A stretch of 64,000 nucleotides of DNA from Octopus vulgaris (lineage: Eukaryota). Below the pieces are notes generated by a model that was given only the letters and a program-made list of their open reading frames with translations, was not told where the DNA came from and searched no databases. The stretch covers positions 7,688,001-7,752,000 of the forward strand of contig OX597827.1 in NCBI GenBank assembly GCA_951406725.2, in the 5' to 3' direction. Position numbers and translations under genes: made by a program. Below are positions 1 through 64,000 of this stretch, piece after piece; positions within the stretch are counted from its first letter, which is position 1, and every line of letters begins with the position of its first letter.

Positions 1-344
1 ATTTCAATAATACTTATGAAAGATTTTTTATTCCGAACAGCTACATCGACCATACTATGACATTCTGTATTATATTTGCAAAGAGACTCAGCATCCAAGA
101 TCACTGCAGTATACAGTTTTCCCGTTTTTGTTACATTGAACAAATTTAAATTTCCACTCTTTTGCAGTTGACTAAATGTTATATGGTTGTACTTATGTAA
201 TATAACATTTTCTAACACGTGAATGTCATCAGCAACATCTCCCACAATGGTGTTGGGTCCTTGACCCTCTTTTATGTGGTAGGTGATATCTGCACTGAAT
301 GACGTCTCGAGAAGAAACATTACGATGGACACTTGTACCAGCAT
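1..344 (-). CDS. Protocadherin, N-terminal part of the large ectodomain exon (signal peptide + EC1); continues beyond the window start
   Basis: Hand translation from the ATG at 344: MLVQVSIVMFLLETSFSADITYHIKEGQGPNTIVGDVADDIHVLENVILHKYNHITFSQLQKSGNLNLFNVTKTGKLYTAVILDAESLCKYNTECHSMVDVAVRNKKSFISIIE, open to position 1. It has a hydrophobic signal peptide, cadherin EC1 hallmarks (Y-x-I-x-E, VGDVA, TGKLYT, LDAE in place of LDRE) and the C-X5-C loop of protocadherin EC1. An in-frame TAA lies upstream of the ATG. Confidence 0.95.
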   Translation of the reverse strand, partial: MLVQVSIVMFLLETSFSADITYHIKEGQGPNTIVGDVADDIHVLENVILHKYNHITFSQLQKSGNLNLFNVTKTGKLYTAVILDAESLCKYNTECHSMVDVAVRNKKSFISIIE

Positions 345-434
345 GTCATCAGAAGATATCCTTATTTGTGTTCTTTACAAAGAATTTGTAAAACATTTGG
401 CTACATGTATATCTGTCACAATTACATGCTTAAT
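345..434 (-). other. 5'UTR part of the protocadherin ectodomain exon, splice acceptor at 436-435
   Basis: Minus strand ttttttttcatataatttcag|ATTAAGC: pyrimidine tract plus CAG, 90 nt upstream of the ATG. Confidence 0.75.
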
Positions 435-606
435 CTGAAATTATATGAAAAAAATGGCAGAAGATTAATATTAGTAAATTATATTTGTATATGATGAGTC
501 GTATCTTAGTTATAGTTCTAGCTGAAATAAGCATCCCAGAATACATTTATTTCTCCATAAGTTCTTTATTATATTCAGTGTTTGAGATTTTGTCCCTAAA
601 TAGTAA

Positions 607-712
607 TACCACTACTACCACCACCACCAACCACCACCACCACCACCACCACCACCACCACCACCATCACCACCACCACCACCACCACCACCACCACCAC
701 CACCATTACCAC
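607..712. repeat. (CAC)n microsatellite
   Basis: Direct reading; it produces the spurious poly-His ORF 485-766. Confidence 0.95.
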
Positions 713-1071
713 TATAAACTATGTGAACAATGTATTCAATCTTTACTCTCCCTTATCACACACTAATTCCGACAAACTTGTTATTTTCCTTCATCTTATT
801 TTATATGCATGTGCATGCAAATAATGTATGCCCATGCATGTGAAATTAATGTGTCCATGCATATAGTTATAAACATTTTGAGTGTTAAACTACGTAAGAA
901 ACTTCCTTTTCCCATCCTTATTATGCCTTAAATTTTCATGAAAGAAAAGAAAATTAGAGAATAAGGTATGTTTTTGCATACATTGGGCCTCAATAAATTG
1001 TGTTAAATATTCTTTGTTTCAATACTGAAACTTGCAAGCAGCAAAATTTATCGGGCAAAAACTATCACTAG

Positions 1072-1273
1072 ATTAACATTTTGTTGAAATATTTCTTTTA
1101 GAATACACTGCCTTTGTTTTAATTAATTATGAAAATAATGAAAGATTTAGTAAAATAACCTTGCTATTATTATTAACCTAATGTGTAGAACAAAAATTAA
1201 CATGAGATTTTAATGGAAGATTTTAATTTAGATGACTTTAAAAAGAAGTTAGCAGTAATAGCAAAAGGGTTAA
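1072..1273. mobile_element. Diverged TTAA-flanked MITE, related to 38628-38856 and 58633-58859
   Basis: Ends gcaaaagggttaa; the internal atttagtaaaataac...ttttaattt block is shared with the other copies. Confidence 0.55.
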
Positions 1274-2819
1274 ATAGCAATTTCTTTTTATTTTGTTGAT
1301 TCATTGTTTCATTTATAAAAATCCCAAGGGATTTTTAATTCCCAGCCTCTAATGTTAGCCTCTGTCATGGTTCTTCAGCCGCAAAATGAGTTATTCACTG
1401 TTTTGCCTGTTTAAACATATTTATGTACGTTTACATGGTAACTTGTAGTCAAAAATAAATGAATTGAAGTCAATTAGATCCAAATAATAATGAAGGAGAA
1501 TAAGAGAATTTTAGAATAAATCTATAATTAGGTTTGAAGAAACAATTGCATTTTAGAATTGAATAAACATGGAGAAGGTAAAATACTAATATAAGTATCA
1601 TGTTATTATATGTATGTATATACTGGATTCAATGCAGCTTGTATGTCGGGAAATGAAATATGAAGTCAGAAGCTAATTTTCATGTAAAATGTGTAACTGA
1701 GCAAACATTCTAAATGTTAACAAAAATAAGAATTATCGGTTATTTTCTTTTTTCAAAGAAAGCACAGAAAAAGAAAAGGTATATGAGAAGTATGTCAAGA
1801 AATATCACAAAATTGCTATAACTAATTAGGATTGATTCTGTTTTCTGTATAGCTGAAATTTACACTTTACTTGTCAGATCTCAAGAGCAACTTCAAAATA
1901 AAAGCTATAATTCTGAGTGGCAGGTTTCAATTAATCCAAGAATGTTAAGTGTGACATTTCAACCAAGTTAATGAAAGATTAGTCAACATTTTCTCAAACT
2001 GAAATTTTATTTTTAACGCCATTGCTATTTAATTTTTTTTTTTTTATGCTACAAATTAAAATTCAAAACTTTCCATGAAAACAATTTTTTTTCCACTTTC
2101 TCTTTTCTGAATTCACAATTTTCTTTTAATCATTGTGTAAATCAGATTCTATTTTCTTCCCAAGTCAATTTCCAATATATCCTATCTGATTATCATTCCA
2201 ATAATGAGAAAGCCCAACAGCAGGTGTTCAAGAGTGTCATAGGCATTGCAGAGTCACGTGGTATAATCTGAATCATGGCGTTATTAATTAGAATGGTTTT
2301 CACAAGAAGTCGCCTTAATTATGTACAACACTGATGTTGTAGTAGTGTAGCAGTATCATTTATGTGACTGGACTAGAATGCATCTAGTTACGGTAGAATT
2401 CCTTCTAAACATCAATCAGCTTAATTGATTGAGATGGAGTTCTACTCTAAACTACTTTCTTCTCTTCCTTCTTCTCTGATTCCAAGCTGCACGAAGCATA
2501 TATCCACTTAAATATTGCAAACAAATTCAAATATACACTCAAGGGTATGAAAATATATCACACTTTGTCCCCAGCCTCAGGTTAAGTAGAAGATTGGGTT
2601 CATTTACTTTGCATTAAGCTGCAGACTGTCGGTTACACATTTGCAACATACTACACTGACTTAATCTCATTAACAGAATAGAGAACAACTTGTTATTTCA
2701 CTTCAGGGATATTTCAAATTGAAATCAATAGCTTTTATTTAACTTTGTTTACTGTATATTTCAAACATTTATGAAAGGACACATTTCTAAATGATTATTT
2801 TATTAAATAATTAGGTGAT

Positions 2820-2918
2820 ACATATGCAACGCACATATACATGTCTAACTAATATATATGTACATACATGCATATATGTGCATATACATACTCACACACA
2901 GACACACAAATATATATA

Positions 2919-2952
<34 letters not shown>

Positions 2953-3360
2953 TACATATATATGTATACATATGTATATAGATATATGTATATCTATCTA
3001 TATATATATGTATGTATGTATGTATTTATATATATGTATATATGTATATATGTATATATATGTATATACATATATACATGTATATATGTATGTATATATA
3101 TATAGATAGATATAGATATATATACATATACATTTATATATATATGCATGTATATGTATATATAAATATATATGCATATAGTATATATATATATATATAT
3201 ACATACATACATACATATATATGTATATATGTATGTATGTATATATATATATGTGTATATATGTATGCATATATATATATATACACACATATATATGTGT
3301 ACGTGTGTGAGTGTGTGTGTGCGTATGTGTGTGTTTATAAATACATGCATACATACACAG
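2820..3360. repeat. Compound (TA)n/(TG)n/(TATG)n microsatellite
   Basis: Direct reading. Confidence 0.95.
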
Positions 3361-3729
3361 GGAGAAAGAGAGAGTGAGAAAGTGAGAGCTGACCGAGAAA
3401 GTTAAAAGACTCTTAAAAATCTATTTACACTTAGACATCTTTAAAATCAAGTGCTTATCTCGTCGGATTAGAGAAACAGCTGAAGCTTGAACAATGGTGG
3501 ATGATAGTGAAATGAGTATTTGGGCCATTAAATGCTTTTAGTGATGGAAAAAAAAATCAAAAAAAAAAACCATAAATCCACTGTAGGAATTGCTTGCTGT
3601 TGTTATCAGATAATTTGTTGACTGTGATGTCTGTTTGGTTTCACTGGAGATTTTGCTTTTTTTATTCCCTTGGTGTGTGTTGTCTGCCTTCAGCTTACAA
3701 CTGTCCATGGGAGAGCTTATCAGGGCCAT

Positions 3730-3950
3730 CATTATCATCATCATTAACGTCCAATTCTCATGCCGGCATGGGTTAGATGGTTTGAATGGACCTGGTAAGC
3801 TGGAGGGCTGCACGAAGTCCCAGTCTCATTTGGCATGGTTTCCACAACAGGATGGCCTTCCTAATACCAACCACTCCAAGAGTGTAACGGCTGCTTATTT
3901 ATGCATCTCTGGCACAGGTACCATTTACATAACACTGGCGACGGCCATGA
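3730..3950 (-). mobile_element. Retroposon 3' end, family D ((GAT)n tail), diverged
   Basis: Reverse complement of the ggttggtgttaggaagggcatcc...aacccatgc...ggacgttaa(tga)n module at 9345-9690. Confidence 0.75.
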
Positions 3951-6203
3951 CTTAAATCTGAAAAGAATGCTAGTTTGTTGTAAGGGTAACTCCGGATAGT
4001 ACCGGTACCCACTTTCAGCTGAGTTTGCTGGAACAAAGTGAACTGAAATGTTTTGTTTAAGGATACAATGTTCCTCCTGGTTTGGGAATTGAATCTGGGG
4101 TCTAATGATTGTGAAAACTAGCACCTTAACCACTAAGCTATACACCCTCTCAGGTGTGTATGTTAGAGCAGAAAAAATGGTAGAGTGAATGAAAACTTTT
4201 TTTGTAGTATTTAGTTATGTTCTTTGCTTGGATGCAGAATGTTACCAATGAACAACTCTGTGGGAATTTCTCTCAGTTGACAAATGAGATAGAAGGAAAG
4301 GAGCTGTAGGTTGTCAGGTTGTACACTGTGTGAGACATCCAGTACAGCCAGCTCCTAGCTGACAAGCTGTCGTTATCTATGGCCCCAACCCAATGCATTG
4401 TAGGGTGACCCAAGGATGTTCTTTCAAAGCTATGGTTAAAACGCCATCATGGAATATACTTGTACTATGACTGTTGATCAATTTAGGGCACCAGTAACAA
4501 TGGAATGAGATGTGTAGCAATATCATGCATGGCAGAAATTACAAGTTGATGGTGGTGGTGGTGGTGGTGGTGGTGGTGGTAGTGGTCTTTTTTTTCCTGT
4601 TGAGTTCGAATCTGGCAGTAAGCAACTTTGAATTTCATTCTTTCAAGATCCTTACATATGCATTGTTGGATCTTTTACATAAATTCTTCCTAAATATTTG
4701 TCTTTGCACCAGTCTTTGAAGAAATCCTTATTTATTACATAAATTAGGAATGGTTGTGCCAACTTTTCATATTGGACAATGCTGCACATTCTAAAGACAA
4801 GCCTAGTTAATTAAATATGACCCCAATACTTGACTTGTATTACTAGAATGAGGAAATGCAAAAATAAACCCTTGAAGGGTGTAGGACCGAGTTGGCCACA
4901 TTGGGATTTGAACTCAATTATTGTAAAGCATTTGTCTGACTCTCTAAAGATTCAGCTAATCCACTGACTTAAGTTTATAATTTAAGCACAAGGCCTGCAG
5001 TTTTTGAAGGGAGGTAACTGTGATTAACTAATACCATTGACACCAGTACTTGGATAATATTTTATTTTGCAAGCCCATGGCTGAGTTTGAACTCATAATT
5101 CCAAGAGTTGGAACATATATCACGAGGTATTTTGTTAGACAATTTAATGCTGTGAATAATAATTTTTAATATAAGCTCACAGTTTCGGTATTTACTGGTA
5201 TATATTTTAATGACTGCAGAAGGATAAAAAGCAAAGCTAGTCTTAGTCTTCTGTTATAATTTCATTCACATCTACAATAATTTTAAGGAAGGGTATCAGT
5301 AAATGGGTTTCAGTACTTGTGGTCTGGTATTTCATTTTATCAATCCCAAAAGGAATGAAATGTGTAGCTGTCATTGGTAGGACTTGAACTCAGAATCTAA
5401 ACAGACAAAACAAATACTGCCAAGTATTTTGTCCAATGGTCAAATGAATCTACGAATCCATCACCCTGTTAATAGTTGTGATAATGGTAATAATAATGAT
5501 TTTTAACATTGGCATAAGATCAAAAGTGTTGAGGACAGACTGTCAATTACAACAACAAAAACAATTACAACAACAATAAACACAAAATTAGATAAATAAA
5601 ACATTAAAATATACACCATAAAACGTTCTTTTTGTTTTTTTAATATTTGCTTTTCTTTCCAAGAAAACTTTATAGTTGATTTCCATCCCTGGGTTTGTCG
5701 TGACCAAGCAAAGCTGCGATCTAACTTACTCTGATGGTGATTATCTCATCATTTCAAGAGTATTCAGGATTAAATTATCTAATGTGTCCCCCCTGCTTTT
5801 TAAGATAGTAAGGTATGATGAGACACTTTACCTGCTATTTCTAGCAGACCAACAGATCATAGTGTGGCTTCCTCGTTGGATGAATTACTGCAGAGAGAGA
5901 GAGAGAGAGAGAGGTTGTATTGTTATGTCTACAATACTTGATCACAATGTCTTTAATAATTAACAATGGTATAACAATCTGTCTACAGTGTGGTGTATTA
6001 TTCATCATAAACCATAAAAGATTATATAAATATAGCCATAACTACAATAACCCGGTATTGTGTACAACAAAGTAGGTATTGGGATATTCTGCCAAGAAAT
6101 AAAAATGGAGACAGGGACAAAAATAAAATTACAATAAATTGGATAAAAAAAAAATACATAAAAAATTATCATTCTATTTTTCTGGTTTTTATTCACTGTC
6201 ATC

Positions 6204-6600
6204 ATGACCGTGATCATCGTTATCATCACCATCATCACCATCACCAGCACCACCACCAAAAATACCACCACCACCAAAAATACCACCACCACTATTATTA
6301 CTACCACCAGAAGCAGCATCACCACCACCACCACCACCACCACCACCACCACCACCACCACCACCACAACCACCACCACCACCACCACCACCACCACCAC
6401 CACCACCACCACCACCACCACCATCATCATCGTTCAACTTTTGTTTTTCCATACTGATGGATTGGACAGTTTGATAGGATCTGGAAAGCTGCATTGAGTC
6501 CCAAAGTCAGGTTTAGCATGATTTTTTTATGAATGGATACCCTTCCTTATGCCAACCACTTTACAGTGTGTTCTTGTTGCTTTTCTCATTCCACTGGTAC
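6204..6600 (-). repeat. (CAC)n/(CAT)n microsatellite abutting a diverged family D 3' end
   Basis: Long CAC run followed by cgttcaac...ggatacccttccttatgccaaccac. Confidence 0.75.
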
Positions 6601-6763
6601 CAATGAGAGTGCCAGGTAAGCAAGACAGGTGAAAGAAACAGGATAAGGAAGAATAAAAGAAATGCTTCGATGACTGAATGTGTGCATGGGGAACATGGCT
6701 TTGTACGAGGATTTGAGAAGCTAAAGTATGATAAAAGGACAAGTTGTTAAAATTAGTGAATAG

Positions 6764-7160
6764 AGGCACGGAGTGGCTGTGTGGTAAGCAGCTTGCTTAC
6801 CAACCACGTGGTTCCGGGTTCAGTCCCACTGCGTGGCACCTTGGGCAAGTGTCTTCTACTATAGCCTCAGGCCGACCAAAACCTTGTGAGTGGATTTGGT
6901 AGATGGAAACTGAAAGAAGCCCGTCGTATATATGTATATGTATATATATATATATGTGTGTGTTTGTGTGCCTGTGTTTGTCCCCAGCATCGCTTGACAA
7001 CCGATGCTGGTATGTTTACGTCCCTGTAACTTAGCGGTTTGTCAAAAGAGACCGATTGAACAAGTACTAGGCTTACAAAGAATAAGTCCTGGGGTCGATT
7101 TGCTCGACTAAAGGCGGTGCTCCAGCATGACTGAAACAAGTAAAAGAGTAAAGAGTAAAG
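6764..7160 (+). mobile_element. tRNA-derived SINE, family A (older subtype)
   Basis: A-box tggctgtgtgg, B-box-like gggttcagtccc, internal (TA)/(TG) tract, tail gtaaaagagtaaagag; more than ten copies in the window. Confidence 0.92.
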
Positions 7161-7924
7161 AGAGAAGACTAAGACTAACTTAACATTTAAGCCGAGTACT
7201 CATCAACTACTAAGCCCTACCTATTTTTAGCTTGTGTCTAGCAACAGAGAAAATGTCTTGGGATACTTGGTCAGGCCTTCTTCATTCTGATTTGAATCAT
7301 ACTGAGGTAAACATTGTTTTTCATCTTTCTGGGATTGATAAATTGAGGTACTGGTTAAAATTCGGAACTGATTTTATTGACCATCTTTGTGTAAAACCTT
7401 AATAACAAGCCAAAGAGGAAGCCAATTTGTAAGGAAGAGGAGTAAAGTCTCTCTCATATCACTATCCACAGTCATGCCCCCCCCAAAAACAAACAAACAA
7501 AAAAGAGTTTATATTGAATAAAGCATTCAAAATAGAATAAAGATGTACAATACAGAATAAAGCTATATGAAAAAGAGGGATGGTCATGAATGGAACAACT
7601 GTAATAAGATATTTGTTTGATCAGGGCTGAGCTAGGTGGAGGGTATATACAACAGAATTAAACTCAGCAAGTTTTATGCCTTAAAAAATCGATTGTAATC
7701 TTTGTAAAATTTCACTGTTTTATTGTCATTAATTAAGCAGTGTAATTAAAGTTCTACTCATATGTAAGTTAAAAATTTTAATTTATATTGTTTTTTTTTT
7801 GTTTTTTTTGGCTTATTATTGAAAATACTTTGGATTAAGAGGGACAGAGATTACAGTCGTATTTATTTAGATGGGATTGCTTCAATGATTGCTAAATTTC
7901 CTTTCTAAAAATTTCCATTCTGTC

Positions 7925-8345
7925 ACTATTTTGCAATTTTGGGTTCAGTTCCATTGCCCAGCAGCTCATCATGCAAGTGTCTTCTACCATGGCCCCTTAT
8001 TGATTAATGCCTTGTGCTGGAATTTGGTAGATGAAAACTGTGTGGAAACCCATCACACACACACACAAACACACATACACACATACACACACACACATAC
8101 ACACACACACAAACAAACACACACACACATACACACGTGCGCGCATGTGTGTGTGTGTGGTTTTATGCTTGCATTTGTCACCTCCTAGCAACCACTTGGC
8201 AACCAGTGTTTGTTTGCATCCCAATAACTTGACTGACACAATAAATACAGACTTAGAAAATATTAAATACTGCATACAATTTATTCAACTAAATACTTCA
8301 AGACAATGCTCTAACATGGCCACAGTCCAGTGACTAAAACAAGTA
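7925..8345 (+). mobile_element. SINE family A, highly diverged
   Basis: gggttcagttcc...atttggtagatgaaaactg...catggccacagtccagtgactaaaacaagtaaa. Confidence 0.7.
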
Positions 8346-8854
8346 AATAATAAAAAAAATTTCAAGCTCTGCCTGGTCATGAAATTGAACCCATGACTTT
8401 ATAATCATGAACCAAATACCCGAACCACTAGATCACATGCTTTACACAGAATGTCTTGGTAAAAAAATGATAAGATTTTCATTCTATTTCGCATAACAAG
8501 ATGTGTCTGATGAATGAAATAAACCTATAAGAAATTACTCTGATGACAGAAATATATTAAAGTCGAATTACAAGATAAACTATTTCACTTAATCGAAGCT
8601 CATTGTAATCATGCAGAAATGATTCAGGTCTATTTTAAAACCATGAAGTATTGATTTCATAATCTTTATCCATCAAGTAGTAGTTGTACTTATTTAGAAC
8701 AGGAATGAATTGAGAAGAAAGTCCAGGCTGACAAGAAAACCTCACAGCGGTCGATCCATTTGCTAGAAATAGTAGCCAGGTCACCTTCTAGCAAAATTAT
8801 TCTATCATAAAAAGGCATAGATCGTATAATGTAGTCAAAGCTATTTTTATCGTT

Positions 8855-9245
8855 TATCTTTTGCTTGTTTCAGTCACTGGACTTCAGCTGGAGAACTGTC
8901 CTGAAGGATCTGGTCAAGCAAATTGACCACAGTACTTATTTAAGCTTAGTAATTAGTCTATTGGTCTCTTTTGCCAAATTGCTAACACGGAGGGTATGAA
9001 CAAACCAACACCAGCTGTCAGGTGGCTGGGTGAAGGATAAAAACAAACTCCAAGATACACAAGCATGCACACACACACGCACACACACAATGGTCTTCCA
9101 CAAAGTTTCTGTCAATCAAATTCATTAACAAGATTTGGTGAATGTGGGGCTACATATAATAGAAGAGATGTGGTGCAGCGAGATTGAACCTGAAACCACA
9201 TGACTGCAAAGTGAGCTTGTTAACCATACAGCCATGTCTATGCCT
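8855..9245 (-). mobile_element. SINE family A, highly diverged
   Basis: ttgtttcagtcactgg...ggtctcttttgcc...taaccatacagccat. Confidence 0.7.
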
Positions 9246-9344
9246 ACTCTTAAAAAGAATATAACAATGCAGTCATAAATGGAATACAGTCGCAGTTCAT
9301 ACTTGATCAGGGCTAATGTAGAATATAACACTGATATCCTTGAC

Positions 9345-9690
9345 TGACCACTGTGCCAGTGGCATGTAAAAAGCACCATCCGATTGTGGCCGTTTGCTAG
9401 CCTCGCCTGGCACCTGTGCTGGTGGCACGTAAAAAGCACCAACTGATCATGGCCATTGCCAGCCTCGCCTGGCACCTGTGCTGGTGGCACGTAAAAAGTG
9501 CCCACTACGCTCACAGAGTGGTTGGTGTTAGGAAGGGCATCCAGCTGTAGAAACACTGACAGAACAGACTGGAGCCTGGTGCAGCCTTCTGGCTTCCCAG
9601 ACCCCTGTCAAACCGTCCAACCCATGCTAGCATGGAAAACGGACGTTAAACGATGATGATGATGATGAGGAGGAGGAGGAGGAGGATGAT
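9345..9690 (+). mobile_element. Retroposon 3' end, family D, with internal ~60-nt tandem repeats and (GAT)n tail
   Basis: Three tgtgcYrgtggcaygtaaaaag units, then ggttggtgttaggaagggcatccagc...ggacgttaaacgatgatgat; closely similar to 44090-44610. Confidence 0.85.
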
Positions 9691-10073
9691 GGATTCTGTC
9701 CAGTAGTTCTGTGTTGCAACAAGTCTGCATGAACAAAGAAACAAAGAAGGACATCATCCCATTATGCTAATCTTCCCACAGATGACTCTAAACTGAAATC
9801 TTAAAAAAAAAGGTTCTTGTTATATACAATGACATTGTGGTCATGGCTAGAGGAACTTTTCACCATAGCTCTTACTTGATTAGGGCTGAAAGATTTGGGG
9901 CTAAAAAATAACAACAACAACTAGGACATTTACATATTTTGATGAAACAAACATCTGCCTTTTTTTCTGTTTTATTGCTGTTTGAGAAATATTTCTATCT
10001 TCGAACATAACAATCGATTTCCATTTCCTTGAATGGTTTTAAAGCCTTCTAACAGGAGCAGAATAAAATACAT

Positions 10074-10241
10074 AGATGTAGGAGTGGCTGTGTGGTAAGT
10101 AGCTTGCTTATGAACCACATGGTTCCGGGTTCAGTCCCACTGCATGGCACCTTGGGCAAGTGTCTTCTACTATAGCCTTGGGTCAACCAAAGCCTTGTGA
10201 GTGGATTTGGTAGACAGAAACTGAAAGAAGCCCATCGTATA

Positions 10242-10290
<49 letters not shown>

Positions 10291-10525
10291 ATATGTTTGT
10301 GTGTCTGTGTTTGCCCCCCCCCCCCCAACATCGCGTGACAACTGATGATGGTGTGTTTACGTCCCCGTAACTTAGCAGTTCAGCAAAAGAGACCGATAGA
10401 ATAAGTACTAGGCTTACAAAGAATAAGTCCTGTGGTCGATTTGCTCGACTAAAGACAGTGCTCCAACATGGCCACAATCAAATGACTGAAACAAGTAAAA
10501 GAGTAAAAGAGTAAAAGAGTAAAAG
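10074..10525 (+). mobile_element. SINE family A, full length
   Basis: Same head, body and (gtaaaaga)n tail as the other copies. Confidence 0.92.
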
Positions 10526-12889
10526 AATATATCACTATTCACTATGGCTGGAGTGTCTTTTGATCATAGCTCTTACTTCATTAGGGCAGATTGACTTGGG
10601 GTGGGGGCTAAACAACAAGAATAACTACAACAAGAATAACTAGGACATTTACATATTCAGATGAAACAAACATCTGCTTCTTTTTCTGTTTGATTACTGT
10701 TTGTGAAAGATTTCCATGTTCAAACTAAATTCTTCCTTGATTATTTTATCTGCAATTTGTACTACCTTTACATGATGGTAAAGGAACTGGATAATATGAT
10801 GAAATTAAGTTCGTAATTGATTGGGAAATAATATTTCAGTCAACAAAATCATCATCATTGTCATCCTCACCATCATCATCAACGTTTCTATCAATGATGC
10901 CACCACCATTTTTCAGCTTCACCACATTTTTGGTCGCATTCTTCCCAATATTTCATCAAATTAATACCTGGGTTTTTTTTTGTTTTCTTTTGTGTATTTT
11001 TCTTATTTTTTATTCTACTGGCATGGGTTGGATAGGTCTTCATATTGGCATATTGCCATTGCTTCTAATCCTGCATAATTTTGTCTGTGAGACTCCAACA
11101 TCTGGGAAACCAGACTTCAGCAATTTTCTTTGTGTTCCTTGGTCACATGGTGGATATTGCTTATTATGTAGGCTAAATGTCTACATAATAGTATACGGAA
11201 AAATATCTGAACAAATGATATAAATATATATGTGTGTGTGTGGATTTAGTGAAGCTTGGCATTGCAGATATCTCAAACAGAGACAGAGGAAGAGTTGGAG
11301 AATAAGTCTACAGAAAGAGATAATCATTGATTAATGAAATAAAATCCGGAAATCAAGGTGAATTTTCTTATTGTTTCTCCAGAATTACATAAGTGTGTGT
11401 GTCTATATATATGTGAAAGTATGTGTATGTGTGTGTGTGTGAGTATATAAAAGTTTGTGCGTATGTATCTGTGTGTGTGTGTATATATGTATGTGTGTAT
11501 GTATGTATTCTGAAAGTCGATCAACGTTTATCAATGTTTATGTGTATATATGCTTGCATGCATGCTGATATATGCCTGTGCTGTATAAATGCATATATCA
11601 TCAATGATATTATTGACACAGGAATACATACACATTCCTACGCATATACACACTGATGGACCCAGATACATACACAAACACAACCCGATTCATATAATAT
11701 AGCATTTTATTAAAATCATTTCAATTAATGTTATCTGTATATCATTTTATATTTTCGCAAACTTCCAAGTATCTGAGAGTGCATTTTCTGACTTCATTCC
11801 AAAGATTATTGCTGATTAGAATTCTATTACTGATAATGTCAGGAACAATCAAAAGCAGCAGGACTCTTCAGTTGATTACTGCAGTCTAATATTGGCAATG
11901 GCTCCAACAGATCCATAATCTACAATGCACATTGATGATTGTGACAGTGAGTTTGTTCAAACAATTGCTACTGGTAGTTGTGGTAGTGGTTTTGGTTGTG
12001 GTGGTGGTATTGGTAATGGTGATAATGATGATGGTGATGGTAGAGTAGATGGTGATGGTGGAGTGGATAGTGGAGATGGTGACGGTGATGGCAAAGATGA
12101 TGTCAGTGACAACATTAGCATTCAGACAATATAAGATTAAATTACAATAGAATAAGGTAGGGAATGTATATGGCAAATACAAACATTTGGAAGAGTTTCA
12201 ATAGATATATAAAAATATATAAATCAATAAAGATTATTACCAAAGATTATATATATATATATATATATTTAAATTAATTAATAGGAAAAATATTTTTGAA
12301 AGATATGTTGTCTTTTTCTATTTCTTTGTTTTCAATTCTTTTTGCCGTGTCCTAAGAAACTTGGCCAGATTAAAACAAAAATATTTTTTTTTTAAAGATA
12401 AACTATAAAAACAAAATATTATGAAGAGAGTGAAAATTCAGAGTTAATCAGTCTGCCACAGCAGTTATGATAGGAAGTTAATGGCAACGAAGCTAGATTA
12501 AAGCAAAACTAAATGAACCACGCATGGCTTCATGTTGTGGAAAGGTCAGCACAGGAGGATGCGAGATAATATGATACAACAGCCATAACTAGTCTACCTT
12601 GAAGCAATGGTCAAACTCATCAGCTGCATTTATACATTGCACTGTTGTTGATGTTCTGGTTGTATTTGTTCTCATTTGAAGTTAGTGCAGCTATATGTCA
12701 AGATGGATTAACTTAGAAGCATAACAATGGATTCCCATTTTCTTGGATGGTTGTAAACCTTTCTGTTAGGAGCAGAATAAAATACTTTATAATATATCAC
12801 TCTTACAAGTTGTACATCTGAACAAGCTATAGCTCTTATATCTGTCTTTCCCTCCTCTGTCCATACAGCTATTTATCTCTCTGTCCCTG

Positions 12890-12916
12890 TGTCCATACAC
12901 ACACACACACACACAC

Positions 12917-12948
<32 letters not shown>

Positions 12949-13054
12949 GTTCATACACACATACACACATATATATATACATATATACACACGCACATAT
13001 ATATATGTATAGATACACACACAAACACATGCACACATACACACATACACATAC

Positions 13055-13103
<49 letters not shown>

Positions 13104-14070
13104 CACACACATAGATATACATATATACATGCATATATACACACACATATATATATGTGTACATACACACACAAACACACGCACACATACACACATACAC
13201 ACACATGCACAACACACTAACACACACACACATACACACACTAACACACACACACACACACACACACACATAGTGATCTACCTACTGGTGTATTTATGTA
13301 TTTATCTTGCTTCTCAGTCTCTCTCTCCACCTAATTCTCTCTTTCTTGCTATTATTTCTTTCTATATGTTTCTATATTTACCTACTTTCTCTTTCTCTTT
13401 CTCCGTCCACCTGTATGTCCCATTCTCGGTTCTTCCCCCACCCCGCCTTCCTCTGCCTTACCTTTCACCCTTCCACTCTTTCTTTTTCTGTCTTTTTTCT
13501 AAATACATTAATCTCTTTCTCTCTTTCTTTTCCTCACATTCTCTCTCTGACCATCCATTCCCTGTCATGCTGTCTTCATCATACGCTTTCTATTATTCTC
13601 TCTCAGTCTTTACAATACACATACACACTCACACACTTACATATATATACATACACACACACACACACACACATACACACACTTACATATATACATACAC
13701 ACACACACGCTCACACACTTACATATATATACATACACATACACACTCATACACTTACATATATACATACCCACACACACTCACACACTTACATATGTAT
13801 ACATACACACACACTCACACACTTACATATATACATACACACACTCACACACTTACATATATACATACACACACTCACACACTTACATATATACATACAC
13901 ACACGCTCACACACTTACATATATACACACACACATTCACACACTTACATATATACATACACACACACTCACACACTTACATATATACATACACATACAC
14001 ACACACTTACATATATACATACACACACACACATGTCTTGTGATATATACATAAATACATATATATATAA
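12890..14070. repeat. (CA)/(TA) microsatellites, a CT-rich tract and a ~28-nt minisatellite (cacactcacacacttacatatatacata)
   Basis: Direct reading; the unit recurs more than ten times in 13620-14030. Confidence 0.9.
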
Positions 14071-14869
14071 TAAGACATAGTTTATCCATTAATCTTTCCC
14101 TCCATTCATCCATCTCTCTATCTCCATTTCCTTAACACAGTTACATGAATGGATGTCTGGAAAATAATGATCTTATTCTGTCTGTTGTTTGCTTCTCAGT
14201 GCACTAAAAAGATATCATCAGCTATATTTAGCAGGCTATCAGTCATAACAAATATTCTATCAAATATATATATATATATGTGTTTGTGTGTGTGTAAATG
14301 TGTATGTATGTATTTATGTATACCTGCTTGTGTCTGTGCTTGTGTGTGTATGTGCAGGCACACACACACACGCCAGCTCAACATGTGATTAACTAACACT
14401 ACCAGCACAGTACATGATGGATTTAACTAATATAAACACCGATATCCCTGCTGATTTTGGCTCTGTACAAATTTACAAAAATATTTACATTACATGATAA
14501 ATAATTCCCTTGGACAGCAAAAACTTAAGTTAGTAAAAATAAAAATAACAACAGCAAAAACAAAGAAAAACAAGCATTAAGCAAGTCACAAGTTACTATT
14601 TGTTTTGTTTTGTTTGTCGTCTTTTTTTTCTTTTTACTTTCTTTGTGATGAAATATAGAGTTTTTGCTATAACTAATAATCTACAGGCATATTTAGATGA
14701 ATTTTGCACTATTTTACATGAAAATCATTCTTTTATTATCCATTTTATTTCCAGAAAGATAGGTTAGGCAAAAATAAAAGAAAAGTAACAAAAAGTAAAA
14801 TAAAAACAAATGGACACAATAAGAGAGCCAGTATAGTAAATATACATATAGAAATGTGTGTTTGTGACT

Positions 14870-14915
14870 GTGTGTGTGTGTATATATATATATATTTATA
14901 TACACTCCCCATAAA

Positions 14916-14965
<50 letters not shown>

Positions 14966-15019
14966 TACATATATATTTACATATACATATTATATATATA
15001 TATCTATAATTATGTATAT

Positions 15020-15068
<49 letters not shown>

Positions 15069-15465
15069 AACATGCACACACATATGTATAATATATACAC
15101 ATATATATACACATACAGATATGTATACAGACACCCGCACATATTTATCTCTAAACATACATATATATTTATATTTATATATATGTAAACATGTATATAT
15201 ATTTACACATATATGTATATACATACATACATATATATATATATATACATATATATATACATAGATACATACATATATATATATATACATATATATACAT
15301 ACATACATATATATATACATACATATATATATATACATATAAATATATGTGTATATATATATATGTATGTATGTATACATACACATATACACACATTTAT
15401 ATATGAAACTCACATAGACACATGCACATACATACATGCACACACACACACACACACACACACTC
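14870..15465. repeat. Compound (TA)n/(CA)n microsatellite
   Basis: Direct reading. Confidence 0.95.
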
Positions 15466-15506
15466 AGAGTATAGTTAATATATAGACAGAAACAACTGTT
15501 ACTTAC

Positions 15507-15650
15507 CAAATAAAAAAAAGGACTGTTAGATTCTCTGTCTGGTGTGTATCCGTCTCTAGAGTCGAATGGTTACTGCTGATGTTATGTTATGGAAGCAGCT
15601 TGGACAGTATTGTGGTGTGAACATGAAAAAGTGATCTGCCAACCCATTTA
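15507..15650 (-). other. Probable non-coding first exon of the protocadherin at 1-434 (5' boundary uncertain)
   Basis: Consensus donor TTTG|GTAAGT at 15507/15506 ends a unique, non-repetitive island with a CT/GA-rich tract upstream (15915-16070). The acceptor at 434 needs an upstream exon. The link is inferred. Confidence 0.5.
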
Positions 15651-16071
15651 GTATGATGTGTATGTAATAACTACTGTAGCCACCAGTAAACTCTGGTTTT
15701 TAGTACTTAAGAAGATTAAGCTACAAGTTGGATCAGTTAAAATCCTATAAATACATATTTGCTTTTGAAAACTCATGCATTGTCTTACAATTTTCTTCCC
15801 TTTGTTTTATCTGAGTACTTTCAATGTAACATTATTGTCTGTTTGAAATAGGGAACAGGTGGTTGTCATTAATAAACTATTTTATAGATCATTTTTAAAT
15901 GTATATTTCTGTTATTAGTCTCTCTCTTTCTCTCTCTCTCTCTTTCCCATATTTCTCTCACATCAGCTGCTTTCTCTCTCTCTCTCTCCCTCTCTGTTTG
16001 TCTGTATTTCTGTCTGACTGACTATGTTTCTCTCTTTATCATCCTTTCTCTCACTCTCTCTCTCTTTCACT

Positions 16072-16154
<83 letters not shown>

Positions 16155-16243
16155 TTTATGTATGTATGCATGTATGTATGCATGTATGTATGTATGTATG
16201 CATGCATGTATGTATGTATGTATGTATGTATGTATGCATGCAC

Positions 16244-16291
<48 letters not shown>

Positions 16292-16703
16292 GTCAATACT
16301 TATTTAGTCTCTGCTTTTTCTTTATCTTGCTCCTTATCTTTCCTTTCTCTTTTACATCACCATCATTGTCATCATCATCATCGTTATCATCACCATCAAC
16401 AACAGCAACAACAACAACAACAGAGTGGTTGATTGTCAGAATTGATTGGCCATGAGAAAAGAATCTCTTGTAGAATTGTTCTTGGTTCTTAATCTTCTGA
16501 GTTCAAATCCTGCCAAGATCAACTTTACTTTTCATCACCTTGGGTACAGCAAAATAGATTACCAGTTTATTACAATGGCATCAATGATTGTCAACTAATC
16601 TCCTCCGCTTAAAATTGCTGGCCTTGTGCCTAAATTAAAGGCTATCATCATAATCGTTGTTGTCAATGTTGTTGTACTTGTGGTAGAGTTGTTGTTGTTG
16701 TTG

Positions 16704-16741
<38 letters not shown>

Positions 16742-17788
16742 CAAAGTCATATTAAAATTTCTGGAATGTTAAAATTTAATTTTAATTTAATCAGTGTTCT
16801 CTCGAAAATTCTTAACTGTTACTTTCTTACATATTTATGACTGAAAATATTTCATTATTAACATTATTGAAAAATAATGTTAAGACTTATTATTGAACAA
16901 CCAAATGCAGAATTTTCAAATGACTTTCTTCTTGTGAATTACACAATATTTTTTTTTTTAGAAAAATTATTATGTTGAGAACGATATATTTTATTTGAAA
17001 GTATTTCTTCAGAATTCAAAGAAAGAGGGTATGTTTTGAATTACTTTTCCAAATATTTTTCCTCTGCTCTTGCAATACACTGAATTTAAAGTAAAAGATT
17101 GGTTAACTTAAAGTAATCTTTCATGTAAACATGAGATGTATTTTGAATACGTTGCTGCTTTTTGTTTGTAATCAGGAAGTATTTAAAATATTCAAAAGAG
17201 AACATGGAATAAAATCTATTTATTTGATGAATATATTTTAAAATCTGAATAGTATATATTGATTTCAGATTATATAGACTATAAGTCTGATTTTGTGCAT
17301 TTTAAATGTCTATAGAGTCTTTCTCAAGCAACTTTCTATATCATTTGAATTTTAGCTTATCAATGAATTGCATATGGCAAATAGTTTAGTCTTAATTTGA
17401 CTTTTTAAATATATTTTAATTAGCCGAATTCCTTCTGTTTTTTTGTTTTTTTTAGCATTACTCATTGCTAAATTGTTTTCACTGGATCCTCAAAAACATT
17501 AATGCATTTGTTAAAAAAAACTTTTATCTGGATCATTTTCTAAAATTATTATTATTCTAAAATTTTAGAAATTATTATCATTGTGAATAGCATTCACATG
17601 GATTGAATTTGATAGATCACTTCTAAAGCAGCTTCAAAGAGATGGTGTCCTGAAATTATTCCAAAATTTGAATTTAACCCTTACCATAGATGAAATTTTT
17701 GCCGGTGATGTGATATGCTAATCATATGCAAATCAGTTCCTGCAACCTCTTTGTATTGGCCAGTAAAAATAAAATGTGTGTACTACAT

Positions 17789-18199
17789 AGGCGCAGGAGT
17801 GGCTGTGTGGTAAGTAGCTTGCTAACCAGCCACATGGTTCCAGGTTCAGTCCCACTGCGTGGCATCTTGGGCAAGTGTCTTCTGCTATAGCCCCGGGCCG
17901 ACCAATGCCTTGTGAGTGGATTTGGTAGACGGAAACTGAAAGAAGCCTGTCGTATATATGTATATATATACAAGTGTGTGTGTATGTGTTTGTGTGTCTG
18001 TGTTTGTCCCCCTAGCATTGCTTGACAACCGATGCTGGTGTGTTTACGTCCCCGTCACTTTGCGGTTCGGCAAAAGAGACCGATAGAATAAGTACTGGGC
18101 TTACAAAAGAATAAGTCCCGGGGTCGATTTGCTCGACTAAAGGCGGTGCTCCAGCATGGCCGCAGTCAAATGACTGAAACAAGTAAAAGAAAGAATAAA
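17789..18199 (+). mobile_element. SINE family A, full length (young subtype)
   Basis: Nearly identical to 49383-49803. Confidence 0.93.
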
Positions 18200-19194
18200 A
18201 ACAACATATGAAATGTGGAGAACTCAGGAAAGTGCCCCACGATCAAAACAAATGAACAGACATCCCTGAGTCTCAAGTGCACATGCACAGAACCAAGTAT
18301 ATCTGATTCCCATGCAGTAAATATTAATATATAGTTGGTTATTTCACAGAGATATTAGGATTAAGAGCAGTTATTTAAAGCTGAAAAAATTATAATTTCA
18401 CTGCAATAAATAAATAATTAAATAATAATGCCCAATTACTTACTTCGAAATGCTTAAATGATAAGTAGTTTTAAAAAAGATGTGATTGCTATAAAGTAAG
18501 ACTCTATATAAAATTTTCTTAATGTATAAATTGAATATGTAATTTAGCCATAACTGAACATTTGCAGAATTCTTTGATTGTGGTCAATGTTCCATATATT
18601 AACTACAGACAATTCTATTAATGCTCACTTTAGCATAACCAAAGATCCTATATGGTTTTATGCCTTAAATTCTAGATTTCTAAATTAAAATTGCTATGAC
18701 ATCATGCTTATTCCATGATCAAGTCTGTATTTAAGGAAATTGCTTCTTAAATATTCAAGATGATGAATTTTTTTTGTATAAAATATACTATTGCAACTAT
18801 GGTTAAGTATTGAATAAGCATCACTTTTAAATAAGTACTGGGTCAATTTGTTTAACTTAACCCTTCAAGGTGATCCCCAAGGATGACCACAGTCCAGTGA
18901 CTGAAACAAACGATTAAAAACAAGTTTAAATGACCTCCAATTTTAAGTCCTGTCAAGTCGATGGTTTTAGTCCCCCTTTTTTTATGGTAGAGGAAAGTGG
19001 ACCTTTAAAATCTAACAAGTCAAGTCTATGATTTGCCTTTGATCTTCATTTGAAATGACTGCAATTCTCTTTGAACTTGTGATGGTTTGAATAGAAATTT
19101 CTTTGATGTTTGTACTTTTCTTCGTTTTTGTCCTGTTCAAGTCATAATTTTCATTCTGTGTTTAAGACAAGACATCCTATGAATATATATATAC

Positions 19195-19233
<39 letters not shown>

Positions 19234-19242
<9 letters not shown>

Positions 19243-19644
19243 TAAAAAGAATTCCAACCTTGTCTGATTTTCACGTTTTATTTACAATCTTATAATGATA
19301 TATTATAAGATAATATATTATAATTGAATAAAATAAAATGAAATAGTAGAATGTTAAATGTTCATTCTGATTGAACTAGTACTTTCATGCATTGAAATCT
19401 GCAATCTTCGGGTTCATGTAGTAGTGTTGACAGTCATGCTTCACAATTTTTGACTGGCTCAGGAACCGGACCTAATCCTCGGGACCGTATTCTTCCACCG
19501 CGAGGAGAGTGGATAACTGTGGCAATTCTAGAGCTAATACTTTATTTTATTCAATTATAATATATTATCTTATAATATATCATTATAAGATTGTAAATAA
19601 AATGTGAAAATCAGACAAGGTTGGAATTCTTTTTATTAATATAT
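19234..19644. mobile_element. Fold-back element with ~104-bp inverted arms around a hammerhead-containing spacer; probable PLE relic
   Basis: 19234-19337 is the reverse complement of 19541-19644 with about one mismatch; it begins at a (TA)n tract. Confidence 0.8.
19372..19416 (-). ncRNA. Minimal type-I hammerhead ribozyme motif (U4C core variant)
   Basis: UGAAC CCGAAGA UUGCA GAUUUCAA UGCAU GAAA GUAC UA GUUCA: 5-bp stem I, 4-bp stem II, palindromic AGUACU stem III. Confidence 0.75.
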
Positions 19645-19668
19645 TCTTCTATACACAATCACACACAC

Positions 19669-19700
<32 letters not shown>

Positions 19701-19704
<4 letters not shown>

Positions 19705-19875
19705 GTAAAATAATATGTGACAATTATTCGGTAGCCAAAATAAAACTCTGAGTTTCGGATGCCAAGGTGTTTTATCTTGGCTACCGAATAATTGTAACAT
19801 ATTATTTTACAGATAAATTTCCTCTATTTGCATAATATTGAGGTCTCTTTCTTTTTTGTTATCTTACCATTTTTA

Positions 19876-19878
<3 letters not shown>
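19701..19878. mobile_element. PLE-like relic: 46-bp inverted arms with half a hammerhead in the loop
   Basis: 19701-19746 pairs with 19769-19814. The loop contains minus-strand CGAAACTCAGAGT, as in 31071-31108. The tail matches 57797-57851 in reverse complement. Flanked by (TA)n. Confidence 0.7.
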
Positions 19879-19916
<38 letters not shown>

Positions 19917-19952
19917 CAGAATAAAGACAAATCCAAATGTTAATTTTTTGAA

Positions 19953-19990
<38 letters not shown>

Positions 19991-20564
19991 TTCAAGTGAG
20001 TAAACAAATGAAAGAAAGTTATTATTTAAAACAGTTTGATACCCTCTTGCAACTTAAAGGTACTGGCATCAAGCCTATGGAACTTTAAGTTTGCACAGGG
20101 CCATATTGAACTGTTCTAAATGCTCATAAAACATGTGTTAAATGCATTTAAACTATTAGTTACAAATTTTGGCACAATGCCAGCAATTTTGAGGGAGTGG
20201 TCTAATCAATTACATCGACCCCCAGTGCCCAACTGGTTATTATATAAACTCCCAAAGAATTTAAAGACTAAGTTGACATTCACATAATTTGAACTCAGAA
20301 ATTAATGATGGACGAAATGCTGCTAAGCATATTGCCTGGTACGCTAATGGTTATGCCAGTTTGCTGCCTCTTTTAAAAATTGGCCAGCAAGCTACTACAG
20401 AAGGGGGAACCCTATATCTCTCCATTTCTGGCTGTGTGCTCTGTATCATGAAGCTAAACAACTCCTGACAAATGCAGTTAAAATATCAAGATTTGTTTTG
20501 TCTTTATCCTGTGTTATACAACTCACTTCTTTAACAATATAATCTGTCCTTGCTTTGCTAATAT

Positions 20565-20800
20565 TTATTTCTTTATTTCCCACAGGGGGCTAAACATAGA
20601 GGGGATAAACAAGGACAGACAAAGGGATTAAGTCGATTACATCGACGCCAGTGCGTAACTGGTACTTATTTTAATTGACCCTGAAAGGATGAAAGGCAAA
20701 GTCAACCTTGGCAGAATTTGAACTCAGAGCATAATGGAAAGATGAAATACTGCTAATCGTTTCGCCCGGCGTGCTAACAATTCTGCTAGCTCACTGCCTT
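20565..20800 (-). mobile_element. SINE family C
   Basis: Reverse complement of 56537-56768. Diverged copies lie near 4800-5460, 16420-16640, 20170-20370, 32900-33100 and 48820-48915. Confidence 0.85.
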
Positions 20801-20959
20801 GCTTTGCTAATATTGTTAGTACAACTAGGATATATGAATGGAATGTTCAACAGGCTCAGAGTCACAAGTTCTGGTAAAGTGTATTACATCAAAGCATATC
20901 CTTCAATAGATATATGTATATTATTTACAATTGTAGTTAGTATTGTTATTATCTAAAAC

Positions 20960-21612
20960 AATTTAATTTGGGCCCATGCAACTTGTAGTTTCAACTGTGG
21001 TTCCAGAAATTCTGAGCTGGAAACTACAGCCTAGAAGACAAGCCTCATCCTAGAAGATCTGTAGAGCTTGACAAGGACGTCCAGCCAACCCTAGTGGAAG
21101 AAAATCCCATCGTAACTGTTGAGAAACTAGCAGAAAATCTTGGATTTGGTCATTCAACCTTTCATCGACACCTACACTAGAAGAAAAACAACCATCTTTG
21201 GTTTCAAGATGAAAGGTGTTCTTCCATCAGGATAATGCTCAGCCACATACAGCGAGGATGACATTCCAAAGGCTGGAGAAGTTTGAATGGGAAACGATAC
21301 CCCACACACCATATTCATCAGACATTGCTGCACTTGATTATCATTTATTTTGCAGTCTTCAAAATGTTTTGGGCAGGAAAAATATGAATTCTGCAGATGA
21401 GGTCAGAACAGTACTGGAGGAATATTTTCTGTCACGGACAAGTGAATTTTTGAAGAAGGGGCCTTGCAAATCTATAAGATAGCTGAAAGAGCAGTGTAGA
21501 AAATGAAGAAGAGTATATTTTAGATTTTAAAAAAACCAACAACTTTGTTTATCTTAATTTTGAAAAATAAAAGAAATATGAAGAACTGCATTATTTATGG
21601 GATGACACAATA
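20960..21612 (+). mobile_element. Decayed, internally deleted mariner transposon (DD34D-type)
   Basis: FFHQDNAQPH...IPHTPYSSDIAALDYHLF matches mariner HDNARPH / HPPYSPDLAPSDYHLF. Upstream HTH remnant LEDKPHPRR...EENPIVTVEKLAENLG. TIR-like end ttatttatgggatgacacaata. Confidence 0.9.
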
Positions 21613-21624
21613 TATATATCTATA

Positions 21625-22027
21625 TGTTAGTTAGTTAGTTTGTTAATTTTTTGGCTCAAACAGCAAAAAGCAAGGCCATGAAGGGGGACATGGAGTTATG
21701 TACAGGGTGGATGTTCATGCAAAGAGTTCAGGTCACTTGTGGTCAAGGGAGACTTTGAACCGAGCGGTCGTCGGCATCTTCACTATCTCGTCCGGCAGCT
21801 TATTCCACGGATCCGCAACCCGGACGGAGAAAGCCCCTATCCTTCGATTGAGATGAAATTGTCACAGATAGAGCTTTTTGGAGTGACCCCGCAGCGGACG
21901 CTCTGGAGCAGGAGTGAAGAACAGCTCTTTCGAGAGGTTACACTTTCCACTTATGATGTTGTGAGCAAGAATGAGATCACCACGGCGTCGTCGTTTTTCT
22001 AGAGAATAAAGGTCGAGCGTCTTCAGA
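21625..22027 (-). mobile_element. CR1-type LINE 3' end with (TAAC)n tail
   Basis: LKTLDLYSLEKRRRRGDLI...LRGHSKKL...FSVRVADPWNKLP...FKVSLD is the typical CR1 ORF2 C-terminus; it contains stops. Confidence 0.88.
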
Positions 22028-22235
22028 TATGTGTGTATCTTTGTGTTCATGTTTGTCCCCCACCACCACTTGATAACTGGCGTTGGTGTGTTTGTATCAC
22101 CATTACTTGGTAGTTCATCAAAAGAACCCAATAGAATAATTACCAGGCTTAACAAAAAGTAAATACTGGGATCAATTCATTTGACTAAAAATTTAAGCTG
22201 GTGCATGTCTTACTTGTTAGTTGTTAGGGTGTTGT

Positions 22236-22622
22236 GGAGGCGCAATGGCCCAGTGGTTAGGGCAGTGGACTCGCGGTCACAGGATCACGGTTTCGATTCC
22301 CAGACCGGGCGTTGTGAGTGTTTATTGAGTGAAAACACCTAAAAGCTCCATGAGGCTCCGGCAAGGGATGGTGGTGATCCCTGCTGTACTCTTTCACCAC
22401 AACTTTCTCTCACTCTTACTTCCTGTTTCTGTTGTACCTGTATTTCAAAGGGCCGGCCTTGTCACTCTCTGTGTCATGCTGAATATCCCCGAAAACTATG
22501 TTAAGGATGCATGTGTCTGTAGAGTGCTCAGCCACTTACACGTTAATTTCACGAGCAGGCTGTTCCGTTGATTCGGATCAACCAGAACCCTCATCGTCGT
22601 AACCGACGGAGTGCTTCCACAC
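22236..22622 (+). mobile_element. tRNA-derived SINE family B1 (likely octopus OR-type) with 11-bp TSD
   Basis: Head ggaggcgcaatggcccagtggttagggcagtggactcgcgg...gtttcgattccc. TSD tagggtgttgt at 22225-22235 and 22623-22633. Confidence 0.92.
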
Positions 22623-24859
22623 TAGGGTGTTGTACTCATGGGTGTAAGATTGGTATTTCATTTACCGGATGATGTAGCGCATTGTGTTCTTGAGCAAAAC
22701 ACTTCATTTTCCATTACTCAAGTTAACTCAAACAGGCAAATACAAGTGATCCTTTTATGGAGCAGCATCCCATCCAAGGGAAGAATATATATATATGCCA
22801 CAGAATCTGGGAAACTGGCATTATGAGTCTATGGTTCAGGAAAGACCTTTGATCTTTTTGATATAACAGTTAACAAAATATTTTAGAAGAAGATAAAAGT
22901 TCAATAAATTCAGTTAATGAGTAGCAAACTTTCAGAAACTAATATCTCCTAATTAACCAAAATTAGAAAAGAAATGAACAAATATCATGTTTCTGAAACA
23001 ATCTAAACTCTAACGAAGCAGGGTTTGATTTTCTATATAAATTCATTGATTAAATAGTAAAATCTAAAAGTATTCAAATCTTCATGAACAAAATGTTCTT
23101 CACCAAGAATACAGTAACCTTCATTTCAAAACAGGAATTTGTGTGGGAGAGAAACATACTTCTCATTGGTTTAGGGAAAAGTAATGCTCCATATTAAACA
23201 CTATGTGAAAATGGGTATTAAATTCAATCAAAATCTAATTTGATCGTTTTTGCTATCATTAATGTTCCTAGTTTGGAATAGTTTTACAGCAATTTGCTTA
23301 CAGGGAATTTCCCTGAAGGTATATATTTTCACAGAGGTGTAATTTGTCTTTTCGACATTCATCATGTTATATTTAAACTTCCTTTTTACGCCTACCTGTC
23401 AAGATGTTGGTGAGCTACATATGTTTTTGTGCTATCTAATAGGAAATGTTACCCATGACTTTTCTTCTTTATTGAAACTATTGTAAGATAAGAACATGTC
23501 TTACTGCAAACATTGTCTCATTTTTATTTTTTGACAGCTTCTTGATGAAGTATTCATTTTATCACAGCATACAATCATACACTAGATTCTAAATTTGGAA
23601 CTCTCTTTACATGCTGAAATACAGCTTTAGCTAACAGATGACATTCTTGAAAATTCTGTGAACAAATTCTTTCAGAGTTATTCCAAAAATATGTTTTTAA
23701 TTAAGCTATATTGAATCAGCAACAATAAAAAGTAAAAAAAAAAAAAAGCAAGAAAGAAACAATATACAAAACATTTAAAAGAAAACAGAAAGGAAAATTA
23801 AAGAATTGATAAAACAACAACTCAGAAATATATAGCTAAACGGGAAATATTTCTTTTAACATCAATATATTTAACACAAATGAAAATTTACATTGTTCAT
23901 GGTCGGCAATAAAAAAATTTGGTAGGAACATGCTCAAGTTCAAACACAAATAAACAATGGCTGACAACATCAGGCATTGGAAGTAAAAAATATATAATAT
24001 TTCAAAATGAAATGAAGAGAGATGTATTACTGATAATGTATCAAAATAAATCACGAAATAAAGGAATTTTTTCATAAAATGGTTAGGATTTAGATGTTTA
24101 TTTTGAGAAATAAAGGATGAAATCAGTGTCGTAAAAAAGTGACAAAGAGAATTGTCACTATAAATTATTAAAAAAAAAAAAAAAGAAAACTGAAGCATAA
24201 TAAATATGAATCTTGTTGTTAAGGTAAAAACTTAGAAATATTTTCCAATGACTTTGTTTTGTTTTTTGTTTTTTGTTGCAGCAAGTTGCGATAAATTCCT
24301 CTATCACAACCATGCATTACTTCATACACAAGTCGTAAGTTTGTCAAAGTAGCTTGAATTGTTCATCCAATGAGTCGCAGACACAGAGATCTAGATCTTA
24401 AATGATCAGAATATTATTTGCATAATGGTTCCTTTTTGAAATGAACATGATATAGTTCTTTGGATTTTAAAAATTCTTTTTACATTATTTCTTTTTAAAC
24501 ACCCCACCCACCCCAATACACAAACCACCACCACCACCACCAAATACATTTTATGTTCTTTTTCTTTTTTTTTCCCCTTCCTTTCTGTTTGCTATATTTA
24601 GCAAAGCCATTTTAGAAACAGAAATTTCACATTTATGTTTAATTCATGGGACATTATAAGTTGTGTTATGATATTTCCAAACTACTTTATCATGTAATCT
24701 GTGAGAAATTCAACAACTCAGTAGTTTATGTATGAATGTATAATTTTGTAAATACATACTTGCCATCAAGTGGTATTTAATATTTCATAAAACATCTGCT
24801 GTCACTGAAGTTTTTGCCTAATTTCCATGCCTCTGCGTAAAATGTAACTTCGCCATACT

Positions 24860-25131
24860 CTATGCATACGATAATTTGGCTACTGATGGAAATGGCTTGG
24901 CATATGATGTGAAACTGTTTTTTTCTGGTAAATTCCAACATTCTGAAGATGTATTCTGATTGTCGCTGTTTACAGAATTCTTTTTTAAATTATTAGTTTC
25001 ATTTTTGTGGTCAACTTTTGTTTGATAAAAACATCTGGAAGAGGGTTTGATATCTACAGGTTTAGTTAGTACTTGTACTGGCCTGTTTTTGTCTGTGTTC
25101 TGAAGTTGTTTATATTTGCTAGAGTGGACAT
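24860..25131 (-). CDS. Terminal coding exon of the cytoplasmic tail of a second gene, probably a protocadherin
   Basis: Strong acceptor ttttcttttcctctttacag|AT. Phase 1 matches the donor at 28870, giving ...YEELP-D-VHSSKYKQ...PFPSVAKLSYA*, open for 90 codons in very AT-rich DNA. Confidence 0.8.
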
Positions 25132-25262
25132 CTGTAAAGAGGAAAAGAAAACATATAAAATAAGAAAATAACATTTACATCCATTAAACTAAGGTCATTT
25201 TTAAGATTGTAGTTTTTTGGACCATTAATCATACATTTAGAAATTTACAATATTTAGACCTA

Positions 25263-25855
25263 TAGGCGCAGGAGTGGCTGTGTGGTAATAGGCGCAGGAG
25301 TGGCTGTGTGGTAATAGGCGCAGGAGTGGCTGTGTGGTAATAGGCGCAGGAGTGGCTGTGTGGTAATAGGAGCAGGAGTGGCTGTGTGGTAATAGGCGCA
25401 GGAGTGGCTGTGTGGTAATAGGCGCAGGAGTGGCTGTGTGGTAATAGGCGCAGGAGTGGCTGTGTGGTAAGTAGCTTGCTAACCAACCACATGGTTCCGG
25501 GTTCAGTCCTACTGCGTGGCATCTTGGGCAAGTGTCTTCTGCTATAGCCCCGGGCCGACCAATGCCTTGTGAGTGGATTTGGTAGACGGAAACTGAAAGA
25601 AGCCTGTCGTATATATATATATGTATGTGTGTGTGTGTGTGTGTGTGTGTTTATGTGTCTGTGTTTGTCTCCCTAGCATTGCTTGACAACCGATGCTGGT
25701 GTGTTTACGTCCCTGTCACTTAGCGGTTCGGCAAAAGAGAGACCGATAGAATAAGTACTGGGCTTACTAAGAATAAGCCCCAGGGTCGATTTGCTCGACT
25801 AAAGGTGGTGCTCCAGCATGGCTGCAGTCAAATGACTGAAACAAATAAAAAAATA
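25263..25855 (+). mobile_element. SINE family A whose 26-nt head is tandemly repeated 8 times
   Basis: (taggcgcaggagtggctgtgtggtaa)x8 at 25263-25470, then a normal SINE body and tail. Confidence 0.95.
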
Positions 25856-25929
25856 TATATATACTCATAGATATACACTCCATTCATAGACTCCTTCTAC
25901 TGTTCACAGCCTCCATACCTACATGTATG

Positions 25930-26400
25930 CCGTCTCCTTTCTCTGTTTTTTTTACTGTAGTAATTATAATGGCCTCTGTTCCTCGGAGCTGGTTTGTCAC
26001 ATGCTTCTTCCACTTAGGTACTCCTGAGCCACTCGTCTCTCTACTTCACACCCCACTTGTGTTTACCCACAAGCTCCCAATTAACCCCTATGCTCAGTCC
26101 TTCCTCCTAATATTATCATTTGTCTGGAATTTCTTGCCATCCTTTGACTTCCTTCCCAATATTGACTTGTAACAGTTTAAACTAAACCTTAACAATATCA
26201 GGCTCACCAGCTGTGCAATTAGTGAGCTTCTTGAGACAGCCCTTGAAATTAGTACCCACTCATCCAGATACTTTTATAGAGGCAACACTTTTGGGCAGCC
26301 CAAAAGTACCACCTCTATAAAAGTATCTCCTGGGATGGGCCATCTTCCTCACATTCCATCTGCATGGTATGTTACTCTGCTGCCCTTTCTTCCTTACTTA
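25930..26400 (+). mobile_element. Old LINE 3' remnant
   Basis: YAQSFL...VWNFLP...IDL*QFK resembles the SF..R....WN.LP....FK motif at LINE ORF2 C-termini. Confidence 0.45.
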
Positions 26401-27830
26401 GCAATTAAAAAAATTAAATAAAATATACCACAATTAAATTTGTTCAATTTCTGATTGTCATCAAGGATTTTATTCTAAGATGAAATTAATTGACATAAAT
26501 TGCTCACGTTTTATGTCTTTGTCTCATAAAGAGAAACTCTTTGGCCAGATAAATTTGAAGACTTCATTTTTACTGAATTGCCAGTTGGTTTTGTTAAATT
26601 TTATTTTGTTCAATCCCTGGTAGGTCAATAGATGTTGTATTACTCATTATATTTACATAGTTTTAGATTCAATTAAAAATAGTCCAGAAAACTATAATCA
26701 TAACAACACCAACTCACCTCAGATATTTATACACTAGAGGTTAAATTTATAGAAAATAACAAAACAACATGTTGATAACATTGTTGACTTAAAGTCAGCT
26801 TACCATTTCCAATCCATTGGTTGATTTTTGAGAATTTTAGTTATAGTGAAATATATGATTCTGTCCAGTAACTGAAAATACAGCTGTGCTGTGAAATATT
26901 TAACTGTTGGGGGTAGTAAATACAATTTCAATTCCTATAAAACAACATTGACCTGTGTAATTTTTAACTGCAGGAGATAATTACACTATATTTCATATAT
27001 TTGTATATTTTTACATTGATTTTTCTTGACTTAATAAAGATAATTTTTTTATTCCAAAATTGGAAGCTTGTAATTAATTCAATCTCAGGATATGTGTTGT
27101 TTATTTTGTACAAGTTTATAATGTCAGAAAGCAAAGAAAACCTTGTATTTGAACCCATACTATAAGGCACTTAACTAAATAAATTTATATGATTTTTCTG
27201 TTGCAATCATTTTCTTGTCTTCCAATAAATACTTAAATTAAAATTTAACCTCTTTTAATGAACTGCCATCGTTCATTTCAACATTTAGAGTTCAATAATT
27301 TAATGTTTCATAACATGGCTCACCTAAGTCAGACGTAAACATTTCTTATTTTCGTTTGGTATTGTTTTACATTTCTTGTTTTTTTTTTTTAACTAATAAT
27401 CATCTTTTCTTAGTCAACAAAGAGAATGTTTTAGAAAGTTTATTTGATTTTAAGATAACCTATTTTTTAGCTTAAGCATAGCTAATGACTTCACATCTAC
27501 ACTGCATCTTATCACTTTTTGAACCATTTAATAATCATCCATTCATTTAATGTCTGATATTTTTACACTAGCATGGTTAAGACAAGGCAGATATTGAAGT
27601 TGCATTTTTATGGCCAGATGCTCTTTTTGTTACCAACTCTTCCCTCTTTTCCAAGTAAGGGGTTCTTTGTTCCATCAAAATTTGAAAGCACAGAGCAATT
27701 GTGGTTTGTTGACAAAAAATGTCAACAAAAGTCTTTGCTATAACCCAGCCACAATGTCACTGCTTGCAGCTGAGCTTCAAACAGTGATGAGATCACAATA
27801 TGTGACCAAAGCTCAGAATAGACAGTAAGC

Positions 27831-27868
<38 letters not shown>

Positions 27869-28869
27869 ACACAAATTTCTTATGACCCTGCTTTACTTGT
27901 TTTTAGCAAACGTTATGGCCTTTGGTCAATACTGACACATTTATTAAATACTGAAATTTTGTTGGAAATTTTGTGTCAAATTAATTCCAATATAGTTACA
28001 TATGATTTATTTTGTCAAACTTTGATGGAAGAGGAAACTAAATTAATCAAAAATTTTTAGGGACAAAAATGTATAATCAATCCCAACTGAACCCAGAAGT
28101 AAGTAATACCAAATTAGCTTAAACAATACAGTATATAATTGCATCAAATTGCAGTTCCACTATATTATAACCATCATCATCATCTCATAGATATCCTTCC
28201 TTTATCTAATCTAGTTTTTGCATTCCTTTAGAAATGCTTGGTCCTCTCTGTTCCAAATACTTAGCTACTGTCTTCTTTGTGTAACATATGATATCTTTCC
28301 TATGTTACAGAATTTTCAAGAATAAAAACACATAATAAGAAAAAGTAAACAAAGCAATGAAATTATAGAGAATGTTGGAGGGAAAAAAATGATGAAATAA
28401 AATACAATTTTTGAATTATTGCAAAAGGAAAAAAAAAAAATCATAAATCAATAAATCATAAAGGTTAATGTCATTATTATCCTTTAAAAAAATCTGAACA
28501 GTAGAAAGCAACAATGAAGTAGCTGGAACAATAACTGAACTCTGATATTCAGGTACTTGGGTGAATTTTGCTTTTAAAATGGTTGGTTCCCATTAAAAAG
28601 CGACTACTATGCTGTTTAGTTTGATTCAGGAACTACAAAGCTGAACACTAAGGTTTTGCTAATGTTTACACTTGTCAAATATTATTGAAGAGATAGATAT
28701 ATTATTTGGTATATTTGCTGCATTCTTGCAATAAGTTATAGTGATAATTTTTTCCATCATGAAAAAAATACCACTTTTTTTTTTCAGTTTATTAAATTGA
28801 TGTTTAGAAAACAGAAAATTTAAATCCTATTGCACTTCTATCATTCTTAAGTTTCTTCTCTGTACATAC

Positions 28870-29032
28870 CTGGTAATTCTTCATAGAGTCCAGCATCTGC
28901 ATCGCTCCAGTTCTGCCCATTATCAGCAGGAGGTGATTTTGTGGAAAGCTCATTGGAGCGGCCAAGGGATATAACTGTACACAGTTTATCAATTCTGCCA
29001 TCAGATGTCATGGGTGTTTCTTTAATACACAT
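28870..29032 (-). CDS. Internal cytoplasmic-domain exon, probably protocadherin (163 nt, phase 0 to phase 1)
   Basis: Acceptor tcttctgctgtacacag|ATG and donor CCAG|gtatgt. Encodes MCIKETPMTSDGRIDKLCTVISLGRSNELSTKSPPADNGQNWSDADAGLYEELP. ADNGQNWSDAD resembles the DSG-x-G-x-S-D/E motif of protocadherin tails. Same strand as the adjacent protocadherin. Confidence 0.8.
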
Positions 29033-29869
29033 CTGTGTACAGCAGAAGATAATCGTAAAAATCAAACTAAGTATTATTTAAATATGCGATTTGCTTTTAT
29101 ATTACTATATATATTTATCTATTATTATTATTATTATTATTGTTATTATTATTATATATGTATATAATTATATATATAGACATACATACATATATACATA
29201 TATATATATACACATATACACACACACGTATATATCTATATATATATTTACATGCTTATGAATGTCTTTGCATATACATGTACATACACACATGAATCTA
29301 TATATTTATATATATATATATATATATAAATAGACACACTCATACATGTGAATTTATATATATACGTGTTTGTATATATGTCCATGTATATATATGTACA
29401 TACATATATACATAGATACATAGATACATATATATATATGTGTGTATATATATATATATGTATATATGTATATACATACATACACATATATATATATGAT
29501 GTAGATTTAAAATATGCCAATATATATCAACTCTACTAAACGCTTGATCATCATCATCTTTTGAATAATTAAATACATTATATAGTATGCATATGCACAT
29601 ATACATCCTTTGTTTGTCTATTGTTAAACTTTTTTACTGCCTTCAGTTTTTGGACTGCAGCTATGGGGAGACAATACCTTGTAAGGTTTTAGCCAATTAC
29701 ATTGCTCTCCTCCCACTAAGTATCTATTTGTGTTCATGGCCAATTTTATTCATCTCTATAAGTCAGACTATTATGTAACTTAACATAAAGGGACGGAACT
29801 TAACAAACACAAAATTCTACGTATTACTGCAAACATACACATAGACACAAACACAGTCATAGGCACACA

Positions 29870-29957
<88 letters not shown>

Positions 29958-30013
29958 TATATATATGTGTATGTATATATATATACATATATGTATATAT
30001 GTATGTATGTATA

Positions 30014-30051
<38 letters not shown>

Positions 30052-30258
30052 AAAATACACATGTGTATATAAATATTTATGTGTGTGTGTACACCACCGA
30101 CCTCCTTCTTTACATTGGCATACAACCTGGAGCCATTTGGTTATGACTGAAATTTTTAACTCTGCAACCATGCTCCTGCCTATTTTTATGCATACATACA
30201 CACATACATATATATATATATATGTATATACACATAGGCATATATATGCATATATATA

Positions 30259-30301
<43 letters not shown>

Positions 30302-30564
30302 ATGTATAGATATATGTATATATATGTGTATATATATATACATATATATATACATGCACATGTACGTACATATATGTGCATGCATACACATATATAAATA
30401 TATACAAATATTTATATGCATGCATATACAAATATGTATATATAAACACAAGGGCAAACAAATCATGAGAAAAATAATTCTCCAAAAATTAATTAACTAA
30501 GATCTAATTAATTTTGTTATTATCTGGAATGACTATTTTAAAAAATGATAATAACAGACTCAAT

Positions 30565-30740
30565 AATTGCTCGAAATACGGATTAGAAAAATAGCCGACA
30601 ACTGATGAAGGGTCGGTCCTTGTGTTGCTTGTCTTGTTTTCCTTTTGTTTCTTTTGTTGTTTGCAAAAAATCCCTTATTCCATGTCCTCGTACTTCGTTT
30701 TTTTGTTGTTGTTTATGTTTTGTGACGTCCTGTGCCGACA
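30565..30740 (+). mobile_element. PLE-like LTR relic
   Basis: tcgaaatacggattagaaaaatagccgacaactgatgaaggg is homologous to minus-strand tcgaaatgcagagtagataaaacaggggacaactgatgaaggg at ~56893-56934. Confidence 0.55.
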
Positions 30741-31043
30741 TATGCATATGTATATACATATACATGTATGTACGTATATATATGGGCATATATACATTGT
30801 TTGTATTATTATTATTATATATATATATATACACACACAGACACATATATATGCATATATATATACATGCATATGTATGTCAATATATATGCACACGTTC
30901 ACATAGACATGTTTACGCACGTACATATATTTATATGTATATATATATATATATACATATATATTCCAGAGTAAACACATAAATGCGAAACAAGGTGGAA
31001 AAAAAGAGTACCCAAAAACCAGTGGTAGAGTAATATGCTTTAT

Positions 31044-31189
31044 TTAAAGCAGCAGAAAATTCTACAAAACCTGTTACTCTGAGTTTCGTGTTGCCGTTCA
31101 TCGGACAGTTTTTGCTAGCAAAAGCTGTCCGTTGAACGGCAATGTGAAACTCAGAGTAACGGGTTTTGTAGAATTTTCTGCTGCTTTAA
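31044..31189. mobile_element. Palindromic PLE-like relic with a hammerhead motif on each arm
   Basis: Near-perfect palindrome centred on gctagc (31114-31119). Arm consensus is CUGU CCGAUGA ACG GCAA CGU GAAA CUCAGAG UA ACAG. Confidence 0.78.
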
Positions 31190-31195
31190 TTATAG

Positions 31196-31227
<32 letters not shown>

Positions 31228-31799
31228 GGAAAGCACTTGACATAGTACCAGCAAGATAAAGAAAGAAGTACTCATTATTAAAAAAAGTATGTTTAATGTT
31301 AGATTTTTACTAGAAGCTGAAATTTTTTACTTATACTCCGCTGAGCTTCAAGATATCAATTTTCAATTATCAATCAAGAAATAATGTAAATGGAACAAAA
31401 TAGAAGTAGTTAGAGACTGTTAAAAACAAATTAATATCTGTCATTAATTGCATGAAGCTTGTCACAGTTTTGGAGTTAAAGGATATTATTGGTTAAGCTG
31501 TTTGAAATTTTACTCAAATCTCACCAATTCAAAAGACTGGAAACAATAAATGCAGAAAAATTATTAATAAATAATTAATTTCCAAATCTGCATCAAGCTT
31601 TGTTCCATCAAAGTATGATATTTGTTTTTGATTGCTACAGAATTGGTGCATGAATGTACAGAAGCTCAGCGGTAAGGCAGTGCAAAATTATGTCTTGTAG
31701 CTTATTATGTCTGTTAATTAAGGTAAAAAGACACAAAAATTATTTTACCTCTGGATACTTAAAATACTTGCTATGTCATCAGATAAAATTATTCATATT

Positions 31800-32159
31800 T
31801 ACTCGTTTACTTGTTTCAGTCATTTGACTGTGGCTATGCTGGAGCACTGCCTTTTTAGTCGAGCAAATCGACCCTAGGACTTATTCTTTGTAAGCCTAGT
31901 ACTTATTCTATCGGTCTCTTTTGCTGAACCGCTAAGTAAAGGGGACATAAACACACCAGCATTGGTTGTCAAGCAATGTTGGGGGGGGGACAAACACAGA
32001 CACAAAAACACACACACACACATATATATACATATATATATATACGACGGGCGTCTTTCAGTTTCCATCTACCAAATCCACTCACCAAAGCCCGAGGCTA
32101 TAGTAGAAGACACTTGCCCAAGGTGCCACACAGTGGGACTGAACCCGGAACCATGTGGT
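31800..32159 (-). mobile_element. SINE family A, 5'-truncated with an internal deletion
   Basis: Reverse complement of the family A body and tail. Confidence 0.9.
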
Positions 32160-32241
32160 ACTGCTTCGTTAATTTTTTTGTATGAAGATTATGAATGTAA
32201 AACCCTAATATTTTTAAAAGTTGCTCAACTTCCAATAAAAA

Positions 32242-32304
<63 letters not shown>

Positions 32305-32307
<3 letters not shown>

Positions 32308-32536
32308 GCATCCAGTTGTAAAAACATTGCCAACACTGACCTCGCCTATGCTTGTGGCATGTAAAATGCACTAAGTCCATTCTCCTGAATGGGTCATGTA
32401 AGGAAGGGCATCCAACTATAAAAAGCCTGCCAAAACAGTCATAGAAGTCTGGTGAAGGTTTTTACCTGGTCAGCTCATGTCAAACTGTCCCACCCATGCT
32501 AGTATGGAAAGCAGACGTTAAACGTTGATGATGATG

Positions 32537-32540
<4 letters not shown>
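32305..32540 (+). mobile_element. Family D retroposon 3' end, diverged
   Basis: aggaagggcatcc...acccatgctagtatgg...gacgttaaacgttgatgatg. Confidence 0.75.
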
Positions 32541-32588
<48 letters not shown>

Positions 32589-32736
32589 ATAATAATAAAT
32601 AATTTGGACAAATAAGTATAAGTCGATTAGTATGTTTAAATATTGCACCCAATAAAGATTTAATACTGAATCCATCTGTTAATTAATATATATATATATG
32701 CATATATATACAGTCATATATATACATGTGTGTGTG

Positions 32737-32775
<39 letters not shown>

Positions 32776-33175
32776 GCATACACACATTCATTTTATATGT
32801 TGTTAGCAGGACTAAACAAAAGCAAGAACCAATTGCATTTGGGCACTGTACATCATATTACACTCTTAAACTCCACCTATTGTTGCAGATTGATTTCAAC
32901 TTTTGAAACAAGGCCAACAAGATCAAGGAGGTGGGGTAAGTTGATTACATCATCTCCAGTACTCAACAGGTACTCATTTTATCAACCCCAAAAGGATGAA
33001 AAACAAAGCAGAACTTGGCAAAATTTGAACCCAGAATGTAAAGACGGACAAAATTCCACAAAACATTTTGCCCAGCATGTTAATGAGTCTGCCAGATCGC
33101 TACTCATCTATAGATACATATAAAGATGCTCAGCTGCATCTGTTGATGTACAAGCTCATATAAATATCGATATAT

Positions 33176-33562
33176 AGGCCCAGGCATTGGCTGTGCGATA
33201 AGAAGTTTGCTTCCTAGCCACATGGTTTTAGGTTCAGTCCCACCGAGGGGCACCTTGGGTAAATGTCTTCAACTGTCTTAGGATGACCGAAGGCTTGTGA
33301 GTGGATTTGGTAGAGGGAAACTTAAAGAAGATTGTCATGTATATGTGTGTGTGTGTGTCTGAGGATGTACCCCCACCACTGCTTGACAACTGGTGTTGTG
33401 TTTACATCACTGTAACTTAGCAGTTTGGCAAAAGTAGCCAATAGAATAAGTAACAGGCTTCAGAAAAAAAAAAGAAGTCCTGGGGTCAATTCATTTGACT
33501 AAAACTTTTTCAAGGCAGTGCCCTAGCATGGCTGCAGTCTATTGACTGAATCAAGATAAAAG
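33176..33562 (+). mobile_element. SINE family A, diverged
   Basis: Recognisable head, body and tail. Confidence 0.8.
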
Positions 33563-33579
33563 ATATATATGTATGTGTG

Positions 33580-33618
<39 letters not shown>

Positions 33619-34356
33619 CTTTTCATATATGTAGTAGTACATTTGTGTGTGTGTGTGTCTGTGTGTGTGTGCTACTGAAATGTGAAGTCATGGAATATAT
33701 TTTTATTTGCTTTGAATTGCATGATCTTGCAGTTTCACAAGATAAAATTTTTTACATTGACTAACTCAACATAAAATTGGCAAGATTTTAGTTGAACTTG
33801 ATAAATCTCAAAATTTAAGATATATCCAATTTTTATCCAGTTTAATATGTTAGCAGAGATATTGCAAGATATTTACATTCATATATATATATATATATAC
33901 ACACACATACATATATAGACATATATATATACATACATATATATGCATATATATATAATTATGTACATATATATATGCACACACATACACATATGCATGT
34001 ACACATATGAATATATATATATATAGATATATATACATACACACACACATATATGTGTGTGTATATATATATATATACACATATATATCAATGTGTGTGT
34101 TATATGCAACAGCTTTCATAAGATTTTAACTGATAAAGAGTTAACTTAAATCCTTCTACATTTTAACTTAAGAGACATCATTTTCCTTGCTAAATATGGT
34201 AGTCTAGACAAAAGATTTTCTGAGTGGAAAAAGGCATTTTGTTAAAAACAATACTATCCTATCTTGTTTGTGGGAAAATTTATGTTTTGGTCATTTTAAA
34301 TAAACAAACAAAAATCAATAAAAGAAAAAGAATATCATTAAAAAAAATGAAATGAA

Positions 34357-34357
34357 A

Positions 34358-34424
<67 letters not shown>

Positions 34425-34500
34425 CAACAACAATAATAATAATGACAACAACAGCAACAATAATAATAATGACAACAACAGCAACAACAATGAAAATAAC
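34357..34500. repeat. (AAT)n/(AAC)n microsatellite
   Basis: Direct reading. Confidence 0.95.
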
Positions 34501-36337
34501 AAGGTTAATGATTACAATGATTCACTTGCAAAATTATTCATAGTTAATGAGAGTGCTGTATCTGAAAAGAAGTGATATGCTAAAATTTGAGCTGATGAGT
34601 AAAGTTTAAATTATCTAAGGCAACTAGGCTGCTTTGAGGGAAAGCAATAAGAAAGCTTGTCGAAATAAAAGCTGTAAATTAGAAGATATTAGCATATACT
34701 GCTTTGTATGTGTGGAGTTGAACCTTCAAAGTACATAGCTGAAGAATTGGAAGAAAGTGAAAAATGTGGTCATTCTCATCCTATGTAATTAAAGATTTCG
34801 CAAGCTCAACTAAGTACTCCACCCATTTTAGTGCTATTTACTTTCCAGTTTAATGACGATGTCCACAGTGACAGCCAGTGGTTATTGATCTGCTTGCTAT
34901 ATATTCTGATCAGAATTTTCTCAGTTTAGAGTAATTAGCTATCATTTAAGGTGTGGTCTTAAGGCTAACACCAGGGTCAAGCAAACAAGGAATGTTAAAA
35001 TTTCCCCTTAGAAGAAATTAAATTAACTTTCCCCGTTTCTATGGTAATGCAATAATTCATTGACCCTTTTTACAGAGACTGCTGACTTGGTTAAATGTGT
35101 AAAATTAACCAAAGAGCCAGATGCAGTAAAATTGCAGCAATCTCCCAAAGTACACAAAAACCATTCTTTTCATTACAAGAGTGATCTAGACAAAGAACAA
35201 CAAAGCAATTATTCCATTTTATCAACATGACCATTCTCATTCCGAATAACAAAGTTCTCCCAATCAAGTCCAATAGTATCTGCAGTTGAAAAATTGTGCA
35301 AGAATTAGAATTAATTTGCTATTTGTCAATTAGCCTCCAACCAATCATGATAAACATGTTCACAAGATTAATATAATTAACACTTGAATCACGAGCCGAT
35401 TCCATTTCGATGGTTTCCTTTCGGGCTTTTAGATATTCCGTTGAACCATTAATCTATGGTAATTAACCAGCGAGAATATGATAAAGAATCTCCATAACAG
35501 AGGTGCCATTAGAATCATCAAAGGAAAACACCAGGTCCTTTGATAAACTGCAGGAAGTGGCTTGCTTAGTAGCTAAACAGTGTACAGTGCAAGCAGATCA
35601 ATACACATTTCTCTTTCAGCTCATTAGTGACTCACAAGTATTGTATAGTGATTGTCACAGTAAATTACCACCAAATATCTGTGCTGCCAGCACAATTTTC
35701 ATAAATACTTTCTTTAAGCAATTCATCCATCAAATAATGTGTAGTAGCAAAATTAAATGAATGTACATGCACGTACACACACACACACACATACACACAT
35801 GCACACATATACACGCATACACACTTTATGCAAACATAGACACAAACACTCTCTTTCAATTTCACTCTTACACTCACATTAAAAGCATGCAAGCACACAT
35901 ATGTACACTTAAATGTATATATGTACACACATACACACATATAATTGCAAAATTATGTATTCACAATATTATATGAATAAACATATATTCATGTATTCTG
36001 AACAGTGTGTGTGTGTGTGTGTGTGTGTGTCTACATGTGCACTCATGTGTGGATGTATGCGTGTAAGAAAGAGAAAGAGAGAGAGAAAGCGTGTGAATTT
36101 TGTATGGTTTCTTTCATGCTTATCATTAAGATATCTGCATATATATATATAGACTAATATATGTATTTTTATTGATATATAAGACATATATGTATTTCTG
36201 TAAAAGGATATTTGCAACTAAGTATCTCATACATACTAATATACATATGCATGAACACACACACACACACACACATGTAAACATGTGATTATATTATATA
36301 TGCACATATATATATTTATATACATAAGTATATATCG

Positions 36338-36378
<41 letters not shown>

Positions 36379-36387
36379 CGTATATAC

Positions 36388-36441
<54 letters not shown>

Positions 36442-36515
36442 ACATATACATATATATTCATATACATATATATATACATATACATATATATACATATACA
36501 TATACATATATATAC

Positions 36516-36558
<43 letters not shown>

Positions 36559-36933
36559 CATACATATATATATATACACAAACATATGGAGTTATATATG
36601 TATTTATGTAGATATATATACATGCAAATGTAAATATATATTTATTGAATAACATATAGAATTATATGTCCCTGGTATTTATAAATATCCATAGCAGAAT
36701 GATTTCTGTAAAAACAGATATTTATGCATATATGTGAGCAAACATAAATAACTTCACAGATATGATCATATAAATGTATATGTGTTCATGCATGCAAATA
36801 TACTCACCATATATACATACATACATACCTGCTTACATACATACATACATACATACATATATGCATACATACATGCACATATGTGTATGTGTGTCTGTGT
36901 ATGTGTCTCTGTGTGTGTATGTATATATATGCA

Positions 36934-36981
<48 letters not shown>

Positions 36982-37308
36982 TATGTGTGGTCAATATATG
37001 AATTAATGAATTGACACATTGTTACTAATAGTTTTCTAACAAAGTTAAAATCCCAATTATTCTTCATACTGTATTATACTACCAACATTCCACAGTGCTT
37101 TTATTTGGAAACTCTACAGTCCTTGTATCATTCAAGCATTGATTGTTTTTTTTTTTACTCTTCCCTGAAACTACTAGTAACATGTTAGTTCTATTTATTT
37201 ATTGCACACAGAGTTGTCTCAGCTACTACTCTGAGTTTCAAAAGTTTACTGTTCATTTTAGATAAATGCATACATTCATATATATATTTAGACCCTACCA
37301 CACACATG

Positions 37309-37340
<32 letters not shown>

Positions 37341-37347
37341 AATATAT

Positions 37348-37824
<477 letters not shown>

Positions 37825-37855
37825 TGTGTGTATGCATGTATATATGTGTATATAA

Positions 37856-37894
<39 letters not shown>

Positions 37895-38627
37895 GAGAAA
37901 ATAATAATACATGTATTTTTCCATACATATTTGATTTTAAATATGTGTGCGGATATGCAATTACATGCATGTGCAGGTGCATGATTGCATGTGTGTGTTT
38001 GCACATGTGAATATGTATTGGTATGTATTCATGTGTTTGTACATGCTTGCGTGTGCATGTGCAGCCAAGTGATCATGTATTGAACCTAGAGCTTATGCAT
38101 TTATCTATATATAGATTATAATATAAGTGCTTGCATTATATCCACCTTAAGTATATGGTCATAGAACTTAAGATTACATGCTTTTCTTAGAAATATGTTT
38201 CTGGTCATTTGGGAACGTGCCTACCAAAATCTTGCATTTAATATATGATCTATCTTTTAGTCATGTGACCTTACCAAAGCTGTGATTTAGCCATGTGGAT
38301 TGGCATCATGAGCCCCTTTAGGGAATTGTGGTAGGAAGAGAGATATTTTCCTTAGACTGGAAACCTGCTCTAAATGCTTCGAAGAGATTGTACTCTGCTG
38401 TAGACACCAAAATGCTAGGTGCTGGTCGGTTTAGGCAAAGAATTGAATACCTTTGAGAAAATACCTATGTTATTATGCCTAACATATATTGAAATATATG
38501 CACACAGACAGACACACACACACACATTAAATGCACATTCACGTACATGTGTATGTATGTGCATCTGTGAGTGTATATGTGTAAATGTGTGTGTATGTGG
38601 TTAAGACTTTCACGTATTTAGGGATAT

Positions 38628-38856
38628 TTAGCCCTTTCATTACTGTATTTCTGTTGAGATGCTCTCTGTGTTTCTTTCAATTACTTTAAATATAGCAAAG
38701 AATTTAGTAAAATAACTTAGTTATCATTCAGCTAGTGTTAAGAACATAAATTGTGACTAAGGTTTGGTGGTAAATTTTAATTCAAAACTTACGAAAACAA
38801 GACATTTTACCACAGAGCTAGAGCCGGTTTTGGCCGGGTTAGTAACAAAAGGGTTA
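38628..38856. mobile_element. MITE with ccctttc-ttac / gtaac-aaaggg termini (TTAA / piggyBac-like)
   Basis: Terminal inverted repeats; inverted copy at 58633-58859. Confidence 0.8.
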
Positions 38857-39282
38857 GGGATATGGTCCCACTGCATAGATGTTGTTGTCTGATGTTCTAT
38901 ATTATTACTACTGACTGATCAAGGAATTTGGAAGACAGAAGCTGAAAGAAGCCCATTGTACACACACACACACACACACGCACACACACATACAAATATT
39001 ATATATATGCACTGTGTGTGTGTACTTACCATTTATAGAAATAGTGTACAGTTGTTTGCTGTCTTCTGTGAAAGCATGTTCAGACTATGTATTGCTTGCT
39101 AGAATGAGGATCATTATTTTGGTTTGAGACAGTTGAGTGTTAGCTTCTAAATGTAATCTAATGGCATCTGGTTAACAAAAATTCTTTCTCAACATAGTTG
39201 CATCTAACCCATGCAAGCATGGAATAGGAGGCATAAAAGTTACTATCATGATGTTATATGTTTTGGCATTTTACTGAGGCAT

Positions 39283-39697
39283 AGTGGGAGTGGCTGTGTG
39301 GTAAGTAGCTTGCTAACTAACCACATGGTTCCGGGTTCAGTTCCACTGCATGGCACCTTGGGCAAGTGTCTTCTGCTATAGCCCCGGGCTGACCAATGCC
39401 TTGTGAGTGGATTTGGTAGACGGAAACTGAAAGAAGCCTGTCGTATATATGTATATATATATATATGCGTGTGTATGTGTTTGTTTGTCTGTGTTTGTCC
39501 CCCTAGCATTGCTTGATAACCGATGCTGGTGTGTTTACATCCCTGTCACTTAACGGTTCGGCAAAAGGGACCGATAGAATAAGTATTGGGCTTACAAAGA
39601 ATAAGTCCCAGGGTTGATTTGCTCGACTAAAAAGGCAGTGCTCCAGCATGGCCGCAGTCAAATGACTGAAACAAGTAAAAGAGTAAAGAGTAAGTGA
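39283..39697 (+). mobile_element. SINE family A, near full length
   Basis: Head, body and tail all present. Confidence 0.92.
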
Positions 39698-40184
39698 GTA
39701 TTAACCTGGTGGTGGAACTTGATAAACATACGCTTCAGAAAAAAGTTTTAGCTGAGTACAGAGCATAATAAAAGATTAAATAAATGAAAAGAGAATACAA
39801 GGGAATAAAAAATTATGTAATTAACCTCAGTAGCTTACAGCTGTTTCTGCTAAACGACGTAATGTACTCATAGTGGAGTGCATGTGTATCACCCTATAGC
39901 TCTGTTGAAGCATCAAGTGCAATTTTATTTAGGAAGGCATTTGTGTATATGGAAAATGTTACCAGCAAAAAATGTAAAAATATGTATGAACTGAAGTATA
40001 AAGATTCAGGGGAAAAGCCCCCACCCAAGAAAAAGTAGATTCAGATAAAAAAAAAATTGTATTTATGTGTTTACGGAGATTTGCATGAATGCCTATGTAG
40101 GCAACTATTTATGTGCAAACATAAAATATAGACAGAATATGCATGTTGGAAATGGAGATAGATAGAAAGTGACAGAATTCAAAA

Positions 40185-40236
<52 letters not shown>

Positions 40237-40419
40237 AGAGTTTCACCTGAAGATCAAAGAGATGTGAAACCTTAAGTTGCAAATTTCATTAATTTCATTT
40301 AAAAAAAATTACACTTATATACTTATTTATGAGTAGAGACAGAGAGAGATAGAGAGAGAGAGAAGAAGAGAGTGTGGGGAGAGAGGGAGAGGAAGAGAGA
40401 GAAAGAGAGGTAGACACAT

Positions 40420-40454
<35 letters not shown>

Positions 40455-41043
40455 GAGACAGAAACAGACAGACAGATTGACAGAAAGAATAGGAGAGATT
40501 TCTTGGAATGAAATATAAGATCATTAGTTCTTAAAAATACAAATATTTTCTGGTGAATTGATCCCTAGAAACTAGAAAATTAGTCAAGGAAGCTGTATTT
40601 GCCCCCAAAGTATAATGGAAAACTCAATGCACTAATAATGGTCGTAGGCAATAAACTAACAACAATCAGCATGGCCAAAATTATTTCCTGATTACTCATA
40701 GAAAACTGATAACAACAGCTAGAACAAATTTGAGATAAATACAAAATCAGGGAACTTTGCATGGTTCCCCCGACAATCTAGAAGTAGCAGCTAAATCTCA
40801 GTCAAATCACATTTGATATTTTGATGAAAGATACACAACCTCTTAGAAACAAGCAAGATTGGAGTGTCACAACTTTAATGCTATTTGGTCTTCGGCTGAT
40901 CTAATGAACAAAAAGCATATCAGAAAGAGATAACATCATTCTCATGATTTTTGGACAGAATAAACTGGAACAAAACAGCATACACTAAGGCCATTGAAAT
41001 CACTTCTAACAGAAACTAAGACTGGAATAGTCTTGAACCTTTC

Positions 41044-41436
41044 TTAGGAGGGAAGCACTCCGTCGGTTACGACAACGAGGGTTCCGGTTGATCCGAATCA
41101 ACAGAACAGCCTGCTCGTGAAATTAACATATAAGTGGCTGAGCACTCCACAGACACGTGTACCCTTAACGTAGTTCTCGGGGATATTCAGCGTGACACAG
41201 AGAGTGACAAGGCCGGCCCTTTGAAATACAGGTACAACAGAAACAGGAAGTAAGAGTGAGAGAAAGTTGTGGTGAAAGAGTACAGCAGGGATCACCACCA
41301 TCCCCTGCTGGAGCCTCGTGGAGCTTTTAGGTGATTTCGCTCAATAAACACTCACAACGCCCGGTCTGGGAATCGAAACCGCAATCCTATGACCGCGAGT
41401 CCGCTGCCCTAACCACTGGGCCATTGTGCCTCCACA
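41044..41436 (-). mobile_element. SINE family B1 with 12-bp TSD
   Basis: Reverse complement of 22236-22622. TSD cttgaacctttc at 41032-41043 and 41437-41448. Confidence 0.92.
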
Positions 41437-42050
41437 CTTGAACCTTTCATGGATGTCACATTCTTCTGTTTCAAATATTATACAAAGGAGCAAATGAGAA
41501 AAAACAAAAGGCCACTTTTTAAAGCATGGTGTATTGATCTGCTACAAATAAGATATACACAAGTGTATATATTTATGCATGCTATGTGTGTTTGTTAGTG
41601 TGTGGGGGGTGAGGTGGAACCCGTGCCAGGATAGAAAATGGATGTTAAATGGTAATGATGATCATGATGATGATCACGATGCTGATGGTGATATGTATAC
41701 ATATGTATGCATACTTGCATAAATACATGCATGCACATGTGTTAGTATGTGCAAGTGCATATGTGTGTATGTGTGTGTGAATGAATACAGATGCAGGTAT
41801 AGTTGTGTGGTGAAGCAGTTTGCTTCATACATAGCTTTAGGTATAATCCCACTTTATAGCACGTCAAAGAACTGATTCCTGCTAGAATCTTAGGCTAATG
41901 AATAAATTGTTTGTGGAATATAGTGGCGCAAAATTGTGCAAAAGCTGTTCCACCATATATATACATACACACACACAAACATGTATGTATATATATATAT
42001 ATAAATACCTATCCATCTGTCTGTCTGTCTATTTATCTATATATATACAC

Positions 42051-42118
<68 letters not shown>

Positions 42119-42659
42119 GTATATTTGTGTGTGTGTATATATATATATATATACTCATATATGCGTTTAAACACATATACATGCAATACATACATACACA
42201 TACACATGTCTCACATAGAAGACCCATTCAGAAGTGGATTGAAATGCTATACTTTTTTTCTAGACACAGAAAGTGTTTATTAACAGAAGTGTCAAATCAT
42301 ATTTTAAAGGTGACAGCTTGAGAAAAAAGAAAAATGTTATAAAAAATAAATGCAACTATTCTACGTGTTAAAGCAAATAAATATCATTTAGCATTTTTAG
42401 AATGAATACGTTGCTCTTTTGGCCATCACAGTAACAAATTATGGTAAAATACTTTGGACACTTCTCACACTAGATCAGACAAATTGAGCAACCAACTGAA
42501 AAGTTTTATGCTAAAAATGTCAATGCATGAATGCCGCAAAGGTGAACTTTATGCGTGCCTTGAAAACAAAAGTAGAAAACACATACGGTAAAATGAGTAA
42601 TTTTTGTCAGTATATAATAACAAGTTATATATATATATAGATATGTATATATATATATA

Positions 42660-42870
42660 GTTAATCCAAACAAGAAAGCACAAAAAAACACAACAACGAG
42701 AGGACGTGGAACAAATATAGTATTATTGGACGCTCAGGAAAGAAGGAAAGGAGGAGGATTTAACGTTTCGAGTGGAGCTCTTCGTCGGAAACATAGGAGA
42801 AAGAAAGATCCTGAGACGGGAAGACAGAGGAAAAAAAATCACCAACGGTACACACGCGGTCACATTTTGA
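42660..42870 (-). mobile_element. PLE-like LTR relic with hammerhead motif at 42758-42792
   Basis: GUUU CCGACGA A GAG CUCCA CUC GAAA CG UU AAAU; flanked by (TA)n on both sides. Confidence 0.7.
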
Positions 42871-42874
42871 ATAT

Positions 42875-42920
<46 letters not shown>

Positions 42921-42941
42921 ATATGCATACATATATATGTA

Positions 42942-42975
<34 letters not shown>

Positions 42976-43164
42976 ACAATGATAAATCTCAGAGAACACA
43001 CACACATATATATATATATCAGCATATATATGATTATACACATATGCACATATACATATAAATATATATATGTAATATACACACATACACATATATACAT
43101 ATTCACATACACACATATTGATATGTATTACAATACATAAACACACTAACATATATATGTATGC

Positions 43165-43505
43165 GGCTGAGTTACTTTTGAAAGTTGGGCCTCATGGAGG
43201 GAATGACCAGGACCTTTGGCATTATATCATGCTTATGTTTGAGATGAAGACCCATCAAACCCAGCAAAATTGCAGTCATGGCAGATACCAGGGTCACACA
43301 AATGGCATCTGTGCCAGTGACATGTAAAAGCACCCATTGCACTCTTGGAGTGGTTGGCATTAGAAAGGGCATCCAGCTATAGAAAACCATGCCAAATCAG
43401 ACTGGAGTCTGGTGCAGCCTTCCAGATTACCAGCCCTGGTTAAACCATCCAACCCATGCCAGCATGGACAATGGGTATTAAATGATGATGATGAAGATGA
43501 TTATG
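43165..43505 (+). mobile_element. Family D retroposon 3' end
   Basis: gtggttggcattagaaagggcatccagc...aacccatgccagcatgg...(gat)n. Confidence 0.82.
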
Positions 43506-44089
43506 ATGCATATCTCAATAGGGAAGTAGAAACCAGGGATTGAGTTGTAGGAGATAAGTAAGTTTTAAGCAAAAGGTTGCTACTATAGAGAACAAAAAGT
43601 GGACAGTATACAATAAAATGAATATTTATAAAAATTGTAAGTTATATGCTATTTCTCTTCACAGAGTTAAGCCATATAGGCACATAAAAGATGAAGTCTT
43701 AGAATTTCACTCTATTTAGATTAAACATAATGGTAGGCTTTCACAATCTGGAGGAGAAGGACAGCATGCAACTGTTAACTTTGGGTGTTGACTATCTACT
43801 GAGTATTTCGTATACTCAGTCAGATGCTTCTGGCGAGTTCATGTCCAAACAAGAAGGAGCAGGTTTTCATCATCATCATCATCATCATTTAACGTCCACT
43901 TTCCATGCTGGCATGGGTTGGACGGTTCAACTGGGGTCTGGGGGTTAGGGTTAGGGTTGTGTTGTGAAAATGCAACCAGCGGTATATATGGGTTAAGAGG
44001 AATTTCAATGAGTTGATTGTTTCCATACAACTCAGGTCTTAGCAACTAACATTAAGAATGAAAATAAAAATAAGAGGCAATACGAAAGA

Positions 44090-44610
44090 CCGAGACCTCT
44101 GGAGATATGCTGTGACTGTGAAGATCCAACAAATAATGTGAGTTCATGGCTGTTTCCTGCACCAGCTTCACATAGAAGCCCCAGTCCATCCAAAGTGCCT
44201 TGGATCGCAGGATGGCCTGCTGTGCTTGAGGAGACCTATTGAGTCAAGAACACCAACATAAAAAAAATCAAATAGAAATTGTAGTTGTGATACCTGTGCC
44301 AGTGGCATGTTAAAAGCACCATCCGTACATGGCCGATGCCAGCGCTGCCTTAACTGGCTTCCGTGCCAGTGGCATGTAAAAAGCACCCACCAATCATGGC
44401 CATTGCCAGCCTCCCCTGGCATCTGTGCTAGTGGCACGTAAAAAGCACCCACTACACTCACGGAGTGGTTGGCGTTAGGAAGGGCATCCAGCCTTAGAAA
44501 CACTGCCAGATCAAACTGGAGCCTGGCGCAGCCTCCTGGTTTCCCAGACCCTGGTCAAACCGTCCAACCCATGCTAGCATGGAAAGCGGACGTTAAACGA
44601 TGATGATAAT
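44090..44610 (+). mobile_element. Family D retroposon 3' end (longest copy)
   Basis: Same module as 9345-9690 with a longer 5' extension. Confidence 0.85.
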
Positions 44611-44749
44611 GAGTGGTGTAGGTAGAGTTTTGGCTACAATTGTTTCATAACTAACTAAAGTTCATTATGTAAGTCATAACGTAACGAACACTCCTCAGCA
44701 TAGTTAGTCTTCAAGCCATAGATACCTCAATTTCTTTTTCCATTGTCAC

Positions 44750-45030
44750 AGAGTCCTCATTTGCCAAACCACTAAATTACAGGAATATAACCAAAGTGGT
44801 ACTGGTTGTCATGCAGTGCATGGACAAACTCAAAGACCAACCAACCACACACACACATGCACAGACTCATTTTGGACTTCTATTCAGTCTCTGTGTACCA
44901 AATTCTAAAAACATTGCTTGAAACAAGGCTGCAATTGAAGACACTTGCTCAAGGTGCTGCATGGTGGGAATGAACCTGAAACTTCTGGTTGCAAAGCAAT
45001 CTTCTTAATCACACAGTTATACCTGCACCT
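44750..45030 (-). mobile_element. SINE family A, highly diverged
   Basis: gaagacacttgctcaaggtg...gaacctgaaac...aatcacacag. Confidence 0.6.
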
Positions 45031-45177
45031 GTATGTTTTATTCAATAGGTAGATAGGTAGACAAACAAATAGCTTGATAGATAAGCAGATGAGAGATAGA
45101 CGGGTGGGTAGATAGGGTAGATAGATAGAGAGAGAGAGGGGGAAGGAGGGAGAGAGTGAGGAAGAGAGGGGACAGAG

Positions 45178-45218
<41 letters not shown>

Positions 45219-46109
45219 GCTAGGTAGATTGCTGATAAAGGTATATTCTCAAGACACTAATTTAAATACATCCTGCTGCACATTTCATTGCATATAATGG
45301 AGAGAGTGCACAACATAGAAAATGGTGTTAATATAAATGAATAAAATTCCAAAAGTATGCAAAATAAAAACAAGAAAATATATAATAGACGTAGAATATA
45401 GACTCAGAAATGAATATTGTAGCCAATTACATGCATATTCTGTCTTGGACCCAGTGGATTAATTTTCTGATACATGAGTTAAATCGTATCTTGCTGCGAA
45501 GCACAAGGCAAATAGCGACAATTCGTGTACGTTCATGAACAAGAAACTTAGGTGGAATGGATTTTTCTCACCTGTATAAACCAGCAGCTGAGGTGTAAAA
45601 ATGGCTCACGTGCGAAAATAAATACAATCTTCCACTAACTGGAGAAATTTAGAGCAGAATGAGTACATGTTGGCATGAAGGATGTGCATGATTACTGCAC
45701 TGTCATTGATAAGGAAGGACACACTGGTTGTAACAAAAGAACGTTGACAAATCAATTAATCAATTAATTAATGGTTTGATTAATTATTTAATTAACTCAT
45801 TAACTGATAACAAAACTGAAATGAAATACATACAGTGTGTGTGTGCTTCTATTGACAGGATGTCCCTTTAAAAAAATAAATTAAATTATCTTGCTATTTA
45901 TCAATATATACATGCATGGGTGTGTGTGTGTGTGTGTGTGTGTGCACGTGCTCAGGTGCACATGTATAATGACTTATTAGCTGAGGTTATTACAGACCAT
46001 TCAGTCAGTCCTTTAGCGTTCTCAGTTAATAAAGGAACTTATATAATCTACTCTATATATTCAATCTCTTTCTCTTATTTTTAAAACCATTTATAGTATA
46101 CACACATAT

Positions 46110-46154
<45 letters not shown>

Positions 46155-46906
46155 TATCCCCTGTGTTATGGAAGCATTGCATTTTTGGAAATTTTGCCAT
46201 ATGGGCTTTTGTCACAAAATATCATTTCCCTGTCGACTTCTCTCCATAGATGGAACTCAATGAAAATAGAATCAATGGGGAAATATTTTACATTACAAAA
46301 CTCCATGTTATTTCAAGATTTTTGAAGGGTGCAACACTTGCAAGATACAATCTATCTGCCTGTCTGTCTATCTATCTACACCACATGTACTCATATACTT
46401 ATATAACTACATGTATATGTATATGTTTGTGTGTGTATGTATATATGCATATATGGAGGGTGTGAGTGAGAGACAGACAAGCAAAGAGTAAGGTGAGGGA
46501 CAGATGGGCATGCAATTTAAAAGGGAACATGAAATCTCACATTGTTGAAGGAAGACTACTTCTGAACAGAAATTATTGAGAACCTGCTCTGCACATGGCT
46601 TAAAACATCTGAAGGAGCCTTAAAACTGAATATGGTATACTCATTCGAATACCATCAAAGAACACTGTACAATCCATACTGCTCCGAGGAATTGCTACAA
46701 ATCCTACTTTATACACCACAAAACTCACAAAACGCCATTAGGTAAGAATTGATTTATAGCACAAACATGCAGCTTCAAAATAGTTGATAAAACGATACAA
46801 AATCATCACTTAATTCCTATGATAAAACAATTCAACTTAAATTGAACAAAATTATACATATATATATTTATATATTTATATATTTATATATATATATATA
46901 TATATA

Positions 46907-47180
46907 CTTTGATACTTTGATATTTTGATAGGTTTCGGCCATTATTGGCCCAGGCCATGTCTAACTTAATAGCACCACCTGGTGAAGTCTTTCAAGTCAG
47001 AATTTGGGCACTATGGCCCACTCAAGTAGAGAGTTATTGTTTACAGAGACATATCCGGGTGTAGGGGGTTTATCCGGGATTTCTTGAAGGAATCTGTCCA
47101 AAGACTTCTTGAACCCTATAGGGTCAGTTTCTGTTTTAATGTGTTTTGGTGTAATGTTAAAGAGAGCGGGGCCAATATAT
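46907..47180 (-). mobile_element. LINE (CR1/L2 group) 3' end with short tandem tail
   Basis: GPALFNITPKHIK...FKKSLDRFLQEIPDKPPTPGY...NNSLLEW* followed by a short 3'UTR and (atcaaagt)-like repeats. Confidence 0.8.
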
Positions 47181-47971
47181 GTTGCTGATGTCAAGAATTC
47201 TATAAACTTTTGAGAGAACTTGAAATAAATCATTTTCAGAACATTGGTTTTCAAGGCACATTTTATTTTCAAAAGGTTTTTCAACCCAATATTTACAGAC
47301 TATATTTATAATATTTATAGGTTGATGTGATGTGCCTTGATGTATATAATGTTTCAAAAATGATAACATATAAATATAAATATATATACACATACACACA
47401 CAGACTCACACATACTCACATTCACACTCTCATGCTTACACACGCACATGTTCATGCACACCCAGACTCACACCCACTCACTCATGCACACTCATTCACA
47501 CACACACACACATGCACACACACAAACATGCATACACATGCACAGGCATAATGTGCATGACTGTCTTACATGTTTCTCTTGCATTCACCTTTGGTGAATG
47601 TAGCCTTGATGGAAGTTAATGTAATCAGCAGGTATCCAATGTCCATTGGATGTTTCAGCCTTGGACAGGTACACCCAACTGCTGACAAGTCAGCAATGAT
47701 GGCCAAATCACTGTCCACCTTCTCTTGTCTTGTTTTCACCTTAGTTCTTCTGTCTTGTTTTGATTTCTAAATGCACTCAGTGACTTACCCAGCTTTAGAG
47801 TTCAACTAAACGAAACTTGGACTATGATATGAGTCTTCCTCACTGTTTTGCTTTGGATTTATAGAAATACACATGGTATTCTAGATACTGCTGAGCTGTT
47901 GTGCAATTTAGATTTAAATCATGCTATATAGTTATATATATATGTATACATATGTACACACATATATATAA

Positions 47972-48100
47972 GCCTTTCTGTGGAAGAGCGTAGGCTCAAA
48001 ACGTTAAAGACTTTTTCACTTCCTGAGCATTATACTAATACATCTGTTTGTTGTCTACACCACCTGTCTTCGTCTTTTGTTTTTTTGAGAATTCTCCCTA
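47972..48100 (+). mobile_element. PLE-like LTR fragment with decayed hammerhead
   Basis: cttt CTGTGGAA GAGC GTAG GCTC AAAA CG TT aaag. Confidence 0.7.
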
Positions 48101-48143
48101 TACATATATATATATATTACATGAAAAAAAAATATATATATAT

Positions 48144-48364
48144 ATTACATGAAAAAATGCGAGCCTGAAAAGTAATATTCTTAAGATTATAAACCTGGAA
48201 AAGTACAGTACAAGTTATTACACCTGTAAAAGTATAGGACAAATTATTACTTCAAGTAAAGTAAAGAATAAGAAACTTTTACAGGTGTAATAACTTGTCC
48301 TGTACATTTCCAGGTTTATAATCTTAAGAATATTACTTTTCATGCTCGCATTTTTCCATGTAAT
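48144..48364. repeat. Fold-back element with 90-bp inverted arms
   Basis: 48144-48233 is the reverse complement of 48275-48364 with a few mismatches; it starts at (TA)n. Confidence 0.85.
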
Positions 48365-49382
48365 CCATGATTTTTCCAGGCATTGCAGTTATAAGATAAT
48401 TAATAATGTGTCAATTAATAATCTAGGACTTTACCCTATAAAATACTGGGTAGAAGGATACATTGGCTGCTATTTTTAACATGTCGAGCGACCAGGTAGA
48501 GGATCCGTCATTTGTTTGATTGTGTGATGAGATTTTTTTTACACCTATATGTATAAAATGCATATATATATCATTGGCAAAAGTTAAAGAGTAAGTCAAA
48601 ACCTGAGAGTTTTGTGTATCGGCACTTATCAAACATGAATTTGTCCATTGTCACTTTGTAATTTGTGATGAAGTAACTTCTAAAATACAAAATTTCGTCA
48701 AAAACGTTAAGAGTAAACCCTGTTGTATGTGACACATTGTACCAGTATCAGAAGTTTGAAAGTGTTTAATTAAAAGAAATTAAGTAATGTGTATGTCAAA
48801 TTGAATAGATCCAAAATGGATAAAAAGCAAAGTCGACCTTGGTGGCGGAATTTGAACTGAAAACATAAACACACTAAGCATTTTGCCCAGCATACTAACA
48901 TTTCTGCCAGCTCACCTCCTTATTCATTTTAGCAATATATTCTTTAATATTCTTATTGCTAAGTATTACTCCCTTACTCTCTTACTTACTTACTCAAAAT
49001 TTCATGGTATTTCACCCCATAACTTTTCTTCTACTAATTTTTGTTCAATGCGACTAATGACTCTGAATTCCTCATACATTTTTCTATCATTTAAGCCTAA
49101 GAAAAGTATACTTTTATTTTAAAATTGAAAGGTTTATGTTAATTGCAGGTGAATAGGTGCTTTACTGCCCCCCTTGAGGTCACAGATATTTTGATGTAAC
49201 TTTTTTCTACTGAACTAAATCTCAAACTATTTATGCCAAAGTGTCCTCTTTAAAACTGTTAACAGTTTGCAATTTTGTTGAGAACTGAATTAGTGGAAGC
49301 TGCTGCAATTGATGAAATGGTGGACTTAAGAATATATTCAACCACCGCCATGGTTGAATGATATATATATATATATATACAT

Positions 49383-49801
49383 AGGCGCAGGAGTGGCTGT
49401 GTGGTAAGTAGCTTACTAACCAACCACATGGTTCCGGGTTCAGTCCCACTGCGTGGCATCTTGGGCAAGTGTCTTCTGCTATAGCCCCGGGCCGACCAAT
49501 GCCTTGTGAGTGGATTTGGTAGACGGAAACTGAAAGAAACCTGTCGTATATATGTATATATGTATATATATATATGTATGTGTGTGTATGTGTTTGTGTG
49601 TCTGTGTTTGTCCCCCTAGCATTGCTTGACAACCGATGCTGGTGTGTTTACGTCCCCGTCACTTAGCGGTTCGGCAAAAGAGACCGATAGAATAAGTACT
49701 GGGCTTACAAAGAATAAGTCCCGGGGTCGATTTGCTCGACTAAAGGCGGAGCACCAGCATGGCCACAGTCAAATGACTGAAACATATAAAAGAGTAAAAG
49801 A

Positions 49802-49803
<2 letters not shown>
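49383..49803 (+). mobile_element. SINE family A, full length (young subtype)
   Basis: Head, body and tail present; embedded in (TA)n. Confidence 0.94.
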
Positions 49804-49839
<36 letters not shown>

Positions 49840-50032
49840 TAGAGCCAGTCACCACATCAAAGTGGCTATTGAATGTTACTACTTGTTTAACCCCAGGCAG
49901 ATTCTCTGCCCGCTGGTTATCAGTGCAACTCTGCATCCTTCATATACAATATACTGTTAGCAGTGGAAGCAAAACCTTACCACCCTCTTGCAGGTGGACT
50001 TTAAACAATGATGACGATGATGATGATATATG

Positions 50033-50066
<34 letters not shown>

Positions 50067-51906
50067 TGTGTGTATGTGTGTATATATGCATGTATGTATG
50101 CATGTATGTATGTATGTATGTAATTATGTATGTATGTGTGTATGTGTGCATGCAAGCATGTATGTATGTATGCATGTATGTATGTATGCATGTATGTATG
50201 TATGTATGCATGTATGTATGTGTGTATGTATGTGTGTATGTATGTATGTATGTATGTATGTATGTATATATATATAGAGAGAGAGATTGATAGATAGATA
50301 GATAGATAGACAGATATACATGGATATATACATATGTATGTCTATTTATATGTGTGTGCATGTATGTGCATGCGTGTGTGCACATGTGTGTGTATGTGTA
50401 TGTTTGTGTGTATATTTGTATATATCTATATATATATATGTATATTGATGAAGCAGACATAACTGTGCTTGTGGAAGAATATCGACAAAAGCTGATGGAA
50501 TTGTGAGTGTGTGTGTGAGTGTTTCTGTGCATGTGCGTGTGAATGTGTTTTATACATGCTTAGACATGGTATATAGTGATGTACATTCTCTCATCTGATA
50601 ATGATATACTTGTTGATATACTCACACAACAAAATTTATTTTGTTGCTCTTATCTTCACAACCAATCAAATCACTTCTTACTCTTACCATTACCTCCCAC
50701 ATTCAAGCAAATTACTTTTTATTCCCTCCATAACATTTCTATAAAGGAACAAACATCAATCGTCACAAGAGAAACTTTTTTTGTTGTAGTCTCTTGCTGG
50801 TCACACTTACAATGCTGTTACTTTTATTTGACCCAGATACTTCTGATCAAATAAGCTTAAGATGAAGGGCATTCCAAACATGACCATCCTGTCCATCTTT
50901 TGCCTATTTCACATCAAGAATGGATTATATAGTATCCAATGGATTTTCATTTTTGAAGATTTGGAATGTTCTTTTGGTGAGGATTTTCCTATTTATAGCA
51001 TAGTGAGCAACAAAGCTTGTTACAACTTTGTCATACTTTTGCTCTTGATTATTGAACTGTGTTTCTTTAATGATTATTTAACTAAAACAATTAACCTACA
51101 GCATCACTCTAATGATGGCTTCTAAAGAGGTTGCAAACTCAACCCAACTTTCACTTTCACTTAGCTTAGGAATATTAATATATTCTTTTTACTCACCTCA
51201 GTAACTTGAAGGTCAGTGGAAATTAGGATTGACTTAATATAAAATCAAAGAAAAAAGTCTATCCACTGATGTATTTAATCAGAATTGTATATAAATATAC
51301 ATACATTTTTGGATATGTGTATCCATCCATCATTCATCCATCTATCTAACTGTCCACCAATCAAACTACTTATCTACCTGCTTGCATATCTATCTAATAT
51401 ACTTACCTATCTACCTTTCAGTCTATCAATTCATCAATCAACCCATCTAACAAATGTAAAACAGTACATTTTTAGCATTTGACATTTATTAAAAGAAAAT
51501 CATATTTAACCCCATTGTTATGGTTCTGAGTTACATAATTTAGATTCTTCCAAATAAAGAAAGTACTGTCCTCTAACCCTTCCCTTCTCTCACTATGGAT
51601 ATATATATATATATATATATGCATACATACATGTATACATATATCTATATGTGTGTGTGTATGAGTGTGTGTTTGTATGTGCATGTGTGTGTGTGTGTTT
51701 GTGTGTTTGTGTGTGCAATGTATACTGATATAATACATAAACATATATTATGACATTTTCAATGATTTTCAGTTTCACGCAAAGTGGGGCTTCTTCAAAA
51801 GGAAGTGATTCATGTGAAAGTTTTGAGACAAAATTTGCACTCAAAACAAATCCATCTGCAGAAGTAAGATTGAGATTAAGACTTTGCAAAGTTTTATATA
51901 TATATT

Positions 51907-51938
<32 letters not shown>

Positions 51939-51944
51939 ATATAT

Positions 51945-52226
51945 ATCACGTGACCGACCAGGCTATCAGATGTTGCTACACATCGCTGGTCACAATACGC
52001 TTTGCATTGTTTTAGCCTTCAAAGCAAGCAGGCCAACAGAAGAAAGAGTGAGAGAAAGTGGTGGTGAAAGAGTACAGCAGGGATCACTACCACCCCCTGC
52101 CAGAGCTTCGTGGAGCTTTAAGGTGTTTTTGCTCAATAAATACTCAAAATACTCGGTCTGGGAATCGAAACTGCGATCCTACGACCGCGAGTCTGCTGCC
52201 CTAACCACTGGGCCATTGCACCTACA
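51945..52226 (-). mobile_element. SINE family B2: same tRNA head and 5' body as B1, different 3' tail
   Basis: 52040-52226 matches B1, while 51945-52035 is unrelated to the B1 tail. Confidence 0.85.
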
Positions 52227-53461
52227 CACACACACACACACATATATATATGTCACCATCATCATTGTCATCACAATTTTTTCATGCTTGCATGGCTCAG
52301 CAGAGACTATTCTGGAGGACAGTTTTCTTGAAATGGAAGTTCATCCAAATACCAACTCTTACCTATTTCCAAGCAAGAGTGTAGTCACTCAGTCTATCTA
52401 ACTACAAACAGTCCAGTCCAGACTGATTTGGTGGAGAACTGGAAACAACTGATACCATTTGTATGAATGTTTCCAAACAGAACAACATATCAAGGCAACT
52501 CAAAAAGTCTGGATAAGGTCTATCTAAAAGTATCTATCTCTATTGTTTTCAAGCAACAAGCTGATCTCATCAGTGGTGATACTGCAAAAGCACTCAATGC
52601 ACTCCATAAATGATTGTTGATCAATTTGAGCAGAGACAGAGCAGGACTTATGAGAGCCCTTCTGTGTTGCTTACGAATCTGGGAAATTTTTCTTTAACTC
52701 TTAATTTTTCTTTAAGAAACACCCAGTGCCCCTTCCACTCCTCACCCACCCATCACCTTTCCCGCTTTCAAAAAATAAAAAAATAAAAACTCAGAATATT
52801 TCACTTTCGATTGATGTTTCACGCATGCATAGAATTCTACTGAATTAGCAGACCACCACCAGAAACCCGGCATGCTAGAAACAACAGCTAAACGATATTA
52901 TTTCTTGTTAGAAAACTTCCCCGCTTTCAAAAAAGCTAAAAATAAAACGTTTGGAGGTGATGGATGAAGGTTGGGGATGGGAATTTGAGTGTTTCTTTTA
53001 GAAATTTTTTTTTAATTCTTGAAGATTCATATAAAGCAGCCTCTATAAAGCAGGTGCTAAGAAAAAGTACAGCCAGAAAACTTTGTATATTGATTGGTAA
53101 TAGGAAGGGTCTCCATATGCAGAAACCATGCCAATAATGATATATTGCAGGAAGATGTGATTTTCTGACTCATTCAATAATCATATCAAACCATCTACCA
53201 GCGCCATCATGGGAAACAATGGATATACAGTGAAAAAGATGATTATCACACACACAAATACTACTTCCTGTTCATCTATGAAGCTCACATGGTCTTGCAT
53301 TCTTTACCAGTAGCGCCAGTGTTTTCTAACATAGAGGATATTAGACCCTGCCTTCTCTCTTTAATTTCACTCCTGTCAACTTTTCCCTGAAGGAGGACTC
53401 TGACCAAAACATTGACTTTTCCAGTTTTTGTAGCAAGTTGACAGTACAATGCCCAAATGAA

Positions 53462-53492
<31 letters not shown>

Positions 53493-53544
53493 TGTATGTA
53501 TGTATATATGTATGTATGTATGTATAAGTATATACACACTTTAG

Positions 53545-54115
53545 ATAGTTTAAATTTTTTTTAATATGTTTTATATTGTGTTTGTCGACTGGTTTCGCTT
53601 TTGCTAATCATGACATTAAAATTATTTTAATCACATATTTTCTTTGGTAAAATTCTTTTTGTCCGTGTTGTTGTGTGGAGTTTATGAATGAATGATTCAA
53701 CAAGTAGAAAAATCTAAGGGGAGGTAATTAGTGATTATTATTATTGTTGACAGGGGAGATAATTGTTCATCTTTTGGCAGGGAGGAAAAATGTGTACAAA
53801 AATTCAAAAGCTAGAGTAGTGAGGAGAAGTATGTACAATGATGGTTATGTAAGCATGAATTAAAATATGTATAGTGATCAAAGTTGGTTATGCATGCGTC
53901 TTTAGACGTGTTCTGTATTTGTCACTGAATAAATTTTCTTTATTTAAATGATTTTGTATAGAAATTGTATCTTTGCACTGGTAGAAGGGAAAAGCTGTGA
54001 AATTTTGTTTGATGTTACCTGCACATCTCCCTCTGTGTTCACTTAAAGGAATTTGTCTGTATTGCAGGAACCAGATATGCTCTTTATGTAAAGTGGTTCT
54101 CTGTCCCAATGTCAT
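53545..54115 (-). mobile_element. Penelope-like retrotransposon 3' end (GIY-YIG C-terminus plus pseudo-LTR)
   Basis: ORF 53888-54115 TLGQRTTLHKEHI...YRQIPLSEH...CA...FPFYQC...KENLFSDKY fits the R...H...H...E pattern of PLE GIY-YIG endonucleases. A hammerhead lies ~270 nt downstream of the stop. Confidence 0.75.
53583..53615 (-). ncRNA. Minimal type-I hammerhead ribozyme motif with A3-U8 core covariation
   Basis: UGUC AUGAUUA GC AAAA GC GAAA CCAG UC GACA; GUC cleavage triplet; lies in the 3' region of a Penelope relic. Confidence 0.7.
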
Positions 54116-54130
54116 ATATTTATATATATA

Positions 54131-55008
54131 CAGTGTGATGTGTAAATTGTTGCCATTTTATATTTTTAATTTCATGCATGCACTTTGCTTGTTTTGATTT
54201 TGCTGACTACACAGTATATTAGGGTCAGTTGGGCACTGCCTGTGAGAAAACCAACAGTATGACACAATTACTTTGCCAAAAAGTTTGGAAACGGCATGCT
54301 GTACTGCTTGGCATTTGCAACGGAAGCTCGAATACAAACATTTTGGAGTGTTTGGGTGTCAATCTGAGGACAGTGCAATCTGAGGACATGTACCTAGAGT
54401 GATCAAAATAAAACATCTAGTCAACATCATGGTGTCTGGAATGATAACTAGTGATGGCAACGTTATGCCCCCATTCATCTTCCCACACCACCTTAGACTC
54501 AACGTGGAGGTCTACACCAAGTGCTTGGAGGGAGTAGTGCTGCCTTGGGTCAAGAGGATGGCTACTGGAAGACCCTATGTCTGGCAACAGGACTCTGCAC
54601 CATATGACACAAGCAGGAGAACCCGGTGATGGCTGTCAGGCAATTTCTGAAGCCACATCACTCCTAATACTTGGCCACCTAACTCTCCAGACTGCAACCC
54701 CCTGATTATTACGTGTGGGGTGCAGTTGAGTGACAGACCAACAAAACTCCTTGTAACACTAAAGAGGAACTGAAGGCAAGGATTATGGTAACATTTATCA
54801 ACTTAAACAAGGAGACCATCCAGAAGAGTTGCAGGTGATTCGTCCACAGGCCAAGGTTGAAGCCAATGGTGGTTCTATTAAATGAATTTATTCTTTAGTA
54901 TTTCAAGATATTTCTTTGTAATTTTGATAAATATATCTGTTAAAATGAAATGTCAGTCTTATTTTCATTTTTGTGTAATTTAGACAGCAATTTATTCACT
55001 GCACCCTG
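54131..55008 (+). mobile_element. Decayed Tc1/mariner-superfamily transposon, maT (DD37D) type
   Basis: YVWQQDSAP...WPPNSPDCNP(L)DYYVWG with 37 residues between the last two Asp once a 1-bp frameshift is restored. Degenerate TIRs cagtgtgatgtgtaaattg / caatttattcactgcaccctg, flanked by TA. Confidence 0.88.
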
Positions 55009-55582
55009 TATGTATTATATATATATATATTGGGGTGTCGTCGCCGTTCGCGTTTTAGTGGTAGTAGTGCGTCCACCTCCTGGTCGTTTCGGCCTGCACG
55101 GTTCCTCCAAGGGTGCTCAGAGTGAGCACCGCCAGCTTGCATATATATTTATATATCTACATTTTGGTTAACTTGGTAGAACACAGCCATGGTGTTATGC
55201 GGTGAAACTTACCTCGGAACCACATGGTTGCAAAACAAACATTATAACCACACTGCCAAGCCTATATACACACACACACATGTGTGTGTGTGTATGTGTA
55301 TGTCCGTGTGCGTCCATGTTTGTCTACATATATCATCATCATGGTCATCATCATGACCATGATCATTACTATCATTAATTATGACAATTTTTTTCTTGAG
55401 TTATACACATCATCATGACTCTTATTCCCTTGCATGTTCAGAGCCAAAAACAAAAAAAAAAAAGAACCTTCGAAAATTGATCTACAATCACGAGTGCAAC
55501 TACTCGGCCGCATGCCTTCTAATGCAGTTTGTTATAAATAAAAGTAAAATGAAGTGAGATATAGTTATCTCTCTCTCTCTTT

Positions 55583-55783
55583 CTCTTTTACTTGTTTCAG
55601 TCATCTGACTGCGGCCATGCTGGAGCACCGCCTTTAGTCGAGCAAATCGACCCTGGGACTTATTCTTTGTAAGCCCAGTACTTATTCTATCGGTCTCTTT
55701 TGCCAAAACGGTAAGTGACGGGGACGTAAACACACCAGCATCGGTTGTCAAGCAATGCTAGGGGGACAAACACAGACACACAT

Positions 55784-55828
<45 letters not shown>

Positions 55829-55988
55829 TACGACAGGCTTCTTTCAGTTTCCGTCTACCAAATCCACTCACAAGGCATTGGTCGGCCCGGGGCTATAGCA
55901 GAAGACAGTTGCCCAAGATGTCACGCAGTGGGACTGAACCCGGAACCATGTGGTTGGTTAGCAAGCTACTTACCACACAGCCACTCCT
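55583..55988 (-). mobile_element. SINE family A, near full length (young subtype)
   Basis: Reverse complement of 49383-49803. Confidence 0.93.
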
Positions 55989-56536
55989 AAGGATTAAAAG
56001 ACTACTATGTGTACTCGGACTGGGTGGATACAAAGATGTCTTTATAGAATATATAAGTAGAGAACCAGAAATTATGGGGATGTTTGTTACATTTGATGGT
56101 GCATATGGAAAGACCGTTATACCATCAGAAAATGTACTGCCTGTATTTAAATAAACACAGTGCTTATAGAGAAAGAATAAGATATAAGGATGAGAAGGGA
56201 ATGAGGAAGAGGTGGCCATGGGTGGAAGAGCAGTAGTTAAATTAATAAACACTTGAGAGATTTTTAAAATTGAGCTATAATTAAATTGAACATTCTTCTT
56301 TTGCTTCTGCTAATAGTACTGATTGATTGATTGATTCCAGTTTCAGCTTATGAGCTGTGGCTATGCTGGGGCACCGCCACAAATTTAACTAGGCATGTGA
56401 TCAACAATTGTAACTTAAATGTAGAGTGTGTATAAAAATACAAAATATGAATAATATATAAATATATGCATATACACATACATATATGTACATATATGCA
56501 TATATGCATATACATAAACATATATGTACATACAAA

Positions 56537-56768
56537 AGGAGGCGAGCTGGCAGAGACGTTAGCACGCCAGGAGAAATGCATAGCCGTATTTCGTCTGCCG
56601 CTACATTGTGAGTTCAAATTCCGCCGAGGTCGACTTTACCTTTCATCCTTTCGAGGTCGATTAAATAAGTACCAGTTACGCACTGGGGTCGATATAATCG
56701 ACTTAATCCGTTTGTCTGTCCTTGTTTGTCCCCTCTGTGTTTAGCCCCTTGTGGGTAGTAAAGAAATA
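56537..56768 (+). mobile_element. SINE family C, full length
   Basis: A-box-like tggcagagacg, B-box gagttcaaattcc, tail gccccttgtgggtagtaaagaaata. Confidence 0.87.
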
Positions 56769-56789
56769 TATATGTACATACCTACATAT

Positions 56790-57300
56790 ATATGGGTACA
56801 GGACATAAAAAAACGTGGACACAATGAGAAACGAGAACATAAAAACAAAAACAAACAAACAGAGAAATGAGACAGACAACATAAAGAACATTCCCTTCAT
56901 CAGTTGTCCCCTGTTTTATCTACTCTGCATTTCGAAGTTAAGGACAAGATCCGACTTCGTTAAAACAGTCCTTCCTGCAAATTAAATACAATTTGGGATT
57001 TTTTGTGGAGGGTGAAAGTAGTAACAAAAACAGGACAGTGAGAACAAAACAGTAAAAACAAACGGTGAGGGCTGTTAAGCCAAGACGATGTGAAGTGGTG
57101 AATGCTGGAAAAACGAGCTTTGAGAAGAGACAGGCAAAAGCACGTCTTATCTTTAGGAAGGAAGTTGAAGAAAGAAAGAATGGCCGGTAGTCACATGTGA
57201 TCAACGAGAGTCAAGGAAGAAGAGTGAGAGAGAGTGGGAACGGTGAAGGGGAGAGGAGAAAAATAGAGAAAGGGTGGGAGAGAAAAACAGAAAGGAAGAA
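56790..57300 (-). mobile_element. PLE-like LTR relic with degraded hammerhead-like pieces
   Basis: Homologous to 30565-30740; flanked by (TA)n. Confidence 0.5.
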
Positions 57301-57381
57301 CATCTGTATATATATCTGTCTATCTATCAACCTATCTATCTATCTATACACACACACACATGTAAAGATATATATATATAT

Positions 57382-57588
<207 letters not shown>

Positions 57589-57758
57589 TATGAATTTGAG
57601 GTAAAGCATTTTACCTTTGCCCATATAATACAATAAATGAACTAATTGCATTGCAATTGTAAGCATTTATGTATTAGCCTTTCTGGGTACTTCACTGGCA
57701 GTATATTGGATAAATGATATCCCATAGTGGGTTACACTCATAACCCCTATCTCACTTC

Positions 57759-57796
<38 letters not shown>

Positions 57797-58632
57797 TGGT
57801 AAAAACGGTAAGATAACAAAAGAAAGAAAGAGACCTCAATATTATGTAAATATATTACACCTTTTAATGTCTGTTTTCCATGCTAGAACAGTTTGACAGA
57901 AGCCAGCAAGCCAGAGGACTGTGCCAAGGTCTAATGTTTGCTTTGGCATAGTTTCTATGGCTGGATGCTCTCACTAACACCAACCCCTTTACAGAATGTT
58001 TATTACATGTTTTATATATATTATGTAAAGCATGAAAAATCACATGAGATTAAATGTAGGTAAACTGGACAAATGCAAAGTTAATGATTAGAATATTTTA
58101 TACTGAGAGAACTTTTTGTTGCAGTTTACACAGTCGTCATTGATAATTTAGTTTTTATTACAATTGAACAGATGCCTGTACCTTTAACTGCTGTGTATGT
58201 GTATAGAACACATTATAAGTATGAAATGGTCATAGCTGAAATGATTTTGATTGAAGCTCTACTCAACCATGTCTGATCTGGGGTTAAACAAGAACATCAA
58301 CAAATCACATACACAAGCACACATGAACACACATACACATGCATACACATACACGTGCACACATGGACACACATACACCCCCTCCCACCACATAGACACA
58401 CTCTCACACACGTGTATTTGTTGTTATATGTGTATTTGTAAACCAAGAGAAGAGGGTATATGTTCTCTCATGACTTGCTAGATATAATAGCCAAATCTTG
58501 AGAGCACACTGTTTTGAAGAGAAAAGAGAAAAGAACACTTTGAAGAACATGATCCTATGTACACTATACTGAAACCAAAAGACAGGCTTGGCTTAGCTGA
58601 AACACTTTGATCATAGGTTATCTCGGCCAAGA

Positions 58633-58859
58633 TTAACCCTTTCATTACCAACCCGGCTGAAACCGCCTCTGGCTCTGAGTACAAATGTCTTATTTTCATA
58701 AGTTTTGAATTAAAATCTTCCACCAAAACTTAGTCACAATTTATGTTCCTAATACTAGCTGAATTATAACTATGTTATTTTACTAAATTCTTTGTTATAT
58801 TTAAAGTAATTGAAAGAAACACAGAGCATCTAAAAATAAATAAGTAACGAAAGGATTAA
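58633..58859. mobile_element. TTAA-flanked MITE
   Basis: ttaaccctttcattac ... gtaacgaaaggattaa; inverted copy of 38628-38856. Confidence 0.85.
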
Positions 58860-59082
58860 GTAACTTAACAGAGATGTACAACAGTGATTGAAAATACTCA
58901 ATATATAATTTTAGTTATAATAGGCAATGATCAAAAATCCTTGATATACACTTCAGTTTTGTTTTGTTTTCCTTTTTTTATTATTAATTTCTACACCATT
59001 TCTTCAAACCATATCAGAATCATTTAATGACAGTTGCCACTGAAGAAAGACTCTTCTCTCTTTGCTAAGTCTGTAATGCGAG

Positions 59083-59291
59083 TTTAACCCTTTAACTATT
59101 AGATTACTACCAAATGCTTATTTACTCACATTATTTTGAATTAACCATGCATTATCTCCTAGCTTTGAGATTTCGATGGCGTGATTGCTTTATTTTAAGA
59201 ATGACATTGTAGGCCAGATCTCGTTGGTTTGAACATAAACCAGGTAGAATATTTTGACTGGATATGGCTGGTATGAATGCTAAAGGATTAA
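59083..59291. mobile_element. Second TTAA-flanked MITE family
   Basis: ttaaccctttaac ... gctaaaggattaa termini with a different interior. Confidence 0.6.
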
Positions 59292-59569
59292 TTCCTGGTT
59301 TGTATCATGCTGGTTATTTCATTTGTTTCTCAGTATTTTATCACTTGGGCTAAGTTTTTGTACAGTAAAATTTGATGCAAGTATTCAGTGTCCAGTTTTT
59401 TATAGTCTAGCTTCAGAGGATCACTTCCGTCTTTCTTCCCATGAAGCTCGAAGTCTCTGCAAAGAATCAGGGCACTCCCCTTTCTCTCCAGTGATAAGTC
59501 ATTAAAACAGACCAAAAAGAAAATAAAAAGAAAAAAAAAGAAAAAGGAAAGTGAATCATGACTATAGTG

Positions 59570-59902
59570 GATTTCGGAGACTCCCTTCAGTCACGAATAA
59601 CCATGGGATTGCACCTAGAAAGTTACCCTTCGAGGCACAAGTCCAGGCAAGGTTGTTTATGGAAGACCAGCAGTCACCCATGCATACCAGCCTCCTCTCT
59701 CTACACCACTGATGTTATCCAAGGGAAAGGCAAAGGCCTATACAGCTTGGCACCTGTGACGTCGCAACTCATTTCTACAGATGAGTAAACTGGAGCAATG
59801 TGAAATAGAGTGTCTTGCTCAAGAACACAACACGCAGCCCAGTCTGGGATTTGAACTCACAACCTCGTGGTCATGAGTTCGACACTCTAACAACTGAGCC
59901 AT
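59570..59902 (-). mobile_element. tRNA-derived SINE with CORE-like domain
   Basis: Minus strand tggctcagttgttagagtg...gagttcaaatccc...gtgttcttgagcaagacact...cagtttactcatctgtagaaatg resembles the MIR/CORE cagtttcctcatctgtaaaatg motif. Confidence 0.75.
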
Positions 59903-60426
59903 AGCAATGAGCTATAGTGAATAGCTTTGGATTAATGGAGCTGACCAAGCTGAATTCACTTTGATACATGGGTCAAAAAAGGAGCTTCTTCATTACTGCA
60001 TAGCTTGCTAGAAATATCAGTTATATCTCCCTCAACTTATGCCTTTCCATCAACAAAAAGGAAGGATCTGGTTGATACTGTTGTCCAAAAGATATAAAAA
60101 CAAAAGTTAGATGATCATAACTAGAAGCCTTTGTATCGATAGGTTTGTTTAGTTAGGAATAATTCAGAGTTAAACAACAACTTTATCAATAGCTACAAGC
60201 TAATAAGGAAGTCACTATGTGGTTGCTAAGCCTACTGCCAATAGTAGCCAGATTTCCCTCCAATCACACCCTATCATCCTAAAAAGAAAAAAAAAAATCT
60301 AGGAAAGCACATTACTGAATAATGTAGTTCAGAGTACAATATACCTAGAAAAAGGAGGCAGGATGTTCACAGCTGGAATGCCATTGATCATAGGTCTGTT
60401 CAATCAGATCTGACCCAGACCCGAAT

Positions 60427-60457
<31 letters not shown>

Positions 60458-60781
60458 TGATGATAAACCATTTGATGGCAGCCTACTGACTCATTAGGGT
60501 TTATGACATATTTGAAAGGACTCAGTTTCCATATTCTAAAGCAGCAAATTAATAATCAATTCCTTGATAGTTTTGATGCCTATTATTATATTCGCCCTCT
60601 TTTTTTTCTTTCTATTAGAGCATTTATTGTTCTTTGTTTCTGAATATTAGCTAGTTTGGAGTAACTATTGACTATCTCGTATATCATGTCCATGATAAGG
60701 GAATGACAAATATGGCTGGCAAATACGGTTGCTAACTATTACTAAAATGAGTATGCATCATTTCTAAAATATATACAAATA

Positions 60782-60993
60782 TACTCTCTTTACTCTTTTA
60801 CTTGTTTCAGTCATTTGACTGCGGCCATGCTGGAGCACCGCCTTTAGTCGAGCAAATCGACCCCGGGACTTATTCTTTGTAAGCCCAGTACTTATTCTAT
60901 CGGTCTCTTTTGCCGAACCACTAAGTGACGGGGACGTAAACACACCAGCATCGGTTGTCAAGCAATGCTAGGGGGACAAACACAGACACACAA

Positions 60994-61041
<48 letters not shown>

Positions 61042-61415
61042 CTCTTACTCTTTTACTCTTTTACTTGTTTCAGTCATTTGACTGCGGCCATGCTGGAGCA
61101 CCACCTTTTAGTACTTATTCTATCGGTCTCTTTTTGCCGAACCGCTAGGTGACGGGGACCTAAACACACCAGCATCGGTTGTCAAGCAATGCTAGGGGGA
61201 CAGACACAGACACACAAACACACGCATACATATATATATATACATATATACGACAGGCTTCTTTCAGTTTCCGTCTACCAAATCCACTCACAAGGCATTG
61301 GTCGGCCCGGGGCTATAGCAGAAGACACTTGCCCAAGATGCCACGCAGTGGGACTGAACCCACAACCATGTGGCTGGTTAGCAAGCTACTTACCACACAG
61401 CCACTCCTGCGCCTA
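60782..61415 (-). mobile_element. SINE family A with duplicated 3' half
   Basis: 61039-61415 is a full copy with a deletion in its 3' body; 60782-61038 is a second, intact 3' half. Confidence 0.9.
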
Positions 61416-61690
61416 TACTGCTTGACTCTCAATTAAATTACTGAGGGAATGTTTAGTAGATCGTTCAGGATTATGTCTCCACAGATGAGATACAAAACCT
61501 CAGCACTTCATCAACTTAATATGCTGTCATCTTATGCACTTTCCCATGCTAAGCTAACGCTGTTCTCTTTCTCCCTTTCCCTCATTCTGCACTCTGTGAA
61601 CATTCTTTTATTTATTTATTCTTTTATTTGTTTCGGTCATTAGACTTCCGCCATGGTGGGGCACTAGCATGAAGAATTTTAATCCCAACC

Positions 61691-61826
61691 CAAATCCACT
61701 CACAAGGCATTGGTTGGCCCGGGGCTATAGCAGAAGACACTTGCCCAAGATGCCACGCAGTGGGACTGAACCCGGAACCATGTGGTTGGTTAGCAAGCTA
61801 CTTACCACACAGCCACTCCTGCGCCT
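61691..61826 (-). mobile_element. SINE family A, 5' part
   Basis: Head and 5' body only; a diverged 3' remnant lies at 61605-61680. Confidence 0.9.
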
Positions 61827-61852
61827 ATATATATAAAAAAAATAAATAAAAT

Positions 61853-61901
<49 letters not shown>

Positions 61902-62176
61902 AAATTTATAACTTTAAATTATTAATTTAAATATTTTAAATATTTTAATTTTGAATTTTATATTTTATGTATTTTTTATTAATTAATTTTATTTCTATGT
62001 ATTGGTTTATGATTTTCACTGTTTGATTTGCCTAATAGTGGTTTTATCTCTAATTTAATATAATATAATATATATATATATATATACACACATATATATA
62101 TATATATATATGTAAGTATGTATATATGTAGGTATATATATATGTATGTGTATAAATATATATATATACAGTATAT

Positions 62177-62226
<50 letters not shown>

Positions 62227-62227
62227 C

Positions 62228-62422
62228 ATTCGCCATGATAGATTGCTAACCACTACACATTCTTTATTTTCTCTCTTTGTTTCTTTCTGTGTTCCTTTCT
62301 GTGAATGAGCATAGGCTCGAAATGTTAAAGACTTTTTCACTTCCCAAGCATTATACTAATACATCTGTTTGTTGTCTACATCACCTGTCTTCGTCTTTTG
62401 TTTTTTTTGTGAATTCTCCCTA
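62228..62422 (+). mobile_element. PLE-like LTR fragment with decayed hammerhead
   Basis: cttt CTGTGAAT GAGC ATAG GCTC GAAA TG TT aaag; same family as 47972-48100; flanked by (TA)n. Confidence 0.72.
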
Positions 62423-63449
62423 TATGCATATGCATATATATATATATATATATATGGGACGCAAACTTCTTACCACATAGCCATGGCAGTGGATAGATCA
62501 AATATAATTAAATGTATAACTAGATTTGAACATTTGTTTCCTTTCTCTCATGTACCCACACATACACACACTTACATGCACACACACACACTCACACACA
62601 CACACACATACACACACACACAGATAGTTGCTCAAGGCAGTGTTGAATAAGGTATATTTGTGTAAAATCATACTTAATATGTTCATGTATATTTGGATAT
62701 GATGGGACCCTTCACTGTGGAAATGGTCTTGAGAAACATGTCTCCTCCTAGACAGCATATGTAAAATAAAATTGGGTTGTGAATGACATCATTGGATTGT
62801 AGGATGCATGTGTTTCTGCTTTCTTTCACATCATCAGCTACTCACACCAAATCTGCCTTTCATAAGTCTGATAAGAACAGTTTGTTCATTTATTATAAAA
62901 ACAAATAGTACAATGCTAATCAAAATTTAATCAAGTTAAAATTAAATTAATAAAGTTTCATGAAGCAGTGTTGAATAAAGTATATGTGTGTAAACTCATA
63001 CTTAACATGTTTGATTACACTCAGATATGGGAAAACATTTTGCTGTGAAAACTTCATGTTTTGTATTCTAAAGTACCTGGACGTTCTTCAGTCTGCCTGA
63101 AGATTGCTATAGACAAAGTTTTCACTATAAACAAGAAACTTAAAGTCATGGGAAAATATCATCTGTTTAATCATCAGTTTGAGAAGGGAAACACAATAAG
63201 CTTGAATCTCACTTAATCAAGATGCAAGGTTTCAATTCCTTTCAGCATATCCTTTATCCACTCTTGAATTATTTTTTTAAAATGTTTTATTGTTATTCTC
63301 TTCTTCTTCATCTTCATCATCATTCATCACCGCTGCCGCCACCACAACCACCACCACCACCACCACCACCACCTCCACCACCACCACCACCTCCACCACC
63401 TCCACCACCACCACCACATATATATATATATACTATATATATATACATA

Positions 63450-63548
63450 TATACGACGGGCTTCTTTCAGTTTTCGTCTACCAAATCCACTCACAAGGCA
63501 TTGGTCGGCCTTGGGCTATAGCAGAAGACACTTGCCCAAGATGCCACG
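63450..63548 (-). mobile_element. SINE family A internal fragment
   Basis: acgacgggcttctttcag...ccaagatgccacgca. Confidence 0.85.
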
Positions 63549-64000
63549 CATCGTTGTTCTCTTCATCATCATTCATCATCACCGCCGCCGCCACAACCAC
63601 CATCATCATCATCATCATCATCATCATCTCTTTGCATGCTTTTCCCTACCAGCATGGGCAGGACAAAATATTTTTTGAAGAAGTATTTTATGGAGGATGT
63701 GCATTTTGGCACCAAATCTTTCGGTTGATTCTTAGAACTCGCAAAAGCATAGTGTGCCCTTTCTAAGAATGAAGACACATATCTTGTATACTACTTAATA
63801 TAGCTTCTATTAAATATCTGTCGATTAGGAATGGAAGGAGAAAAAGAAAAAGAAAGAGCAACTTATCCTCTAATATGTGTTTGTGCAAGGGGGTGGCGAG
63901 GTATGTGTGTTTACATGTGATAGCATGCCAAAGTGTGAAGGCTTTTGATTATATATAAGAACATAACTGAATATATGTATATAAATGCATCCACTTATTT

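What the first reader, a model, noticed from the sequence alone, without database searches (positions are those of the whole stretch)
19234..19644. Apparently intact hammerhead in the loop of a 104-bp fold-back, between two tandem genes and on their sense strand
Seen: minus 19416-19372 reads UGAAC-CCGAAGA-UUGCA-GAUUUCAA-UGCAU-GAAA-GUAC-UA-GUUCA, with predicted cleavage between 19377 and 19376, inside near-perfect inverted arms. Known: PLE-associated minimal type-I hammerheads have palindromic stem III and cleave as dimers. Unusual here: C at core position 4 and a U-U apposition at the base of stem II. Inferred: a young non-autonomous PLE or retrozyme-like element. Its position downstream of one gene and upstream of the next promoter means it could cut read-through RNA.
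Basis: partly seen in the sequence, partly recalled or inferred. Interest (0 to 1): 0.8.

Follow-up and report, generated by a model that had tools for sequence, protein, structure and literature searches.

The report
Penelope fold-back hinged on 18S rRNA
The hammerhead-shaped motif is real and belongs to an abundant repeat in what is likely an octopus genome; here two cut-short copies of that repeat lie head to head with an 86-base scrap of 18S ribosomal RNA sequence between them, likely a dead Penelope-like jumping-gene insertion whose copying enzyme jumped onto ribosomal RNA, and the lone ribozyme is predicted to cut weakly if at all.

Summary
The arms 19234-19337 and 19541-19644 pair at 103 of 104 bases. 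The minus-strand type I hammerhead at 19416-19372 was matched by 0 of 20,000 shuffles.

Public contigs split the 411 bp into three parts:
- 19456→19234 (minus, 223 nt): the 5'-truncated end of an abundant repeat that carries the hammerhead.
- 19541-19644 (plus): a second, 104-nt copy of the same end, inverted.

Head-to-head truncated ends in (TA)n are the known footprint of Penelope-like elements (PLEs). No PLE ORF could be linked.

Neither 'unusual' core feature is new. U10.1·U11.1 and U4C are published natural variants. C4 marks a subfamily here: canonical U4 holds 27-72% of depth in four runs.

Cutting protocadherin read-through RNA is unlikely. The motif is a lone copy of a type that needs a dimer, has two weakening changes, and lies 5.2 kb past the stop codon.

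The most interesting part is the rRNA hinge. Its polarity fits priming from both DNA ends with a template jump onto 18S rRNA. I found no PLE-rRNA chimera in my searches, but no run showed the junctions independently.

The parts
19200..19239 (.). (AT)20 microsatellite, left flank and likely target; its last 6 bases also count as the arm's end, so a target-site duplication cannot be resolved
   Evidence: sequence
19234..19456 (-). Long copy, 223 nt: 5'-truncated 3' end (pLTR-sized) of an abundant hammerhead-bearing repeat, likely a Penelope-like element
   Evidence: contigs of all four runs tile it; X13 record 4 matches 19365-19456 with 1 difference and runs on for 91 letters of other sequence; X2 loose ends behind 19449 continue likewise
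19372..19416 (-). Type I hammerhead motif with C4, U10.1·U11.1, palindromic helix III (AGUACU) and H17 = A; predicted cut 19377/19376
   Evidence: family variants table 3
19234..19337 (+). Left arm of the fold-back, which is the last 104 nt of the long copy
19455..19456 (+). 2-nt overlap (TG) shared by the repeat and 18S rRNA; 4 of 5 bases agree over 19452-19456
   Evidence: tables 7 and 8: family contigs align up to 19456, rRNA contigs align from 19455 (one from 19452)
19455..19540 (+). 86-nt 18S rRNA fragment, same sense as the short copy and antisense to the long copy
   Evidence: Rfam RF01960 over 19511-19540, model positions 141-170, E 8e-4, below gathering score; depth about 3e5 in RNA-like run X13 against 2-8e3 on the repeat; contigs run off both ends into rRNA-like sequence
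19541..19644 (+). Short inverted copy, 104 nt, the right arm; it lacks the hammerhead; private CpG>TpG change at 19603; blunt junction with the 18S piece
   Evidence: G at the mirror site 19275 has no variant listed at >=4%
24860..25132 (-). Last coding exon and stop codon of a protocadherin gene (context)
   Evidence: 79% identity over 90 aa to P0001
28862..29035 (-). Preceding protocadherin exon (context)
   Evidence: 93% over 58 aa
3..344 (-). Start of the next protocadherin gene (context)
   Evidence: 50% over 116 aa

Best explanation
The 411-bp fold-back is two 5'-truncated copies (223 and 104 nt) of the 3' end of an abundant hammerhead-bearing repeat, joined head to head through 86 nt of 18S rRNA sequence at the edge of a TA run; it is likely a single dead-on-arrival insertion of a Penelope-like retroelement, and its lone hammerhead is predicted to be a nearly inactive passenger. 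Inferred steps. (1) The PLE protein cut both strands of AT-rich DNA. (2) Each 3' end primed cDNA on the element's sense RNA. (3) The left cDNA stopped after 223 nt; the right one left its template after 104 nt, jumped without homology onto 18S rRNA and copied 86 nt. (4) The two cDNA ends annealed through a 2-nt (4 of 5) microhomology and were filled in. (5) Two private substitutions (19397, 19603) came later or during copying. The hammerhead comes from a subfamily whose master likely changed U4 to C.
For: SHOWN. Three-part anatomy, overlap and polarity. The repeat is abundant in four coded organisms: 1323/684/280/120 contigs were laid in X2/X3/X7/X13, rDNA contigs included. It continues upstream of 19456 in DNA and RNA-like contigs (tables 7, 8). 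Within the 45-nt hammerhead, differences at >=4% occur only at position 4 (19410; canonical U in 27/48/72/44% of summed depth, 65/49/30/5 contigs) and in loop II (19394, 19397, 19399); the 19399 change adds a fifth pair to helix II. The partner base of the 19410 CpG (19409) has no listed variant, so U4 copies are not CpG decay of C4. The same window holds a second TA-flanked, about 210-nt unit with a minimal hammerhead (minus 42788) and another head-to-head fold-back with hammerhead-like cores (about 31047-31192). LITERATURE. Inverted 5'-truncated copies and (TA)n targets are PLE hallmarks (PMC8557442 passages). pLTRs of 193-218 bp, head-to-head junctions, microhomology 5' junctions and unrelated DNA captured between solo pLTRs are reported (PMC3846280 passages). 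A purified Poseidon PLE cuts and extends both strands, prefers AT-rich DNA and does not need hammerhead cleavage to insert (PMC11167929). L1 forms sense 28S rRNA chimeras by template switching or ligation (PMC13174262 passages). A monomeric minimal PLE hammerhead showed no cleavage (PMC4209133).
Against: No RT or GIY-YIG ORF could be tied to this repeat: no genome was held, and the metagenome scans gave 0 hits and 3 non-hammerhead hits. PLE membership therefore rests on the RNA motif and architecture alone. No contig in any of the four runs covers 19544-19562, and none of the 32 pieces shown (2,400 not shown) spans 19455, so neither junction was seen outside this assembly. The lack of variants in the hammerhead stems is weak evidence of selection, because 19236-19302 and 19411-19456 also list none. 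Summed contig depth is not copy number. The motif lacks the G10.1-C11.1 pair that PMC4209133 calls highly conserved. A target-site duplication and a 'tail' cannot be resolved inside the TA run. One locus cannot tell an RNA template from an rDNA template, since polarity matches by chance half the time.
Confidence: 0.7

Rival explanations
1. It is a PLE insertion, but the 18S piece came from rDNA during repair of the break (templated insertion), or the inversion arose by fold-back self-priming, not by a template jump onto rRNA.
For: rDNA is abundant in the DNA runs (depth 5e4-4e5 over 19456-19510 in X2 and X3). PMC3846280 favours self-priming on an antisense template for head-to-head junctions. 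The neighbouring fold-backs at about 31047-31192 and 19697-19818 have short, partly palindromic hinges.
Against: An 86-nt foreign insert replaces any palindrome at this hinge. The fragment lies in the transcribed 18S, has the same sense as the copy it abuts bluntly, and has microhomology only at the other end, as a jump followed by annealing predicts.
Confidence: 0.14
2. The parent repeat is a non-autonomous, retrozyme-like tandem or circular unit that uses PLE proteins in trans, and this locus is a truncated insertion of it.
For: Type I hammerhead with palindromic helix III. No ORF start downstream of the hammerhead. Present in RNA-like runs. Animal retrozymes are argued to be PLE derivatives (10.64898/2026.07.22.740005).
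Against: One hammerhead at the locus. No go-back joint among the 14 joints listed, and the 91 letters of X13 record 4 beyond 19456 lie on nothing in the stretch, so any unit would be longer than about 310 nt.
Confidence: 0.07
3. The composite is an assembly chimera of two high-copy repeats (PLE end and rDNA).
For: Neither junction was seen in four independent runs. The best holder has only 72% of the sampled words.
Against: Overlaps of 2 and 0 nt would not lead an assembler to join them. The arms differ by a CpG>TpG change absent from the family. Low-depth links between deep repeats, and human-like 18S records, are dropped from these contigs.
Confidence: 0.05
4. One reading: the hammerhead is active in place and cuts read-through RNA between two tandem protocadherin genes.
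For: It lies on the genes' sense strand (a 50% chance event). Helices I and II are in the minimum-energy fold even inside the fold-back. U·U is the best-tolerated mispair and a U4C viroid variant stays infectious (PMC3088659). The PAc hammerhead cleaves when its protein is added (PMC11167929).
Against: It is a single copy whose helix III needs a partner; the short arm has no hammerhead. U4C 'considerably decreases activity in vitro'. Seven AATAAA hexamers lie upstream on minus. The insertion is young and may be private. No cleavage ends were found in vivo for PAc.
Confidence: 0.03
5. It is a MITE or fold-back DNA transposon with 104-bp terminal inverted repeats and captured filler.
For: Near-perfect terminal inverted repeats in a TA context.
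Against: Family contigs run from the arm straight into the hammerhead region (X13 records 1 and 3, X2 records 9 and 10), and the 18S/right-arm junction has zero cover, so the composite is not a multi-copy unit.
Confidence: 0.01

Closest known systems
Insertion units of endonuclease-positive Penelope-like elements: pLTR plus adjacent inverted 5'-truncated copy (PMC8557442; PMC3846280)
   Same: pLTR-sized (223 nt) hammerhead-bearing end, head-to-head inverted shorter copy, TA target, microhomology junction, unrelated sequence between solo ends.
   Different: The captured sequence is an identifiable 86-nt 18S rRNA piece at the hinge in place of a palindrome. No ORF was linked. No resolved target-site duplication or tail.
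PLE hammerheads with small palindromic helix III, e.g. the D. willistoni Penelope and Hydra Poseidon rows of PMC4209133 Fig. S3
   Same: Type I, 4-5-bp helix I, U after the core and a U before GAAA (read from extracted text in which the GAAA column is detached), short helix III, H17 = A.
   Different: C at position 4: none of the 56 rows has it, but their descriptor fixed the core. Helix II is only 4 bp in this subfamily.
L1/rRNA chimeric insertions (28S/L1, 5S/L1; PMC13174262) and tripartite LINE chimeras (PMC2104539, search listing only)
   Same: An rRNA fragment fused to the 5' end of a truncated retroelement in one event; sense orientation is read as template switching or RNA ligation, opposite orientation as twin priming.
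   Different: A PLE-type element, 18S rather than 28S or 5S ('18S' has 0 occurrences in that paper's main text), and both signatures present in one insertion.
Non-LTR retrozymes of animals (PMC7229834, listing only; 10.64898/2026.07.22.740005)
   Same: Non-coding, type I hammerhead, PLE-related.
   Different: No tandem units, one hammerhead, no sign of circularity here.

Membership tests
Type I hammerhead ribozyme | Core CUGANGA ... GAAA ... UH | tested here: inconclusive
   This copy has C4 (one mismatch). Family contigs carry canonical U4 in 27-72% of depth. U4C is a known natural variant, and CYGANGA is used as a descriptor in PMC13481778.
Type I hammerhead ribozyme | Three-helix junction, helix I open-ended | tested here: met
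   Helix I 5 bp and helix II 4 bp in the minimum-energy fold; helix III only as a 6-nt palindrome; 0 of 20,000 shuffles.
Type I hammerhead ribozyme | G10.1-C11.1 pair | tested here: not met
   U·U instead; a known tolerated variant, not defining.
Type I hammerhead ribozyme | Match to an Rfam hammerhead model | tested here: not met
   No match at E<=10. The minimal motif at 42788 also gets none, so the test has little power for PLE-type motifs.
Type I hammerhead ribozyme | Site-specific self-cleavage | not testable with these tools
   Needs in vitro transcription; contigs cannot show RNA ends.
Penelope-like element (EN+) | RT plus GIY-YIG ORF in the parent element | tested here: inconclusive
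   No ORF in this copy; no genome held; metagenome scans gave nothing relevant. The family runs on at least 91 nt upstream.
Penelope-like element (EN+) | Hammerhead inside a roughly 200-bp terminal unit (pLTR) | tested here: met
   223-nt unit, cut site 143 nt from its 3' end. That the unit is a pLTR is inferred.
Penelope-like element (EN+) | Adjacent inverted 5'-truncated copy, head to head | tested here: met
   104-nt inverted copy of the same 3' end.
Penelope-like element (EN+) | Dispersed repeat in AT-rich or (TA)n targets | tested here: met
   (AT)20 flank; TA-rich, partly heterogeneous loose ends before 19250 in three runs; 120-1323 contigs laid per run.
Penelope-like element (EN+) | Optional 30-40-bp tail and target-site duplication | tested here: inconclusive
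   ATATAT at both ends fits either a duplication or element sequence; diverged contigs share about 10 more letters beyond 19234.
Non-LTR retrozyme | Tandem units, each with a hammerhead | tested here: not met
   One hammerhead at the locus; no go-back joint among the 14 listed. Units longer than the stretch laid are not excluded.
Non-LTR retrozyme | Circular RNA | not testable with these tools
   Only contigs were available.
MITE / TIR transposon | The TIR-bounded composite is multi-copy | tested here: not met
   Zero cover at 19544-19562 in four runs, while the parts are deeply covered.

The most novel reading that the evidence does not exclude
The hinge is a snapshot of PLE integration in vivo. 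A PLE reverse transcriptase primed from both ends of a break, copied sense RNA and jumped onto 18S rRNA, so head-to-head PLE inversions can arise by twin priming rather than by self-priming on antisense RNA. In addition, octopus PLE families have repeatedly spread with a U4C-weakened hammerhead (both descriptor hits in this window have C4, in unrelated repeats), which would mean that cleavage is dispensable or tuned down for PLE spread.
Probability: 0.4. Interest if true: 0.62.

Novelty: new variant of a known kind. Interest (0 to 1): 0.42.

Why it matters
How PLEs make their head-to-head inverted copies, and what their hammerheads do, are both open questions (PMC3846280, PMC11167929, PMC8557442).

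A host RNA of known polarity caught at the hinge tells which strand was the template and which end primed. A genome-wide count of such hinges would therefore test twin priming against antisense self-priming from sequence alone.

A large subfamily with C4 beside relatives with U4 is a natural experiment on whether cleavage matters for spread. Descriptors that fix CUGANGA would miss such families.

As a regulator of the protocadherin genes the locus is probably unimportant. A 104-bp duplex in read-through RNA would more likely be an A-to-I editing substrate (my inference, untested).

Tried and rejected
Whole genome: none held, so copy number and the parent ORF could not be obtained.

Rfam: no hammerhead at E<=10 in 18000-21000, 19330-19560 or 42650-42880, and nothing at gathering score in the window. 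The miRNA and snoRNA hits are TA-repeat or hairpin noise.

Vector or adapter origin: the plasmid search matched only the last 28-30 nt of the loop, within the 18S piece, in 2 unannotated records.

Metagenome scans: the family-specific pattern found 0 loci. The relaxed pattern found 3 loci, none with the core or helix I, and was rejected as chance. Viral contigs were not scanned.

Other family copies in the window: none beyond the two arms.

An N-terminal ORF starting at helix II, as in PAc: all three frames close within about 25 codons.

A candidate exon at minus 19152-19012: no homologue among 8 candidates, so an intronic position is not supported.

U4 copies as CpG decay of C4: rejected, since the partner base 19409 lists no variant.

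Dimer cofold of two 45-mers gave the intermolecular palindrome helix at -17.0 kcal/mol, with one helix I lost. This shows only that pairing is possible.

The missing cover at 19544-19562 is not proof of absence.

Earlier scan notes: nothing for this genome or sequence and nothing for PLE-rRNA capture.

Literature searches for a PLE-rRNA chimera and for cephalopod or C4 PLE hammerheads listed none. I saw only the top 14-20 rows of each, and most subscription papers are not held.

Full report
SETTING. The window is AT-rich, microsatellite-laden animal DNA. An exon 5 kb from the finding matches a protocadherin of the octopod Argonauta hians at 79% (1 hit among 17 candidates). tblastn places two last exons of one protocadherin at 29035-28862 and 25132-24863, and the start of another at 344-3, all on minus. 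I infer an octopus genome. No whole genome was held.

THE OBSERVATION. The arms 19234-19337 and 19541-19644 pair at 103 of 104 bases. The left arm runs into (AT)20; the right arm is followed by 26 unique bases and more TA. Helices I and II form in the minimum-energy fold, but the fold is not unusually stable (z -0.53); helix I pairs have probability about 0.4 in context. A structure descriptor hits only this site in the window, 0 of 20,000 loop shuffles and 0 of 40 window shuffles (2 of 20,000 and 2 of 40 when the palindrome rule is dropped). A looser descriptor with position 4 free hits 2 sites in the window, and 7 sites in 300 shuffled windows, never 2 in one. Rfam's hammerhead models do not match.

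WHAT THE LOOP IS. Rfam flagged 19511-19540 as eukaryotic small-subunit rRNA (model positions 141-170, E 8e-4, 19-20 bits, below the gathering score of 50). Of 24 runs listed, 20 hold part of 19150-19860, among them DNA-like runs of four coded organisms and RNA-like runs of one. I laid 4 of them on 19236-19562 at 80% likeness. Over 19236-19456 all four are tiled by many short contigs (1323, 684, 280 and 120 laid in all, rDNA contigs included), running from the arm into the hammerhead region without a break. Behind 19449-19456 the family goes on into other sequence: X13 record 4 matches 19365-19456 with one difference and continues for 91 letters, and 12 X2 contigs continue with similar letters. 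Over 19456-19543 depth in the RNA-like run jumps from thousands to about 300,000. Contigs enter at 19455 from one shared upstream sequence (16 in X3, 8 in X13) and leave at 19540 into one shared downstream sequence (6 in X3, 3 in X7). I recognise both as conserved 18S 5'-domain sequence (recalled; only the last 30 nt are backed by Rfam). So 19455-19540 is an 86-nt 18S piece, near-identical to the living rRNA (one listed difference, 19499, in X2 only). The repeat and the rRNA share TG at 19455-19456 (4 of 5 bases over 19452-19456); the right junction has no overlap. No contig of any run covers 19544-19562, and none of the 32 pieces shown spans 19455 (2,400 were not shown). The composite is therefore not a multi-copy unit, but its junctions are also not independently confirmed.

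THE HAMMERHEAD IN ITS FAMILY. Inside the 45-nt motif, one search lists differences at four places only. Position 4 (19410) is canonical U in 27, 48, 72 and 44% of summed depth (X2, X3, X7, X13; 65, 49, 30 and 5 contigs). The other three are in loop II: 19394; 19397, where this copy's base is nearly private; and 19399, which in diverged copies adds a fifth pair to helix II. In X13 the non-U4 depth (1385.6) equals that of one contig, record 4, so the deepest single contig there carries C4. The U4 share rises together with the loop II variants, and the other base of the same CpG (19409) lists no variant. I infer that U4 is ancestral and that a younger master with C4 expanded. Limits: the tool warns that summed depth is no copy number, X13 is RNA only by guess, and long stretches outside the motif also list no variants, so stem conservation is not evidence of selection here.

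KNOWN OR NEW. PMC4209133 (I read main text parts 1-3 of 4 and supplement parts 1-2 of 3, figures as extracted text) describes PLE hammerheads with minimal or palindromic helix III that need a dimer; a monomer showed no cleavage and multimers little. Its Fig. S3 rows for D. willistoni Penelope and Hydra Poseidon read as U after the core, a U before GAAA and H17 = A; the GAAA column is detached in the text, so the placement is my reading. None of the 56 rows has C4, but their descriptor fixed the core. PMC3088659 (passages and section 8) reports natural U10.1-U11.1 hammerheads and a viroid U4C variant with much lower in vitro activity (their ref. 30, not read). PMC13481778 (passages) searches with CYGANGA. 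PMC8557442 (12 of 22 passages) and PMC3846280 (10 passages) give the inverted 5'-truncated copy, (TA)n targets, pLTRs of about 200 bp, microhomology junctions, capture of unrelated DNA between solo pLTRs, and the antisense self-priming proposal. PMC11167929 (parts 1-2 of 4) shows a Poseidon protein cutting and extending both strands at AT-rich sites, hammerhead mutants inserting normally, protein-assisted cleavage, and no reads ending at the cut site. PMC13174262 (12 of 20 passages) catalogues L1-rRNA chimeras and reads their polarity as template switching or twin priming. PMC13282606 (passages and supplement search) gives Penelope-like elements 6.83% of the O. vulgaris genome, with 30 recently active Penelope families, and does not mention hammerheads. 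The retrozyme preprint (part 1 of 5; supplements closed, and they may list invertebrate families) defines retrozymes as tandem units. My searches (top rows only) listed no PLE-rRNA chimera and no cephalopod PLE hammerhead.

MECHANISM. Read along the minus strand, the insertion is: antisense of the last 104 nt of the element, antisense of 86 nt of 18S, then 223 nt of element sense. The first two parts are what one cDNA would be if it started at the right-hand DNA end, copied sense element RNA and jumped bluntly onto rRNA. The third is the complement of a second cDNA started at the left end. The microhomology lies where the two cDNAs would have to meet. The anatomy is shown; every step is inferred from one locus. 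RNA ligation before copying would give the same polarity. An rDNA template during repair, self-priming, a retrozyme-type parent and an assembly chimera remain possible (see rivals). The CpG>TpG difference private to the right arm (19603) speaks for a real, slightly aged insertion.

FUNCTION AT THE LOCUS. The short arm has no hammerhead, so a transcript would hold one copy, with helix III reduced to a palindrome, C4 and U·U. Seven AATAAA hexamers lie between the stop codon and the element on minus. I put cutting of read-through RNA at about 3%. Nothing here tested transcription of the locus.

VERDICT. The motif is real and the element is of a known kind. The rRNA hinge and the C4 subfamily are apparently unreported details that make a question about PLE mechanism testable. 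New variant of a known kind, interest 0.42. Earlier scan notes describe such fold-backs as ordinary in shark and fish genomes; they are unchecked leads and were not used as support.

Noticed in passing
window 42660-42870 (minus), core at 42788: About 210-nt unit flanked by (TA)n on both sides, with a minimal hammerhead (CCGACGA, 3-bp helix II starting G-C, GAAA-CG-UU, 4-bp helix I with one G-U). It also has C4 and is unrelated in sequence to the 19.2-kb repeat. With position 4 free, the window gives 2 hits, both C4; 300 shuffled windows gave 7 hits, none C4.
   Followed up: partly
window about 31047-31192: Head-to-head fold-back (88-nt arms, 90% alike) with a partly palindromic hinge. Each arm carries a degenerate hammerhead-like core with C4 (CCGAUGA at minus 31104; CCGUUGA in the other arm) on opposite strands; helix II is poor.
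   Followed up: partly
window 19697-19877: Second fold-back 53 nt right of the finding: 50-bp arms, 94% complementary, 22-nt loop, sharing 13 nt with the 31-kb fold-back around GAAAC. One arm runs on for about 60 nt before (TA)n, and that extension recurs at 57852-57798 (93% over 55 nt). It looks like another PLE end with an inverted copy.
   Followed up: partly
window 37346-37520, about 47975-48145, about 62295-62455 (+): Three copies (81-83% alike) of a fourth TA-flanked repeat end with decayed hammerhead-like halves. The two longer ones have U4 but U in place of A6, so C4 is not universal in this window.
   Followed up: partly
joints 19296-19354: A replacement variant of the family (57 nt replaced by the same 24 letters) is shared by X2, X3 and X7, which points to an older subfamily spanning three coded organisms.
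   Followed up: no
window 29035-64000: No cadherin-repeat exon for the upstream protocadherin was found in the 35 kb before exon 29035-28862, so its first intron is very long or these are shared 3' exons of a cluster.
   Followed up: no
window minus 19152-19012 and about 17790-17593: Short open frames with splice-like borders (47 codons ending IIDLTC; another ending at 17593). No homologue was found for the first; the second was not searched.
   Followed up: partly
window about 21020-21510; 21862-22176; 46997-47299: A decayed fragment that looks like a Tc1/mariner transposase and two fragments that look like LINE C-termini (recognised by eye, recalled, not tested).
   Followed up: no

Follow-up and report, generated by a model that had tools for sequence, protein, structure and literature searches.

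The stretch of Octopus vulgaris DNA analysed here (64,000 nucleotides, hereafter the window) carries a minimal type I hammerhead motif of 33 nt whose core has an A3-U8 pair in the place of the usual C3-G8. The motif is real as a hammerhead architecture and belongs to a known kind, the hammerheads of Penelope-like elements; the A3-U8 swap is the unusual part. The explanation that we favour, with moderate confidence, is that the motif is the pseudo-LTR hammerhead at the 3' end of a 5'-truncated Penelope-like element, that A3-U8 is probably family-wide, and that intact copies are predicted to cleave slowly and as dimers. The fragment and its adjoining sequence consist of the following features:

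53548..54120, minus strand: 5'-truncated retroelement fragment, ends approximate, made up of the endonuclease end, a 3' UTR/pseudo-LTR, the hammerhead and a tail of about 30-40 nt
53888..54115, minus strand: C-terminal half of a Penelope-like GIY-YIG endonuclease, with R, H, H and E kept and a stop codon
53692..53739, no strand assigned: second well-covered block of the 3' UTR
53583..53615, minus strand: minimal type I hammerhead motif, with core A3 (53611) and U8 (53606) and a short stem III
53463..53525, no strand assigned: (TATG)n microsatellite adjoining the 3' end of the element

Sequence reading and a pattern scan recovered the hammerhead-type motif letter for letter at 53583-53615, with its core 276 nt behind the stop codon of the endonuclease relic. 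On the minus strand, C2.1 lies at 53612, A3 at 53611, U8 at 53606 and A9 at 53605, followed by G10.1-C11.1 (53604/53597), G12 (53596), A15.1 (53593), U16.1 (53588), C17 (53587) and G1.1 (53586), so that the predicted cut falls between 53587 and 53586. Stem I has 4 bp and is closed by C2.1-G1.1, and stem II has 2 bp with a 4-nt loop and starts with G10.1-C11.1. The core reads A3 U4 G5 A6 U7 U8 A9, then G12 A13 A14 A15.1, CCAG, U16.1 and C17, and matches the consensus at U4, G5, A6, A9, G12, A13, A14, A15.1, U16.1 and H17. C3 and G8 of the strict consensus are absent; A3 and U8 stand in their places as the sole core departures and are able to pair, and since a Watson-Crick 3-8 pair is retained the motif was classed as a hammerhead variant. 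The first-pass annotation had quoted the same letters and placed both departures at positions 3 and 8 with restoration of a Watson-Crick pair, which reading and numbering confirmed.

A compact type I descriptor that accepts any Watson-Crick 3-8 pair matched one site on the two strands of the 64-kb window, with 0.027 matches per window expected by chance (300 dinucleotide-keeping shuffles). A looser scan of the window gave one further match, at 24402, which is AT-rich and has a non-Watson-Crick 3-8 combination. No hammerhead family was present among 102 Rfam matches with E values up to 10. A parse with an inserted nucleotide (an additional A behind C3) was discarded, as it leaves G1.1 unpaired and U8 still in place. 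When positions 3, 7 and 8 were left free, the pattern had no match in viral contigs, and its two matches in metagenome contigs were set aside as chance, both lying in apparent bacterial coding DNA and lacking stem I.

The open reading frame at 53888-54115 gave no Pfam match and no word-search candidate. A phmmer search with the relic over 1.84 billion proteins returned 22 relatives (E up to 0.001, best 3e-13), and among the 14 of these compared with Pfam, nine reach the GIY-YIG (PF01541) cut-off, one falls below it and four have no match. The 745-aa relative P0012 matches RVT_1 too, and the relic aligns to its residues 671-738 with 39% identity; the reverse transcriptase upstream in this ORF is absent from the truncated copy. 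In the alignment the window relic begins just behind the YIG of its relatives, and the window holds the last 75 codons; the ATG is thus an internal methionine, and the GIY-YIG motif was lost by 5' truncation. The long relatives P0012 and P0017 carry GxKF, DKG, a CX4CxxC linker and CCHH, with the linker also found in P0016 and P0003, and two His positions are the only part of CCHH that lies within the window. No longer relative of the relic's family was found at E 1e-5 among 4317 word-search candidates, which is weak evidence. The element resembles Neptune/Nematis (Craig et al. 2021, PMC8557442, as far as the available parts describe them) in its C-terminal GIY-YIG, in relatives with CCHH, a CX2-5CxxC linker and DKG, and in its microsatellite flanks and 5' truncation, the likeness being one of motifs, with the last 75 codons present in the window. 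A Penelope-like origin of the relic is supported, probably of Neptune/Nematis type as judged by the linker, CCHH and DKG of its relatives. The earlier claim that a GIY-YIG-like ORF ties the motif to such an element therefore stands with respect to origin, through the 22 relatives, but not for the GIY-YIG motif itself, which is cut off. A 25-residue match to relative P0002 in a viral contig (L003:1501-1575, E 4e-4) probably represents a generic GIY-YIG nuclease.

Contigs of four public runs with three organism labels were aligned to 53524-54230 at 80% likeness. Three of the runs are DNA and one (X7) is guessed to be RNA, the latter being no evidence of expression; X1 and X4 share many joints, so that tests of conservation in them are not independent. 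The numbers of aligned contigs per run were 3781, 4019, 3593 and 280 (maT end included). Family cover extends from about 53550 to 54120 and is near zero in the flanking microsatellite; it drops in the bin 53548-53571, where aligned pieces start at 53558-53566, which puts the end of the element some 30-40 nt beyond the cleavage site. Although summed contig depth is no copy number, a sum of 12,856 against about 10-19 per contig hints roughly at several hundred to a thousand copies. The repeat nature of the fragment is shown by the contigs. Within the window, blastn detected no second copy, and tandem pseudo-LTRs are not seen. A locus search in genome contigs gave 58 pattern matches, none of which was confirmed. 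The family consensus was not found by motif search in the available parts of the supplements of PMC8557442 and PMC13282606, and the repeat library of the latter might already contain it. The block at 53692-53739 forms a depth peak in all four runs and a weak minus-strand hairpin (z -1.77), and may serve within the pseudo-LTR as a promoter or for the binding of protein. A depth peak as a signal of selection was considered and rejected; the adjacent trough coincides with many window-specific changes.

Comparison of the window copy with its family revealed decay both in the endonuclease and in the ribozyme. Among the best 40 of 386 rows of letter differences, 16 majority letters fall in the ORF, where they change 13 residues and leave two unchanged. 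Changes towards the relatives include W15R, L17P, R28I, Q37P, A41V, H56R, S64I and K72N, which indicates that the window holds a decayed copy of an intact ancestor. Two CpG-type decays lie in the motif of the window copy, at 53590 (CCGG to CCAG) and at 53602 (GAAA to AAAA). Position 53590 is C, giving CCGG, in 84, 82, 81 and 100% of depth across the four runs, which bears out in all four the earlier proposal that CCAG is one CpG-type transition away from palindromic CCGG. Position 53602 is C, giving loop II as GAAA, in 76, 79, 84 and 49%, the last value being that of the guessed-RNA run; the AAAA loop originally described is present in the window copy, as a copy-specific CpG decay, and is not that of the family majority.

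For the two core positions the evidence is indirect. No row for 53611 or 53606 occurs among the best 40 of 386 rows, each of which reaches at least 80% in some run, so that no other letter seems to attain about 80% at either place; elsewhere in the fragment, window-specific changes have shares of 80-100%. The core depth in X1 (13,182) is of the same order as the depth peaks elsewhere in the element (16,675 and 19,531), and A3/U8-like copies are thus no small minority. A3-U8 is therefore very probably the family majority, as judged from the absent rows in an alignment biased toward window look-alikes. The presence of A3 and U8 in other copies, which the first-pass annotation had made a condition of its reading, is to that extent probable. 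As covariation, the swap at 3-8 is visible only against other families, none having been counted within the repeat family itself.

The predicted folds contain stem I (4 bp) and stem II (2 bp). The folding energy of the monomer is no better than that of shuffled sequences (z -0.11), which is expected because minimal motifs work as dimers, and in its predicted fold A3 mispairs with U16.1. For a dimer of the window copy, with CCAG, the pair probability of stem III is 0.0, and pairing runs through the palindrome GUCGAC instead. Exchange of 53590 alone for the majority letter (CCGG) makes the strand-swapped hammerhead dimer the lowest-energy dimer at all three flank lengths, with a probability of 0.63-0.74, and addition of further majority letters gives a stem III pair probability of 0.64-0.80; the energies of the CCGG dimers range from -13.3 to -16.7 kcal/mol. 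All of these are secondary-structure predictions, in which the tertiary 3-8 pair carries no score. The palindromic stem III needed for a dimer is found in the family majority and not in the window copy, which is likely to be inert, since its CCAG does away with the predicted dimer and the window contains no partner motif.

As a rule, C-terminal EN+ elements carry hammerheads in their pseudo-LTRs (Cervera and de la Pena 2014, PMC4209133; this and the other papers compared here are represented by the parts available). The octopus motif shares with the minimal type I hammerheads of that study its place behind RT-EN, the short stem I, G10.1-C11.1 and the dimer requirement, as well as a palindromic stem III with a 2-nt insert, comparable to the fly, mosquito, rotifer and shrimp variants, and its copies, like those of the elements described there, are mostly solitary and truncated. 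In contrast, A3-U8 occurs in none of the 56 representatives in Fig. S3 of PMC4209133 (53 C3-G8, 2 U3-A8 and 1 U3-G8) and in none of the 34 rows of File S2 of Craig et al. (PMC8557442), all of which are C3-G8, both sets being derived mostly from descriptors that demand a canonical core. Moreover, unlike most motifs in PMC4209133, that of the window has a stem II of 2 bp with a GNRA loop and no extra nucleotide after A9. Covariation at 3-8 has natural precedents, also within Penelope-like elements, in the form of U3-A8, the only natural covariation named by Perreault et al. (2011, PMC3088659, available parts), with about 1,300 matches in Cercyon elements of Schistosoma mansoni (PMC4209133). The octopus swap resembles these variants in being a compensatory 3-8 change, there amplified by a Penelope-like element. 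U3-A8 requires two transitions and keeps the pyrimidine-purine order, whereas A3-U8 requires two transversions and inverts it. Within the accessible full-text literature, and under this notation, no natural A3-U8 family was found.

A further comparison is offered by the PAc Poseidon element of Anolis (Frangieh et al. 2024, PMC11167929). PAc likewise carries a pseudo-LTR hammerhead, and its 3-8 pair was tested, with partial rescue by C3G/G8C; it differs in its canonical C3-G8, in belonging to another clade, in an ORF that starts at stem II and in cleavage that needed protein, and hammerhead mutants did not impair its insertion in vitro (PMC11167929, available parts).

In the favoured explanation, A3-U8 would have been fixed in an active master element. 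Two motifs, on one tandem transcript or on two transcripts, would pair via the palindrome ACCGGU and swap their stem I strands; A3-U8 would take over from C3-G8 and bring the general acid, which is the 2'-OH of nucleotide 8, to the leaving group, with G12 acting as the base, and a cut after C17 would release unit-length element RNA. A C at position 17 may also avoid a competing A3-U17 pair. The position of the motif behind the relic and near the element end, which is the usual place of hammerheads in Penelope-like elements, argues for this explanation, and on the dimer model self-cutting of the motif in intact copies is likely. Its cleavage activity is likely to be low, possibly dependent on the element's own protein as in the Anolis element. 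Work by Przybilski and Hammann from 2007 is said to have found cleavage with any Watson-Crick 3-8 pair and a context-dependent preference for a pyrimidine at 3 and a purine at 8. The ribose 2'-OH of nucleotide 8 has been proposed as the general acid and G12 as the base (PMC6155905), and minimal motifs of Penelope-like elements cleave poorly in vitro (PMC4209133). The 2-bp stem II, without the additional nucleotide present in the metazoan minimal consensus (PMC4209133), argues against full activity. The first-pass annotation's premise that the 3-8 pair tolerates compensatory swaps holds in some contexts only: covarying pairs have been active in vitro (PMC3088659), but when all double mutants of a type III hammerhead were scanned, G3-C8 alone was rescued and every other double in that region was low (PMC9901934). 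No rates for A3-U8 were found in the available parts of PMC6795133 and PMC8495972.

A family-wide A3-U8 need not imply catalysis. Cleavage may be dead or negligible and the fold kept because it binds protein, dimerises or overlaps a start codon, or carried along by hitch-hiking, an alternative that we consider rather unlikely. It is in line with the very short stem II, with the rescue of G3-C8 only in one complete scan (PMC9901934), with the dispensability of hammerhead cleavage for insertion in vitro (PMC11167929) and with the success of Naiad elements that thrive without canonical hammerheads (PMC8557442). Against it, the motif has preserved stem I, the palindrome, G10.1-C11.1 and every one of the ten remaining fixed core letters. 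Two changes would moreover fall on a compensable pair, and be complementary, in only about 1 in 100 cases (2/66 position pairs x 1/3), a figure from our own arithmetic for random pairs of core changes that is inflated by the selection of such cases for follow-up. A3-U8 itself is reportedly among the swaps that Przybilski and Hammann found active in vitro in 2007. Activity of Watson-Crick 3-8 swaps in vitro (PMC3088659) also speaks against a dead core.

The remaining alternatives question the family or the motif itself. A family that is mixed or mostly C3-G8, with A3/U8 confined to a subfamily or to the window copy, is improbable. A share of C3 or G8 below about 80% would be compatible with the best 40 of 386 rows, A>C occurs at 3-6 places and T>G at 15-21 per DNA run, mostly outside these 40, and the contig alignment is biased toward window look-alikes; nevertheless, window-specific changes elsewhere have shares of 80-100%, both CpG changes of the motif were recovered at the same depth, ancestral letters of non-CpG type at 53611 and 53606 would be expected to appear likewise, and core depth is comparable to the other peaks of the element. 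A chance look-alike that is no hammerhead at all is highly improbable: the missing Rfam match and the unremarkable monomer energy (z -0.11) would fit it, but not the expectation of 0.027 matches per window, the canonical place in a Penelope-like element, or the majority letters, which improve stem III and loop II and yield the exact dimer fold.

A3, U4 and G5 spell AUG, and the frame that begins there (53611-53561, minus strand) is open for 16 codons, to about the end of family cover. It is conceivable, and in our view quite doubtful, that A3 was fixed because the core AUG is the start codon of an element ORF or of a regulatory uORF, with U8 compensating. A cut after C17 would then sever the AUG from its frame and so couple ribozyme activity to translation. 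The Anolis ORF, which starts inside its hammerhead (PMC11167929), speaks for such an arrangement. Against it speaks the TAA at 53563-53561, spanned by some contigs of the family with no listed majority change. A word search (4317 candidates) found no full-length family protein from which the N-terminus could be read, which is weak evidence. If true, this proposal would point to a hidden class of retroelement hammerheads, uncounted by C3-G8 and U3-A8 descriptors.

The fragment itself is ordinary and decayed; as judged from the aligned copies, its core pair is unusual and probably family-wide. The window copy has no shown effect on a host gene, and it represents no new kind of system. In the available parts of the literature covered, an inverted Watson-Crick 3-8 pair has so far been a laboratory mutant. 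Should a high-copy family work with A3-U8 as its core, an inverted purine-pyrimidine pair would have passed selection in nature. The motif would then also offer a 33-nt natural substrate for studying 3-8 variation without tertiary loops and any compensation for the loss by element protein, and censuses that fix CUGANGA would undercount ribozymes and might wrongly call elements ribozyme-free.

The surroundings of the fragment include the following features:

54116..54130, no strand assigned: (TA)n-like run at the 5' break that served a DNA transposon as target
54131..55008, plus strand: maT (DD37D) DNA transposon in decayed form, with an internal deletion, inverted termini, TA on both sides and loose ends of contigs
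3..374, minus strand: cadherin-like (protocadherin-type) first coding exon (PF08266, E 6e-06)

In the element at 54131-55008 the second and third Asp are 37 residues apart, by an eye count that reads across two stops and a one-base frameshift, which fits maT (DD37D); the element had no Pfam match. Its inverted termini and flanking TA dinucleotides agree with the earlier placement of a maT transposon in the (TA)n at the 5' break; it is a neighbour and no part of the retroelement. The exon at 3-374 encodes a signal peptide and the first cadherin repeat and runs off the left end of the window; like the repeat content, it appears cephalopod-like. The motif does lie on the protocadherin sense strand, as had been claimed, but the suggested link fails: regulation of the protocadherin was rejected, as 53 kb separate the exon from the relic, no transcript connects the two, and sharing a strand is a coin toss.

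Behind the (TA)n to the right of maT lies a GC-rich island of 116 nt (55025-55140, minus strand) that forms a short, strong hairpin. Its 3' half, in which GAAAC follows a GC stem, is hammerhead-like, but CUGANGA and U16.1 are absent. The island has no second copy in the window, no Rfam match and a fold z of -1.14, and three short motifs from it were not found in the available part of the Craig et al. supplement. Elsewhere in the window, 21213-21479 (plus strand), with no Pfam match at E 0.1, is presumably the relic of a mariner-like transposase, judging by the words HQDNA and SSDIA. A 104-codon frame at 24863-25174 (minus strand), with a signal-peptide-like start and no Pfam match, is possibly an exon. 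Many copies of a short interspersed repeat with recurring translations were also observed, at 49231-49768, 55500-55990, 61153-61433, 17725-18242 and other places.
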